Below are positions 1 through 64,000 of a stretch of DNA of 64,000 nucleotides, one piece after another. Source of the stretch: TPA_inf: Saccharomyces (Eukaryota); NCBI GenBank assembly GCA_000146045.2, contig BK006938.2:928001-992000 (forward strand). Reading direction: 5' to 3'. How positions within the stretch are numbered: the stretch's first letter is position 1; each line of letters starts with the position of its first letter. The position numbers and the translations under genes were made by a program. The notes under the pieces are model-generated. The model saw nothing but the letters and a program-made list of their open reading frames with translations, was not told where the DNA came from and did not search any database.

Positions 1-1098
1 GTAGCCAACGATGCCGTCTTATCCCTACTGGGTCAAAAGATGAAGGACTTGGTGATTTTCTCCGACGAACTCAACCATGCGTCCATGATTGTCGGTATTA
101 AGCATGCTAACGTAAAAAAACACATTTTCAAACATAATGACTTGAACGAATTGGAACAACTGCTCCAGTCATACCCCAAATCCGTTCCTAAACTAATTGC
201 TTTCGAATCAGTATATTCTATGGCCGGTTCAGTGGCCGACATAGAAAAAATTTGCGACTTGGCCGACAAATACGGTGCTTTGACCTTCTTGGATGAAGTA
301 CATGCGGTCGGCCTGTACGGCCCTCACGGTGCAGGTGTTGCAGAACATTGTGATTTTGAAAGTCACCGTGCAAGTGGTATTGCTACCCCAAAGACCAATG
401 ACAAGGGCGGCGCGAAGACTGTGATGGACCGTGTCGACATGATCACCGGCACTTTAGGTAAGTCTTTCGGTAGCGTAGGTGGCTACGTCGCAGCCTCTAG
501 GAAATTGATCGATTGGTTCAGATCGTTTGCACCTGGTTTCATTTTCACCACGACTTTACCACCTTCAGTTATGGCAGGCGCTACCGCAGCAATTAGATAC
601 CAACGTTGCCACATCGACCTAAGAACCTCGCAACAGAAACATACCATGTACGTAAAGAAAGCTTTCCATGAGTTGGGCATTCCAGTTATTCCAAATCCTT
701 CTCATATCGTCCCAGTGTTGATTGGTAATGCTGATTTGGCTAAGCAAGCTTCTGACATCTTAATCAATAAGCATCAAATCTACGTACAAGCTATCAACTT
801 CCCTACGGTTGCTCGCGGTACCGAAAGATTGAGAATTACCCCAACGCCAGGTCACACCAACGATTTATCTGACATCTTAATCAATGCAGTTGATGATGTG
901 TTCAATGAGCTACAGTTACCACGTGTCAGAGACTGGGAAAGCCAAGGTGGCTTATTGGGTGTTGGAGAGAGCGGATTTGTGGAAGAGTCTAACTTATGGA
1001 CATCAAGCCAACTATCTTTAACTAATGACGACTTGAACCCTAATGTTAGAGACCCCATCGTTAAACAACTAGAGGTTTCTAGTGGTATCAAGCAGTAA
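1..1098 (+). CDS. HEM1: 5-aminolevulinate synthase, C-terminal ~365 codons (5' end lies upstream of window); stop TAA 1096-1098
   Basis: Frame 1 is open from base 1 ([16 protein letters not shown]...). The translation matches the ALAS PLP-dependent family and ends ...SSGIKQ as in yeast Hem1. Confidence 0.9.
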
Positions 1099-1469
1099 AA
1101 CAACCAATATATGCATGGGCTGAGATAGAGGTACAAGGAATTTGTAAATCAGTAAAAAAAAAAATTAACAGTTTTTTTTTTTCATTTTTTTTTTTTATTC
1201 TTATTTATGTATGATACTTTATTATTATTTCTCTTAATTATTTATTTATTTAACTAACACGATGAGCACTTTTAACTGCAATGGTTAAACTGTAGCAATG
1301 TTGGTAAAAAAGCAGGGAAAGTTCAAAAATAATTTATGTATTTTTCCTCGGGGGTACAGAAAGTAAAGAGAGAGAAACGTATGAGTATATATAGGCTAAT
1401 GTAATATGTAGTGGTAAATAAAGAGACAAAAGTTAGCTATTCTTGTTTGAAATGAAAAAAAAAAAGCAC

Positions 1470-2357
1470 TCAAGCGTTGTTTTTTTCCAATTCATTTTGC
1501 AAGTTTTTTGTACTTTTCTTCAATTCATTAGACAATTCATCGACGTTAAATTCTTGGGTAGTGGAAGGTTCGTGTTGTGGAACTTCTGGCATAACTTGAG
1601 CTGAAGATGTGTAAGCCTTAGACTCTGGTTCCAATGGAACATCAGCGGCCAACTTAGAAGTGCTGGCGGTTTGAGGACCGGCAGTAGAAGACACAGGAGC
1701 AGTCTTAGATTTGACCAAGTTGGAAATTGGGCCCAATTTAGATTCAACCTTGTCCAAGTATGGTTTTGTCTTTTCGCAAGCCATTTGAGAAAACTCTTGG
1801 GTCTTTTGCTTAGAAATTTCTACACCTTGAGCGACAGTAGCATCAATTTCATGCTTGTAGGAATGGTAGATAACTGGCAAAGTGAAGGTAAAAATGTCAG
1901 CAACAAAGACGATGGTCCAGATAGAGAACCAGGAGAAGAATTTGTGTAGTAGAAATAAGGCAACAGCGGTCTTGAAAGTGTGCTTAGGGACTTGAGCGAA
2001 TACAGTCTTTCTTATGTGGGCTTGGAAGACTGGTAGCTGTTTCAAAGCTTCATCGATATGAGGCTTAATAAAGCCGGCGATATTTGGACATTCTTTAGGA
2101 CCATACTTGGTGATTAAACCTTGTCCCAAAAAGAGCTTGGATACGAATTCAATAGATCCTGTTGTGAATAAGATAGTGTAGGCAACCTTCAAAAAGAAAG
2201 TGATCAAGTTAACTTTTTTCAAAATTAACAAGGCTAACAGAGACCCACCGAAATATTTACCGGTTTGAACAGGGTTCCTCCATAATAGCAAATCGCAATT
2301 ACAGCTTTTTTGTTGTTGTTGTTGTTGGGCTTGGCTATGTTGAGCTGAGGCGGACAT
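1470..2357 (-). CDS. RTN1: Reticulon, ER membrane-shaping protein, 295 aa
   Basis: ORF of 295 aa with N-terminal polyQ and the hydrophobic reticulon-homology hairpins; recognised as yeast Rtn1; position after HEM1 fits the known gene order. Confidence 0.9.
   Translation of the reverse strand: MSASAQHSQAQQQQQQKSCNCDLLLWRNPVQTGKYFGGSLLALLILKKVNLITFFLKVAYTILFTTGSIEFVSKLFLGQGLITKYGPKECPNIAGFIKPHIDEALKQLPVFQAHIRKTVFAQVPKHTFKTAVALFLLHKFFSWFSIWTIVFVADIFTFTLPVIYHSYKHEIDATVAQGVEISKQKTQEFSQMACEKTKPYLDKVESKLGPISNLVKSKTAPVSSTAGPQTASTSKLAADVPLEPESKAYTSSAQVMPEVPQHEPSTTQEFNVDELSNELKKSTKNLQNELEKNNA
2310..2327 (-). repeat. (CAA)6 trinucleotide repeat encoding Q6 near the RTN1 N-terminus
   Basis: Plus strand shows TTGTTGTTGTTGTTGTTG; protein shows QAQQQQQQK. 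Confidence 0.9.
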
Positions 2358-2964
2358 ATTTGCGTGTGTGAATATATATTATATATATATACGCTTGCGG
2401 GTAGGAAGAAACAATTAAATATTTGGCTTGAGAGTTGAAAAGAAAGAGATCAAGAAAAGGGAATTGTTGAATAAAAATTTGAAAAATGCGAAGTTGAAGT
2501 GCCATAGAAGAGAAACAGCCCACACAGGGGAGAAGCCCACTGGAAAGGGGGCACTGACCAACTTTAAATAGGAAACAGAAGATACCACAAGCCAGCGATA
2601 CAACAGCACCAAACACCGAAAAGAATAGCCAAAGCTGTCCTCTGGTGTTGGAAAAACTGGAAAAAACGCAACTGCGTTGGCTGCTACGGTGAAAAATTTT
2701 CCTATGACTTTTTTCACTGCTTGTTCGTGCGAAATTACCGCAAACCCGGTAAAATGTACACGTATCAAGTGATAAACAATTTCGTGTCAAGTGAGCAGAA
2801 TGGAGCGATTTGGAAAAAAAAAATTTTTATTGTTTTTTCCCCCGGGATTTTGCTCGAGATGACTGAAATTTTGTAATCGATGAGTCTATACCAGAGGCAG
2901 CAAATATCACCAACATACACAGGTATACACAATCTCATGTCCACACACACGTACAGACACGCAC

Positions 2965-2986
2965 ATATATATATATATATATATAT
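2965..2986. repeat. (AT)11 dinucleotide microsatellite adjacent to a CA-rich tract (2941-2964)
   Basis: cacacacgtacagacacgcacATATATATATATATATATATAT in the RTN1-LYS4 intergenic region. Confidence 0.9.
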
Positions 2987-3128
2987 CCCCATAGGTATTT
3001 ATATATACAAAAGAATCCTCGTGTGTTTGTGTGTGCAATAGCTAGTTTTGCGCTGCCTCTTATAGTAGACAATATCACTTTTTCAATAAAATAGAACTTG
3101 CAAGGAAACAAAATTGTATCGCTTCAAG

Positions 3129-5210
3129 ATGCTACGATCAACCACATTTACTCGTTCGTTCCACAGTTCTAGGGCCTGGTTGAAAGGTCAGAACCTAACT
3201 GAAAAAATTGTTCAGTCGTATGCGGTCAACCTTCCCGAGGGTAAAGTTGTGCATTCTGGTGACTATGTATCGATCAAGCCGGCACACTGTATGTCCCACG
3301 ATAATTCGTGGCCTGTAGCTTTGAAATTCATGGGGCTTGGCGCTACCAAGATCAAGAATCCTTCACAGATTGTGACCACTCTGGACCACGATATTCAGAA
3401 CAAATCAGAGAAAAATTTGACCAAGTACAAGAACATCGAAAATTTTGCTAAGAAACACCATATAGACCACTACCCTGCCGGTAGAGGTATTGGTCATCAA
3501 ATTATGATTGAGGAGGGCTATGCTTTCCCCTTGAACATGACTGTCGCATCTGACTCGCATTCAAACACCTACGGTGGTCTGGGGTCGCTGGGCACTCCAA
3601 TAGTGAGAACAGACGCTGCAGCCATATGGGCCACGGGACAGACGTGGTGGCAGATCCCACCAGTGGCTCAGGTTGAGTTGAAAGGTCAATTGCCTCAGGG
3701 TGTTTCCGGAAAAGATATCATTGTCGCATTATGTGGGCTTTTCAACAATGATCAAGTTCTAAATCACGCCATTGAATTCACGGGTGACTCTTTGAATGCA
3801 TTGCCTATCGATCACAGACTCACTATTGCTAACATGACCACCGAGTGGGGGGCTCTTTCTGGTTTGTTCCCCGTGGACAAAACTTTGATCGACTGGTATA
3901 AAAACCGTTTGCAAAAGCTGGGCACCAATAATCATCCAAGGATTAATCCAAAGACTATCCGCGCACTAGAAGAAAAGGCGAAGATTCCGAAAGCAGACAA
4001 GGATGCACATTATGCCAAGAAACTGATCATCGATCTAGCCACGCTAACTCACTACGTCTCAGGTCCAAATAGTGTTAAGGTCTCCAACACCGTGCAAGAT
4101 CTATCTCAACAAGACATCAAGATAAATAAAGCTTATCTAGTGTCATGTACAAACTCCCGTCTATCTGATTTGCAATCTGCAGCGGATGTGGTTTGTCCTA
4201 CTGGAGACTTAAACAAAGTCAACAAGGTGGCTCCAGGTGTGGAGTTCTATGTCGCTGCTGCCTCTTCAGAAATTGAGGCTGATGCCCGTAAATCAGGCGC
4301 TTGGGAAAAGCTGCTAAAGGCTGGCTGTATCCCACTGCCTTCTGGTTGTGGTCCATGCATCGGTCTAGGTGCGGGATTACTGGAACCAGGTGAAGTTGGT
4401 ATCAGTGCCACAAACAGAAACTTCAAAGGTAGAATGGGTTCCAAGGATGCATTGGCTTACTTAGCTTCCCCTGCTGTAGTCGCCGCTTCTGCCGTGCTGG
4501 GTAAGATTAGTTCTCCTGCTGAGGTATTGTCCACAAGCGAAATTCCATTCAGCGGCGTTAAGACTGAGATAATTGAGAATCCCGTGGTTGAAGAGGAAGT
4601 TAACGCTCAAACAGAGGCTCCAAAACAATCCGTTGAGATATTAGAAGGTTTCCCAAGAGAGTTTTCTGGTGAATTAGTTTTATGTGATGCCGATAACATC
4701 AATACCGATGGTATATATCCTGGTAAGTACACTTATCAGGATGATGTGCCTAAAGAAAAGATGGCGCAAGTTTGTATGGAAAATTATGATGCCGAGTTCA
4801 GAACCAAGGTTCATCCAGGTGATATAGTGGTCAGTGGGTTCAATTTCGGTACCGGTTCCTCCAGGGAACAAGCGGCCACCGCCTTATTGGCTAAAGGTAT
4901 CAACTTAGTTGTTTCAGGATCTTTTGGTAATATTTTTTCAAGAAACTCCATTAACAATGCTCTTCTGACCTTGGAAATCCCAGCATTAATCAAAAAATTA
5001 CGTGAGAAATATCAAGGTGCTCCAAAAGAACTTACAAGAAGAACTGGTTGGTTTTTGAAATGGGATGTAGCTGATGCTAAAGTGGTCGTTACCGAAGGTT
5101 CTTTGGACGGCCCTGTGATCTTGGAGCAAAAAGTGGGTGAGCTAGGTAAGAACCTACAAGAAATTATTGTAAAAGGAGGCTTGGAAGGTTGGGTCAAATC
5201 CCAACTATAA
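3129..5210 (+). CDS. LYS4: Homoaconitase (lysine biosynthesis), mitochondrial, 693 aa from second in-frame ATG
   Basis: Aconitase-family translation with Fe-S cysteines ([15 protein letters not shown]); N-terminus [17 protein letters not shown] is a typical mitochondrial presequence. The ORF track starts 5 codons earlier, at 3114. Confidence 0.9.
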
Positions 5211-5503
5211 TGTGCATAAATATCTAGAAAAATCGCACCCTTTTCTTTATTTATTAAGTTTATTTATTTATTTACGGTTATTCACGTATATTTTGTTAAT
5301 CTATTGATACACAAGTTCTTATTTGTAATTTTTCTACTTCTTTTCATTAAATTTCAAAGATGCTCTTGTGACGTCCAAAACCAGTGTCTGACCTAAAGCC
5401 CGTGGGAAAAACAACGTAAATTTCTACATAAAAAAGTCAAGTAGGCGCTCGAAAGAGTTTCAGAAAATACCCAGCTGACCATTAACTGAAGTAGCAAACA
5501 TCT

Positions 5504-7138
5504 ATGGATAAATATACTGCTTTGATTCACGATGAGAATTTTTCAACTCTTACATTGAATGTCTCGAGATACCCTAAAAGTTTGGCATATTGGGAGAAGT
5601 TACTGAACTATATAGTAAAGGCTTCGGCACCAATATGCAAGTCCACTGAGCCTCAATTATTAAAGTTAATACGATGTACTTATTCTTCTATGCTGAATGA
5701 GTTTCCCTATCTAGAAAACTACTATATCGACTTCGCGCTACTGGAATACAAACTAGGGAATGTTTCTATGTCTCATAAGATATTTCAGCGCGGATTGCAA
5801 GCCTTTAACCAAAGATCTTTACTATTATGGACTTCATATTTAAAGTTTTGTAATAACGTTATCTCACACCAGAAGCAGTTGTTTAAAAAATATGAAACAG
5901 CTGAAGAATATGTTGGTTTGCATTTTTTCAGTGGGGAATTCTGGGATTTATACCTGGAACAAATTAGCTCAAGATGTACGTCTTCTAAGAAATATTGGAA
6001 CGTTTTGAGGAAGATACTCGAAATTCCTTTACACTCTTTTTCGAAATTTTATGCATTATGGTTACAGCGCATAGACGATATAATGGACCTAAAGCAATTA
6101 TCACAACTAACAAGTAAAGATGAATTATTGAAGAAACTCAAGATAGACATCAATTACAGTGGAAGAAAGGGACCGTACCTGCAGGATGCAAAGAAAAAGT
6201 TGAAGAAAATAACGAAGGAAATGTACATGGTTGTACAATATCAAGTACTTGAAATCTATTCCATTTTTGAATCAAAAATTTATATCAACTATTATACATC
6301 GCCAGAAACCTTGGTTTCTTCAGATGAAATAGAAACATGGATAAAATACTTGGATTATACCATCACCTTACAAACAGATTCTTTAACACATTTAAATTTT
6401 CAAAGAGCTTTACTTCCTCTGGCCCATTATGATCTTGTATGGATAAAATACAGTAAATGGTTGATAAATTCAAAAAATGACCTTTTGGGGGCAAAAAACG
6501 TTCTATTAATGGGTCTTAAATTTTCTTTGAAGAAGACCGAAATAATAAAACTACTGTATTCAGTTATTTGCAAGTTAAATGAGTACGTACTTTTGCGAAA
6601 TCTATTGGAAAAAATTGAGTCCTCATATTCCGACAATGTTGAAAACGTTGATGATTTTGAGATATTTTGGGACTATCTTCAGTTCAAAACGTTCTGCCAG
6701 AATTCTCTGTATTCCAGTCGATATTCTGATTCACAATCAAACGGGCTTTTGAATAAGGAGCTGTTTGATAAAGTATGGAAACGTTTGAGTTGTAAAGAAA
6801 AAAAAAGTGGTCAAGAAATTTTATTGAATAACTTAGTACAGTTTTATTCGAAGGATACCGTAGAATTTGTAGAAAAGAACATATTTCAAAAGATAATAGA
6901 ATTTGGTTGGGAGTACTACCTACAGAACGGTATGTTCTGGAACTGTTATTGCCGTTTAATTTATTTCGACACTTCTAGGTCATATTTGGACAAGAGGCAA
7001 TATATTGTCAGAAAAATATGGCCCCAAATAGACAAAAAATTTGCACAGAGCGTCTTGCCGTCTTTAACAGAATTCTGTGAGTCATACTTCCCAGAGGAGA
7101 TGGATACATTAGAGGAAATGTTTACTGAAGAACCTTAG
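5504..7138 (+). CDS. PRP42: U1 snRNP protein, HAT/TPR-repeat splicing factor, 544 aa
   Basis: 544-aa ORF recognised as yeast Prp42 (MDKYTALIHDENFSTL...). Confidence 0.88.
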   Translation: MDKYTALIHDENFSTLTLNVSRYPKSLAYWEKLLNYIVKASAPICKSTEPQLLKLIRCTYSSMLNEFPYLENYYIDFALLEYKLGNVSMSHKIFQRGLQAFNQRSLLLWTSYLKFCNNVISHQKQLFKKYETAEEYVGLHFFSGEFWDLYLEQISSRCTSSKKYWNVLRKILEIPLHSFSKFYALWLQRIDDIMDLKQLSQLTSKDELLKKLKIDINYSGRKGPYLQDAKKKLKKITKEMYMVVQYQVLEIYSIFESKIYINYYTSPETLVSSDEIETWIKYLDYTITLQTDSLTHLNFQRALLPLAHYDLVWIKYSKWLINSKNDLLGAKNVLLMGLKFSLKKTEIIKLLYSVICKLNEYVLLRNLLEKIESSYSDNVENVDDFEIFWDYLQFKTFCQNSLYSSRYSDSQSNGLLNKELFDKVWKRLSCKEKKSGQEILLNNLVQFYSKDTVEFVEKNIFQKIIEFGWEYYLQNGMFWNCYCRLIYFDTSRSYLDKRQYIVRKIWPQIDKKFAQSVLPSLTEFCESYFPEEMDTLEEMFTEEP

Positions 7139-7235
7139 CCAAAAGGCATTGTCATTTATTAAAAGGTATAAATATGTAAATGTATACTTAATGACCGTTA
7201 AGAAAAACTACTAGCCTCATCACTCCCGCAGATCT

Positions 7236-7892
7236 CTATAATTGTTGTTTGAATACTTGATACGGTGGAGTGGCAAGGACAGTCTGCGCAGTCCTAATAT
7301 CGATATTGATGTCTTCGATCAGAGCTTCCTTAGTAGTGTAGTTCAATTCGGGTCTGATATGACCTAAAATATTGAACTTGACCCTGGCCCCATAAAAATC
7401 ATTTTTAAAATCATGTATAATATGTAATTCCATGGTTTTGAAATCATTTCCGTAGAATGGATTTTTCCCAACTGAAAGTACCATAGGAAGTACGGACAAA
7501 TCATCGTTCGCTTCACTTAAATATTGACCGTAATTATAAACCACAGTTCTTCCATCCCGCCTTGTTTCCACCGATAGTTCTTGACCATCAACAGTTTTAA
7601 TGTGAGCAAACCCAAAGTAAACCCCTAAATCCAAATCGTTGATACCTTTAGGTAACTGATTTATAGGTACATTGGCAGTGGGAATACCCAATTCGGCGGA
7701 TCCGCGGCCAAATCCACATACAATGTCACAATAGTCAGTAACAAGCGGGAATGGTGGACCTGGTTGCGCAGGTATTGGCAAATCGACTTCTCGTTTAAAA
7801 GTATCAATTATATCTGTATTCGTATTTCGGTTCATTAAGAAAGTACCTGCTAACACTAGCAATAACGAAACATAAATAGTCCACGTAAACAT
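7236..7892 (-). CDS. FMN1: Riboflavin kinase, 218 aa from internal Met (ORF track extends 12 codons further, to 7928)
   Basis: Translation MFTWTIYVSLLLVLAGTF... shows an N-terminal membrane anchor and a riboflavin-kinase core (GRGSAELGIPTAN); matches yeast Fmn1. Confidence 0.85.
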   Translation of the reverse strand: MFTWTIYVSLLLVLAGTFLMNRNTNTDIIDTFKREVDLPIPAQPGPPFPLVTDYCDIVCGFGRGSAELGIPTANVPINQLPKGINDLDLGVYFGFAHIKTVDGQELSVETRRDGRTVVYNYGQYLSEANDDLSVLPMVLSVGKNPFYGNDFKTMELHIIHDFKNDFYGARVKFNILGHIRPELNYTTKEALIEDINIDIRTAQTVLATPPYQVFKQQL

Positions 7893-8575
7893 CAACACTT
7901 CAACAACACGTGTCTGTGACCGCTTCACGGGTCCAAATTACCACTTTCTAGAACATTGTCTTGTACGTCCAATAATAGTGTTACCAATGCTGACAGAGTA
8001 TTAAAGCAACGATTTGAATTGACGCATTACCCTCCTGCATAAAGGACTACAAATACATCCTCTCTTATAACGCAATTGCAACATCTGAAGTGCAGTGTGA
8101 TCAAGATATTCAATTCTCTATTAGAGTAACTTAATCATGTTTCACATGATCAGTATTCATTGTAAAACCTCTTGAGTGTGATTCGTTGCCAACTAACATA
8201 AGCGTGCGGATTCTTTAGAAAGTGGGTGTGCCGACCCTGGGAAAGATTGCATAATGTGAATCCTTAATGACTTACCCATACTCTTCATTAATAACCTATT
8301 TAGAAAAAGAAGAAAGGCTGTTTCGGAGCTCCTTTTGTGCTGTTTGCAAACTGTCTATTTTCGCATCAAGTTTTACCCATCTACTACTTTATTCGCTTTA
8401 CGGTAAAAGCGAACACGACAAAATCACCTATCATCTACGAAGGGCCTTTCGAAAACAGAAGAATAAAAAGACAGGAAAAGCATCTGTTTAGAATTTTATA
8501 ACTAATTTGGGGAGGTATCTGTAAAGTAATAGACAGGACCGGAAATAGTGTAAATACTCTCCTTTGTTTTTTTAG

Positions 8576-9493
<918 letters not shown>

Positions 9494-9894
9494 GAATACA
9501 ATCTCATGGTCCTGGCCAGTTAGCCATGCTCTATGGCAGAAAGGCAAAGGGCATATATAATTTCCCATTCGTCATGTAAATATATAAACTGTACAAGATA
9601 CTATCTCTCTCCATTTTTCAATCATATAGTTCTCTTTGGGGCACTGAGATGTCTACAAATTGTTATAAAATTGGACGTCTCTTACACAACTCACAACTCA
9701 ACTCTGTATAAAGATTTTTAGGAAAGAAAATGTACATAAAAGTGAATACTTGTTTAAAAATGAGAACAAAGATTCCTACGCAATTAAAATCTATTTAAAG
9801 ATTTTCCTTATTTTTTTATTTCTTTTCGAATTTTTTAAGTTTTATTCTTATCTCCTTTGACATTATAACTTACATTGCATCAGCTCAGGGTGGT

Positions 9895-12816
9895 TCAAAC
9901 ATGAGTGAGAGCAAGTTTATTGGTCTTCTTAGCAATCAATGCCACTCTGTCACCTAGGGACAGAGCCAAACCTTGTCCCTTTGATCGGATACGAACATAA
10001 CCTATGACATCATTGGTTTTGGAATCCTTTTCGATACACAAGTTGGCTAGGGCATCTTCACCAAAGGACGACTTCGCATACAGATTACAACTTAAGAACC
10101 TACAATCATCTTCTCCCAACGACTCTGATGGTGTTAGAATACCCATATTAGTTCCCTTGACCAGTTCTCTCAAATAAGCATGCAATGTTGGTAGTTGTGA
10201 TTTGACCGATATTTTGTTCTCCCACTCAAATGCATTCCACATGGTACGGAAATGTTCATCGTCAGCAGTGGCTGGTTTGATATAATCCATAATGTCAACA
10301 TGAACGTCGTTTAAAATAACATAACGAGCATCTTCACCATGCGCACCATCATAAATAATATTACCGAAAATGACACCTGTGTCAGCAGAGGAAACTTTGA
10401 CAGTAACAGTGAATTTGTGGAAGCCATGAGGAATCACGTTGGTCTTCTGTGGTGTGTCAATAATCTTCAAATCACCAAGAGTTGCAAATTGCACATGTAG
10501 GTTTTTCAATGTTTCTTTCGTTTGATTAACAAGAAGAACATCTAATACGACGTCAAATTGATTGTTTGTAATACAAGCCTCGGCGTAAACTGGATCAGAA
10601 AAGCCACATAAAGGTACTATCTTCTTCAGCTTCGAAATACTAGAGCTGCTAGTAGCGTGGATTGCATCTCCTTTCATTGCCAGTTGTAAATCTTCTTCAA
10701 TACTATCTTTTTGCACATTAGTAGAATCCACACCAGCAAATTGCCTGAAAGAAATCGGCGTATCAATTGGTTCGATGTTTTTGCAACTGTCTTTTAATGC
10801 TCTCTTATGCTTGTTCTTCTTTGCAATTTCAATTTGTCTCTTGAATGAGGATTTGGTGGTGTCCAGGAATGCAACCTCCAGAAGTTTAACTTCTTCCTTC
10901 TTTTCCTCAGGATTAACTTCATCCAATAAAATAGAAATAGATGTCATAACTCTCTCTAAAGAATCTTCATCAATTTTTTTCTCCACCAAAGAGCTTTGAC
11001 CCACTCTTACAATACTAACTAAAATTAGTAAAGCTTCCGCCTTTAGAGCATTGATGACAGTTTTGTTCTTGGAAACGTTTTCGAATTTTAAAACAAGTTT
11101 AATGATGGTGTTGGCCAGAATGGCAGCTGTGTAGAAATCACCACTTAAAACAAACCGGCGAATTGGAGGTCTAGAATCACGTTCTTCATCGGTAACTGAC
11201 TTTTGAGAAGTCTTCACATCGAAAGCGCTTTCAGTGGCATACGTACCGTCTGGTAGAATAACTGGACCAGTTGGCTTGGCGGTAGCGTCAACCTCATTTT
11301 CTTCGGTGTGTTCTTGGTTTTGTGTTAACTTTTTGATTTCTGATTGAAGGATAGGAACTTCACCTACGCTGTTACGAATGTGCTTCCAACAATGTTGTAT
11401 CTCACTTTCTCCTTCAGCATACTCACCCATAATCCATAATGCACCGCGGTAAGCTTTAGCAGATCTCACTTTGTCTAGCGTTTGAACCATGTTTTCAAGG
11501 ATATTGGCTCTAAGTTGTGGGTATTTTTCGATCACTTCTTTGATAAAGGCAATGATACCACTGGCGGCAACCGAGTTTAAATCACCGATGAAATCTAATA
11601 ATAGCGAAACAACACTTGCTGCCATTTCTACAAAGTTTACAGCCACGGTACGAATAGTTTTTATTAACAATTGTCTGTACTGCATTGCCTTGTCTTGATC
11701 TGGGTTATTTACGGTTGTTTGCAGCTCTTTCTTCAAAAGCTGAACAACATCTTCAGCATTTCTGGATGTGGCCAAGTCCATTGAAATATCAAGCGCCTTT
11801 GAACGAACGTCTAAATCTTCTGCATTCAAGACTCTCAAAATATCCAGGGTTAACTCTTCCAAAGCACCTACGTTATTAGCATTGATGTCTTGAATACGGT
11901 CTAGAACAATTAACTTAATGTTATTATCAGAAACCTTGACGGCCAAGTCAATCAATTTGTTAACCGCAGGAACCAAGACATTTGGATTGGCAGACAACAC
12001 AGTTAGGGCTAATGCGGTCTCGAAGATGACTTCATCGGAAGTCGTGGTCGAAAGCAGTTCCATCAATAATTCGATATATTGGGCTTTCAAAGCAGGGGTC
12101 CTGTTTGCATCTTGTCTGATAAATTGAACAAAGACAGCTTGTAATAAAGGGTCTAGGTTTTCTATATCAGCAATATTGTTCTCTAAATAGTGTAAGGCAT
12201 TTTCACGATCTAATTCAGCTAACCCAATAAATGCATTTCTTTTACATATTGGATCAGTTTCAGCTACTATGAACGAATTGATGATTTCTTTAGCATCGGG
12301 AAGTAAATGTTCGCTGACCTTGAAAATGGAGAAAACTGCTAGGATTGCATACTTACGAACATATGCATGACGGTATTCCAAGCACGCTAAGACAGAGGGA
12401 ACCATCTGTTCTAAGAGTTCGGCCTCTCTCAATTTCGTTAAAAACCTTAATGTGTTACCTCTAATATATTCATTAGGATGTTGCAAATCGTGTTGAATGG
12501 CATTACAGACAAGAATCATTTCATGTCTCAATTTTCCATCTTCAGCTAGTTTGGGAACAATTTCCCAGTAGAAGTACAAAAGCTTTTTTAATTCCTTATT
12601 TTTAGAAGGCATGACAAATCTTATTATGTGCATCAACAATTCAGGCATTGGATTTCCTTCCAGCATTGTAACTAAAATTGATTTCATCGTGTCAATTTTT
12701 TGTTCATCAGATCCCTTTTCAAGAGCTTTCTGAAAATCGGTACTCGAGTAAGTCTCCATACTCGGAGAAGGATCGAAAACCAACGTGTACGCTGGCTGTG
12801 AAGAAAGTGAAGTCAT
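9895..12816 (-). CDS. SEC26: COPI coatomer beta subunit, 973 aa (ORF track adds 6 upstream codons, to 12834)
   Basis: Long ORF MTSLSSQPAYTLVFDPSPSMETYS... with adaptin-like HEAT/ARM N-terminal region; recognised as Sec26. Confidence 0.9.
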   Translation of the reverse strand: MTSLSSQPAYTLVFDPSPSMETYSSTDFQKALEKGSDEQKIDTMKSILVTMLEGNPMPELLMHIIRFVMPSKNKELKKLLYFYWEIVPKLAEDGKLRHEMILVCNAIQHDLQHPNEYIRGNTLRFLTKLREAELLEQMVPSVLACLEYRHAYVRKYAILAVFSIFKVSEHLLPDAKEIINSFIVAETDPICKRNAFIGLAELDRENALHYLENNIADIENLDPLLQAVFVQFIRQDANRTPALKAQYIELLMELLSTTTSDEVIFETALALTVLSANPNVLVPAVNKLIDLAVKVSDNNIKLIVLDRIQDINANNVGALEELTLDILRVLNAEDLDVRSKALDISMDLATSRNAEDVVQLLKKELQTTVNNPDQDKAMQYRQLLIKTIRTVAVNFVEMAASVVSLLLDFIGDLNSVAASGIIAFIKEVIEKYPQLRANILENMVQTLDKVRSAKAYRGALWIMGEYAEGESEIQHCWKHIRNSVGEVPILQSEIKKLTQNQEHTEENEVDATAKPTGPVILPDGTYATESAFDVKTSQKSVTDEERDSRPPIRRFVLSGDFYTAAILANTIIKLVLKFENVSKNKTVINALKAEALLILVSIVRVGQSSLVEKKIDEDSLERVMTSISILLDEVNPEEKKEEVKLLEVAFLDTTKSSFKRQIEIAKKNKHKRALKDSCKNIEPIDTPISFRQFAGVDSTNVQKDSIEEDLQLAMKGDAIHATSSSSISKLKKIVPLCGFSDPVYAEACITNNQFDVVLDVLLVNQTKETLKNLHVQFATLGDLKIIDTPQKTNVIPHGFHKFTVTVKVSSADTGVIFGNIIYDGAHGEDARYVILNDVHVDIMDYIKPATADDEHFRTMWNAFEWENKISVKSQLPTLHAYLRELVKGTNMGILTPSESLGEDDCRFLSCNLYAKSSFGEDALANLCIEKDSKTNDVIGYVRIRSKGQGLALSLGDRVALIAKKTNKLALTHV

Positions 12817-13056
12817 AGGTGCACTCTTGTTCAATAGTTAACTGTGATTACTTTTGTTTATTCTCAAGGCAATCTTAACTGAGTCTTAATGAACGTCAAA
12901 TTTCACTTGTCGAGCTGTTGTTTTCTGATTTCTTTCTACGTGTAGCGAGTACACGGAAAGAAAAAAAAAACGAAGTGATAAGCTGGGTAATACTTTTCTA
13001 AAATGCTGTTCCATAAACGTACATATATGACATCTACAAAACTACAGAGAAGGATA

Positions 13057-15423
13057 TCATTCTGGGTCTGAATCAGGGTTTGCCACACGCAAGCCATGCC
13101 CCAGAGAATAGCTGAGGTCTACCACATCAGAGTTCGTTGTGGAGACAGAGTCCTGACGCGATATATTACTTCTAGCATTAGCATCACGATAATCTTGAAG
13201 AGAGATATGTGTAGGAAGCTTTTGTCTGTTCACGTAATCATTATCCAGTGTTCCACTTCTCATTCTGTTCTGAGACCTTGTGTAGTAGCTGACTACCGTG
13301 TTAGATCTTGACACGGAATCAACAGAACCGTTTTGCCCTCTTTTTTCTCGTAAAGGCGCCATTATATCATCACTGTTATATGCTTCATCACCGGGTATGT
13401 CCTTGAGGTAGTCTTCGGCTTGTTCTGCGTCAGTGCCTTCTTTTTTTGAAATAGAGCCAGTTTCATTTTCCTTCCCTAACAATTTATGGAATTCCTTTGT
13501 GTGGTCAACATTGATTTTATTTTTCAGCCCTGTAGCGGTTCCATCTGATTCTTCATTTCTTGTCTCCAACGCCAGTAATTTCTGTTTAACTTTACCATGC
13601 TTGATACCAATTTGCTTAGAACTTGTCCTCAACTTGACCTTAATATTCTTGGGTTGAATCAAATTATTTTTTTGTTTTAGAGCAACCGGCAAGTTAGGAG
13701 GCGCTTGTAAAAAGTTAGAAGTCTTGTAATACTTTAGTCGCAGTTCTTCTACGTAACTAGAAACCAAAGGCACGGACTTTTCCGATTTGTTCGATACGAC
13801 AGATGTTAACGGTGAACATTTGACAGATCTTTCGCTTGGGGCATCATGTACCGGATTTGGTAAATCCACCGTTGCAGGGATAGTAACTGTGTGTTCATTG
13901 AACGAGTGAGCAGCCGGCACTAAACTTTCTGAAATGGAGTTTAAACTGTTTAACTCGGATGTTTTATTTGATGATTTTGTGTTTCCGTTTGAGTCAAGAG
14001 CAGCCAAAACAGTTGATTTAGAGCCTTTTGATATAGAAAGTCCTGACTGGCTAGAGAAGTTTGACTTGGCATCATACTCACCAGATGATGCAGTGTCAAA
14101 AGAATGCTTGTCGGTTAGACTGCCCGTATCGTTTACACTATTTAAATAGAAACTAGGGCGATCTTCATTAACCACCCTAAATATTCTACGATGACTTGGT
14201 AACTCAGGCTCTTGTGTTGAGACGTCATTTTTTATAGATGAGCCTTGATCACTTGCGTAATTTATAAATGCTTTACTTTCACTATCCACAAAACCTTTTT
14301 CCTGAAGACCATCATCATCATCCTCGTTGGAAGAACCGCTATCAATCTCATTAGTTATCCGCAGAGGCTTTCTGGCGCTTGCAATACTTCCATCACTCCC
14401 AAGGTGCTCATTTGATTTATATGCAAAATCAAAATGTGCAGCTTTAAAACCACTAGATTCGTCTTTAGAAACTTGCTGAAGGCTTTTGGTGGATTTACCA
14501 CTAGCCGATGTACTAAAGGAAAATTTATCATCCCCATCATCCAGATTCGAAGAAAATTCTTTTAGATGATCTGATTGTACTAAATTTCCGTTACTTGCTT
14601 TATTTACTTCTTCATTATCCACAATAAGTGGTTTTACGTAGCTTAAGGAACTCTCCGCGCTGACATTTCTCAAAATGGGAGCTTCCATGACATCTACTGG
14701 CAACTTATCTTGCGATGCTTTAGTATCTGAGTTTTCAGACGTGTCTAGGGATAGTGAGCTACCGGAACTTACCTTGTGTTCATTAATGTAATTTTCAATA
14801 TCATCTACCAACTTTTCTGCTTCTGAACGCTGCCGCCTATGTTGATTGTGGGTGGATGAGATTGCAATACTATCCCGCTCAGAATCATTATTACTCTCTA
14901 TTTCTTCCTTAGTAGTATTGTTGCTTATTGACGTTGTTATTGACTTCATGTCCATAGGCGGTGGTGGAGGCCTCGAACGTTTTATCTTGGAGAAATGTGC
15001 ATTTGAATTTGCGCTTGTTGTGAAGGGGTTGGTTCTCTGCCCAATGATGTTGTTTTCTTGTAAATATTCAATTCCTTTGTGATCGTTTCCTGACGCTTCC
15101 TTGGACTGTGTTAATTCAAGAGAATCTCCTAAGGTATCCTCAGCATTCAAAAATGGATTAGTATTCTTTAATGTTTCCTTTTGTAATGGTGCCTGGATAG
15201 AATGGCTCCTGCTATGAGCATTCCTATTTGGACTTCTTGGCGGTATATCAGGGGCAGAAGTTTCAGCCGTCGAAGTTCGTGCGATATTTGTTGATTTCTT
15301 TATTGTAGAGGGCACCGATGGCTTTCTAACGGATTTTTCAGAGTCATTGTTTTTACTTTCAGAACCAAACCGAAAAAAAGACCTTCGTTTACCTTTATTG
15401 TTGCTAAAGCCATCAAACATCAC
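13057..15423 (-). CDS. YDR239C: Uncharacterised Ser/Asn-rich low-complexity protein (about 787 aa; start may be the second Met at 15420)
   Basis: Long ORF with extreme S/N/T bias and a PPPPP tract; position between SEC26 and SNU56 matches YDR239C. Confidence 0.75.
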   Translation of the reverse strand: MMFDGFSNNKGKRRSFFRFGSESKNNDSEKSVRKPSVPSTIKKSTNIARTSTAETSAPDIPPRSPNRNAHSRSHSIQAPLQKETLKNTNPFLNAEDTLGDSLELTQSKEASGNDHKGIEYLQENNIIGQRTNPFTTSANSNAHFSKIKRSRPPPPPMDMKSITTSISNNTTKEEIESNNDSERDSIAISSTHNQHRRQRSEAEKLVDDIENYINEHKVSSGSSLSLDTSENSDTKASQDKLPVDVMEAPILRNVSAESSLSYVKPLIVDNEEVNKASNGNLVQSDHLKEFSSNLDDGDDKFSFSTSASGKSTKSLQQVSKDESSGFKAAHFDFAYKSNEHLGSDGSIASARKPLRITNEIDSGSSNEDDDDGLQEKGFVDSESKAFINYASDQGSSIKNDVSTQEPELPSHRRIFRVVNEDRPSFYLNSVNDTGSLTDKHSFDTASSGEYDAKSNFSSQSGLSISKGSKSTVLAALDSNGNTKSSNKTSELNSLNSISESLVPAAHSFNEHTVTIPATVDLPNPVHDAPSERSVKCSPLTSVVSNKSEKSVPLVSSYVEELRLKYYKTSNFLQAPPNLPVALKQKNNLIQPKNIKVKLRTSSKQIGIKHGKVKQKLLALETRNEESDGTATGLKNKINVDHTKEFHKLLGKENETGSISKKEGTDAEQAEDYLKDIPGDEAYNSDDIMAPLREKRGQNGSVDSVSRSNTVVSYYTRSQNRMRSGTLDNDYVNRQKLPTHISLQDYRDANARSNISRQDSVSTTNSDVVDLSYSLGHGLRVANPDSDPE

Positions 15424-15673
15424 TGTATTATTAGACTTTACCTGTAGACTCCTTCAAAACCTGTAATTCGCTTTGCAGAACATGCTATTTCAACATTTTC
15501 CCTCTTAAACTTTTGCCAAATAATAATAGTGCGCTCTTTGAATCCGCGATGACATTTGAAAGAAAACATTAAATTAAACTATCGCTTTGCATACGGAGCA
15601 AATGCCATGAAAGAGAAAAAATAACCAAAAGGTTTTTTAAATATATCTATACACCTCCACTGTTATATGCGAC

Positions 15674-17152
15674 TCAATGTTCTAATATATTCAATATCAG
15701 CTCTAATGCTTTGACTATATATTCACCGACTCCACCAATACTAATAACGCGGATGGTACTTGGGTGAGGCGCCTGAGCAAAAATAGTGTAATTTGTTGTA
15801 TTTAAAGATTCAAGCCACATTTGTGACTCGTGAAGATTATTCAGATTCAATACGACGATATTACAATTTGTCTTTGATCGTAGATCATTTAGATTTTGAT
15901 AAACAATATCAATATAATTTTGTCTTGGACACCTAACGTATGTCTTTAGAATCTGATACGAAGACTTCTTTTTCACTGCATCCATAGAAGCTTTTATGGT
16001 ACCAATGCAATGTTGTTTGATTTCATCCTGCGTCATAAAACCCGGTTTATTACCTTCACTATACCTTCCGTCCTCAAAAGTTTTTGGCCCGGAATGACGA
16101 TTGGAAGAATTCAATACATTTGATGGCTTATTAACAGCGTGTCTCTGTGGTTGTGTTTGATATGAAGTTGCACCTGCTTCAATAGTTTGAGAAGAGGAAA
16201 TTGAATTTGAAGAGGGCGAATTCGATAAAGGTCTTTGTTGTCGTGGAAATTGATCTCCTTGAAGGCCACTTATTTCGTTATATGCCTTCATTTCAGAAAT
16301 ATGTTTAATCATTTGAGCTTTTGATGTTTCTATAATTGGCCTGGTTTTACTAATGTACGACTTTATATCAAACAAGCCATCGCCAATTAATGGAAGTTCG
16401 TAGAGGGCAAGTGATATCTGTGAATAAGTGCGGTTATATTCACGCTTAAAGTAGTTTATCACGTTAGCTTCACACTTGCCAAATTCTACTTGTGAAAAAA
16501 AATTAGAAAGCTCATTCATGAACTTACTTACATGACAAGCCTTAACTTGAAACTGTTGAAAATCTGGAACAACATTGAAACCAACTTCTACAATACTGGA
16601 TGAGGGCTGCTCTCTTCTATAGCTTGTTATTATATGGCCTCTACCAGTTTCTATATTCTTGGGCAAATAAAACGAACCTGTCAAGTTAATATTCTTAGGA
16701 ACTCTAAAGTATGATTTTTCGGATGGTGCCATCCATAATCGCTTCTGGAAAGCAAGCAGAACTGATAATACGAAGCAAGAGTCCAATATATTGAAGTCCT
16801 TCAAAACTATGTAGAAAAGCATGCCTTCATCTTTCTGCTCTTTCTGTGGATAACATCGTAATATATCCTTCGATATATACTTATGCAATTCATCCATGCA
16901 CTCGTCGAACTGTTGTTTATCTTCCGTTCTCATGGGGAGTATGAGCAGACTACCTTTTATGAATTGCCCTGCATTCTTCTTAGTCGACCTTATCCTATCT
17001 AGGTTTTTCCATATATCAAAAGATTGGAATGCTTCAGAATTACCGACCTTCCTTCTTTGGCCATCATTGGATGTCGTAGGATAATGTCCTTGTGAAAGTT
17101 GTCCCTTCGGCTTGGTATGATGATACGCTAATCCTCTCCTTCTTGGGCGCAT
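15674..17152 (-). CDS. SNU56: U1 snRNP component, 492 aa
   Basis: 492-aa ORF; recognised as Snu56 ([18 protein letters not shown]...). Confidence 0.85.
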
Positions 17153-17350
17153 GATACTAATATTTTTTGCTTATATTAGTCGAAGGGAAACTGTTTCTCA
17201 ACGTCAAACTTCTACTATAGTATATAATATAACTTTAATGTTTTCTACACTGCGATGCGCGCTGAAAATTCTAGCTCAAATAAAAAAAAGGTTACAACAA
17301 ACCAGTAGCAATCATGAGAATAAGAAATATGAAGAAGTAATTAAAGATCA

Positions 17351-17646
17351 TGTTGGAGTAAAAATCCAAAATATCATCTGTTTATTAGCATTCGTGTTAG
17401 TAGTATATTATCAAATGCGGTGTAAGAAGATGACATAAAGATTGAAAGACAGTCATCAAATGGAAGAGGAAATGCAACAACTCATGATGTAATAGGATAA
17501 TGTCACATAAAAAATGGAAGATGAGATTATAATATTATTACGTAAGAATACCGATCCTCTTTTGCGGGTTCTTATATCTCGGGGAGAGCTTCTAGTACAT
17601 TATTCATTCATAATATTATACCTTTACCAAGGATTGAATCCCAACA
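17351..17646 (+). mobile_element. Diverged solo delta LTR (Ty1/Ty2 family), about 296 bp
   Basis: TGTTGGAGTAAAAATCC...GGATTGAATCCCAACA aligns along its length with the intact Ty LTRs at 53171 and 58798, at roughly 65-70% identity with TG...CA termini. Flanks are gATCA / ATCAt, a possibly decayed TSD. Confidence 0.75.
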
Positions 17647-17954
17647 ATCATCAAATTATTCACCCCTTTCTCAGGTCACTGGTTTGAAGCAAGTAAACTA
17701 CATCTTCTTATACCGTATGCGATAATATACTAATAATATAAATACTACTAAATAGATGATGCTAGAATTCCATTAGAACTATAGTATACCATTTAAGTAT
17801 TTATATTGCTATTGTAATATCTTATGAAAAGTTAATGTTCATCTGTCCCAACAATCTCTAACAAGTACAAAGATGACACGAGTTATGAGGCGCTGTCATA
17901 GGAACCTCCAAACAAGTTTGATATTAATTATAAGAAACATATTTCAAGCCCTCG

Positions 17955-18295
17955 TGTTGTATTACGGGCTCGAGTAATACCGGAGTGTTTTGACAATCCT
18001 AATATAAACAGTCTTAGGGAAGTAACCAGTTGTCAAAACAGTTTATCAGATTAATTCACGGAATGTTACTTATCTTATATATTATATAAAATATGAATCA
18101 TACTAAGTGGTGGAAGCGCGGAATCTCGGATCTAAACTAATTGTTCAGGCATTTATACTTTTGGGTAGTTCAGCTAGGGAAGGACGGGTTTTGTCTCATG
18201 TTGTTCGTTTTGTTATAAGGTTGTTTCATATGTGTTTTATGAACGTTTAGGATGACGTATTGTCATACTGACGTATCTCATTTTGAGATACAACA
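17955..18295 (-). mobile_element. Sigma element (solo Ty3 LTR), 341 bp, reverse orientation
   Basis: Reverse complement reads TGTTGTATCTCAAAATGAGAT...GAGCCCGTAATACAACA, the sigma consensus. It ends 16 bp upstream of the tRNA-Tyr mature 5' end. A perfect 5-bp TSD CCTCG lies at 17950-17954 and 18296-18300. Confidence 0.92.
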
Positions 18296-18311
18296 CCTCG
18301 CAAGAAATCGA

Positions 18312-18400
18312 CTCTCGGTAGCCAAGTTGGTTTAAGGCGCAAGACTGTAATTTATCACTACGAAATCTTGAGATCGGGCGTTCGACTCGCCCCCGGGAGA
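18312..18400 (+). tRNA. SUP2: tRNA-Tyr (anticodon GUA) with 14-nt intron at 18351-18364
   Basis: CTCTCGGTAGCCAAGTTGGTTTAAGGCGCAAGACTGTAA[TTTATCACTACGAA]ATCTTGAGATCGGGCGTTCGACTCGCCCCCGGGAGA is the canonical yeast tRNA-Tyr gene with A and B boxes. The SUP2 name assumes this is the chr IV tY(GUA) copy. Confidence 0.93.
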
Positions 18401-18407
18401 TTTTTTT
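18401..18407 (+). terminator. Pol III terminator T7 tract
   Basis: TTTTTTT immediately 3' of the tRNA-Tyr. Confidence 0.85.
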
Positions 18408-18639
18408 ATGTCAAGCACCTACTTTTAGCCGGCTTTCTGGAGATAAGTTCCCAGTAGTCGTTGTATTTGATTCTCTATTGGATAGTCAATGACACATTCG
18501 TGACCGAACAATGAGATATTATTGAGTACCGGGAGTATTATGTGTCATAATTTGTAGTATTATCTGTGTGACGGATTAAGTTTGCTATCTCAAATGCCGC
18601 GCGCGCGAATTGCTCATGATATAATAATAGCTAATAATA

Positions 18640-18674
18640 TGATAATATGATAATAATAGATAAGATTACTGATA
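18640..18674 (+). promoter_or_regulatory. Cluster of four GATAA motifs (one GATAAG) in the AMD2 5' region
   Basis: GATAATATGATAATAATAGATAAGATTACTGATAAC, 130-170 bp upstream of the AMD2 ATG; GATAAG is the core site for yeast nitrogen-regulated GATA factors. Confidence 0.5.
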
Positions 18675-18806
18675 ACATTATTTTAGTATTCAAAAGCGTA
18701 TTACATATATATAGTCGAGTAAATACTTTTTTTTCAATGGGGAGTGGAAGGGACAGCCGCTCTGACCTGTTATTAACGACAGACAACACGGTACCAAAGT
18801 TATACA

Positions 18807-20456
18807 ATGACTGTGCACTCAACGTGGAAGGAAAAAGTTCAATTAAAAAAAGATCAACTGAACAGTAAGATAAAAGACGAATGGAAATTAAACAGCACAA
18901 CTATAACGAGGTTGAAGAACGATAAAAAAAATTTAATCAAGAATATCGATGATTTATGCTCATCTTCAGAAAATCAGATCACCCACTCCACGATTATGGC
19001 CTTGAGACAGGCACTGGAAGCAAAAGAGTTAAGCTGCCATGAAATAACAGCTGCATTTTGTCATAGGGCTGCTTTAATTCATCAAGTAGTGAATTGTCTA
19101 TCCGAAATCATGTTTTCAGAGGCATTGAGATTGGCTGACTATTACGACAGCAATAGACCAGCCATATTGCCACCCTTGTACGGTATACCGATATCTCTCA
19201 AAGACCAATGTAACGTTGAGGGTGTAGACACCTCACTGGGTTATTTATGTCGAACTTTCAAACCAAAAACCAAGAATGAAGAATCATTGATTGTCAGTTT
19301 TCTGAGAGATTTAGGAGCTATTATATTTGTAAAAACCACCGTACCTTCATCGATGATGGCTACAGATACACAATCTAACACCTTTGGGTACACATATAAT
19401 AGTATTAATTTAAGCTTCTCCAGTGGTGGATCTTCTGGTGGAGAGGGTTCGTTAATTGGTGCTCATGGTTCCTTGCTGGGACTAGGAACTGATATAGGCG
19501 GAAGCATCAGAATTCCTAGTAGTTACCAAGGATTATTTGGTTTGAAACCAACTTTTGGACGCGTCCCTTACTTGAGGGTGGATAATTCATTTGAGGGAAG
19601 GGAAACAATTCCCAGTGTAATTGGGCCGTTGGCAAGAGATCTTTCGGATTTGAGATACTTCATGAGTTGCGTTATCAACATCTGTCAACCATGGGTACAA
19701 GACGTCAAGTGTATTCCATACCATTTTGATTCCTCTACAAGTAAATTACACGATAATTATGTTGTTGGAATATGGTATGGTGACGGCGTTATTGATCCTC
19801 CGCCCAGTGACATCAGGGCTTTAAAGACGTGCGAAGACCTAGTTAATAAAACTAAAGGAATGAAGGCAGTTAAATGGGAGCCTTCCAGTGAACTGAGCAG
19901 GGAATTGTTTGATCTCGCAAATGAAGCAGATGTTGCTGACTCAGGTAACGAGATAAAAAACGAATTCGAAATTTCCGGAGAACCACTCCTAGATATTTTA
20001 AAACCAATGGTTTTGGAAAACGGAAGGCCCCCATATACTGTTAATGAATGGTGGGATTTGACCAAAAGAGTTTATAATGCACAACAATTAATGAGAGATT
20101 ATTACCTTTCTTTCCCGGAATCAGAAAGGCCTGATGTTATCATATCTCCTACAACGCTGATGCCATTTAGGCCTGGTGACATGCTAAAGACAACTTTACG
20201 ATACATTTTACTATTCAACGTTTTAAATTTCCCATCATTATCTATACCTGTAGGTAGTGTCGATTGCCAAATTGATGGGCTAATGGATACCACTTCTGCG
20301 CTCAATCCAGAAGATAAAATGATCAAAACATATTGGAATGATTTAATACAATCTGGTGAGATAGATGGGTTTCCAATAGGCCTACAAGTAGTTAGCCCGA
20401 CTTTCAATGACAATGAAGTTTGTAAATTTGCGTCTTGGCTTTTTAGCAAAATATAG
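18807..20456 (+). CDS. AMD2: Putative amidase (amidase-signature family), 549 aa
   Basis: Contains the AS-family Gly/Ser-rich motif GGSSGGEGSLIGAHGSLLGLGTDIGGSIRIPS; length and position match Amd2. Confidence 0.88.
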   Translation: MTVHSTWKEKVQLKKDQLNSKIKDEWKLNSTTITRLKNDKKNLIKNIDDLCSSSENQITHSTIMALRQALEAKELSCHEITAAFCHRAALIHQVVNCLSEIMFSEALRLADYYDSNRPAILPPLYGIPISLKDQCNVEGVDTSLGYLCRTFKPKTKNEESLIVSFLRDLGAIIFVKTTVPSSMMATDTQSNTFGYTYNSINLSFSSGGSSGGEGSLIGAHGSLLGLGTDIGGSIRIPSSYQGLFGLKPTFGRVPYLRVDNSFEGRETIPSVIGPLARDLSDLRYFMSCVINICQPWVQDVKCIPYHFDSSTSKLHDNYVVGIWYGDGVIDPPPSDIRALKTCEDLVNKTKGMKAVKWEPSSELSRELFDLANEADVADSGNEIKNEFEISGEPLLDILKPMVLENGRPPYTVNEWWDLTKRVYNAQQLMRDYYLSFPESERPDVIISPTTLMPFRPGDMLKTTLRYILLFNVLNFPSLSIPVGSVDCQIDGLMDTTSALNPEDKMIKTYWNDLIQSGEIDGFPIGLQVVSPTFNDNEVCKFASWLFSKI

Positions 20457-20517
20457 ACAATAACTTGAAAGTTGAGATCTTGGGTCCATCAAAAAAAAGA
20501 AAGAAAATAATATAACT

Positions 20518-22284
20518 TTAATATATAATCTCATTACTGAGCTGTTTGCCGACGTTATATTTGTTCTTTACGGCTTCGGAAAAGATATTGCTATTCAAGG
20601 GATCATGTTTCCTGACGTATTTGTAAAGTTCACGTATCAATGATTCATCTTCAGCGGCACTAACAAAGGAGACAGCAGTGCCCTCATTTGCTGCACGACC
20701 TGTTCTACCAATTCTATGGATGTAGTCATCCATTTTTTTGGAAATCTGGAAATTGACTACCAAGGAAACATTAGGGATATCCAATCCTCTTGCGGCAACG
20801 TTTGTTGCGATCATGATTTGGACTTTGTTGGTGCGAAATAATTGCAAAGAATGTTCCCTTTGCTCTTGCGATTTAGAACCATGTAAAATCGTCACCTTCA
20901 TGTTGGTTTCCTTTTGAAACTTTTCTGCTAACCAATCAGCAGTTTGTTTGTAATTGATAAAAATTATTATTGGTGGATCATATTTAGCGACAATTGGCTT
21001 CAACTTTTTGAATTTGTCTTCGTCATTATCTGCATATTCCACAACCTGTTGAATCAAAGGTTCAGAACCCGTCTCAACCCCAATGGTTGCATAAACAGGC
21101 TTTTGCATGTATCCTGCTGCAATTTTTTCTATAACGGGTGTCATTGTAGCGGTAAACATCAGGGTTTGTCTATTCACAGCAGAGTCAGCATTTATATCGA
21201 CTTTAGTTAAAATGTTTGTTACTTGGTCCTCAAAACCTAAATCAATCATTTTGTCAGCTTCATCTAGTACTAATGTCTCCACCTGTTTCATCACAAGTAA
21301 GTGATTTTCTAAAGAGTCAATTAAACGTCCTGGAGTGGCCACCAGGATGTCACAACCCTCCGATAGAGAAAATGAAATTTCCTCCAAGGAGTGTCCACCA
21401 ACAATAGAAATTACTTTGCAGTCATAGTTGCTCTCTTTGGACCATATTTTTGTAACTTTTTGTGTTTCTTTTTGAATTTGCTGCACTAATTCCCTTGTTG
21501 GAGCTAAAATTAACGCTTTGGGGCCATCAATAATCTTCAAAGATGGTGGCCTTGGAGGTGACCTACTCATCTTGATTAGTATCGGTATTACAAAGGCCAA
21601 AGTCTTACCCGAACCTGTAGAGGCAACACCAAGAAAATCTCTATATTGTTTCATATTGCAAACGTTTGGAATAGTAATCCTTTGAATAGGAGTTGGTGAA
21701 GGAAATCGCAGCTCCTGTATAATAACACGTAACAAGTCCCTTGGTATTATATTGAGCTCTTCCCAATTTCTCAATGGATTTTCTACTGTCCCACCTTTTG
21801 TAACAATAGCGTAGTCTTCTTTTAGTATCCTCCAATCTCTCTCATTCATTTCGTGCAAGGACTTCTCAGTCCAATGCTTCCCCATATATGAAGATTCTGC
21901 AGCATTTTTAGGAGTCTTTCCCTTCCATAGCAAATCTATAGCTCTAGTTGAAACGATAGGATCATATCCGCTCAGAGTATCTTCGCTTTCATTCCAAGAA
22001 AAGTGAAATTTAGAGCCATTTTGCTTTGATGGATTTCTCTTCTTATCATTTGTTTCATTGAAAAAACTGTCATCTCTAGAGTTTACCTTTTTAATCTCCA
22101 CCTTAGCGCTATCACTTTGCGTAGGCGTCAAACTCTCTTCGTTCTCCTTCAAACGTTCTTGCTTAGATCTTTCTTGTTTATTCAAAAACCTAGGCTTGCT
22201 GATTTTACCTGATGTATTTTCATCTAGTCCTTTTTTCTTGTTTATACCAGCAATCAGCTGACTAACATCGATTGGTCTTGCCAT
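20518..22284 (-). CDS. PRP28: DEAD-box RNA helicase, U5 snRNP splicing factor, 588 aa
   Basis: Motifs ASTGSGKT, PTRELV, DEAD, FTAT, HRIGRTGRAG present; recognised as Prp28. Confidence 0.9.
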   Translation of the reverse strand: MARPIDVSQLIAGINKKKGLDENTSGKISKPRFLNKQERSKQERLKENEESLTPTQSDSAKVEIKKVNSRDDSFFNETNDKKRNPSKQNGSKFHFSWNESEDTLSGYDPIVSTRAIDLLWKGKTPKNAAESSYMGKHWTEKSLHEMNERDWRILKEDYAIVTKGGTVENPLRNWEELNIIPRDLLRVIIQELRFPSPTPIQRITIPNVCNMKQYRDFLGVASTGSGKTLAFVIPILIKMSRSPPRPPSLKIIDGPKALILAPTRELVQQIQKETQKVTKIWSKESNYDCKVISIVGGHSLEEISFSLSEGCDILVATPGRLIDSLENHLLVMKQVETLVLDEADKMIDLGFEDQVTNILTKVDINADSAVNRQTLMFTATMTPVIEKIAAGYMQKPVYATIGVETGSEPLIQQVVEYADNDEDKFKKLKPIVAKYDPPIIIFINYKQTADWLAEKFQKETNMKVTILHGSKSQEQREHSLQLFRTNKVQIMIATNVAARGLDIPNVSLVVNFQISKKMDDYIHRIGRTGRAANEGTAVSFVSAAEDESLIRELYKYVRKHDPLNSNIFSEAVKNKYNVGKQLSNEIIY

Positions 22285-22562
22285 CCGTCCTGTATGTTAA
22301 TTCTTCGGCTCCTATTGACCTTTTCGTTGTCAAAAATTCTATTGTCGTTGGTAATTCTCTCGATTGTAAGCTTCGAATATGTAAAAACGGATCATCGCGA
22401 TTAACTCCGAATTCCTCCGACAAGTCGGTACCCTCTTCCGGCGGAGAATATATATGAACAAAATTAAGCATAAGAAAGGTTTCTGATTAATATTGATTCA
22501 CCAAACAGTTTTAGTTCCTATTTTTGGATATATATACATCAATAAACAATATATCATAACAC

Positions 22563-24401
22563 ATGGACGTAGGAAGTTGCTCAGTGGGAAATAATCCGCT
22601 TGCGCAGTTGCACAAACATACTCAGCAGAACAAATCGCTTCAGTTTAATCAGAAGAATAATGGGCGTCTTAATGAGTCACCTCTACAGGGTACCAACAAG
22701 CCAGGTATTAGTGAGGCTTTTATATCCAATGTTAATGCTATTTCACAAGAAAACATGGCGAATATGCAAAGGTTCATAAACGGAGAACCACTGATCGATG
22801 ATAAAAGAAGAATGGAAATAGGGCCATCCTCAGGCAGGCTTCCACCTTTTTCAAACGTACATTCTCTACAGACTTCAGCAAACCCAACCCAAATTAAGGG
22901 AGTGAACGATATATCTCATTGGTCACAGGAATTTCAAGGTAGTAATAGTATTCAAAATAGAAACGCGGATACAGGAAATTCAGAAAAGGCATGGCAGCGT
23001 GGCTCAACAACCGCATCAAGCCGGTTTCAGTACCCTAATACCATGATGAATAACTATGCTTATGCTTCTATGAACAGTCTTAGTGGATCAAGGCTCCAAT
23101 CGCCTGCTTTCATGAATCAACAACAGTCTGGTCGTTCTAAAGAAGGAGTCAATGAGCAAGAACAACAACCCTGGACAGATCAGTTTGAAAAGCTGGAAAA
23201 AGAAGTCTCAGAAAACTTGGACATAAATGATGAAATAGAGAAGGAGGAAAATGTGAGTGAAGTAGAACAAAACAAACCAGAAACTGTTGAGAAGGAAGAA
23301 GGAGTATATGGAGATCAGTATCAATCTGATTTCCAAGAAGTGTGGGATAGCATACACAAGGACGCTGAAGAAGTCTTGCCATCCGAATTAGTTAATGATG
23401 ACCTCAATCTAGGAGAAGACTACTTGAAATATCTCGGCGGTAGAGTAAATGGGAACATCGAGTATGCTTTTCAATCTAACAACGAATATTTTAATAATCC
23501 TAATGCTTATAAAATTGGCTGCCTACTGATGGAAAACGGAGCCAAATTGAGCGAGGCAGCGCTAGCATTTGAAGCTGCTGTTAAAGAAAAACCGGACCAT
23601 GTGGATGCATGGCTAAGATTGGGTCTAGTACAAACCCAGAATGAAAAAGAGTTGAACGGCATAAGCGCCCTCGAAGAATGTTTAAAGTTAGACCCAAAGA
23701 ATCTGGAGGCAATGAAAACTTTAGCGATAAGTTATATAAACGAAGGTTATGATATGAGCGCCTTCACAATGCTGGATAAATGGGCAGAAACTAAGTACCC
23801 GGAAATTTGGTCAAGGATCAAGCAACAAGATGACAAATTTCAAAAAGAGAAAGGGTTTACCCATATTGATATGAACGCTCATATCACAAAGCAATTTTTG
23901 CAACTAGCAAACAATTTAAGCACAATAGATCCTGAAATACAACTATGCTTGGGTCTCTTATTTTACACGAAAGATGATTTTGACAAAACCATAGATTGCT
24001 TTGAAAGTGCGTTGAGGGTGAATCCTAATGACGAACTCATGTGGAATAGATTAGGGGCTTCATTGGCCAATTCCAATAGATCAGAGGAAGCAATCCAAGC
24101 CTATCATAGGGCACTACAACTAAAACCTTCTTTTGTTAGAGCTCGCTATAATCTGGCGGTATCATCCATGAATATAGGCTGTTTCAAAGAAGCAGCAGGC
24201 TACTTATTAAGTGTTCTAAGTATGCATGAAGTGAACACTAATAATAAAAAAGGAGACGTTGGATCTCTCTTGAATACGTACAATGATACTGTTATAGAGA
24301 CTTTGAAGAGAGTTTTTATAGCGATGAATAGAGATGATTTACTTCAAGAAGTGAAGCCAGGCATGGACCTGAAAAGATTTAAAGGAGAATTTTCGTTTTG
24401 A
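22563..24401 (+). CDS. PEX5: Peroxisomal PTS1 import receptor, TPR protein, 612 aa
   Basis: N-terminal MDVGSCSVGNNPLAQLHKH..., C-terminal TPR repeats; recognised as Pex5. Confidence 0.9.
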   Translation: MDVGSCSVGNNPLAQLHKHTQQNKSLQFNQKNNGRLNESPLQGTNKPGISEAFISNVNAISQENMANMQRFINGEPLIDDKRRMEIGPSSGRLPPFSNVHSLQTSANPTQIKGVNDISHWSQEFQGSNSIQNRNADTGNSEKAWQRGSTTASSRFQYPNTMMNNYAYASMNSLSGSRLQSPAFMNQQQSGRSKEGVNEQEQQPWTDQFEKLEKEVSENLDINDEIEKEENVSEVEQNKPETVEKEEGVYGDQYQSDFQEVWDSIHKDAEEVLPSELVNDDLNLGEDYLKYLGGRVNGNIEYAFQSNNEYFNNPNAYKIGCLLMENGAKLSEAALAFEAAVKEKPDHVDAWLRLGLVQTQNEKELNGISALEECLKLDPKNLEAMKTLAISYINEGYDMSAFTMLDKWAETKYPEIWSRIKQQDDKFQKEKGFTHIDMNAHITKQFLQLANNLSTIDPEIQLCLGLLFYTKDDFDKTIDCFESALRVNPNDELMWNRLGASLANSNRSEEAIQAYHRALQLKPSFVRARYNLAVSSMNIGCFKEAAGYLLSVLSMHEVNTNNKKGDVGSLLNTYNDTVIETLKRVFIAMNRDDLLQEVKPGMDLKRFKGEFSF

Positions 24402-24799
24402 TATGGTTCTCCGCAATTTTATGTTCTCGCATCACTGCCCAAATTCATTAGCATTAGCAGTACAAGCTATCCTATATATAAGGCAATAAAAAATCTTATA
24501 AATACTATCAGCAAGATTTCAACCTTGGAAAACATGCATTCAAAGGTCATAATTGCTGCTCTATTTACAGTCGTCCATAATGACATTTCTCTTTGATTAT
24601 TTTCTTGTTTTTTCGCTCTTCTCAAGTGGATGTTACATAACAAACAAAACAGAAAAAATTGTTTAAATATAAAGTTTAAAAGTTATCTTTGATTCCGCAC
24701 CTGAATTTTTGGATTGAAGGCCAAAGGAGGTTTATCAGGGAGAGAAAAGCTCTCTATTTATTTTTATAAGGAATAATTGTGCATGTACAACTATACAAT

Positions 24800-25981
24800 A
24801 TGTCTAGTGTACCTTATAATTCCCAACTTCCTATATCCAACCATCTAGAGTACGATGAAGATGAAAAGAAGAGCAGAGGCTCAAAACTAGGCCTGAAATA
24901 TAAAATGATATACTGGAGGAAAACTTTATGCAGTTCGCTAGCGAGATGGAGAAAGCTAATACTATTAATATCTTTAGCTTTGTTTTTATTCATATGGATA
25001 AGCGATTCCACCATAAGCAGAAATCCATCTACCACAAGTTTTCAAGGCCAAAATAGTAACGATAATAAGTTGAGTAATACTGGTTCTAGCATCAACTCCA
25101 AAAGATATGTACCACCATATTCTAAGAGATCAAGATGGTCGTTTTGGAATCAAGATCCTAGGATTGTCATTATATTAGCGGCAAACGAAGGTGGTGGTGT
25201 ATTGAGGTGGAAAAATGAGCAAGAATGGGCTATCGAAGGCATATCAATAGAAAATAAGAAGGCCTATGCGAAGAGACATGGATATGCGTTGACTATCAAG
25301 GATTTGACAACGTCCAAAAGATACTCTCACGAATACAGAGAGGGTTGGCAAAAAGTAGATATATTGAGACAGACGTTCAGGGAGTTTCCTAATGCAGAAT
25401 GGTTCTGGTGGTTGGACCTGGATACTATGATAATGGAGCCTTCTAAATCATTAGAAGAACATATTTTCGACAGATTGGAAACTCTGGCTGACAGAGAATT
25501 GAAAAGTTTTAATCCCCTAAACCTAAGAGACGACATACCCTATGTCGATTATTCAGAGGAAATGGAGTTTCTAATAACACAAGATTGTGGAGGCTTCAAT
25601 TTGGGCTCATTTCTGATAAAAAATAGCGAATGGTCTAAGCTGCTTCTAGATATGTGGTGGGACCCCGTTCTGTATGAACAAAAACATATGGTTTGGGAAC
25701 ATAGAGAACAAGATGCGTTAGAGGCATTATATGAAAACGAACCGTGGATTCGTTCGAGAATAGGATTTTTGCCCTTAAGAACGATCAATGCATTCCCACC
25801 GGGAGCATGCTCTGAATACAGTGGTGACTCAAGATACTTTTACAGTGAGAAAGACCATGATTTTGTTGTGAATATGGCCGGATGCAATTTTGGCAGAGAT
25901 TGCTGGGGCGAGATGCAGTACTACACCACTTTAATGGAAAAACTGAATAGGAAATGGTACACGAGATTTTTCTTCCCATAA
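24800..25981 (+). CDS. MNN10: Golgi alpha-1,6-mannosyltransferase subunit (GT34), 393 aa from second Met
   Basis: MSSVPYNSQLPISNHLEYDEDEKK..., type II membrane topology (TM LILLISLALFLFIWI), DxD-like LDLDTM; ORF track begins 7 codons upstream at 24779. Confidence 0.88.
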   Translation: MSSVPYNSQLPISNHLEYDEDEKKSRGSKLGLKYKMIYWRKTLCSSLARWRKLILLISLALFLFIWISDSTISRNPSTTSFQGQNSNDNKLSNTGSSINSKRYVPPYSKRSRWSFWNQDPRIVIILAANEGGGVLRWKNEQEWAIEGISIENKKAYAKRHGYALTIKDLTTSKRYSHEYREGWQKVDILRQTFREFPNAEWFWWLDLDTMIMEPSKSLEEHIFDRLETLADRELKSFNPLNLRDDIPYVDYSEEMEFLITQDCGGFNLGSFLIKNSEWSKLLLDMWWDPVLYEQKHMVWEHREQDALEALYENEPWIRSRIGFLPLRTINAFPPGACSEYSGDSRYFYSEKDHDFVVNMAGCNFGRDCWGEMQYYTTLMEKLNRKWYTRFFFP

Positions 25982-26287
25982 AATGGAAGTTATCAATATT
26001 GTAAAGAGAAGCATTTACAAGCTTTTATTTTTCTTTTTAATTTCCACTACTGGTTCTGCTTTAAAATGTTGTTTTATAATTTATGTACATTTAGGCCTAT
26101 AGAAGATTCTTTCAATAATATGCTACACATTCTTTTATTTTTCCATCATATGTTGGAGTTTATGCCTCCTCGGCAGGAGTTGGGCGGTGCGAAGAGAAGA
26201 AAAAGAGTGAAACTAAAAAAAGGAATCTGCCTTTGCATAAGTTCAAAAGTGCAATTTTAGTGTTGGATTTAAACGGGAAAAATTGAA

Positions 26288-26947
26288 ATGGCCATCGAAA
26301 CAATACTTGTAATAAACAAATCAGGCGGACTAATCTATCAGCGGAATTTTACCAACGACGAACAGAAATTGAACAGCAATGAATACTTAATTCTTGCTAG
26401 TACACTGCACGGTGTATTCGCCATCGCGAGCCAGCTGACTCCGAAGGCATTACAGCTAACTCAACAAACGAACATCGAAAATACCATCCCATATATACCT
26501 TACGTGGGCATGTCCAGCAATAGGAGCGATACAAGAAATGGAGGTGGCAATAACAACAAACACACTAATAATGAAAAACTGGGCAGTTTTAAAGGAGATG
26601 ATTTTTTCAAAGAACCATTTACGAACTGGAACAAGAGCGGATTGAGACAACTATGCACGGATCAGTTCACGATGTTCATATATCAGACCCTAACCGGCCT
26701 GAAGTTTGTCGCTATCAGCTCCAGCGTCATGCCCCAGAGACAGCCAACTATAGCCACCACCGACAAGCCTGACCGACCCAAGAGTACATCCAATTTGGCC
26801 ATCCAAATAGCCGACAACTTCCTAAGGAAGGTTTACTGTTTGTATAGTGACTACGTCATGAAAGACCCATCTTACTCAATGGAAATGCCTATAAGATCTA
26901 ACCTGTTCGACGAAAAAGTCAAAAAAATGGTAGAAAACCTACAATAG
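26288..26947 (+). CDS. TRS23: TRAPP complex subunit (sedlin/longin-like), 219 aa
   Basis: [21 protein letters not shown]... recognised as Trs23. Confidence 0.88.
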
Positions 26948-27132
26948 ACGCACGCGCCATCGGAAGATAAACGCATTCACACCAAGAAAATAAATACTAC
27001 GTACTTCTAGAACTAAGAAGAAGTTGCCGCTCTCCGTCTCCTCCTTCATAAATAGGGATAGCTTTTACTACTACGTACGAAAAAAGACCACACTGCGACG
27101 GATCCTCTGCATCCCAACACCAGCGATAGAAA

Positions 27133-27333
27133 ATGCGCCGCCTATATCGTCATCTTGCTTCCTTTTTCTTACTCCCTTCCTGCCCTGGAAACACCATACA
27201 ATCCATCACATCATATCCTGCCAATGCACTATTACGCAGCTTTCGGCACGTGAGTACGGAAACACCAGTTCGGAACCGGGTACACAATAGGGATAGTCAA
27301 AGCTGTCCATTTTTTCCGCTGATGGATGACTGA
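27133..27333 (+). CDS. Small ORF of 66 aa in the TRS23-VHS1 intergenic region; possibly the annotated small gene at this position
   Basis: Only ORF of this size between TRS23 and VHS1; I recall a short annotated ORF (YDR246W-A) here but cannot verify its sequence. Confidence 0.3.
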   Translation: MRRLYRHLASFFLLPSCPGNTIQSITSYPANALLRSFRHVSTETPVRNRVHNRDSQSCPFFPLMDD

Positions 27334-28012
27334 TACCAAAGTGTAACCCAAAAGGGGTAGTCGATCCTACTTTTACCAGTTACGTTAAAGGGACCAAAAC
27401 GTGGGGAAGGGATGCCGCCACCACCACCGCCACTACCCCCGCCAACATGGCCTAACTTAGCAGTCCTCGCTTGTGTATCTAGGTCCGCGTCCGCTAATTC
27501 GCGCGGCTTGCCACTTAACCCCGTCCAGTTAATTTGCCAAGCAGCGGCCGCACGTTGGAACGTTTTCGCCGATTTATTTATTATTATTTATACATGTTGA
27601 CGTTGGTGCCCTTTTGTTTATACTGGAGCCTAAAACGTACCTCAATTAAATTTAGTGTGCCATATTATAGTGCTATTAAACCTTTATTTTTATTTTTAAT
27701 TTTAAAACTGCTTTGGTTCTCTCCCTCCCTTACCGTTGCCACCTTAAGACTCACTGATATTTATTCATACTTACAAGTGCTATAAGAAAAGACTTGATTT
27801 ATTAGCTTTACAGCGTTTTTACATTTGTGTCACTGCTATTATATTTTTGTTTACCTCTTTTTGTTGCTGGTGTTGGCGCTACCATTGTTTTTTTGTTTTA
27901 TGAGTTACGTTTACAAAAGTTCTTAACATTTACTGTACGATAATATACTAAGGTGAAATACTAAAGTAAAATAAAATAAGAGAAAGAAAAAAAAAAAAAA
28001 AAGAAAAAAGTA

Positions 28013-29398
28013 ATGATGATGTTCCATAATTGCAGAATTAATAACTACTTAATAACTTCTCAAATTGGCGAAGGCGCGTACGGTCTGGTTTACCGTGCCT
28101 TAGATATTCGTACCGATAGACAATACGCTATCAAAGCGGTTGTTCAAAGTTACGGTGTTAGCAAGGAGGCTGATATGGGCAATGATAAAATACACAAAAA
28201 TAGCGTGAAATTGCAAAAGAAGCTCGCTAAACTGTTCAAGGAATCGAAAAACGTTGTCAGGGTGCCCTCTATAGATCTAGAATCAATTGAGAATATGTCA
28301 GAAGAAGATTTTAAAAAGCTGCCCCATTATAAAGAGATTTCGCTACACCTAAGAGTCCACCATCATAAGAACATTGTCACCATACATGAGGTGCTACAAT
28401 CTGCAGTCTGCACGTTCATTGTCATGGATTATTACCCAACAGACCTATTCACGTCTATTGTAGATAACAGACATTTTGTCACTAATGGACTGCTAGTAAA
28501 AAAGGTTTTTCTACAGATCTGTTCTGCTCTTAATTATTGCCATGAGCACGGCATCTACCACTGTGACATCAAGCCTGAAAACTTGCTACTGGATACAGAA
28601 GATAACGTTTTCCTATGCGATTTTGGTCTATCCACTACTTCCACATATATAAAGCCAAATGTTTGCATTGGTAGCTCGTATTATATGCCCCCTGAAAGAA
28701 TCTCATTTGATGGGAGAGTTTCCAGCTCTAAAAGTGGGGGACATAAGTTGGGTAAGGTTTGTCCCTCATGTAATGGCGATTTGTGGTCATTAGGTATCAT
28801 CCTTATCAATTTGACATGCATCAGAAATCCCTGGCTGAAGGCTGACAAAACCGAGGATAATACCTACTATTATTTCACTAAGGATCCCAATATACTAAAG
28901 CAAATCCTACCGCTTTCCGATGACTTTTACTCATTATTATCTAAGATTTTACAAGTGAATCCGAAGAATAGAATGAGCTTGCAAGAGTTGATGAAAGAAG
29001 TTAGTTCTATTACAAGCTTCACCAATGAAGGCCCGTTATCAAAAGTGCCGCCTCTTTCCAAGTCTGTTTATGAAAAGTTCGTTAGCCCCGTCGATAACAC
29101 GAATGAGAATTTGTCTCCAAAATCCTACGTGTACATGCACGATAGTAAAGCTGCCAAGAATTTATCTTATACATCTTCAAGTGAGGAAGAAGATGGAATC
29201 AAAGAAGGGATAGACGATGATAATGGCAGTCGCAGTGGCAGTTTCGGAACGCTAGACACAGACACTGGATTGCATTCTTCGTTCACAAGCACTTCTTGCG
29301 AGTCCGATAACGAATGTTCTAAGATTTCCAACAAATTTTCCTTGTTCGAAAAAAAATTCAACGAACTTCGCATGAGTTCCTCTTCTTTAACTAACTAA
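28013..29398 (+). CDS. VHS1: Ser/Thr protein kinase, 461 aa
   Basis: Kinase subdomains GEGAYGLV, AIK, HCDIKPENLLLD, DFGLS; acidic S-rich tail; recognised as Vhs1. Confidence 0.88.
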   Translation: MMMFHNCRINNYLITSQIGEGAYGLVYRALDIRTDRQYAIKAVVQSYGVSKEADMGNDKIHKNSVKLQKKLAKLFKESKNVVRVPSIDLESIENMSEEDFKKLPHYKEISLHLRVHHHKNIVTIHEVLQSAVCTFIVMDYYPTDLFTSIVDNRHFVTNGLLVKKVFLQICSALNYCHEHGIYHCDIKPENLLLDTEDNVFLCDFGLSTTSTYIKPNVCIGSSYYMPPERISFDGRVSSSKSGGHKLGKVCPSCNGDLWSLGIILINLTCIRNPWLKADKTEDNTYYYFTKDPNILKQILPLSDDFYSLLSKILQVNPKNRMSLQELMKEVSSITSFTNEGPLSKVPPLSKSVYEKFVSPVDNTNENLSPKSYVYMHDSKAAKNLSYTSSSEEEDGIKEGIDDDNGSRSGSFGTLDTDTGLHSSFTSTSCESDNECSKISNKFSLFEKKFNELRMSSSSLTN

Positions 29399-29757
29399 CC
29401 CCCTCCTTTTTGGCACAAAAGTGTACTACACATCTGTTTTAAGCCCACAATTGATAGACCTTCTCTTGATGATCATCTGTTTTCCCGAAAATATTACTTG
29501 CCAAAGCAAGTTGTAGTTATATTCACACTTCCGTTATGACCCCCTCATCCGTTTAATGTTATTTGTTTTTATGGTATTCCCTTTATTCATTTTTTTTCTT
29601 GCTTTTTTTTGTTGATCCCTGTAACCCCTTTTTTTTTTTTGGAAGTTGCTATTATTATTCATTCACATTTGTTCTGTCTTTGTTAATTTTCCAGGTCACC
29701 GTATTTAATTTCTATATAACTGTTTCTAATATTTACTTCGTTTTATCCAAGCGTTAT

Positions 29758-30342
29758 TTACTCAATATTCAAAACTTTACTTTTTACCACCTGTATAACA
29801 TCTTTTTCAATTTGATAAAACGTTTTGAAATCTAAGGGAACAATGTCACAGTCAGTTTCGTCGTTGATGTCTGGTAACTCCAGATCCCTGAATTGAGACT
29901 CCATCATATCAGCTTTCATGAAATGACCCTTCCTTGTTTTGAGCCTTTTCAGAACTTCTATTTTACTTGCATACAAAAAGATAAAATGGAACTCCGATTC
30001 AGGGCATGTGTGCCTAATCAAATCTCTGTATTTCTTCTTCAAGCTCGAGCAAGCAACAATTGACAAATGCTCCTTAGTGCTTGCTGCAGCTTTTGTAGAT
30101 TCTACGGCAACTTTTTTCAACCAGTCCCAACGGTCGTCGTCATTTAATGGAATCCCTCTTGTCATCTTTTCTACGTTGGCAGGCGGGTGTAAATCATCAC
30201 CTTCGATGAATTTCAAATCCGGGTATATATCTTTAAATTCATGGATTAGTTCACCTGCAATGGTTGATTTTCCTGTACCTGCAGTACCTGCCAATACAAT
30301 AACCTTAAATTTCCCCATAGTTTTGTGTTTCTCTGTCATCAA
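29758..30342 (-). CDS. YDR248C: Putative gluconokinase (GntK/shikimate-kinase-like P-loop), 193-194 aa
   Basis: P-loop GTAGTGKST near the N-terminus; small NMP-kinase fold size; position matches YDR248C. Confidence 0.8.
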   Translation of the reverse strand: MMTEKHKTMGKFKVIVLAGTAGTGKSTIAGELIHEFKDIYPDLKFIEGDDLHPPANVEKMTRGIPLNDDDRWDWLKKVAVESTKAAASTKEHLSIVACSSLKKKYRDLIRHTCPESEFHFIFLYASKIEVLKRLKTRKGHFMKADMMESQFRDLELPDINDETDCDIVPLDFKTFYQIEKDVIQVVKSKVLNIE

Positions 30343-30680
30343 CTGCGTTGTCCATCCATACGCTTACTGAGACACTATGAAAGCCTGTTTAGTCTTCGGA
30401 AAGCTATTTATTGCTTGCTACTTGAAAACCTTTTGATTATCGATATTTTTTAACGGGACCTTATATAATTATTGCTTGGAAACTAACGGTGTTATAATTT
30501 TTGACAAACTAATTAGCGACGTAATGAAAGCAGAAAAACCGCAAGAATATGAGAAAGGGAAAATATCAAAGAAAACAAAATATATTCCTTATATAACACC
30601 ATCTTTTGTACATAAATGAATTGGCAAGCACATATTGTGCATGCATGCAAGGGGCAGAATCTTAATACTAAGTAATTTAA

Positions 30681-31808
30681 TTATGCAAACATAACCCCGT
30701 ATTGAGGCCTTCCGCCGCATTTAACGACCAAATCTATGAGTTTTAAATCAGACACCCGCCTTAACAGGTCCCATATAGTGCTATCAGATAAAAGTTCGTT
30801 TTCTGTCAATGATGGATTGTAATAATATTTCAGGATAAATTTCTCTATGAGCTGTAATCTTGATCTATTCTGCAAAAAAAACTCAAAGTTCAGACTCCCT
30901 AGTGAATCAGCATACGTGAAATATAATAAAAATATTACAGTCGTAAGGGGTTCAATAGACGCTAGTTTTTGCACTGTAGATCCAGAGACGTATAGGATTA
31001 AATCTATTGATTCAAATAGAGAAACAAAGGTAAACTTAGGGCTTAGGTCAGTTCCTTGCATATCAATACCTTGAAAAAACCATTCTATAAAAGGGGATAT
31101 CACATCATATGGATTCTTCAAAGTAAAATGATTACCTAGAGACTTCACACATTCCCTACGTGTTAAAAAAATATGCATATTGTTGTAAAAGTTTTTAGGG
31201 AAGTCTTCTTTCGATGTATCTTCAGTGTTCATTGAACACAAGTCTAGCTCTTTAGATGTATCAAAATCGCCATTCTGCATATCTTGATAGTGCTTTCTGG
31301 GAAGAAAATGAGAAATATTTTTCAACAGGATAGGATGATGATCTAGTAGTAGTCTAAAAAAAGTTTCATGCTCAAATAATGTAGGGATCACAATATTTCT
31401 TGAATAAGCTTTTATATTACTTACGCCAAACTCCAGGGGATCGAAAAGATATTTTTCCCACATGATCTTCGATAATAATGAAAAAGATGGCTTCAAGCAA
31501 CTATAGAAGAACCTGTTCAAGGTGACCATCGACGGTTCACCCTTTGTGAAAACGAAAATATGTTGAATAATCTCTACAGGTAAATCTTGCAAAGTTAGCT
31601 TTTGATGATGCCTAAGTTTCTTCGCAGGAAGCCTGATAGTCCTTTGATCTTCCGATATTGGCCTCTTGGATGAAACCCGGGTCTCTAAGAGATGCACATG
31701 GTGCTGCAAGTTTATCGAAGACGATGCATACCGATGCAAAGGAAGTGCATGTTTCTTTCTCTTATCATGACGGCTAGAATATCCTGTCAAAATATAACCC
31801 ATGGCCAC
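30681..31808 (-). CDS. YDR249C: Uncharacterised protein, about 373-375 aa
   Basis: Long ORF without recognisable motifs; position matches YDR249C. Confidence 0.7.
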   Translation of the reverse strand: MAMGYILTGYSSRHDKRKKHALPLHRYASSSINLQHHVHLLETRVSSKRPISEDQRTIRLPAKKLRHHQKLTLQDLPVEIIQHIFVFTKGEPSMVTLNRFFYSCLKPSFSLLSKIMWEKYLFDPLEFGVSNIKAYSRNIVIPTLFEHETFFRLLLDHHPILLKNISHFLPRKHYQDMQNGDFDTSKELDLCSMNTEDTSKEDFPKNFYNNMHIFLTRRECVKSLGNHFTLKNPYDVISPFIEWFFQGIDMQGTDLSPKFTFVSLFESIDLILYVSGSTVQKLASIEPLTTVIFLLYFTYADSLGSLNFEFFLQNRSRLQLIEKFILKYYYNPSLTENELLSDSTIWDLLRRVSDLKLIDLVVKCGGRPQYGVMFA

Positions 31809-32613
31809 TTATTCTAAAAATACACTGCGTGAAAAAAGCACTGCTTACTTTAACAACATTAGTCCTCTTTAAATATATTTCATTACTCATCGCAAACTGA
31901 ACAATTCTTGATGCTTAATTCTTACTAGCTGCAAAAAAGACAAGATGAAACGCGGTGTATGGTTGGACGATATAGTCTTATCCTAAATACACACAACATA
32001 TATTGCGTAATAAAGAGATCTTCCTATCTATAGCACAATTTGAAGTTGAAAAGGCGTATCTAAAATGCTAATACTAAACAAGGCATCATGTTTTTGTCCC
32101 ATTCACGTAGCACTGGCGATTTGCTTCCATATTCTTCTGTGTACAATAATAGCTTGGGTGGCTTTTTTCACAATGGGCTCTACGCGAAATTGTCGCAGCC
32201 CCCTGTTGGCCGTGCTGTGGGCCATTCTCGAGACTAGAATGAAACAGAAATCTACAAACATGAAAAGGTAGAGTAAAGTCGAGTAAGTAGTAGAAAAGAA
32301 AAGTGATATTGGCATACACGATAGCGAAGTTGTTCATATCTATTATCACCAGGCCATTCATTAAAAACTTACCGCTAAATTGAAAAAGAGGCGACTGCCA
32401 ACATACTTGCCCTTTTTTTTTTCGCTATTATTAGTGTCCTTTGATTACAAACTACATCCATTCGAAAAGCTTGTAACCAACACTAAAGTCTGTGATTCTA
32501 CCCAAATATTTGCTCTCCGTCATTTCTATTCTGTTTGAACTACTGTGCATATATTTTTCTTTTTGTTTCCTACATTTTATTCCCGGCATATCTCGCGATA
32601 GGTATATTGAATA

Positions 32614-35106
32614 ATGACATCTGCATTAAGGGTTTTGGTATGCGGAGATCACCCAAATCTCATTCTGTACACATCCAGGTTTCAACATGCCAAAAATATA
32701 GAATTTTATCTTGTGAACAACTCAAAAAATGCCAACTACGAGGTTAGTTCACTATTTTATGGGACGGAACGGTTTCAGATTCAAAACCATTTCCAATCGC
32801 TCCTAGATTTAGTAGACCTTAATAATGAAAATGGTGGCTTGGTATTCGACTTGATAATAATGAGTGCGTCTTCACTGCAAGAAATCCCGCAGGTATTGAG
32901 AGATATAAAACCTATGATGAATAAGACAACAAAGATACTATTTGAAAGTAGCGGGTTTATATATTTGGAGCCATTCATCAAGGCTTCAGTTGATCTTTCG
33001 CTGTCAAATATTTTCAGCATTTTCACCGATTATGACATAAGACGGTTGGACAATGGCTCATACAAACAGTTCACGACTGCAAATGCCAAATCCTTTTCTG
33101 TTTCGATCGGTCAAACGACATCCGTTCACGAAAACAGCTATTCAAGTGATATTATTCCTATTTTGAATACATTTCAGAAATTGTTCCAAAAACTGTTTCC
33201 TAGGGACGTTGTGACTCTTTACGATCATTCTCCCTCCGCTTTCTTGGCAAAAGAATGGGAACTAGCTTTGCCTCAAATATGTTTCGATCCATTATTAATA
33301 ATATTAGAAGAGAAGAATCCATCAACCTTGGATGACCACGTTTTGGCCAAACCTCTTATTTCAGGTTTACTAGGCGAGAGCTTATTAATAATAAAAAAAA
33401 TGGGTATAGCCATGAACAATCCAAATTTTCAAAATGAACAGACTATATTGAAACATTGGAAGAATAAGTGCGAAGACTTACCTGATGGGCCGGCACTTTT
33501 ATATAATTTCATCCATAAGGCTTCATCTTTGAATATTGACTTATTGTTATTACAGCCGATATTATTAGCAGATGACTTTGGCGTGAAGACACCATATTTA
33601 GAATGTTTGTTTACAATGATGACTCAATATCAATTGTTAAATAAAGGTGATTCTGAATGGTTTATTAGAAAGGATGAGAACACAGCGTTAACTCGCGTTG
33701 ATGATTTACAAAACAGTATCGCACTTAAAGATGGAAAAATCATGCAGCTGCAAAATTCGGAATCAACCCTGAAAAATGAGATAAAAGAACTTCAAAGTCA
33801 AGTTTTGAGCTTAAAACAAGAAGTGTCCTCAAGTAAAGCAAATAATGGACAAGAGTTGGAAATTTTAAAGAAGAAAGTGCAAATGGGAGACAATTCATTA
33901 TTTGATCGCCCAAATAGTAATACTAATGGTATATCTCCCTCTGATAACATTGTTGATGTTGATTTAAATTACGAAAGGAGTGACCAAGGTAATAATAGTA
34001 GTGGTAATGATAGCAGAAGACAATCTTTTTTCAACTCCACATCTGATACAACATTATCCAGAGATGAAACCTCGTTGAAAGAGCGTGAGTTAGAAGTACG
34101 AATGAAGGAATTAGAACTTCAAGAGCGTGAGTTAGAGTTACAGAGAAAAGCCCTCCAGCAACAACAACAATATCAACAGAGACCGCCTAAGCAAGTATAC
34201 TCCGGTCCTTCTGGTACACCAACCAGCGGCAATAACAATAATAAAAGTTACAATCCAAATAGAAAATCTTCCTATAGTCAGCCTCAACATGTGGCTATGA
34301 TGACCAGCAGAGGTCTACATGGTCCTAGCGCTGCAAGCTCTAGCCCTGTCATTTCTGCCAACAATTTTGTTGATCCAGTTTCTTCTGGGACGCCATATAG
34401 CAGCAATAGTTCTCGATTTAGTCAGCAAATTCCATCGCAGCAATACATGCATACTGTTAAGCCAACGAGTAGAAAAAACAGAAGTAGTGTCATGCCTAAT
34501 ATAGGTTACGTCCCAGGGCTAACCAATAACGAGTATGGTAGAAAGTTTAACGGTAATGGTATGAATGGTACCCAAAGCCGTCTGAATTCACTTTCAAACC
34601 AAAGTACGTTTAGATCTCAACAGGGTCCACCGATAACACAGCAAAAATCGTTTCAAAATAACGGTGGTAGCATGAGGACAAATCGCATACCATCTGCAAA
34701 TTACAATATTTCAAATCAGCAATCGGGTTTTGTTAACTCTATTTCAAGTCCAAATCTAAGCAATTTGGAGAATAGAAACACAGTACAAAACAGTAGAAAT
34801 GCGGATTCTGCTCCGTGCGTTAATCAATTGAACAGTGACTCTCCGCCCCAATTACAGTCTCTATCTCAAAACGGTACCTCAAAAGTTCCTCAGATCAATA
34901 TTACGCAACCATCACCAATTCAGACCAACTTTGCTACGAGTGATAACCCTGCTGCTGTAATAAAACTAGGGACACCTTCTGAAGATACAGTTTCAGCTGC
35001 GGCAACAGCCAATAATATAAGTACAATGGGAGATGAAAGCCGCAAAGAGGACGTTAAGGAAAAAAAGAAGAAAAAGTTCAGTTTCTTTGGAAAAAGGAAA
35101 AAGTAA
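32614..35106 (+). CDS. PAM1: Coiled-coil and N/Q/S-rich protein, multicopy suppressor of PP2A loss, 830 aa
   Basis: 830-aa ORF with a central heptad-rich segment (ELQSQVLSLKQEV..., ERELEVRMKELELQERELELQRKALQQQQQ) and a long N/Q/S-rich tail; recognised as Pam1. Confidence 0.85.
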   Translation: MTSALRVLVCGDHPNLILYTSRFQHAKNIEFYLVNNSKNANYEVSSLFYGTERFQIQNHFQSLLDLVDLNNENGGLVFDLIIMSASSLQEIPQVLRDIKPMMNKTTKILFESSGFIYLEPFIKASVDLSLSNIFSIFTDYDIRRLDNGSYKQFTTANAKSFSVSIGQTTSVHENSYSSDIIPILNTFQKLFQKLFPRDVVTLYDHSPSAFLAKEWELALPQICFDPLLIILEEKNPSTLDDHVLAKPLISGLLGESLLIIKKMGIAMNNPNFQNEQTILKHWKNKCEDLPDGPALLYNFIHKASSLNIDLLLLQPILLADDFGVKTPYLECLFTMMTQYQLLNKGDSEWFIRKDENTALTRVDDLQNSIALKDGKIMQLQNSESTLKNEIKELQSQVLSLKQEVSSSKANNGQELEILKKKVQMGDNSLFDRPNSNTNGISPSDNIVDVDLNYERSDQGNNSSGNDSRRQSFFNSTSDTTLSRDETSLKERELEVRMKELELQERELELQRKALQQQQQYQQRPPKQVYSGPSGTPTSGNNNNKSYNPNRKSSYSQPQHVAMMTSRGLHGPSAASSSPVISANNFVDPVSSGTPYSSNSSRFSQQIPSQQYMHTVKPTSRKNRSSVMPNIGYVPGLTNNEYGRKFNGNGMNGTQSRLNSLSNQSTFRSQQGPPITQQKSFQNNGGSMRTNRIPSANYNISNQQSGFVNSISSPNLSNLENRNTVQNSRNADSAPCVNQLNSDSPPQLQSLSQNGTSKVPQINITQPSPIQTNFATSDNPAAVIKLGTPSEDTVSAAATANNISTMGDESRKEDVKEKKKKKFSFFGKRKK

Positions 35107-35411
35107 CAAATACGCGAGCCCTTGTCTTTCCAATCCAAATAATCCGTTTTTGTTAATGATATGTTATATTTTATCTACTTATACATTTTATCTAAAACAC
35201 TTTCTATTTGGTTAATGACCAACGAGGAAGTTTGTAGCTTCAACACAACTTTAGATCATGTAATAAACGGCATATGCTTTTAAATGCTTTGTTTTGTTTT
35301 TTTCTTTTTTTCCCGCTGTGACAGAAACAATTAAGTTGCGTTAAAAAGGTTCCCTGATAGAAATAAATACGGCTAAATTAAATAAACTACTACATAATCC
35401 TACAACATCAA

Positions 35412-35861
35412 ATGCCTGTAGATCAAGAAAAATTAGCTAAGCTGCACAAGTTATCAGCAGCAAACAAAGTTGGTGGTACCAGAAGGAAAATAAACAAGAA
35501 AGGTAATTTATATAATAACAATGACAAGGATAATACCAAGTTACAAGCTGAACTTCATAAACTGCATCCAATGACCATTGAAAACGTTGCCGAAGCAAAT
35601 TTTTTCAAAAAGAATGGCAAGGTTTTACATTTTAACAGTGCAGTTGTACAGATTGCCCCTCAATGCAATCTCACAATGATTCATGGCCAACCGAAAGAGA
35701 ATACACTTAATGGGCTGTATCCGAGCGTAGCCTCTCAATTAGGTAGCCAAGAACTTGAGTATTTGACAGGTTTGGCTCATAACCTAGAAAATGAACAGAC
35801 GGTGCTCGACCAGCTGGGCGACAGATGCAGCGAGACAAAACAACAAGTGATGAATAGCTGA
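35412..35861 (+). CDS. BTT1: Nascent polypeptide-associated complex beta subunit paralog, 149 aa
   Basis: MPVDQEKLAKLHKLSAANKVGGTRRK... NAC-A/B domain; recognised as Btt1. Confidence 0.88.
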   Translation: MPVDQEKLAKLHKLSAANKVGGTRRKINKKGNLYNNNDKDNTKLQAELHKLHPMTIENVAEANFFKKNGKVLHFNSAVVQIAPQCNLTMIHGQPKENTLNGLYPSVASQLGSQELEYLTGLAHNLENEQTVLDQLGDRCSETKQQVMNS

Positions 35862-35989
35862 CATAGTTCATAATAATTGCCAGTAAACGTTATAGCTAGT
35901 GGCGAATGTCGAAGTGGAAATGCTATCACATTAATGTTGCAGATGAATATATATTTTCTTATTTGAGAAGATACACGCTATTTACTCTT

Positions 35990-36565
35990 TCAGCCATTAC
36001 TGCTACCATTGTGGTTGTTATCTTGACGATGAACGATGTTGGATTGCTTGACTTTTTTCAGTAATTCATTGATACCCTCACCACCCGCAGTTAGTAATTT
36101 AGTCCTGTTTCTCCTACATGTCAGTGTATCATAATGTCTTTTCAATGCATCTTTCCTTGCAAAACCTTTGCCACATTGAGGACAAATGTTAGGCAATATG
36201 GCGAAGTGTGTCTTTTCGTGCCTTCTCAAATCTGATGATCTTGAAAATTCCAACGAACATTTCGCACATTTAAATCTTTTTTCACCAGTACTATTTCTAC
36301 GATCTTGGGGTTTGCTTTTGCTGGACTTCGGTGGTTTTGGTAATGCGTTTTCCTTTTTAACCTTTATGTTACCGCCTTGACTATTTATATCAACACCATT
36401 TTCTGCCGGTATGAGTGCTGGTTTTTTATTTTGTAACCTGTTTTGCCTATTCCTTACCCTTTCTAATAACTCTTTTATTATAGGATCTATGTTATCTATA
36501 TTTAATGATACATCCACTATTGCTTCTGTAGCCTGTTTGATAAATGCAGCATCCTGATCCTCCAT
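35990..36565 (-). CDS. MET32: C2H2 zinc-finger transcription factor of sulfur amino-acid regulation, 191 aa
   Basis: Two C2H2 fingers (FKCAKCSLEFSRSSDLRRHEKTH; CPQCGKGFARKDALKRH); recognised as Met32. Confidence 0.88.
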   Translation of the reverse strand: MEDQDAAFIKQATEAIVDVSLNIDNIDPIIKELLERVRNRQNRLQNKKPALIPAENGVDINSQGGNIKVKKENALPKPPKSSKSKPQDRRNSTGEKRFKCAKCSLEFSRSSDLRRHEKTHFAILPNICPQCGKGFARKDALKRHYDTLTCRRNRTKLLTAGGEGINELLKKVKQSNIVHRQDNNHNGSSNG

Positions 36566-36882
36566 TTGGTACTTTTTTGAAATTTATAATACCTCTTGAC
36601 TTTTTTCCACTATATTATTAACAAATTCTTGGCATATGACATGAAACCCTATTCAATTATCCAGATGCATACATATATACCATGGATAGATATGTATATC
36701 TACTATATCTATATATACCTCGTCAATGTAATGAGGAAAGTTCCGAGGGCGACAAAGAGAACAAATATAGTTTTATTTATAATAATGATACAGAACTCAA
36801 GATTATTTCCTGCTTATTTTAAACTAAAAGTATAGCAAGTTCTAACCCACAATCAGGTTCTTTATTATTGTCAAGAAAATAT

Positions 36883-36943
36883 AAACTGTGGCGTACTAAG
36901 CGTACTAAGTAAGGGACGAAAAACCATCACAAAATGTCACGTG
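36883..36943 (+). promoter_or_regulatory. Met31/Met32 motif AAACTGTGG (36883-36891) plus Cbf1 site TCACGTG (36937-36943) in the MET32/CHL4 divergent intergenic region
   Basis: Exact matches to both consensus motifs, 46 bp apart, the classic architecture of MET-regulon promoters. Confidence 0.55.
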
Positions 36944-37112
36944 CATGTTAGTCCAGTCGGGCAATAGATAGGGACTGTAAATTAAAGTTTATATTGAAAT
37001 AAACAAAGGTAAATGGTAAAAGATTAGAAGCATAGAAAGCATCTGGCGTTATTTTAGCGGGGAAAGATTTTGGTGGATACTATCTTTGACTAGTATATTT
37101 GAGTAGCAATTA

Positions 37113-38489
37113 ATGTCTAACGAATTACGGCTTGAAGATAACTATGTACCAACTTCCGACACACTAGTAGTTTTCAAACAATTGATGAAGCTGCCGGTAA
37201 CGGTATTATATGATCTTACGCTATCATGGTTCGCAAAATTCGGTGGGTCATTTGATGGTGACATATATTTATTGACAGAAACATTAGACTTACTGATTGA
37301 GAAAGGCGTGAGGCGAAATGTTATAGTAAATAGGATATTATACGTATACTGGCCGGATGGCCTGAATGTTTTCCAATTAGCAGAAATAGATTGCCATTTA
37401 ATGATAAGTAAACCAGAGAAATTTAAGTGGCTTCCATCAAAAGCTTTACGGGGAGATGGGAAACCTTACGTAGTAAAGCTCCAACCTGCCAAATTTATAG
37501 AAAATTTACAAACAGATCTAGCGAAAATTTACCATTGTCATGTTTACATGTTTAAACATCCCTCTTTGCCAGTGTTAATTACCAGAATACAGCTATTTGA
37601 CAGCAATAATTTATTTTTGAGTACGCCTAATATAGGGAGTATAAATAAAGAGTCTCTTTACAACAAGTTAGACAAATTCCAAGGGAAACCATTAATATCA
37701 AGGAGACCATATTACGTTGCATTCCCGCTAAATTCTCCAATAATTTTCCATTCAGTTGACAAGGATATTTATGCTAGACTAGTTTTGCAGAGCATTAGTC
37801 GAACGATATCAGAAAGAGAAACAATCATCTTCAAACCGGTACAGAAAATACCCGTGAAATCAATACATAATATAATGACTTTATTAGGACCTTCGAGATT
37901 TGCGGAGTCTATGGGCCCATGGGAATGTTATGCTAGTGCTAACTTTGAACGGTCACCACTACACGACTACAAAAAGCACCAAGGCCTTACTGGTAAAAAG
38001 GTAATGGTTAGAGAATTTGATGATTCTTTCTTAAATGACGATGAGAATTTTTACGGAAAAGAAGAACCTGAAATTAGACGACTAAGGTTAGAGAAAAACA
38101 TGATCAAATTCAAAGGTTCAGCAAACGGCGTAATGGATCAGAAATATAATGATTTGAAAGAATTTAACGAACATGTCCACAATATTAGGAATGGAAAGAA
38201 AAATGAAGATTCTGGTGAGCCAGTGTACATTTCTAGATACAGTTCCTTAGTTCCTATTGAAAAAGTTGGATTCACTTTAAAAAACGAAATAAACAGTAGA
38301 ATAATTACCATAAAATTGAAATTTAATGGTAATGATATTTTTGGGGGATTACACGAACTATGCGATAAAAATTTAATAAATATTGATAAAGTTCCTGGGT
38401 GGTTGGCTGGAGAAAATGGATCGTTCTCAGGAACGATAATGAATGGAGATTTTCAGCGAGAGCAGGTTGCTAAAGGTGGTTTACTGTAG
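37113..38489 (+). CDS. CHL4: Kinetochore (Ctf19/COMA-associated) protein, 458 aa
   Basis: 458-aa ORF MSNELRLEDNYVPTSDTLVVFKQL...; recognised as Chl4. Confidence 0.85.
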   Translation: MSNELRLEDNYVPTSDTLVVFKQLMKLPVTVLYDLTLSWFAKFGGSFDGDIYLLTETLDLLIEKGVRRNVIVNRILYVYWPDGLNVFQLAEIDCHLMISKPEKFKWLPSKALRGDGKPYVVKLQPAKFIENLQTDLAKIYHCHVYMFKHPSLPVLITRIQLFDSNNLFLSTPNIGSINKESLYNKLDKFQGKPLISRRPYYVAFPLNSPIIFHSVDKDIYARLVLQSISRTISERETIIFKPVQKIPVKSIHNIMTLLGPSRFAESMGPWECYASANFERSPLHDYKKHQGLTGKKVMVREFDDSFLNDDENFYGKEEPEIRRLRLEKNMIKFKGSANGVMDQKYNDLKEFNEHVHNIRNGKKNEDSGEPVYISRYSSLVPIEKVGFTLKNEINSRIITIKLKFNGNDIFGGLHELCDKNLINIDKVPGWLAGENGSFSGTIMNGDFQREQVAKGGLL

Positions 38490-38556
38490 AAAACTACTGT
38501 GTTCTGTTATCGCTTCCAATAAAAAAAAAAAAAAAAAACCTATGCAAAAATTTCAG

Positions 38557-39822
38557 TCAAAGCATAACAAAACGAACCTTTTTTGTACTGCTCATTGAAG
38601 TATTTACGGGGCAGTATGGGCACTTGAAAGTAATTGTTCCGTTCTTCGATAATCTGTCTAGCGCCTTTTTAGAAATGATGTGATGGCATGCCAGTGAATA
38701 AGGAGGATTTTCTGTAGTGGTTTCCTCCTTTAAGACGGGACAGATGAAGATCGGATGGAAATGAGTCAGAAAATCTGGTAACTTGACATCAAATGGCAAC
38801 TCATCTTTCGTAGTCCAGTCAACGTGCGCTAACTCCCTGATGGTTTTGTATTTGATGAAAAATTGGAAAGAAATTAAACCACTCAATACTATCAAAAACA
38901 AGGGAGAGTCAAAGAAAATATGTTTTGCAGCACAATATTCTTTTATAAATAACGACGTGCATTCTTTTAATTCCTTATTTACTTTAGAATCAATATCTTC
39001 AATAGGTTGACCTATTAGCGATTTAGTTAATAATGGTACGACGTTTTGCATTAATTCCTTCTCCCTATGTCTAAAGCAATCCAGGGGTGCGTTCTGTGTT
39101 ATTTGGTAGTACAACTCTACCGGATTTCCATGCTTCACTATCTGCATTGCTGACAAAGTGTATAAATCAAATTTTAGGGACGATAAAGCCGTATGGTTAG
39201 ATGATAAGCTTTCCATTTCATTGGAGCACCATTTCAGACAGCTTTCTGTGTCACCCTTTTTAAGATCATGTACGATTTGGCCCATCTCAATAAATTCAGT
39301 AGATTCTTTATTAGTAATTCCGTAGACATCTTTTAGATACTGGAAAGCCTCATTTTTATTTCCTAATGGCATGTTGTCTATACTATACCTCAAAATATGG
39401 TAACCGATGGCTTCATTAACATTTTCCATTGTCTCTTTCGGTAATTTATTGACATATACGCTATCTATATCAAATTCTTTTAATTTGTTCAGCGTGCTTT
39501 TGTTGAAGCGATTCGACTGCTGAGAAACGTACTTTATTTGTTTCTTTACTGAATGGTCCCATTGCCTCTGTGACTTGCTTAGCTTCTCAATAATTAGTTC
39601 TCTTTTTCTCTTAAACTTTTGTTTCTCCTTATCACTCAGCTTATTATAGACTTCTGGTTTTGATTCCTGAATATGCTTGTTTAAGTGCGCTTTCAACTTC
39701 TTTAATTGACTCTTGAATTCATGAGTATGATCAAGACATTTTTGAAGGTTTGTCTCTTCCAGATTGCTGTCGGTATAAAATTTCGCAAACTCTGTCTCAA
39801 AGCTATCTAGTAATTCAGACAT
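38557..39822 (-). CDS. RMD5: GID ubiquitin-ligase complex subunit with CTLH and C-terminal degenerate RING, 421 aa
   Basis: C-terminal CPVLKE...CHHIISKKALDRL...KCPYCP RING-like motif; recognised as Rmd5. Confidence 0.85.
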   Translation of the reverse strand: MSELLDSFETEFAKFYTDSNLEETNLQKCLDHTHEFKSQLKKLKAHLNKHIQESKPEVYNKLSDKEKQKFKRKRELIIEKLSKSQRQWDHSVKKQIKYVSQQSNRFNKSTLNKLKEFDIDSVYVNKLPKETMENVNEAIGYHILRYSIDNMPLGNKNEAFQYLKDVYGITNKESTEFIEMGQIVHDLKKGDTESCLKWCSNEMESLSSNHTALSSLKFDLYTLSAMQIVKHGNPVELYYQITQNAPLDCFRHREKELMQNVVPLLTKSLIGQPIEDIDSKVNKELKECTSLFIKEYCAAKHIFFDSPLFLIVLSGLISFQFFIKYKTIRELAHVDWTTKDELPFDVKLPDFLTHFHPIFICPVLKEETTTENPPYSLACHHIISKKALDRLSKNGTITFKCPYCPVNTSMSSTKKVRFVML

Positions 39823-40132
39823 CGTTTCTTGGTTCCCTACTCAGTGCTGCATCTCTCTTGAAGACACACTTATCTCATACTGAATGTGTTGAACTTTACC
39901 CCTAATAATAGAGATTCCTCAGCTTTTTCCCCGGCGCGACGAGCTTTCCTATGTGTGAAATGATAATTTTTTTAACTTTCTAACACGAGAATATGAGCAT
40001 CACCTATTAGTCGTATAAATAAATAATTCATAACAAAATACATAAATTGTAATAAATAAAATGTGTTAAAAATACACACTATCATAAATAATTGTCGTGG
40101 AAACAACGCCACTCATTTGTTACTTGAGCGTT

Positions 40133-41680
40133 TCAAAATTTGGAGTTACTCGAAAGCTCAGAAGCATGTTTTGCCTCAGCTACTTTTTTAATTGCCTCAG
40201 ATAGTCCCTTATCAACACGAGCAAACATATCATAAACGCGCTGCTGTATTTGAGGACAGGCGCCTTCTACATGAATGCCGATGTTATATGCCAAGTTCTT
40301 TTGCTGTCCAGGTTGTTTACCCAAAACGCGGTAGAGATTTCTTGCTTGCACGAAATCTACATCACCTGGGGATGTTGCCCAATGATAAGGGATAGCTGGC
40401 CCATTCCATACCTCTTGGTGTTGTTGAATGGGTCTGTCCTGTTGGATATACGTGTACGATTTATCGTTGGCCAAATATGTAGGTTCTGAGCCGAAGTTGC
40501 CGTTAACATTCATCGGTCCATCTCTGATAGCGGGATTGAAAAATTTAGATGCATATGGACAGTTTACGGGTATTTGATGGAAGTTAGGACCTAGCCTGTA
40601 TCTATGAGCATCCGCATATGAAAACAAACGGGCCTGTAATACTGGATCAGCGCTTGCTTCTTGGTAAGGAACCGTGGTACTGGGGGCGAAGGCAGCTTGT
40701 TCCACCTGTGCGAAGAAGTTCAGTGGATTCTCGTTCAAAACAATCTTACCCACACGCCGTAAAGGGAATTGCCCCTGAGGCCATACTTTAGTCAAATCAA
40801 AGACTGAAAATGGTAATTTTTTGGCATCGCGTTCGGTCATTGTTTGAATATAAACTGTCCAGGAAGGATAGTTTCCATTCTGAATAGCCTCAAATAAATC
40901 CTGCTGGCAGTAATCTGGATTGGATCCCGCAATTTTGGTAGCCTCTTCTATGGTCAAATTCTTTATTCCTTGATCGGTTTTGATATGAACTTGCACATAA
41001 TGCCAATCTCCGTTTTTATTGGACCATTTATAGGTATGACCAGAATAACCATGCATACTACGGTAGTTGGCAGGGGTACCACGGTCTGAAAAAAGGATCA
41101 TTACTTGATGAATGGCCACCTGATTTTCAGGAGTGGTGAGGAAATCCCAAAACATGTCAGCATCCCTTAGGTTGGTTTGTGGGTTTCTCTTCTGTGTGTG
41201 GATAAAGTGAGGGAACTTGGAAGGGTCTCTGATAAAGAATACCGGTGTATTATTGTAGACCCAATCTAAATTACCTTCTTCAGTGTAGAATTTGGTGGCA
41301 AACCCCCTTGGATCACGAACCGTGTCGGCACTACCTTTATCACCACCCACAGTCGAAAATCTTGTTAGACATTTCGTTCTTTTCCCAATTTTACTAAACA
41401 TAGCAGACCCGCAGATATCAGTAATGTCATCGGTTACTTCAAAATAGCCGAAGGCACCAGAACCATGAGCATGTGGATTCCTTTGAGGAATATTTTCCCT
41501 GTTGAAATGAGCCAAAGAATCAATTAAGTTATAATCTTGCAAAAGCAAAGGGCCATGTTCCCCAATACGTTGGGTGACAAATGGTTCATTGATTGGATTA
41601 CCAGTGGAGTTTGTCACAACTCTATCCTCTCTTACATCAGAGTAATTTACTTCATTTTTTTCTTGTCCCAATTTCGACAT
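40133..41680 (-). CDS. CTA1: Catalase A (peroxisomal), 515 aa, C-terminal PTS1 -SKF
   Basis: Catalase core motifs (RERIPERVVHA-like FNRENIPQRNPHAHGSGAFGYFEV, heme-ligand region RLFSYADAHRYRLG), ends SSNSKF. Confidence 0.93.
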   Translation of the reverse strand: MSKLGQEKNEVNYSDVREDRVVTNSTGNPINEPFVTQRIGEHGPLLLQDYNLIDSLAHFNRENIPQRNPHAHGSGAFGYFEVTDDITDICGSAMFSKIGKRTKCLTRFSTVGGDKGSADTVRDPRGFATKFYTEEGNLDWVYNNTPVFFIRDPSKFPHFIHTQKRNPQTNLRDADMFWDFLTTPENQVAIHQVMILFSDRGTPANYRSMHGYSGHTYKWSNKNGDWHYVQVHIKTDQGIKNLTIEEATKIAGSNPDYCQQDLFEAIQNGNYPSWTVYIQTMTERDAKKLPFSVFDLTKVWPQGQFPLRRVGKIVLNENPLNFFAQVEQAAFAPSTTVPYQEASADPVLQARLFSYADAHRYRLGPNFHQIPVNCPYASKFFNPAIRDGPMNVNGNFGSEPTYLANDKSYTYIQQDRPIQQHQEVWNGPAIPYHWATSPGDVDFVQARNLYRVLGKQPGQQKNLAYNIGIHVEGACPQIQQRVYDMFARVDKGLSEAIKKVAEAKHASELSSNSKF

Positions 41681-41838
41681 CTTCTAGGGTTCCAAATTTA
41701 TTTGTAAGTACTATTATATTTATTTAACTTACCTTTTAAATAAACCTACAAGAAATTCAAATGTACGATTTGGACATTACAGTGAAGAATGCTTTCTACA
41801 TCTCTTTATATGTATGGCGATATCAAAACTGGTTGTTT

Positions 41839-41889
41839 CTCCAATTCTGTCACTGTGGGGATTTTCGGAGTTTATATTTGTTAAAGCCG
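41839..41889 (-). promoter_or_regulatory. Adr1 UAS1-like inverted half-sites (CTCCAA 41839-44 ... TGGGGA 41856-61) followed by an oleate response element CGGAGTTTATATTTGTTAAAGCCG (41866-41889), upstream of CTA1
   Basis: The ORE matches the CGGN3TNAN9-12CCG consensus bound by Pip2-Oaf1; it lies about 190-210 bp upstream of the CTA1 ATG. Confidence 0.6.
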
Positions 41890-41989
41890 TCCTTTTTCGG
41901 ATTAAGGGACCCCACCAACTTGCGCGGCTAATTCCGGCCAACTTTTTGCATTACTAATTGCGGCTTTAAATAGTGGTTAGAACAACCGC

Positions 41990-43474
41990 TCACTTCTTCA
42001 CGCAAGGACGTTTGACAGAGCTTTTTTCTTCCTCTGTCAACTTTCTCTTTAAAATATTAGTTAGCAGCTTTTCATCAGGAATAACCTTGTAATTCTTGTC
42101 GATGGTTTCTTCACAAACTTGCAGCGAATCTATTTCGCTTTTCAAAACTCTCCGAGCCATAACATCTCTTAGTTCTTCCCTTGTTAATGAGTTTCCTTTC
42201 GAAGGTTTTTCGATAGAAACGCACTTTTTTATGGGGTAATCGGCTAGACGCTTCATAATACAACGTTTCCATGTGGCACTACAGTTTGTAGTGGCGCGGG
42301 CACCTTCTATCAATTGTAAACACTTCTTTACAATTCTCTCCACTTGCCTTTCCATTGCTTTTATGTCCAGTTTGCATAAACCTGGAATTTGGCAAAGAAT
42401 TGTCAAGATTTGGACCAAAAGTATTAGTTGAGGCAACAATTCACCATTATTATAACAATCATATGAATCTAGTACTATTTCTTCACCTTCTAAGAATTCT
42501 TGAATATTGGCGTTATTGCGTAAGATATCAATACACCTGTCCAAAAATTCAGTATTCGTCTCAAAAGTCTCTTTTAACGCCTCGACAATATTTTCAAGTA
42601 ACACTTCTCCAAAATCATACTTCGAACCGTCCCATTCAACATACCCATATCTTCTTAGTAGTTCCGAATTTGGATGTTCTCCGTATATGTTGTACACTTG
42701 TTCATTCTTTTCAATATCCCTCAAAGCAACCATCTTTAAACAGTTAGAGTCGTAAGTTAAATTAGCGTTGCATTTACTGGTATCTGCATTCAACATATCA
42801 GCAAGTGGAATCATCGATTTCAAGTAGCGCTCATTTTCAAGTTCTTCTTCACTGGTTTCTTCTTCTTCATTTTCATTTACACTACTATCTTGCATTTCCA
42901 AATCAAAGGAGTAACTCAATATAATGCTTGCAATATAGGCAAAATTATCAAACTCGAAGGACGTCGCTACACGTGAAAATTCTCCACCAATTTGTTTGAT
43001 TGATTTAATAATTCTTTCATGCATCTCTTTGGCTTCCTTTTTTCCTATTCTTTCAAGGACAAGTGATGGTTTTAAAAGTTGCAGTTCATTATCATCCCAA
43101 AAAATTAACGCGTTCATATCGCTTGGTTTGTTCCAAACTTTAAAGTAAGGCGCCCATCGGCTTCTTTCTTGCAAAACTTCCATCTCATAAAGTATACAGA
43201 TAATTAAACCTTCCCACGATCCGGTTTCGTTCAGGAACTTATCCTTGAGAGAAGGATAATCCTTTATCAGTTGAGATGTTGTAACGCTTAAAACAGAACT
43301 ACGAGGTATTTTAAACAATGTTTCATCCTTCTTAATCTTTTGAGTGGCAACTACTGCGCGGCCTTGATTATCACAACAAAGATCTTTGATTTCTATCTTA
43401 GGGGATACTTCAATTTCAGCGGTAGTTTTTAACCAGCAAACAAAGTTTTCGGTATCTCTTGAAAAATCATCCAT
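41990..43474 (-). CDS. RKM4: SET-domain ribosomal protein lysine methyltransferase, 494 aa
   Basis: 494-aa ORF recognised as Rkm4/Set7 by position and sequence (MDDFSRDTENFVCWLK...). Confidence 0.8.
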   Translation of the reverse strand: MDDFSRDTENFVCWLKTTAEIEVSPKIEIKDLCCDNQGRAVVATQKIKKDETLFKIPRSSVLSVTTSQLIKDYPSLKDKFLNETGSWEGLIICILYEMEVLQERSRWAPYFKVWNKPSDMNALIFWDDNELQLLKPSLVLERIGKKEAKEMHERIIKSIKQIGGEFSRVATSFEFDNFAYIASIILSYSFDLEMQDSSVNENEEEETSEEELENERYLKSMIPLADMLNADTSKCNANLTYDSNCLKMVALRDIEKNEQVYNIYGEHPNSELLRRYGYVEWDGSKYDFGEVLLENIVEALKETFETNTEFLDRCIDILRNNANIQEFLEGEEIVLDSYDCYNNGELLPQLILLVQILTILCQIPGLCKLDIKAMERQVERIVKKCLQLIEGARATTNCSATWKRCIMKRLADYPIKKCVSIEKPSKGNSLTREELRDVMARRVLKSEIDSLQVCEETIDKNYKVIPDEKLLTNILKRKLTEEEKSSVKRPCVKK

Positions 43475-43807
43475 TTTCGCAAACTTTCCCCTTTATTACT
43501 AGTCATATTGAAATGATCGTATTAAGCTTTTACAAAGGTAATGAAATTTTTTCATACTCGAGAGAAAAATATGTGACACATGTGTGTATTACCCGCAGTA
43601 ACTCTCGAAGATTACATTTGAATAATATCAATACTTCCAGACCAATAGCTTTATTGTATTGCCAGGGCACTTGGTACATGTAACATTCATCCAGTTTATT
43701 TGATACCAAAAATCTTTTATTTTAATTCTTCTATTTACAAAAGAGAAATGTGTATGTTTATATATGTATTTTCTTGGGAATTTATTATTCATAAACCGCT
43801 TGTGCAG

Positions 43808-46243
43808 TTACTTTTCAGCTTCCTCTTCAACAACTTCGCCTTCTTCATGATTTGGTAGCACGACAAGCTTAGTATCTTTAACCACCACTCTAACAGTTTC
43901 GCCGTTTCTAATTTGACCTTTTAATAAGAAAGTTGCCATGGAGTTCAAAATCTGTCTATGAATTAATCTATTCAATGGCCTTGCACCATATAATTGATCG
44001 TAGCCTTTGTCAGTTAGCCAATCCTTCGCTTCATCAGTTAAATCAATTTTCATTCTTTTTTCGGCCAAACGATCTTGAATTTCTGCAATTCTAATATCAA
44101 CAATTGACCTCAAAACTTTCTTGGATAGCCTATTGAAAACTAGAATATCATCAATACGATTGATGAACTCAGGTGGATAGGATCTTTTCATTGCTTCGAT
44201 AACTTTATTCTTGGTTGCGGTGTCAATCTTACCATCATCACCCAACTTTGTGTCGTTTAATAAAATATCTTGTCCAATGTTTGAGGTCATCACAATGATC
44301 GTGTTACGGAAATCAACATGATGGCCTAGGGAATCGGTCAGCTTACCTTCATCCAACACTTGCAACAGTAGTTTGGAAACATCGGGGTGCGCTTTTTCAA
44401 ATTCATCAAATAAAACGACAGCATAAGGCTTTCTTCTGACAGCCTCAGTTAATTGGCCACCAGATTCGCTTAAGACGTAACCTGGAGGTGCACCGATTAA
44501 ACGAGAGACAGTATGCTTCTCTTGAAATTCTGACATGTCAAAACGAATCACATTTGATTCGTCATCAAATAGGAATTCAGCTAAAGCCTTGGTCAATTCT
44601 GTTTTACCAGTACCAGTAGGACCTAAGAACATAAAGCTGGCAATAGGTCTCTTTTCACTGGTCAAACCAGCCCTTTGAAGACGTACAGCATCAGAAATAG
44701 CAGCAATGGCCTCGTCTTGGCCAACGACTCTTTCTTTTAAAGAATTTTCCATATACAGTAGGCGGTCCTTGTCGCCTTTCATCACCGTTTCTGTAGGAAT
44801 ACCAGTCATTTTGGCAACAACCTTAGAAATATCGTCAGAAGTAACTGAATCATGAAGTAAATTTACTTTATCTCCGTCCTTACTCTTCTCGCTTAAAGCT
44901 ACCTTCTTCTCCAAGTCAGGAATTCTGGAATATCGCAACTCGGATGCTTTAGTGTAATCACCCTCTCTCTGACACTTTTCCAACTCAATTCTTGCTTGTT
45001 CCAAATTTGCCTTAGCATTTTTGATAGATTCAATTTCAGCTCTTTCAGCGTCCCATATTTTTGTTAATCTGTTTAATTCATCATTTTTCATTTCTAGGTC
45101 CTTTTCCAACGCTTCTCTTCTTTCCACGGAAACAGGGTCGGTCTCTTTCTTTAAAGATTCCAGTTCTATTTGTATTTTCATAATAGCACGATCCAGTTTC
45201 TGTATTTCATCCGGTTTGGATTCATGTTGTAAACGTAGTACAGCACAAGCTTCGTCAACTAGATCAATGGCTTTATCAGGTAGAAACCTGTCTGTTATAT
45301 AACGATTTGAAAGAACTGCAGCAGACACTAAAGCTGTATCAGTGATCCTTACACCATGATGAACCTCGTACCTTTCTTTTAAACCTCTTAGTATAGAAAT
45401 CGTATCGGAGACGCTCGGCTCATTCAATAAGATAGGCTGAAACCTTCTCGATAAAGCCGGATCTTTTTCAATGATTTTGAATTCATCAAGAGTGGTTGCA
45501 GAGATACAACGTAGCCCACGGGCCAGTTTTGGCTTTAAGATGTTAGAAGCATCCATACTACCATCAGTTTTACCTAAGCCAAGCAGCATATGAACTTCAT
45601 CAATGAAAACAATAACCTTACCATTGGCCTTGTCAATTTCTTCTAAAACCTTTTTTAAACGTTCTTCGAATTCACCTCTATATTTGGCGCCAGCAATCAA
45701 AGATCCCAAATCCAAAGCTACTAGATCTTTATCTTTCAACGAGTCAGGGACCTCCCCAGCAACAATTCTTTGAGCTAACCCATCAATAAGGGCGGTTTTA
45801 CCGACACCAGCTCGACCGATCAAACATGGATTATTTTTTGTTCTTCTTGATAAAATTTGAATAGCTCTTGCGATTTCTTCGTCTCTGCCAATGACAGGGT
45901 CTAATTTACCGTCGCGCGCTAATTTTGTCAAGTTTGTACCAAATTGTTCTAAAGCTGGCTTTTCCGGTTGCTGATTGGGATCCATCCTCATTTGGACGTA
46001 CGTTCTTTTGAAATTGGGCAATCCATATGAGCTCTTGAGGGCGCAGGTTGAAATAGCGACTTCATTTAATGCATTTGTTTTTATATCTGATAGAAGTTTA
46101 TTGGCTACTCGAGGTCTTGCATTAAAACTGCAAATAGATCTTTTACACTGTACAATAGTGTATATTCGTGGAGTACTTCGCCTTAATAGTTGCGTTCTCT
46201 GTAAATATTTTTGTATTGGTGCTTTTGTAGCTTGTCTTAACAT
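43808..46243 (-). CDS. HSP78: Mitochondrial ClpB/Hsp100-family AAA+ disaggregase, 811 aa
   Basis: Two AAA+ modules (Walker A GRAGVGKT and GPTGTGKT), mitochondrial presequence; recognised as Hsp78. Confidence 0.92.
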
Positions 46244-46466
46244 ATTTAACCTTGAAAGATTTTCACTCGCTTGTTTCAGGGTTCCTGGAATAGATAATAG
46301 AAGTCAAACTTTTCATGCTTACATATGCATATATATGTATATATATGTGTGTGCGTGAGTCAGTAACTAGGGGGTTTGATGAGCTTAGATACAATGAATC
46401 ACAGGGGTTTATTCAAAAAAAAAAGTCCGTGCACCCCCTATTCAAACGCGATGCCATTAGATGAAA

Positions 46467-46490
46467 GAACACTTCTAGAACATTCTGGAA
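46467..46490 (+). promoter_or_regulatory. Heat shock element: gapped GAA then four contiguous perfectly phased units TTCtaGAAcaTTCtgGAA
   Basis: GAACACTTCTAGAACATTCTGGAA about 225-250 bp upstream of the HSP78 ATG (minus-strand gene). Confidence 0.7.
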
Positions 46491-46630
46491 AATAACAAAT
46501 TTTATCAGAACAGAATCACACCTTGATTTGTCTGTTACATTAATTATTAAAATTTATATGACCTATAAGGCCAAAGCAAAAAGTTGATCTTCCAGTACTA
46601 GAGATCAATATCTGCTCCCTATTTATTGTA

Positions 46631-47782
46631 TTACGTGGCACTATCCGAGTGTCTCCCTACTATTTCCTCCAGGGATCTTATTTTTTTTTTTAGTTGCTCT
46701 ATTTCATCTCGTTGTTCTTGTTCCTTTCTTTTAGTATTTTCAATATCCTCGATCATTCGTATATATTCAGCGTGGAAGCGTTTATTCTCAAGTTTTAGGT
46801 TTTCATTTTCATTTCTTGACATGTTGTGTTCATTTTTTATTATACTATTCTCATTCTTCAACATGTTGTTTTCGTTACATAAGACATCATACTCACTTCT
46901 TAACATAGTAATTGCATTCCTTATAGCTTCATGCTGAGCTATTAAAATGTTGTTGTCATTTCTTAATGAATCGTTTAATGATTTGAAGTTATTATTTTCT
47001 GCTAGTAAATCGTCAAATATCTTTGATTTTTGTTCGAGATTCTTGATGTATTTTTCTTTCCTTTGTCTAAATGCCTTTTGAGCGGTTCTATTTTGAGCAG
47101 CTCTTCTAGTATTTCTTAAAGTTTTGCCTGAACTACTTATGAGTTGGGTGTCTTTATCAGGAACAGGTTTGGTTACATTATCATTATTATCATTATTATC
47201 AGCTGAATTTTTAGCGGTATCAGCACTGTTTTGAAAAGAAGGAGGTGCAGTAGTAACACTGGTATTGCGAGATGGGAGGGTTGATAGTTGCTCCTCTGCA
47301 ATATACTCCTTATTCAAAGATATGCTCTGGTTCGGAAGTCCATTTGGTAAAGGGGGATTTATTTGATAAGGTGCATAAGATATGGAATAACTTTTAGGGG
47401 GGAATACCACGGAAGGTTGAATACTAACATGAGCATTTTGAGGTCTGTTGTAAGAAGCTGATTGTTTTCTTTCATTTGAATGCGGAGGGATGATATAAGA
47501 TGGATGTATAGGACTTTGATGCATCGATCTATAGTCAGACGGACCAGATAGATGCATCAAGTTTGGCAAAGGAGGCTGGATAGGATTGCTGTTAACAGAT
47601 ATGTCGGTGTCCCCATTAGTGGTTGTAGGATTTATTCTATAAGGTAACTTTTGGGACGTGCTGGGCTGTGCAATTTGCGGAGAAGGATGCTCATTTAGAT
47701 TCTTCTCAGAGGCATTATAAGTAGCCATTGAGCTGCTTCCCTGATTATACATATCGGGACGAATCAACGGAGGGTTTTGCAT
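46631..47782 (-). CDS. YAP6: bZIP transcription factor of the Yap family, 383 aa
   Basis: Basic region RRAAQNRTAQKAFRQRKEKYIKNLE plus leucine zipper; N-terminal N/S/P-rich region; recognised as Yap6. Confidence 0.88.
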   Translation of the reverse strand: MQNPPLIRPDMYNQGSSSMATYNASEKNLNEHPSPQIAQPSTSQKLPYRINPTTTNGDTDISVNSNPIQPPLPNLMHLSGPSDYRSMHQSPIHPSYIIPPHSNERKQSASYNRPQNAHVSIQPSVVFPPKSYSISYAPYQINPPLPNGLPNQSISLNKEYIAEEQLSTLPSRNTSVTTAPPSFQNSADTAKNSADNNDNNDNVTKPVPDKDTQLISSSGKTLRNTRRAAQNRTAQKAFRQRKEKYIKNLEQKSKIFDDLLAENNNFKSLNDSLRNDNNILIAQHEAIRNAITMLRSEYDVLCNENNMLKNENSIIKNEHNMSRNENENLKLENKRFHAEYIRMIEDIENTKRKEQEQRDEIEQLKKKIRSLEEIVGRHSDSAT

Positions 47783-48716
47783 TTGTCCCTTAGCACTCTT
47801 CGTTATTCTGTTGTTTATTGAAATTTCTAGACAAAAGTATATGCTATCGGATTCACGATTGGTGGGGAAAAAAACTCGGTGTTACAGTTTGAGGAAAGAT
47901 TGTGTTTAATATTGGTTCTGTAGTACACTCCACAATCTCTCAACTCGCATTGCTTTCCAAAGATAGTCTACTCTCGATACTACAAGGCTCCACTAACTGT
48001 GTTAACAAAATAAACAAAAAAAGAGATTCTCCAGAAATTAAAAACTTGAGAATAAAAAAAGAAATCAAAAGGAAAAGAAGCAGGGCCAAGAAATACTTAA
48101 TTAGCGTTTCAAATGCAGAAAAAAGTATGACAGAATGGAATCAAAGAGTATCAGAAATCATTAAAAAGTAATAGTTTACATTTGCCTGCAAACGATTCGA
48201 AAAACTTTTATCCACATGCAGTAAAAATAAGTGCAAGACTATGTTTAAAATTACAAAGAAAGCATAATCTTGAACAAAGTTTCTACCCTTCGGCATAATG
48301 CAAAGGGGCATTAGCTAAAAAAACAAAAACGGGTACGCTCTTTCTTAAATTCGCTATTACAATTCCGCAGATGCAGCAAGCAGCGAATAACTTTAACTTA
48401 AATGAAGTACGGAAAAAAAATTTAACATGCTATAAATCAGCCCATATAAACACCGCCTATCCCCCGCCGAAAAACTAGCCGGATCTATCTAAAGCGCCAA
48501 AAATCATTTCGCCGGAAACAAACCGAGAAAAAAATGCCTTTCTCGAAAGTAAACAAAGCAGTACAACTGTTTTGGGTGTTATTTTGTTCCGTGGATTTTA
48601 CGCCACTGTTTTGCTTTAAAAAAATTTCTCACACAATAGTCTAGTCTCAACGGCTGTGCATAGTACCCATACACCACAATTTCTGACTAATGATCAGCAT
48701 ATACGTCACGTTCTGC

Positions 48717-49229
48717 TCATCGTGACTGTGGGAGAGCCAGTTCGTGCCAACCGTTATTTCTTGCGTACGCCAATTGTGTGATGCGCCTATCAAAAATAGA
48801 ACCAGTTATCGTTTCTTTTCTTGGCTCATTGGCACCGTCGTTCCTGGAATTGGTTCCCCCGTTTAAAGAATGATCGAACGCCTGTCCAGCAAACGTCACT
48901 ACTCCATTACTCTCCAGTTCCATGCCATTGAATAGATTCCAATCGTCTTCATCATGAAAAGAGTTCCAGTAGCGGTTGCTATTTTGTTCACTTGTCATTA
49001 ATGCCTTACCTTGAGCGCTCTCGCGTACATTAGAATTCCTTTCCCCATCTTGGGGAGCTCTTCCCTCCTCCGCGTCGGTGCGAGTATTATCTTTCATAGC
49101 CATTGTAATATTTGCCACTTCGTCCGGAAGCGCCAGTATATCTTGATTCCATTCCGCATATAATATGTGATGTGGTGCTGGTAAATGGCGGTATTGAAAA
49201 TATGAATCCCTATAAGAACTTGAACTCAT
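48717..49229 (-). CDS. SWM1: Anaphase-promoting complex small subunit (Apc13), 170 aa from internal Met (ORF track adds 27 codons, to 49310)
   Basis: MSSSSYRDSYFQYRHLPAPHHILYAEWNQD...; recognised as Swm1. Confidence 0.75.
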   Translation of the reverse strand: MSSSSYRDSYFQYRHLPAPHHILYAEWNQDILALPDEVANITMAMKDNTRTDAEEGRAPQDGERNSNVRESAQGKALMTSEQNSNRYWNSFHDEDDWNLFNGMELESNGVVTFAGQAFDHSLNGGTNSRNDGANEPRKETITGSIFDRRITQLAYARNNGWHELALPQSR

Positions 49230-49520
49230 AATCGTGGTTGTTATACTTTGCTCACCCCACTTCTCTGATATTATTCTCCCTTCTCTCACGATACAGCTAG
49301 GCCACGGCACAAATATGATGTAGTACTAAGATTTTTTTTTTTGAGGTTGCAATTCAGATTGTTGTCTTTTTCTACGACATGCATAGAAGTATATCATATG
49401 ATATTTCGAACTTTGGGTGCTTTTCTACATAGTGCCTACGTTCTGAGTATCTATAATAATATAATGAAAAGTGTATATATAATTAGCACCATTAAACGCA
49501 CCACACTGTTGCCGTTTACT

Positions 49521-51209
49521 TTAAAGAGAAGCGCAAAGAGCGGCAATGGTGATAGCGAGTGCGCATACGCTCGCTTTCCAGGTCAAACTCATATTTTTGA
49601 TTGGTAATAGCTGCGAAGTTGTTAGTTTATTAGAAATTGCAGCATTCTTACTCTTCCTGGAAGTCGTAGTGGAGGACAAAACCGATGACGTTGTTCTTGG
49701 AAATGCCTGTGCTGATAAAGAGGATGAGAATTTTTCTTCGATAGATCCATCTGCTTTGAAGTACGTGTAGTTGTCGAAAGGGGAAGGGAAAAGGTTAGCT
49801 TCTTTTAGCTTCAAATAATCCCATTCTACGGCGTCTTCGGTCTTCCAATTCCAAAAAATCCATCCCGTTGTTTTTGACGAATAAGTGGCTAGCTGTGCCT
49901 CAATGAATTGTCTCACACGGTCACGGTAATCTTGCGTCCAATCAGCTAAGCTATTTTGGGATATACATGTTCCAACTGGCTTGTCGTTGGTGGTAAACAA
50001 CGTTGTATTGTAGTATGATCCATCGTAACGTGCACCCACCCCAACACCATTTAGCCAGGTTGCACAATCAGTAATAGCGCCTGACCATTCTCCGACTACT
50101 GCTGGGTGAAAAGAAAGTTCTTTGTGGATAGAGTCCCCATAATTGATAATGTTTTCAATACGTGCAAACTGAGTTTCGGCCAATTGCGCATCAGTAAACA
50201 CTTCATAATGATGATGGTCGACCAATATATCTTGAGAGCTGTAATTTGCACCAGTCAAATTGAAATAATGATGCGATACATTCTGGTAGGTTGGGTTTAG
50301 CTCCAAGTTCCAGTGACCGATTCCTTGAAAACCGTCATGAATAACAAACGTAGTGTTGTCACTCGAATTCTGATTTTTCTTGAGCAAGTCAAATGCTTCG
50401 TAATACATCTCCGTTATGTCTGAAACATCGATTTTGCCACCAAGCGGTTCGTTGACGATTTGAATACCCACCACAGGACTTTTGTCACCTTTATTTAAAA
50501 ATGTCTGGAACATATCTCTCCAAATAGCCAGAGTCAGTTCTTTAGTATTATTCAACCTTAACCAGCCTAAATCGCCATAGAGTATTCTTTCACCGGAATT
50601 ATCGAATCCATTCTGGGATCCAGGAGCACCATGTAGATCTAACCATACATTTAGTTCGTACTTTTGCGCCCATTCGAGAGCATTATTTAAATATTTCAGT
50701 TGTAATCCATCACTTACGTATGGATCATTGAAAGTTATGTTATCGATGTACAAGTTTTTATCAGTATTTTGTTTCCACGCCCAATATCCGATGGGGATCC
50801 TAACTAAATTGAAACCGTTGGTTTTGATTTGTTCAAAATCATCCTCTGTAATCCAAGTTTTGAAGTGATTATCCAATAAAGTTAGAGAGGTGTTATATCC
50901 TAAGGTTTTACAAAGAGTAAATTCGTCGACAATGGAGATATTGCTGGAAGAGTTTTGCTGTTTTGCCAGTGACGTAGCATTACGATATAATGATGGCGTG
51001 ATATAAGGTTCTGTTACTAGCCAGCCGCCAATAGTAATACCTTTCACGGTGATAGTGTCGTTTGCATAGTAGGAGGCGAATTTGTTTTGTAAAATATTTA
51101 GTTCCAAAGGCGATAACGATTCTTCCTTCTCTGTGGTGCCAACGCCTTGCGTGAATTTAGACAGGCATAAAACTAGAAATGCTGAAAAAAAAAACGACTT
51201 CAAAGGCAT
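49521..51209 (-). CDS. EXG2: Exo-1,3-beta-glucanase, GH5, cell-wall/GPI-anchored, 562 aa
   Basis: Signal peptide MPLKSFFFSAFLVLCLS, GH5 catalytic IVNEP and GEWSG motifs, Ser/Thr-rich C-terminus ending in a hydrophobic GPI signal. Confidence 0.9.
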   Translation of the reverse strand: MPLKSFFFSAFLVLCLSKFTQGVGTTEKEESLSPLELNILQNKFASYYANDTITVKGITIGGWLVTEPYITPSLYRNATSLAKQQNSSSNISIVDEFTLCKTLGYNTSLTLLDNHFKTWITEDDFEQIKTNGFNLVRIPIGYWAWKQNTDKNLYIDNITFNDPYVSDGLQLKYLNNALEWAQKYELNVWLDLHGAPGSQNGFDNSGERILYGDLGWLRLNNTKELTLAIWRDMFQTFLNKGDKSPVVGIQIVNEPLGGKIDVSDITEMYYEAFDLLKKNQNSSDNTTFVIHDGFQGIGHWNLELNPTYQNVSHHYFNLTGANYSSQDILVDHHHYEVFTDAQLAETQFARIENIINYGDSIHKELSFHPAVVGEWSGAITDCATWLNGVGVGARYDGSYYNTTLFTTNDKPVGTCISQNSLADWTQDYRDRVRQFIEAQLATYSSKTTGWIFWNWKTEDAVEWDYLKLKEANLFPSPFDNYTYFKADGSIEEKFSSSLSAQAFPRTTSSVLSSTTTSRKSKNAAISNKLTTSQLLPIKNMSLTWKASVCALAITIAALCASL

Positions 51210-52973
51210 ATTAGGACGTCCCAAGTAACGAACGGTCTACAATTGACTATTCTATAGAACGCGCTAAAATCTCAGCCAAGGAAAAGAGTTTTCAAATTTA
51301 TATAGGCGACGACGTATTCTCGAGAATTTGCGTTTTTCATTGTATTGTTTATTTTCTTCTTTTTTCGCGGGACTTATTTCTTGAACTCTGTCCGTAAATA
51401 GAATTAAAGGGACACATTTTTGCAGCGTCCCTGACCTTGTGATGTTTCAAAATAAACGCACACATTATTTTTAAATGGCAATTTCACGTAGTTTTAGTGG
51501 TTTGAAAATAATGATAAAATTTGGGCATTAATTGTGCAGATTATCAGTCAAAAAGTGAATCGAAATGTATCCCAATACAATTTCATGTGCATATTTCACT
51601 ACTACGAAGTGAATATTGTAAAAATCACGTTATGACATAACTGCTTTTAGTAAATCTATAAATTAAATGATTAATAGACATGTACCCGAGGATAATAGGA
51701 TTGGCGAAACTGGATATTTGTTTGTAGTATCACAGGTTAACATTATCGTTTTAGGACCTTTTTCACTTTGTCTGGTGATCTTGGGGAATCTCTATATCTT
51801 GAGATACTTGATTTAATTAGGCCTCCATAACCAGATTATGCATATTCGATTGGCAATGAATAACTTATAACTGAACGAGTTGTATCATTATCGATATCGT
51901 TATATATGGTATATCCAGGACTGACAGTCAACATATCACTTGACACTACCTTAAAATATTCAGGATTTACTAGGTATAATAGACAACAGACTAGTTAACG
52001 ACAAATACTGAACATAGAGACGTACAAAATATGATACTTGTGTTCCTGCCACAGCAAAGTTGATGTACTTAGTTGACTGTATATAATTTTTTTCTTTCAA
52101 CCTCTGCTTTATCTAACATTATTTGGCATTTTTTTATTTCTATCTAGTTAGATTTTAACTATAATCTGCTTATTCAGTATACAGTGTATTCTCTATTTTA
52201 TTTTTTTGTTATTTTTACATGTTTTCAATTTAGTCTACTAAGATTATATGTTACAATTCAGGTACTCCGTCAAATAGCCCCCTTAAAATACTGCTTATGT
52301 GCACCTGGCATGAAGATTGGTATGATATGCATATGATATGTTCTATTTCTAGGTTTATTGACTCTATGTTTTCTTTCTAAAAAATCTTGAACATGGTCGC
52401 GACAGCTACTTTGACAATCATTGATAATCAGCCGTGCGTCAGAACTGAAGGTCTGCTAAATGAGCAGAAGAAGCCAGAGCGTAAAGTTTTCTGTACGAAT
52501 AAAGAGGGGGGAAAGCCGTATTTTTTATTGAACGACTGCAGAACGGAGGATTATGACTGTTGTTATGAAAATAGCTAATATACAATATATGTGAAACTCC
52601 TTCGCAAGTATAATAACTCACATAGTCTTTGCTCTTCGCCATCAGTTACAAAGTGCGCTGCAACTTCCGAAATGCGATAAGTCGTGATGCGGTTACCTCG
52701 ATATCGAAACCTTCTGTTTGTCCGTAAAATATCGTGTAACACTAAAGCATACTTTTTCTCATCGATTTATGGCTCATCGACCAACCGAATTCTTTGATAG
52801 TTAATGTATGCTGCAGGCAGAAGGGCAGCCGTAGGTATAAAAAAGACTAGAGTTCACGATCCAAGCACTATTTGCCATTTTTGTGCCCTTTCAAATTATT
52901 CTTTTTTATCGCATTGTCATTCTGGTACTATTAAAGTAAAATTAAAAAGATTGAGGAAAATTTTTGGTAAAAA

Positions 52974-53055
52974 CGACAACTGCAGGACTCGAACCTGCGC
53001 GGGCAAAGCCCAAAAGATTTCTAATCTTTCGCCTTAACCACTCGGCCAAGTTGCC
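52974..53055 (-). tRNA. tRNA-Ser (anticodon AGA), 82 nt, no intron
   Basis: Reverse complement GGCAACTTGGCCGAGTGGTTAAGGCGAAAGATTAGAAATCTTTTGGGCTTTGCCCGCGCAGGTTCGAGTCCTGCAGTTGTCG, the canonical yeast tRNA-Ser(AGA) with long variable arm. T5 terminator on its strand at 52969-52973. Confidence 0.92.
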
Positions 53056-53143
53056 TCAATTTACAAGTAATTTGAATATTATTAGATAGTATGATGCAGT
53101 ATTATGACACACATCTAAACGTTAATAAAACACACATGCAACT

Positions 53144-53170
53144 TGTTGGAATAAAAATCCACTATCGTCT
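53144..53170 (+). mobile_element. 27-bp 5' fragment of an older delta LTR, interrupted by the Ty2 insertion; its continuation is at 59135-59149
   Basis: TGTTGGAATAAAAATCCACTATCGTCT directly precedes the Ty2 5' LTR. After the Ty2, ATCAACTAATAGTTA continues the delta alignment. Confidence 0.7.
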
Positions 53171-53461
53171 TGTTGGAATAAAAATCAACTATCATCTACT
53201 AACTAGTATTTACGTTACTAGTATATTATCATATACGGTGTTAGAAGATGACGCAAATGATGAGAAATAGTCATCTAAATTAGTGGAAGCTGAAACGCAA
53301 GGATTGATAATGTAATAGGATCAATGAATATTAACATATAAAATGATGATAATAATATTTATAGAATTGTATAGAATTGCAGATTCCCTTTTATGGATTC
53401 CTAAATCCTCGAGGAGAACTTCTAGTATATCTACATACCTAATATTATAGCCTTAATCACA

Positions 53462-54778
53462 ATGGAATCCCAACAATTACATCAAAATCCACATTCTCTA
53501 CATGGTAGCGCCGCTGCTTCGGTTACTTCTAAGGAAGTCCCATCAAATCAAGATCCGTTAGCCGTTTCAGCTTCCAATTTACCGGAATTTGATAGAGATT
53601 CCACTAAGGTTAATTCTCAACAAGAGACAACACCTGGGACATCAGCTGTTCCAGAGAACCATCATCATGTCTCTCCTCAACCTGCTTCAGTACCACCTCC
53701 ACAGAATGGACAGTACCAACAGCACGGCATGATGACCCCAAACAAAGCTATGGCCTCTAACTGGGCACATTACCAACAACCATCTATGATGACGTGTTCA
53801 CATTATCAAACGTCACCTGCGTATTATCAACCGGACCCACACTATCCGCTGCCACAGTATATCCCACCGCTGAGTACTTCCTCACCTGATCCAATCGATT
53901 CACAGAATCAACACTCTGAAGTACCTCAAGCTAAGACAAAGGTGAGAAATAACGTCTTACCACCACACACTTTAACATCAGAAGAAAACTTTTCTACATG
54001 GGTTAAATTTTACATCAGATTTTTGAAGAACTCTAATCTCGGTGACATAATTCCAAATGACCAGGGTGAAATCAAAAGACAAATGACTTATGAAGAACAT
54101 GCGTATATATACAATACCTTCCAAGCATTTGCCCCATTTCATTTATTGCCAACATGGGTAAAACAAATTTTAGAAATTAATTATGCTGACATCCTTACAG
54201 TCCTTTGTAAAAGTGTGTCCAAAATGCAAACTAACAATCAAGAATTAAAGGATTGGATAGCTCTTGCCAACCTTGAGTACGACGGAAGTACATCTGCTGA
54301 TACATTTGAAATTACAGTCAGTACGATCATTCAGAGGCTAAAAGAAAACAATATCAATGTTAGCGACAGATTGGCCTGTCAACTAATACTTAAAGGTCTA
54401 TCCGGTGATTTCAAATACCTACGTAATCAATATCGTACCAAAACGAACATGAAACTTTCCCAATTATTCGCTGAAATTCAATTAATATATGACGAAAATA
54501 AAATCATGAATCTAAATAAACCGTCCCAATACAAACAACACAGCGAATACAAAAATGTTTCTCGCACATCTCCAAACACGACTAACACGAAGGTTACAAG
54601 TCGTAATTATCATAGAACAAATAGTTCAAAACCAAGAGCAGCAAAAGCTCACAATATTGCTACATCCAGTAAATTCTCAAGGGTGAACAATGATCACATT
54701 AATGAATCAACCGTTTCATCACAATACTTAAGCGATGACAACGAACTTAGTCTTAGGCCAGCAACAGAAAGAATCTAA
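53462..54778 (+). CDS. Ty2 TYA (Gag), 438 aa; ATG lies inside the 5' LTR
   Basis: ORF track 53462-54778; Ty2-type Gag sequence. Confidence 0.9.
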
Positions 54779-57700
54779 GCCAACACGCACAATAGACTCG
54801 AATGACGAACTACCTGATCACCTTCTTATTGATTCAGGAGCTTCGCAAACGCTTGTCAGATCAGCCCATTATTTACACCATGCAACACCCAATTCTGAAA
54901 TAAACATAGTCGATGCTCAAAAACAAGACATTCCTATAAATGCCATTGGTAATCTTCACTTCAACTTTCAGAACGGCACCAAAACATCAATAAAAGCACT
55001 ACACACACCAAACATAGCCTATGATCTATTAAGTTTGAGTGAGCTGGCTAACCAAAATATTACTGCCTGCTTTACCAGAAACACTTTAGAAAGATCGGAT
55101 GGTACAGTACTAGCTCCCATAGTCAAACATGGAGACTTTTACTGGTTATCTAAAAAATACCTAATTCCTTCGCACATTTCAAAGCTAACAATAAACAACG
55201 TCAACAAAAGCAAAAGCGTAAATAAATATCCATATCCGTTAATACATCGAATGCTTGGACATGCTAACTTCCGAAGTATTCAGAAGTCTCTTAAGAAGAA
55301 TGCAGTTACATATTTGAAAGAATCGGATATTGAATGGTCTAACGCTAGCACATATCAATGTCCTGACTGTCTAATCGGCAAAAGCACGAAACATAGGCAT
55401 ATCAAAGGATCACGACTAAAGTACCAAGAATCATATGAGCCTTTTCAGTACTTGCATACCGATATATTTGGTCCTGTACATCACTTACCGAAAAGTGCAC
55501 CTTCTTACTTTATATCGTTTACAGATGAGAAAACCAGATTCCAATGGGTCTACCCATTACACGACCGTCGTGAAGAATCTATCCTCAATGTTTTTACATC
55601 GATATTAGCATTTATTAAGAACCAATTCAATGCTCGCGTTCTAGTTATCCAGATGGATCGTGGCTCCGAGTACACTAACAAAACTCTTCATAAGTTCTTT
55701 ACGAACAGAGGTATTACTGCATGCTATACAACCACGGCAGATTCTAGAGCACACGGTGTCGCTGAACGATTAAATCGTACTTTATTAAACGATTGTCGCA
55801 CACTGCTTCATTGCAGTGGTCTACCAAATCATCTATGGTTCTCAGCAGTCGAATTTTCTACTATAATCAGAAATTCATTAGTCTCACCAAAAAACGATAA
55901 ATCTGCAAGACAACATGCAGGTTTAGCTGGACTGGACATTACTACTATACTACCTTTCGGTCAACCGGTTATAGTTAACAACCATAATCCCGACTCGAAA
56001 ATACATCCTCGTGGCATTCCAGGTTACGCCTTACATCCGTCACGAAACTCTTATGGCTATATTATCTATCTTCCATCATTAAAAAAGACAGTAGATACTA
56101 CCAATTACGTTATATTACAAGACAACCAATCCAAATTGGACCAATTCAATTATGATACACTCACCTTTGATGATGATCTCAATCGTTTAACAGCCCATAA
56201 CCAATCTTTTATTGAACAAAATGAAACGGAGCAGTCATATGATCAAAATACAGAATCTGATCATGACTATCAATCGGAGATTGAAATAAACTCTGATCCT
56301 CTAGTGAACGATTTCTCGTCCCAATCATTGAACCCTTTACAATTAGACAAGGAACCAGTCCAAAAGGTACGTGCACCAAAAGAAGTTGATGCCGACATAT
56401 CTGAATACAATATTCTTCCATCTACTATACGATCTCGTACACCCCATATCATTAATAAAGAGAGTACCGAAATGGGTGGTACCATTGAATCAGATACTAC
56501 TTCACCTAGACACTCGTCTACCTTCACTGCACGAAACCAAAAGCGACCTGGTAGTCCCAACGATATGATTGATTTGACCTCACAGGATAGAGTTAATTAT
56601 GGACTTGAAAACATCAAAACTACACGTTTGGGTGGTACGGAGGAACCATATATTCAACGAAATAGTGATACAAATATCAAATACAGGACTACAAATAGTA
56701 CGCCCTCAATAGATGACCGTTCGTCCAACAGTGAATCCACTACTCCCATCATCTCCATAGAAACAAAGGCTGTATGTGATAATACACCCTCCATTGATAC
56801 GGATCCGCCAGAATATCGATCTTCTGACCATGCGACTCCTAATATAATGCCTGACAAATCCTCAAAAAATGTTACGGCTGATTCTATTCTTGACGACCTC
56901 CCACTTCCTGACTTAACTAATAAATCTCCTACGGACACTTCTGATGTTTCAAAAGATATTCCACACATACACTCTCGTCAGACTAATTCCAGTTTGGGTG
57001 GTATGGATGATTCTAATGTTCTGACTACTACCAAAAGTAAGAAAAGATCATTAGAAGATAATGAAACTGAAATTGAGGTATCCCGAGACACATGGAATAA
57101 TAAGAATATGAGAAGTCTGGAACCACCAAGATCGAAGAAACGCATAAATTTAATTGCAGCAATAAAAGGAGTGAAATCGATCAAACCAGTTCGAACGACC
57201 TTAAGATATGATGAAGCAATTACATATAATAAAGACAACAAAGAAAAAGACAGATATGTTGAAGCTTATCATAAAGAAATTAGCCAACTATTGAAAATGA
57301 ACACTTGGGATACAAACAAATATTATGATAGAAATGACATAGATCCTAAAAAAGTAATAAACTCAATGTTTATATTTAACAAGAAACGTGATGGTACACA
57401 CAAAGCTAGATTTGTTGCAAGAGGCGACATTCAACACCCCGATACATATGATTCTGATATGCAATCCAATACCGTACATCACTATGCACTGATGACGTCA
57501 TTGTCAATCGCATTAGACAATGACTATTATATCACACAGCTGGACATATCCTCTGCTTACTTATATGCTGATATCAAAGAAGAATTATACATAAGACCTC
57601 CACCACATTTAGGTTTGAATGATAAGTTACTACGTTTGAGAAAATCACTCTATGGTTTGAAACAAAGTGGTGCAAACTGGTATGAAACCATTAAATCATA

Positions 57701-58775
57701 TTTAATAAATTGTTGCGACATGCAAGAAGTTCGCGGATGGTCATGCGTATTTAAGAATAGTCAAGTAACAATTTGCTTATTCGTTGATGATATGATATTA
57801 TTCAGCAAAGACTTAAATGCAAATAAGAAAATCATAACAACACTCAAGAAACAATACGATACAAAGATAATAAATCTGGGTGAAGGTGATAACGAAATTC
57901 AGTACGACATACTTGGATTAGAGATCAAATATCAAAGAAGCAAGTACATGAAATTAGGTATGGAAAAATCCTTGACAGAAAAATTACCCAAACTAAACGT
58001 ACCTTTGAACCCAAAAGGAAAGAAACTTAGAGCTCCAGGTCAACCAGGTCATTATATAGACCAGGATGAACTAGAAATAGATGAAGATGAATACAAAGAG
58101 AAAGTGCATGAAATGCAAAAGTTGATTGGTCTAGCTTCATATGTTGGATATAAATTTAGATTTGACTTACTATACTACATCAACACACTTGCTCAACATA
58201 TACTATTCCCCTCTAGGCAAGTTTTAGACATGACATATGAATTGATACAGTTCATATGGAATACGAGAGATAAGCAATTAATATGGCACAAAAGCAAACC
58301 TGTTAAGCCAACAAATAAATTAGTTGTTATAAGCGATGCATCGTATGGTAACCAACCGTATTATAAATCACAAATTGGCAACATATATTTACTTAATGGA
58401 AAAGTGATTGGAGGAAAGTCGACAAAGGCTTCGTTAACATGCACTTCAACTACAGAAGCAGAAATACACGCAGTCAGTGAAGCTATACCGCTATTGAATA
58501 ACCTCAGTCACCTTGTGCAAGAACTTAACAAGAAACCAATTATTAAAGGCTTACTTACTGATAGTAGATCAACGATCAGTATAATTAAGTCTACAAATGA
58601 AGAGAAATTTAGAAACAGATTTTTTGGCACAAAGGCAATGAGACTTAGAGATGAAGTATCAGGTAATAATTTATACGTATACTACATCGAGACCAAGATG
58701 AACATTGCTGATGTGATGACAAAACCTCTTCCGATAAAAACATTTAAACTATTAACTAACAAATGGATTCATTAG
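54735..58775 (+). CDS. Ty2 TYB (protease-integrase-RT-RNase H), made as a Gag-Pol fusion by +1 frameshift at CTTAGGC (54752-54758)
   Basis: Open +1 frame overlapping the TYA end. Motifs: DSGAS (protease), integrase HHCC/DDE region, YxDD-like VDDM (RT) and RNase H at the C-terminus, KWIH stop. Confidence 0.9.
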
Positions 58776-59533
58776 ATCTATTACATTATGGGTGGTATGT
58801 TGGAATAAAAATCAACTATCATCTACTAACTAGTATTTACGTTACTAGTATATTATCATATACGGTGTTAGAAGATGACGCAAATGATGAGAAATAGTCA
58901 TCTAAATTAGTGGAAGCTGAAACGCAAGGATTGATAATGTAATAGGATCAATGAATATTAACATATAAAATGATGATAATAATATTTATAGAATTGTATA
59001 GAATTGCAGATTCCCTTTTATGGATTCCTAAATCCTCGAGGAGAACTTCTAGTATATCTACATACCTAATATTATAGCCTTAATCACAATGGAATCCCAA
59101 CAATTACATCAAAATCCACATTCTCTACACGTCTATCAACTAATAGTTATGAGATATATGTGGGTAATTAGATAATTGTTGGGATTCCATTGTTGATAAA
59201 GGCTATAATATTAGGTATACAGAATATACTAGAAGTTCTCCTCGAGGATTTAGGAATCCATAAAAGGGAATCTGCAATTCTACACAATTCTATAAATATT
59301 ATTATCATCGTTTTATATGTTAATATTCATTGATCCTATTACATTATCAATCCTTGCGTTTCAGCTTCCACTAATTTAGATGACTATTTCTCATCATTTG
59401 CGTCATCTTCTAACACCGTATATGATAATATACTAGTAACGTAAATACTAGTTAGTAGATGATAGTTGATTTTTATTCCAACATACCACCCATAATGTAA
59501 TAGATCTAATGAATCCATTTGTTTGTTAATAGT

Positions 59534-62500
59534 TTAAATGTTTTTATCGGAAGAGGTTTTGTGTTTGTGCCATATTAATTGTTTATCTCTAGTGTCCCAC
59601 ATGAATTGTATTAACTCATATGTCATGTCTAAAACTTGCCTAGAGGGGAATAGTATATGTTGAGCAAGTGTGTTGATGTAGTATAGTAAGTCAAATCTAA
59701 ATTTATATCCAACATATGAAGCTAGACCAATCAACTTTTGCATTTCATGTACCTTCTCTTTGTATTCATCTTCATCTATTTCTAGTTCATCCTGGTCTAT
59801 ATAAAGACCTGGTTGACCTGGAGCGCTAAGTTTTCTTCCTTTTGGATTCAAAGGTACGTTTAATTTGGGTATTTTCTCAGTTAATGAGTTTTCCATACCT
59901 AATTTCATGTATTTACCTCTTTGATATTTGATTTCTAAGCCAAGTATGTCATATTGAATTTCCTCATCACTTTCGCCTAGATTTATAATCTTGGTGTCGT
60001 ATTGCATCTTAAGCTTCTCTATAATTCTTTTGTTTGAATTTAGATTTTTGCTAAACAATACCATATCATCTACGAATAAACAAATTGTCACTTGACTGTT
60101 TTTAAATACGCATGACCATCCACGAACTTCTTCCATACCACATTGTTGTATCAGGTATGATTTGATAGTTTCGTACCAGTTCGCTCCACTTTGTTTCAAT
60201 CCATAAAGTGATTTCTTCAAACGTATCAACTTATCATTCATTCCTAAATGTGGTGGAGGTCTTATGTATAATTCTTCTTTGATGTCTGCATACAAATATG
60301 CCGAAGATATGTCTAATTGTGTAATATAGTAGTTATTGTCTAATGCAAGTGACAGGGATGTCATTAATGCATAGTGATGTACGGTATTGGATTGCATGCC
60401 TGAGTCGTAAGTGTCAGGATGCTGAATATCACCTCTTGCAACAAATCTAGCTTTATGAGTACCGTCACGTTTCTTGTTGAAGATAAACATTGAGTTTATT
60501 ACTCTTTTAGGGTCTATTTCTTTTCTGTCATAATATTCGTCAGTGTCCCAAGTTTTCATCTTCAACAGTTGATTGACTTCTTTGTGGTATGCCTCGATAT
60601 ATTTTTCTTTTTCTTTAATATCTTTATTATAGGTGATTGCCTCATCGTATCGTAAGGTTGTCCGTATTGGTTTGATTGATTTTACTGCTTTTACAGCTGC
60701 AATCAGGTGAATTCGTTTCTTCGATCTCGGAGGTTCTAAACTACGCATATTCTTAGTATTCCATGTGTCTCGTGATACCTTAATTTCAGTTTCATTATCT
60801 TCTAATGATCTTTTCTTACTGTTGATAGTAGTATAGGCATTAGAGTCACCAATACCACCCAAACTGGAATTAGTTTGACGAGAATTTATCGGTGGGAGTT
60901 CTTTAAATGGGTCAGGGAATTCGGTAGGAGATTCTGGAGGTAGATCAGGGAGTGGGAGATCAGCGATGATAGATTCCTCGGTATTCTGTTCAGAAACAGT
61001 AGTTGGCGTTTTGATAGGAACAATATTGTGCGATGAATTATTTTCCGGTGGAGAAGCATCGATTGAAGGTGAACGGTGTATAATCCTTTTCTCAGTCTCT
61101 TGGTCACTTATCTGCGGAACAGTTTTGTTGTTGGTACCACCCGTACTGGATATTGGTACGTTTGTATGATTAGTCTCATTTTCACTGTACGAGTCTGAGT
61201 GTCTGAAATCTTTAGATTTACTGGCGTGCGACGACTCATGTGTGTTAGATTGGGACATGGGAGCAAGTAAAGGAACATTTAATTTATGCATACCACCCGA
61301 ACCGGTACTCTCGATATTGGAAATTTGGGGGGTGCTAGATCTCTTCTTTGATGGAAGAATATTAGATTCAGATATGTTGGGGTCAACTTCTCTGGGTGCG
61401 CGAATATTGGTTTTAGAAACACGTTTCGAATCTTCAGTATGAGTTGACGGAGGTGTGGAATCGGTTGGACTCACAGCTTTTGAAAGGACATTTCTCGGTT
61501 GCTCAGGATGTAGTTCAATGTCGGATTGGAAGTCATGGTCAGATTCTATGTTAAGATCATTGGATTCTTGGATCTCATTTGACGCAATGAACGAATGATA
61601 TGAAGCAGTTAAACGGTTTAAGTCTTCATCGAAAGTGAGTGCGTCGTAATTGAATTGATCTAATCTGGATTCCTTGCCCTGAAGAATAACATAGTTAGTT
61701 GTATCTACTGTCTTCTTTAAGGATGGAAGATAGATGATATATCCATAAGAGTTTCGAGACGGATGTAGAGCGTAGCCTGGGATGCCACGAGGATGTATTT
61801 TGGAGTTAGGGTTGTGATCATTGACGATAACAGGTTGACCGAAAGGTAACAAAGTACTGATATCAAGTCCTGCCAAGCCAGCATGTTGTCTTGCAGATTT
61901 TTTGCTTTTAGGTGAAGCTAGTGAATTTCTCACAATAGTAGAAAATTCGATTGCAGAGAACCATAAATGGTTCGGTAAACCACTACATTGCAGTTGAGTA
62001 CGGCAGTCATCTAATAAGGTACGGTTTAGCCGTTCAGCGACTCCATGTGCTCGGGAATCCGCTGTGGTTGTATAGCATGGAGTTATACCATTTTTTTCAA
62101 GGAATTTATGGAGAGTTCTGTTAGTATACTCAGAACCACGGTCCATTTGTATAACCAAGACACTGGCCTGAAACTGGTTTTTAATAAAAGCTAGTATCGT
62201 AGTAAAAACATCGAGGATAGAGTCCTCGCGACGGTCGTGTAATGGATAAACCCAACGGAATTTTGTTGTCTCATCAGTAAATGAGATGAAATAGGATGGT
62301 GCACTATTTGGTAGGTTGTGAACTGGACCAAATATGTCAGTATGTAGGTATTGAAAGGGTTCGTATGAATTTTGGTATTTTAGTCGTGAACCTTTGATAT
62401 GTCTGTGTTTGGTGCTTTTGCCGATTAAACAATCAGGACATTGATAGTCAATAGCACTAGACCAGTCGACATCTGATTCGTTAAAATACGTGATGGTGTT

Positions 62501-63047
62501 ATTTTTAAGTGAGTATCGAATTGTCTGTGCATTGGCATGCGCAAGCATTCGATGAATGAAAGGATAAGGATATTTGCGTGTACTTTCACTTGTATGGACA
62601 TTATTGATGGTGGGTACGGAGATATTTGATGGAAGCAAGTACTTTTTAGATACCCAGTAAAAGTCTCCATATTTTACGATAGGTGCAAGTACAGTGCCGT
62701 CAGACCGTTCTAAGACGTTTTTGGTAAAGCATGCTGTGATATCTACTGCAGCCAATTCATTCAAACTGAGTAAGTCATAGGCTATGTTAGGAGTGTGCAA
62801 TACCTTTATTGATGTTTTGGTGTTGTCCTGGAAGTGAAATTGTAGGTCACCAATAGCGTTAATTGGTATATTTCTTTTTTGAGCATCAACTACGTTTATG
62901 TCAGGATTAGATGATGCTGAGTGTATGTGATGAGCAGATCTTATAAGGGTTCGTGATGCTCCTGAATCGAGAAGGAGGTGTCCAGGGAGTTCATCATCAG
63001 AATGATTAGTATGATTTACTGTAGATTCAGTAAGTTTCTGGCCTAAG
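59534..63047 (-). CDS. Ty1 TYB, entered by +1 frameshift at CTTAGGC (complement at 63041-63047); ends prematurely at 59534 because of an internal deletion in RNase H
   Basis: Frame reads ...[14 protein letters not shown] where the intact Ty2 copy continues for about 160 more residues. The C-terminal Pol codons ([17 protein letters not shown]) are still present downstream but out of frame. Confidence 0.8.
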
Positions 63048-64000
63048 ATGAAGGTCGTGCTTATTGTTCAATTGAATCGGTTCAGTAGTTGATTTACTGA
63101 TGGAATCGTTGTCCGTGCTGGGAGAGTTATTAGATGTGGATACATTGTGAGCCCTGGCTGTTTTCGATTTCGAATTATTTGTTTTTTGAGGATTCCGAGC
63201 TATAACTTTGGGTTTGGTTGTATTCGTATAGCTGCGAGAATCATTCTTCTCATCACTCGGATTTCTCCTGTAATTAGGTTTACTGTTTCTCGATCCCTGT
63301 TGTTCTTCATAAATAGCATGGATATCTAAGAACAGTTCAGCGACTGTCATATTTAGATGTCGATGACGTGTGTAGCGTAAAAATTTATATTCGCCAGATA
63401 GACCTCTCATAATTAATTGGCATGCGACCTTGTTATTGATATGAATGCCATTATTGTTCAGTCTGTCGATAATGTTTGTGACTTTTGTTTCAAATGCATC
63501 TGCAGGTGTACTGCCATTATATTGCAAATTTGCCAGGGTCACAATGTCGTTTGCCTCTTGGGTATCAGATTGCATTTTTTCAATACTTTTGGAAAGAATT
63601 TTCATGATATCCGTATAATCAACGGATAGGATGTCTTTGACCCAGGTAGGTAGGAATTGAGAGGGAGCAAATATTTGAAAAGTGTTATACAAGAAGGTGA
63701 GTTCATCATCAGTGATCTGACGTACGGGTTTTCCGTTTACTGTCGGAATAATACCACCGAGATTCGAGTTTTGTAAAAATTTGATGTATGTTTTAACCCA
63801 ATTTGGAAAGTCATTAGGTGAGGTTAACATTGGTGGTGGTCTGACATATTTTTTAGTGGATGTCATATCAGAGTCCGCTGAGGATGAATCAGTAAATGTA
63901 TTACCTGACTCAGGTGATGGAGTGCTCAGAGGCGTTCCAACTGATGATGGATACTGCGGAAACTGTGATTGTGGCCCAGGTGGAAAGTACATAGGCGACA
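63027..64000 (-). CDS. Ty1 TYA (Gag), C-terminal 321 codons in window (N-terminus beyond 64000)
   Basis: Ty1-type Gag translation ending ...[13 protein letters not shown]. Confidence 0.88.

Follow-up and report, generated by a model that had tools for sequence, protein, structure and literature searches.

A Ty2 and an oppositely oriented Ty1 on Saccharomyces cerevisiae chromosome IV are both nested in a single older delta long terminal repeat (LTR). We consider it likely, with a probability of roughly 85%, that this one delta was hit by the Ty2 and then by the Ty1, and that the resulting inverted pair is the recombination hotspot HS4. Both elements were already present in the reference annotation, the hotspot has been dissected by experiment, and the biology is ordinary. 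The additions made here are small and of modest value: a refinement of the annotation, by which both elements are nested in one delta and the HS4 spacer is itself Ty-derived, and a corrected order of events.

Locus and tRNA gene setting

The elements lie in a window (the whole stretch of DNA that was analysed) of 64,000 nucleotides. The gene order HSP78 (811 aa), YAP6 (383 aa), SWM1 (170 aa), EXG2 (562 aa) and tS(AGA) was read in the window, and the coordinates of five LTR/Ty features agree with Files S2/S3 of Carr et al. 2012, which identifies the locus as the pair at 981-992 kb of chromosome IV (sacCer2 coordinate = window coordinate + 927,997). The pair is the already annotated inverted YDRWTy2-3 / YDRCTy1-3, the known HS4 hotspot. 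Carr et al. 2012 list chrIV_u8+_TY2 at 981168-987126, which with the offset of 927,997 equals the Ty2 of the window, and chrIV_u9-_TY1 at 987155-992639, with its internal part in two fragments.

The insertions are on the upstream side of the tRNA-Ser(AGA) gene, which was annotated using ARAGORN. A divergent tRNA-Gly(GCC) gene is 314 bp away from it in empty alleles. Upstream distances from tS(AGA) and tG(GCC) are 115 and 199 bp, respectively, for the Ty2 site, and 130 and 184 bp for the Ty1 site (distances to tS(AGA) are those of the empty alleles). Ty1 and Ty2 are targeted to the region upstream of Pol III genes, and both sites fall within a few hundred base pairs upstream of a tRNA gene. This suggests that both insertions were targeted by tRNA genes. 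That Tys insert repeatedly, and in nested fashion, ahead of tRNA genes is standard knowledge in yeast, and the interval between tS(AGA) and tG(GCC) is an insertion hotspot, with eight or more positions hit in other strains. Independent LTR/Ty insertions were found at flank positions 102, ~118, 122, 131, 188, 194 and 229, and SK1 has two Tys of its own in the interval from EXG2 to YDR262W (PMC3757047).

The Ty2 and Ty1 elements

The earlier note on this DNA had described a full-length Ty2 with a perfect target-site duplication, and its coordinates were confirmed (Table 1). The two LTRs are identical (332/332, 0 mismatches), and CGTCT, at 53166-53170 and 59130-59134, directly abuts their TG...CA termini as the outermost flank, again as the note had it. 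With direct LTRs of ~332 bp, TG...CA ends, a 5-bp duplication and a single CGTCT in empty alleles, the element has the structure of the Ty1/copia type. It has a primer-binding site, a polypurine tract, a TYA/TYB +1 frameshift and the order protease-integrase-reverse transcriptase. The fused Gag-Pol is 1770 aa long without internal stops and contains the Pfam domains TYA, Pol_BBD, rve and RVT_2. The element is distinguished as Ty2 rather than Ty1 by its divergent gag, the hypervariable region of pol and its shorter LTR (332 vs 334 bp); a Ty2 LTR one base shorter is among the criteria that separate Ty2 from Ty1 in Carr et al. 2012. Identity to the neighbouring Ty1, taken per 100 nt, ranges from 41 to 74% over gag and the hypervariable pol segment, and from 77 to 100% over most of the 3' half of pol.

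From 59150 onward, an LTR in reverse complement is followed by a polypurine tract and then the 3' end of TYB. This order identifies a Ty1 3' LTR lying tail-to-tail with the Ty2 across a 20-bp spacer, in agreement with the earlier note. The Ty1 5' LTR lies outside the window, its end probably ~642 bp beyond it, and the element has two LTRs and a 5-bp duplication: one copy of AGTTA occupies 59145-59149, and the other was read past the 5' LTR, both in L011 and in S288C fragment st46. This Ty1 lacks 425 bp of the RNase H region that are present in the full Ty1 of L008 and in the Ty2 of the window; the deletion shifts the frame and moves the TYB stop to 59534. It thus lacks the complete pol, including RNase H, of a full-length autonomous Ty1.

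Both LTRs of the Ty1 combine a Ty2-like U3 with a Ty1-like R-U5. In the 3' LTR, the U3 has 2 differences from the Ty2 LTR in the first 259 nt, and the last 20 nt of the R-U5 are variant (U5 tip AATTACCCACATATATCTCA). Between the two LTRs, the first 314 positions contain a single difference and the last 20 contain 8, a pattern partly confirmed by the S288C alignment in Carr et al. 2012. The same combination of U3 and R-U5 characterises the Ty1/Ty2 hybrid-LTR elements of Jordan & McDonald, as cited by Carr et al. 2012; relative to that description, the Ty1 studied here additionally has the RNase H deletion and U5 tips that differ from each other. The ends of the Ty2 and the Ty1 share 99% identity. 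Gene conversion acting locally on the two adjacent elements was considered as the source of this identity, and was ruled out by the distal Ty1 5' LTR, which has the same Ty2-like U3. The hybrid LTR is therefore older than the Ty1 insertion.

Table 1. Features of the inverted Ty pair and its surroundings, in window coordinates.
Feature	Position	Strand	Remarks
tRNA-Ser(AGA) gene	52974-53055	-	ARAGORN; upstream side towards insertions
Left delta piece, positions 1-27	53144-53170	+	Contiguous with 59135-59149 piece in Ty-free strains
Full-length Ty2 (YDRWTy2-3), 5959 bp	53171-59129	+	LTRs, open Gag-Pol, Pfam, Carr et al. coordinates
Ty2 5' LTR	53171-53502	+	332 bp
Ty2 TYA	53462-54778	+	438 aa
Ty2 primer-binding site TGGTAGCGCC	53503-53512	+	Next to 5' LTR
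Ty2 +1 frameshift heptamer CTTAGGC	54752-54758	+	
Inverted-repeat core	58719-59562		Arms 58719-59057 / 59224-59562, 339 nt, 99% complementary (repeat search)
Ty2 TYB end	58775	+	
Ty2 polypurine tract GGGTGGTA	58790-58797	+	Next to 3' LTR
Ty2 3' LTR	58798-59129	+	332 bp
Spacer, 20 bp	59130-59149	+	Older delta positions 23-42; CGTCT 59130-59134; AGTTA 59145-59149
Ty1 3' LTR, 334 bp	59150-59483	-	Reverse complement of Ty1-type LTR
Ty1 internal part (YDRCTy1-3)	59484-64000	-	Runs past window end
Ty1 TYB stop	59534-59536	-	
Ty1 425-bp deletion junction	59563/59564	-	
Ty1 TYA stop	63027-63029	-	
Ty1 frameshift heptamer	63047-63041	-	

Two insertions in one delta

Joining 53144-53170 to 59135-59149 gives a 42-nt sequence, TGTTGGAATAAAAATCCACTATCGTCTATCAACTAATAGTTA. 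Aligned without gaps to nt 1-42 of the Ty2 LTR, it agrees at 36 positions; none of 20,000 shuffles matched as well. It is identical (42/42) to the old chromosome IV delta st45 (sequence from Carr et al. 2012). The proposal in the earlier note that these 27 bp and 15 bp rebuild the 5' end of a delta was therefore correct. In strains without the Ty2, the 42 nt are unbroken and contain one CGTCT, which establishes both the target-site duplication and the identity of the delta well beyond chance.

The same note had read the 42 nt as a truncated stub beside the Ty1, but the delta does not end there. In the empty alleles it runs on through position 42 as a remnant of 137 bp, contiguous and without later insertions, which aligns to LTR positions 1-136 at 80%, as a solo delta remnant would. 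In S288C, the remaining 95 bp are found beyond the Ty1, after the second AGTTA. The delta is unbroken in empty alleles, and in S288C its remaining part follows AGTTA past the Ty1; it was therefore the Ty1 that divided it. The pieces of 27 and 15 bp and the 100-bp fragment past the Ty1 are thus one delta, and both elements are nested in one LTR. The nesting went without annotation here because the pieces are just 27 and 15 bp long.

The far-side junction of the Ty1 is outside the window and was taken from L011 and from the published S288C alignment (Carr et al. 2012). In L011 it reads ...TTCCAACA, AGTTA, TATTATCAATATATT...; this assembly is indel-rich (98.8% identical with 122 gaps), and the junction was cross-checked against S288C fragment st46 (sacCer2 992640-992739, Carr et al. 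2012). Fragment st46 starts AGTTATATTATCAATAT / AGTTATATTATC and finishes ...GCAAGAATTG, the same as the empty alleles. Beyond the window, the split-delta model would accordingly run from the Ty1 5' LTR end ...TTATTCCAACA through AGTTA and TATTATCAATATATTATCATATACGG... to GCAAGAATTG, followed by a sigma fragment and tG(GCC).

The history that we favour would start between the divergent tS(AGA) and tG(GCC), from a 137-bp remnant of an older delta that is on the plus strand and nearly fixed in S. cerevisiae. The integration machinery of Ty1/Ty2, which is directed to Pol III genes, would have struck this remnant twice. The Ty2 would have inserted after delta position 27, duplicating CGTCT. On a Ty2-bearing chromosome, the Ty1 would then have entered in reverse orientation just past delta position 42, duplicating AGTTA and dividing the delta into a left part of 42 bp and a right part of 95 bp beyond the Ty1. 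The outcome is two elements of ~5.5-6 kb, tail-to-tail, with 20 bp of old delta between them and ends that form a near-perfect inverted repeat.

Allele survey and order of insertion

Among 23 assemblies, two carry both elements, two carry only Ty2-derived sequence, 18 carry neither, none carries the Ty1 only, and one (L006) was not scorable, having a Ty2 5' LTR at the site followed by a run of N. The state with Ty2 and no Ty1 rests on two assemblies among the matches listed. In L007/L018, the Ty2 is found at the site that it has in the window, again flanked by CGTCT, and the delta is uninterrupted at the Ty1 position; the L007 element has an LTR identical to that of the window (332/332) and an internal part that is 99.8% identical. 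In L024, a solo LTR identical to the window Ty2 LTR (332/332) has CGTCT on both sides, with no Ty1, and its left flank has 0 mismatches to S288C over 10,144 bp. The comparison of strains proposed in the earlier note had envisaged alleles in which the Ty2 is absent and the Ty1 remains, or both are absent. Doubly empty alleles were found, but Ty1 without Ty2 occurred in 0/23 assemblies and Ty2 without Ty1 in 2/23.

To our knowledge, the loss of a Ty1 without trace, leaving no solo LTR, is not an expected event. Given the Ty2-only and solo-Ty2-LTR alleles, the lack of a Ty1-only allele among the 23 assemblies and the unexpectedness of a precise Ty1 loss, the allele classes suggest that the Ty2 came before the Ty1. 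With this order, the HS4 palindrome would have arisen when the Ty1 inserted.

The earlier note had proposed the reverse, with a Ty1 next to a delta that had earlier been cut down to a 42-bp stub, and a Ty2 inserted into this stub later, and had taken the intact Ty2 duplication to imply this order. The integration sites at delta positions 27 and 42 do not overlap, and the intact duplication is therefore silent on the order. A Ty1-first history would agree with the identical LTRs of the Ty2 and the differing LTRs of the Ty1, and with the low-coverage SGRP data of Carr et al. 2012, in which SK1 is called as Ty1 present and Ty2 absent and the Ty1 is the more frequent element (8/15 vs 7/20). It is contradicted by the 137-bp continuous delta with its remainder beyond the Ty1, and by the allele classes above, and we regard it as very unlikely. 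What stands of the proposed history is the insertion of the Ty2 into a pre-existing delta with a genuine duplication, and sequential retrotransposition into the same few base pairs. The allele classes would say nothing about the order in the S288C lineage if the Ty2 of L007 and L024 were an independent insertion at the same hotspot nucleotide. The 314-bp interval has indeed been struck at many positions, some only 1 bp apart (130 vs 131), but the identical position, orientation and CGTCT duplication, together with the LTR, internal and flank identities of L007 and L024, make such a coincidence highly improbable.

A further alternative concerns how the Ty1 arrived. Reverse transcription should give identical U5 copies, and the LTR pair of the Ty1, matching at 313/314 positions and then differing at 8/20, does not conform. 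Recombination of Ty1 cDNA or a genomic Ty1 with a solo LTR at delta position 42, or a later gene conversion, would account for the unequal outer 20 nt. However, a minus-strand solo LTR at position 130 was present in no allele seen, and the perfect AGTTA duplication suits one integration event. Post-insertion gene conversion between Ty1 copies accounts for the block as well as recombination with a solo LTR does, and leaves the history of the locus unchanged. We therefore consider an arrival other than by simple integrase insertion unlikely.

Taken at face value, the SGRP calls favour Ty1 first; the strain table of Carr et al. 2012 also gives BC187 as Ty2 present and Ty1 absent, so that BC187 and SK1 contradict each other and the calls are weak evidence. 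These calls blend the S288C Ty1 with other Tys of the same orientation 1-8 bp away (e.g., L008 and L021). A naive LTR clock would likewise make the Ty1 older (1 site plus the 8/20 block, against identical Ty2 LTRs). Dating of the two elements by LTR divergence was rejected, as 0 differences in the Ty2 and 1 difference plus a recombination-like block in the Ty1 are not clock-like.

Inverted repeat and the HS4 hotspot

Inward of the 99% complementary arms (Table 1), weaker pairing (83-90%) continues up to 59121/59158. The predicted single-stranded DNA fold of 58990-59290 is a single long hairpin (-120.7 kcal/mol, z = -26). St Charles & Petes 2013 (PMC3616911) mapped the HS4 peak of mitotic recombination to YDRWTy2-3/YDRCTy1-3, and found that the activity is absent on the homolog without the pair and is lost upon deletion of the Ty2 or widening of the spacer by 2 kb. 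Their locus is the same as ours, with a Watson Ty2, a short spacer and a Crick Ty1 at 981-992 kb, polymorphic between strains, and there is no biological difference; the spacer is given there as ~25 bp of non-Ty sequence, whereas we find 20 bp consisting of older delta positions 23-42. The inverted-repeat structure behind HS4 was confirmed here, and the activity itself is taken from PMC3616911; by those experiments, it is the inverted repeat that serves as the hotspot, probably via a hairpin.

The outer 20-nt block of the Ty1 3' LTR lies at the centre of the palindrome. It could conceivably be the scar left by repair of a break at the tip of the HS4 hairpin, with another delta supplying the patch, a reading that we consider quite doubtful. 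If true, the HS4 fragile site would already have broken and been repaired in the S288C lineage.

HS3 (YDRWTy2-2 / YDRCTy1-2, chromosome IV 872 kb) is also an inverted Ty2/Ty1 pair. Its Ty2 is annotated by Carr et al. 2012 as nested in st45, an old delta belonging to the same subfamily as the one at HS4. The Ty1 of HS3 lies outside the st45 delta with a spacer of ~100 bp or more, whereas at HS4 both elements are in the same delta with insertion sites 15 bp apart. FS2, an inverted Ty1 pair on chromosome III, is likewise a case of closely spaced inverted Tys that promote breakage and recombination. As it is cited in PMC3616911, FS2 has a spacer of ~280 bp and needs replication stress (low DNA polymerase alpha), whereas HS4 is active in wild-type cells.

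The Ty pair and its locus

A Ty2 and a Ty1 lie tail-to-tail in the window, 20 bp apart, to the right of a gene order that we take to be HSP78-YAP6-SWM1-EXG2-tS(AGA)D3 of chromosome IV. The Ty2 has two 332 bp LTRs with no mismatch between them, a 438 aa TYA and a Gag-Pol fusion that is open throughout (1770 aa), with Pfam domains TYA, Pol_BBD, rve and RVT_2. The 5' LTR of the Ty1 is located about 640 bp past the window end. The coordinates in the earlier note are exact, including those of the Ty2 and its flanking CGTCT pair.

An offset of 927,997 aligns the window features with the tables of Carr, Bensasson and Bergman (2012), confirming the locus: the Ty2 is chrIV_u8+_TY2 (YDRWTy2-3, 981168-987126) and the Ty1 is chrIV_u9-_TY1 (YDRCTy1-3, end at 992639) (PMC3511429). 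With the same offset, three LTR remnants directly upstream of a tRNA-Tyr gene coincide with YDRWdelta12, an unnamed delta and YDRCsigma3 (PMC3511429). The locus, both elements, their polymorphism and the functional consequence are all already published; what this analysis adds is a minor refinement of the annotation and a correction of the insertion history.

Coordinates of the features in the window
Feature	Position	Strand	Details
LTR-remnant cluster	17351-17658 (+), 17701-17760 (-), 18221-18276		two deltas and a sigma-like piece
tRNA-Tyr	18312-18400
Four genes left of the Ty pair		-	811, 383, 170 and 562 aa; ClpB-type AAA, bZIP, Apc13 and cellulase domains, respectively
tRNA-Ser(AGA)	52974-53055		between the four left genes and Ty2
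CGTCT	53166-53170, 59130-59134		touching both Ty2 ends
Ty2	53171-59129	+	LTRs 53171-53502, 58798-59129
Ty2 primer-binding site	from 53503	+	TGGTAGCGCC
Ty2 +1 frameshift heptamer	54752	+	CTTAGGC
Ty2 polypurine tract	from 58790	+	GGGTGGTA
Inverted repeat arms	58719-59057, 59224-59562		339 nt, 99% complementary
AGTTA	59145-59149		window copy of Ty1 duplication
Ty1 LTR	59150-59483	-	plus strand is reverse complement of 334 bp LTR, then polypurine tract, pol 3' end
Ty1 pol stop	59534	-	moved by deletion
Ty1 deletion junction	59563/59564	-	ACAAAA microhomology

Both elements interrupt an older delta

Joining the 27 nt before the Ty2 to the 15 nt that follow CGTCT on its right side gives TGTTGGAATAAAAATCCACTATCGTCTATCAACTAATAGTTA, which agrees with the start of the Ty2 LTR (first 42 nt) at 36/42 positions (0 of 20,000 shuffles score as high) and with another old chromosome IV delta at 42/42. 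Alleles without either element (e.g., those of assemblies L002, L004 and L017) read ...CACTATCGTCTATCAACTAATAGTTATATTATCAATATATTATCATATACGG..., with one CGTCT and one AGTTA. Their delta remnant runs on to 137 bp, after which come a Ty3 sigma fragment and, on the plus strand, a tRNA-Gly(GCC) gene; 314 bp separate the divergently oriented tS(AGA) and tG(GCC) genes. The single CGTCT and AGTTA and the 137 bp delta show that the Ty2 duplication is real and that the 42 nt belong to a delta, as the earlier note had proposed in placing the Ty2 inside an older delta, flanked by a CGTCT target-site duplication.

The note had also proposed that this delta was a truncated stub of about 42 bp next to the Ty1. 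Truncation to 42 bp ahead of the Ty1 insertion is ruled out, as the delta continues to 137 bp in empty alleles and its remainder lies beyond the Ty1, after AGTTA. The S288C fragment chrIV_st46+ (992640-992739), directly after the Ty1, starts with AGTTATATTATCAATAT and ends with GCAAGAATTG (PMC3511429), both of which match empty alleles exactly. Another assembly, L011, has the same Ty2-spacer-Ty1 layout, with a 100% identical left flank and many small indels inside its Ty elements, and its far-side Ty1 junction reads ...TTTTTATTCCAACA, AGTTA, TATTATCAATATATTATC.... Together these sequences indicate that the Ty1 inserted after delta position 42, splitting the delta, and has its own 5 bp duplication, AGTTA. 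Carr et al. annotate only the 100 bp right-hand delta piece, leaving the 27 bp and 15 bp pieces without annotation, and label both elements un-nested (PMC3511429), while St Charles and Petes call the spacer non-Ty sequence (PMC3616911).

Three divergent haplotypes have 91-92% identity in the flank nearest the tRNA gene; of these, L009 and L016 have a full-length older delta of about 310-320 bp, and that of L015 aligns to about 146 bp. In S288C-like haplotypes the remnant stops at 137 bp, abutting the sigma fragment beside tG(GCC).

Order of insertion

The locus was retrieved from 23 S. cerevisiae assemblies with EXG2, SWM1, YAP6 and the Ty2 TYA of the window as queries, and each allele was re-oriented and tiled against the window LTRs, internal domains and one empty allele. 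Both elements are present in two assemblies, Ty2-derived sequence only in two and neither element in 18, and one (L006) has an N gap; none of the 23 carries the Ty1 alone. In L007/L018 (GCA_947369885.1) a Ty2 occupies the same site in the same orientation with the same CGTCT (LTRs 100% and internal part 99.8% identical), and the delta after it is uninterrupted, with no Ty1. L024 (GCA_029991815.1) has a solo LTR identical to the window Ty2 LTR (332/332) with CGTCT on either side and no Ty1; its left flank has 0 mismatches to the window in 10,144 bp.

The earlier note took the intact Ty2 duplication to mean that the Ty1 came first. Lying 15 bp apart, the two target sites have no bases in common, so neither insertion could have disturbed the duplication of the other, and the structure itself is silent on order. 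A Ty1 is not expected to depart without leaving a solo LTR. Given the Ty2-only and solo-Ty2-LTR alleles, and no Ty1-alone allele, we infer that the Ty2 insertion preceded that of the Ty1. An initial Ty1 insertion is weakly indicated by low-coverage SGRP calls that score SK1 as Ty1 only, but the same calls score BC187 as Ty2 only (PMC3511429). Furthermore, SK1 has its own Ty pair between EXG2 and YDR262W (PMC3757047), and SGRP calls cannot separate the S288C Ty1 site from other minus-strand Ty insertions 8 bp (L008) or 1 bp (L021 and L025) away.

In L006 (GCA_000977295.3), a Ty2 5' LTR at the S288C site follows the tRNA-Ser gene and leads into the N gap. Past the gap, a divergent plus-strand Ty is present with its 3' end, the LTR of which joins the delta at about position 50; it may be an additional insertion or a recombinant.

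Structure of the Ty1

The Ty1 LTRs combine a Ty2-like U3 (2 differences in 259 nt from the neighbouring Ty2) with a Ty1-like R-U5. Local conversion of the U3 by the neighbouring Ty2 was rejected because the same U3 is found in the distal 5' LTR, which places the element in the known class of Ty1/Ty2 hybrid-LTR elements. Compared with a full Ty1 (in L008) and with the Ty2, 425 bp of its RNase H region are missing, and this deletion shifts the frame of a pol that is otherwise open (1177 codons). Carr et al. classed this copy as Full/Active (PMC3511429); judged from its sequence, the deletion and frameshift probably make it non-autonomous.

The LTR pair has one difference in the first 314 positions and eight in the last 20 (window 59150-59169, AATTACCCACATATATCTCA, versus L011 5' LTR at about 20678-20697, CAACATTCACCCATTTCTCA). 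Reverse transcription should yield identical U5 copies, yet 8 of 20 positions differ, which suggests later recombination or gene conversion at the U5 tip. The same single difference, and the canonical start of the 5' LTR U5 tip, can also be seen in the S288C alignment published by Carr et al. (PMC3511429).

Inverted repeat and the HS4 hotspot

The ends of both elements form an inverted repeat, with weaker inward pairing of the arms as far as 59121/59158. As single-stranded DNA, 58990-59290 is predicted to fold into one long hairpin (-120.7 kcal/mol, z = -26). The 99% complementary arms reach 79 bp beyond the LTRs into both internal domains; the Ty1 of this hybrid type therefore has Ty2-type sequence at the pol 3' end as well as in U3.

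This inverted pair is the mitotic recombination hotspot HS4, whose activity is specific to the homolog bearing the Ty pair and is lost on Ty2 deletion or on widening of the spacer by 2 kb, the Ty2 promoter LTR being dispensable (PMC3616911). The locus was also observed as a rearrangement breakpoint (PMC3102749). If the Ty2 came first, the palindrome, and hence the hotspot, was born with the Ty1 insertion.

tRNA-gene setting

Ty1 and Ty2 are known to target their integration upstream of Pol III genes. The Ty2 and Ty1 sites are upstream of tS(AGA) by 115 and 130 bp and of tG(GCC) by 199 and 184 bp, respectively. Further independent LTR or Ty insertions occur across the strain panel at flank positions 102, about 118, 122, 131, 188, 194 and 229, which shows that the interval between the two tRNA genes is an insertion hotspot. 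L023 (GCA_905220325.1) has a plus-strand Ty1 188 bp past the tRNA-Ser gene, with an internal part 99.3% identical to that of the window Ty1. The LTR of this element belongs to the old delta type (97% identity to the remnant, 85% to the window Ty1 LTR), so full-length elements with LTRs of this subfamily still exist in some strains.

Follow-up and report, generated by a model that had tools for sequence, protein, structure and literature searches.

Eighteen of the 32 'Ty1' copies in Saccharomyces cerevisiae S288C are Ty1/2 hybrids, in which the U3 region and the 3′ end of TYB are derived from Ty2 and the rest of the element is Ty1 (PMC4022208, PMC3511429). The hybrids are either 'short', with about 60 bp of Ty2 TYB sequence, or 'long', with more than 300 bp (PMC4022208, PMC3511429), and their architecture has been ascribed to recombination during reverse transcription in particles that contain both RNAs (PMC4022208). 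It is also known that a mini-Ty1 element consisting of only 380 to 575 nt from the 5′ end and the last 357 nt can transpose when the proteins are supplied in trans (PMC5454406).

Non-autonomous LTR elements with internal deletions and defective proviruses that are produced when reverse transcription switches between short direct repeats have intact termini and cis-acting signals, have lost an enzymatic domain and show short homology at the deletion junction. The element examined here, YDRCTy1-3, resembles them in each of these respects. Other Ty1/2 hybrids retain RNase H, whereas in YDRCTy1-3 it is gone.

Layout and Identity of the Ty2/Ty1 Pair

The window, a stretch of 64,000 nucleotides from chromosome IV of S. 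cerevisiae S288C (approximately 928,001-992,000), contained two Ty elements arranged tail to tail in its last 11 kb. The Ty2 element on the plus strand (53171-59129) had a gag gene for 438 amino acids and a pol ORF for 1346 amino acids, and no identical protein was on record for the latter in an exact-product look-up. Within the window, its two LTRs were compared over 300 nt and were identical, and the element was flanked by a perfect target duplication, CGTCT. The element on the minus strand had its 3′ end at position 59150 and extended past the end of the window at position 64000. The two elements shared an inverted-repeat arm, I3, of 339 nt with 99% complementarity, and the arms were 166 nt apart.

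The center of the YDRWTy2-3/YDRCTy1-3 inverted pair has been placed at SGD positions 987091-987188 (PMC3616911), which at an offset of 928,000 corresponds to window positions 59091-59188, centered on the 20-bp spacer at 59130-59149. The Gag-Pol protein, rebuilt from the window and from the 117 N-terminal residues found in L002, an independent assembly of this locus from long reads (locus tags SCEN_; a noisy sequence in which 122 gaps were opened over 20.5 kb), was 1604 amino acids long and matched NP_058148.1 and UniProt Q07793 exactly, an entry with the product name 'Transposon Ty1-DR4 Gag-Pol polyprotein'. Both the protein and the position fit, and we found no difference between the minus-strand element in the window and YDRCTy1-3, alias Ty1-DR4, of S288C. 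We take its genes to be those with the SGD names YDR261C-C and YDR261C-D. The lengths of the upstream ORFs fit what are presumably the chromosome IV genes AMD2 (549 amino acids), PRP28 (588), PEX5 (612), TRS23 (219), VHS1 (461) and EXG2.

Since the 1604-residue protein is identical to the database entries, the truncation of Ty1-DR4 Gag-Pol has already been recorded in the curated reference annotation, in RefSeq and UniProt. A limited literature search gave no explicit description of the 425-bp junction discussed below. No identical protein was on record for the truncated Pol ORF of 1088 amino acids, with either L or M as the first residue, in the exact-product look-up.

The 3′ LTR of YDRCTy1-3 (59150-59483, minus strand) was 334 nt long with TG...CA termini, and consisted of U3 at 59483-59244 and R-U5 at 59243-59150. 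It was preceded immediately upstream by the polypurine tract GGGTGGTA (59484-59491, minus strand), a motif that was identical in the Ty2 element and in L001, a full-length Ty1 element from another S. cerevisiae assembly. Of the 5-bp target-site duplication, TAACT, the 3′ copy was located at 59145-59149 on the minus strand. The upstream flank, the 5′ LTR, the primer binding site TGGTAGCGCC for tRNA-iMet and the second copy of TAACT all lie outside the window and were read from L002, so that the element is bounded by a perfect duplication when the two sources are combined. Between the 5′ LTR in L002 and the 3′ LTR, about 314 nt were alike and the final 20 nt of U5 were discordant.

The gag gene (TYA) occupied positions 63027-64000 on the minus strand in the form of its last 323 codons and a stop codon, with the first 117 codons past the end of the window. 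The available 323 amino acids were 100% identical to S288C Ty1 Gag and matched PF01021 (TYA). A +1 frameshift heptamer, CTTAGGC, was found at 63047-63041; the Gag frame ended at 63027, and the Pol frame went on from GQKLTEST. The Pol reading frame (59534-63047, minus strand) ran from this heptamer to a premature stop, with 1169 codons without a stop. Pfam searches of the truncated Pol ORF identified rve at residues 147-247, SH3_retrovirus and RVT_2 at residues 765-972, so that the integrase precedes the reverse transcriptase. The protease region had no Pfam match of its own; it was open and matched the reference protein. YDRCTy1-3 thus has the +1 frameshift at CTTAGGC, the integrase-before-reverse transcriptase order, the Ty1-type Gag, the LTRs of about 334 bp, the polypurine tract and, when L002 is included, the tRNA-iMet primer binding site and the 5-bp target duplication that are traits of Ty1. 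An earlier sequence-only reading of this DNA had described the LTRs, the primer binding site, the polypurine tract and Gag as intact; this is borne out when L002 is included, but it could not be observed in the window, where the 5′ LTR, the primer binding site and the first 117 Gag codons are missing.

A Block Deletion of 425 nt in Pol

To size the deletion, which had been put at about 0.43 kb from the sequence alone, YDRCTy1-3 was aligned with the adjacent Ty2 element and with L001. In the global alignment with Ty2, positions 57900-58292 of Ty2 paired with 59956-59564 at 92.6% identity, and positions 58718-59056 paired with 59563-59225 at 98.8% identity. The 425 nt in between (58293-58717, plus strand), which encode the RNase H core, had no counterpart in YDRCTy1-3. 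In the comparison with L001, 4441 nt aligned at 98.85% identity and were followed by a gap of the same size, 425 nt, at positions 6242-6666 of L001. The repeat arms I1 and I3, which were found independently, overlapped by 5 nt at 59558-59562. The loss is therefore a block deletion of 425 nt rather than a point frameshift, and no continuous RNase H coding sequence was present. Between the right edge of the deletion and the 3′ LTR, 75 nt were retained.

As 425 nt do not make up a whole number of codons, the Pol frame shifts to a TAA stop codon at 59534-59536 on the minus strand, as had been noted. At the junction, the last 54 nt of TYB follow directly on the ...IWHK(H)K codons and are read out of frame, and Gag-Pol ends 9 unrelated residues after the junction, which gives the C-terminal truncation to 1604 amino acids as compared to 1755 for a Ty1 Gag-Pol protein of normal length in S288C. 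An out-of-frame remnant of the original Pol end had also been recognized correctly, although the interval given for it, 59492-59545, was displaced by about 15 nt in the 3′ direction: the remnant covers 59506-59559 on the minus strand and comprises the last 17 codons (59509-59559) and TAG.

The Deleted Segment Encodes the RNase H Core

No RNase H match was obtained for the Ty C-terminus in sequence searches against Pfam or PDB. For Pfam, this is because a model of the copia-type RNase H is lacking there. The domain was instead examined in the homologous 181-residue C-terminus of the Ty2 protein, which was aligned with 18 relatives, modeled with AlphaFold and compared to the folds in PDB with Foldseek. 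The model had a mean pLDDT of 83.8, and its top fold matches, with Foldseek E-values down to 7e-7, were all of the RNase H type: archaeal and bacterial RNase HI, including that of E. coli, and the viral RNase H domains from foamy virus, XMRV, MLV and HIV-1.

The invariant acidic residues in the alignment were D36, E78, D111 and D161, all four of which are located between W19-H-K and T164-K165, that is, in the deleted stretch. The deletion takes out the whole catalytic core, which agrees with the previous assignment of most of RNase H to the lost segment. An autonomous Ty1 element has a complete Gag-Pol protein of 1755 amino acids with the RNase H catalytic carboxylates, and YDRCTy1-3 has not.

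The Deletion Junction

The junction at 59558-59563 on the minus strand reads TGG CAC AAA CAC AAA ACC TCT TCC. The left parental sequence was TGG CAC AAA AAC AAA CCT in every Ty1 element examined, with AGC in place of AAC in Ty2, and the right parental sequence, of the Ty2 or hybrid type, was ATG ACA AAA CCT CTT CCG. The motif ACAAA (59562-59558) is common to both parental sides and lies in an imperfect repeat of greater length, AACAAA-CCT and GACAAAACCT. The ACAAA microhomology proposed in the sequence-only reading is thus present on both sides, provided that the left parent is read as A-ACAAA. The adjoining base, C 59563, located just 5′ of ACAAA, had no match in any relative examined: the left parent has A, the right parent has G, and the relatives carry AAC or AGC.

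At the protein level, none of the 18 related proteins had His at the junction codon, and all of them had N or S. The idea that WHKHKP is the sequence of some Ty1 copies found no support among these 18 relatives. The junction can be read either as a 5-nt microhomology with one substitution or as a blunt join that follows CACAAA and includes one filler nucleotide; the net loss is 425 nt either way. A metagenome scan with the junction 27-mer TGGCACAAACACAAAACCTCTTCCGAT gave no matches, and we found neither a full-length parent of YDRCTy1-3 nor another copy that shares its junction.

A Hybrid of Ty1 and Ty2 Sequences

The affiliation of each segment was assessed at diagnostic sites, defined as positions where the Ty2 element in the window and the canonical Ty1 element, L001, differ. 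In the reverse transcriptase region to the left of the junction (60100-59564, minus strand), 29 sites were of the Ty1 type and 2 of the Ty2 type. The U3 region of the 3′ LTR (59483-59244, minus strand) was of the Ty2 type at 45 of 47 sites, with 2 sites of the Ty1 type, and R-U5 (59243-59150, minus strand) was of the Ty1 type at 17 sites and of the Ty2 type at none. The 5′ LTR in L002, which is 5.5 kb from the 3′ LTR, had the same Ty2-type U3.

These site patterns indicate that YDRCTy1-3 is a Ty1/2 hybrid with a Ty2-type U3, a Ty1-type R-U5 and Ty1 coding sequence. The label 'Ty1 copy' used in the sequence-only reading is accordingly appropriate for R-U5, gag and most of pol, but not for U3, and the element is not a pure Ty1. 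The defect is real but ordinary, in that YDRCTy1-3 is an annotated defective copy within the well-described Ty1/2 hybrid class.

The two Ty2-like sites close to the junction, 59576 and 59578 (CAATTAATA), also adjoined the Ty1-type sequence AAC AAA CCT ACC in L008 and L009, two collapsed contigs that were the sole yield of a degenerate metagenome scan for Ty 3′ ends. The sequence CAATTAATATGG was likewise present in Ty1-type contexts in these contigs, and the two sites are ordinary Ty1 polymorphism. Compared to the other hybrids, the changeover from Ty1 to Ty2 in YDRCTy1-3 lies at or inside the deletion, which fits either a 'short' or a 'long' hybrid parent. We considered the coincidence of the junction with the changeover as independent evidence for a switch between elements, but dropped it, since a 'long' hybrid parent would place the changeover inside the deletion in any case.

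Origin of the Deletion

We consider it probable, at roughly 60%, that the deletion arose when the reverse transcriptase switched template in a misaligned position, either in the founding cycle of this insertion or in an earlier one. Minus-strand synthesis would have copied the Ty2-type 3′ end as far as ...ACAAAACC, through U3, the polypurine tract and the final 54 nt of TYB, after which the nascent DNA would have paired again with the similar motif A-ACAAA-CCT located 425 nt upstream on the template. The non-parental base C 59563 would represent an error made at the switch. A single misaligned switch of this kind explains the deletion, the microhomology and the erroneous base at the switch point jointly. 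The hybrid LTRs imply that the lineage of YDRCTy1-3 has passed through template switching between different RNAs. Furthermore, YDRCTy1-3 is a single and young integration, as seen from the perfect TAACT duplication, the similarity of the LTRs over about 314 nt and the absence of the insertion from strain YJM789 (PMC3616911). On the other hand, the sequence gives no date for the deletion relative to the integration, C 59563 may simply be a substitution private to this copy or a polymorphism that was not sampled, and a second copy with the same junction, which would indicate passage through RNA, was not found. Deletions flanked by microhomology are also formed in chromosomal DNA by replication slippage or end joining, and it is possible, albeit rather unlikely, that a full-length element was integrated and later lost 425 bp in the chromosome, with the two ACAAA(A)CCT motifs as the sites of slippage or microhomology-mediated end joining. 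The 5-nt microhomology is compatible with either mechanism, and the location of the element in a close inverted Ty pair that constitutes HS4, a hotspot for mitotic breaks and recombination (PMC3616911), could raise the local frequency of breakage. Yet the near-undiverged LTRs and the strain-polymorphic insertion leave little time for such a rare event, and a non-parental base at the junction is not expected under simple slippage. In addition, rearrangements are far more common per event during the reverse transcription of Ty elements and retroviruses than in chromosomes.

The proximity of the Ty2 element raises the question of whether gene conversion or recombination with this inverted neighbor has produced both the junction and the Ty2-like 3′ end. 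The two elements are 99% complementary over the 339 nt of arm I3, with a distance of only 166 nt between the arms, the 339 nt at the 3′ end are 98.8% identical, and the 3′ end of YDRCTy1-3 is far closer to the neighboring Ty2 than to canonical Ty1. However, the same Ty2-type U3 is present in the 5′ LTR in L002, 5.5 kb away, and must therefore have arrived at reverse transcription and not from the neighbor. Moreover, R-U5 of the 3′ LTR is of the Ty1 type at 17 of 17 sites although it is the segment nearest to Ty2, and each element retains its own perfect target duplication, CGTCT and TAACT, which together make conversion by the neighbor highly improbable. Ty repeats are often misassembled, and the apparent deletion could in principle be an assembly error, or in reality a point frameshift. 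We assign a negligible probability to both, given that the same 425-nt gap was obtained against two independent references, the Ty2 element and L001, that the junction string GGCACAAACACAAAACCTC recurs without change in the independent long-read assembly L002, and that the truncated protein corresponds to a curated entry in RefSeq and UniProt.

It may be speculated further that YDRCTy1-3 is the fossil of one aberrant reverse transcription event in a particle with two different RNAs, although we regard this as unlikely. Four features could then go back to one and the same event: the U3 of the Ty2 type, the U5 discordance over the last 20 nt, the misaligned switch with its loss of RNase H, and the non-templated base at the junction. 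If so, YDRCTy1-3 would be a natural record of strand transfers between templates in Ty1, including read-through of the minus strand on the second RNA.

Functional Consequences

Within the window, the available part of Gag, the +1 frameshift site, the integrase, the polymerase domain of the reverse transcriptase, the polypurine tract and the 3′ LTR were intact. YDRCTy1-3 is nevertheless predicted to be non-autonomous, with a Pol protein that would be unable to complete reverse transcription, because a reverse transcriptase without RNase H cannot remove the RNA template or generate the polypurine tract primer. The element could be mobilized by Pol from other Ty1 copies, as it retains all known cis elements required, both the 5′ 380-575 nt and the last 357 nt that suffice in the mini-Ty1. 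The latter region is untouched, since the deletion stops 75 nt short of the 3′ LTR. In this respect YDRCTy1-3 is similar to the engineered mini-Ty1/helper system, in which comparable RNAs can be mobilized in trans (PMC5454406). It differs from families of deleted non-autonomous elements in that a single copy is known and amplification is not in evidence, and in that its deletion is only probably a product of reverse transcription.

Ty1/2 hybrids and defective Ty copies are already well described, and the significance of YDRCTy1-3 is mainly one of annotation hygiene: tallies of functional Ty1 elements should list it as non-autonomous. Two small residual points are the non-parental base at the junction and the U5 discordance between the LTRs. 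They could make a minor natural case study of strand-transfer errors, should population data show that they have a joint origin. Finally, through the deletion, the inverted Ty2/Ty1 pair at the HS4 hotspot of mitotic recombination is asymmetric by 425 nt.

Insertion site and inverted-repeat structure

A single older solo delta was the target of both the plus-strand Ty2 (window 53171-59129) and the minus-strand Ty1/2 hybrid YDRCTy1-3, which were inserted 15 bp apart in opposite orientations. The interrupted delta is divided between window 53144-53170 and 59130-59149 and reads TGTTGGAATAAAAATCCACTATCGTCT ^ ATCAACTAATAGTTA ^ TATTATC..., where the carets mark the insertion points; the tRNA-Ser(AGA) gene (window 52974-53055) is located about 90 bp away. 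The 20-bp "spacer" between the 2 elements (59130-59149) consists of delta sequence plus both target duplications, CGTCT and AGTTA, the latter being the complement of TAACT.

The inverted elements form arms of 339 nt each (window 58719-59057 and 59224-59562) that are 99% complementary and separated by 166 nt. Beyond these lies a second pair of arms of 1426 nt with 84% complementarity, which can pair only if the 425 nt of Ty2 RNase H sequence are looped out. The inverted Ty2/Ty1 pair is the mitotic recombination hotspot HS4 described in PMC3616911, and no mention of an asymmetry between the arms caused by the deletion was found in the available part of that paper.

Mosaic structure of YDRCTy1-3

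In comparison with L001, a full-length canonical Ty1 from another S. cerevisiae assembly, YDRCTy1-3 contained only 3 mismatches across 3 kb (window 64000-61000) versus 36 mismatches in 1 kb of the reverse transcriptase region (60000-60999). This uneven distribution shows that YDRCTy1-3 is a mosaic inside pol as well, and not at its 3' end alone. L003 (P0042), another Ty1 with canonical Ty1 LTRs, contains roughly 100 nt of Ty2-type sequence at about 6245-6350. This stretch starts directly after the WHKNKP codons, which is the position of the left edge of the deletion in YDRCTy1-3. The agreement between the 2 positions may reflect a recombination-prone site or may be a coincidence.

The U5 ends of both LTRs are expected to be identical under standard reverse transcription, and the LTR pairs were concordant in L001, L003, and the Ty2 in the window. 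The 5' LTR of YDRCTy1-3, taken from an independent, noisy long-read assembly of the same locus (L002), matched the 3' LTR in U3, R, and proximal U5, with the mismatch confined to the final ~20 nt of U5: the 5' LTR terminates in ...ATCTCAACATTCACCCATTTCTCA (L002 20990-21011) and the 3' LTR in ...ATCTAATTACCCACATATATCTCA (window 59150-59176). The 5' U5 variant was accompanied by a distinct haplotype at gag codons 39-44, KTEECEK as compared to KIQEYDK in L001. Possible explanations for the discordance are a heteroduplex formed after strand transfer between RNAs and a short gene conversion at a later time.

Private substitutions in the neighboring Ty2

The neighboring Ty2 encodes Met at window 58707, where all relatives have Lys, within the conserved motif ...YIETK(K/M)NIADV... 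close to the final carboxylate of RNase H. A T at window 58757 (AACTAAC) is likewise private to this Ty2. The 2 private substitutions are minor, and the copy is intact apart from them.
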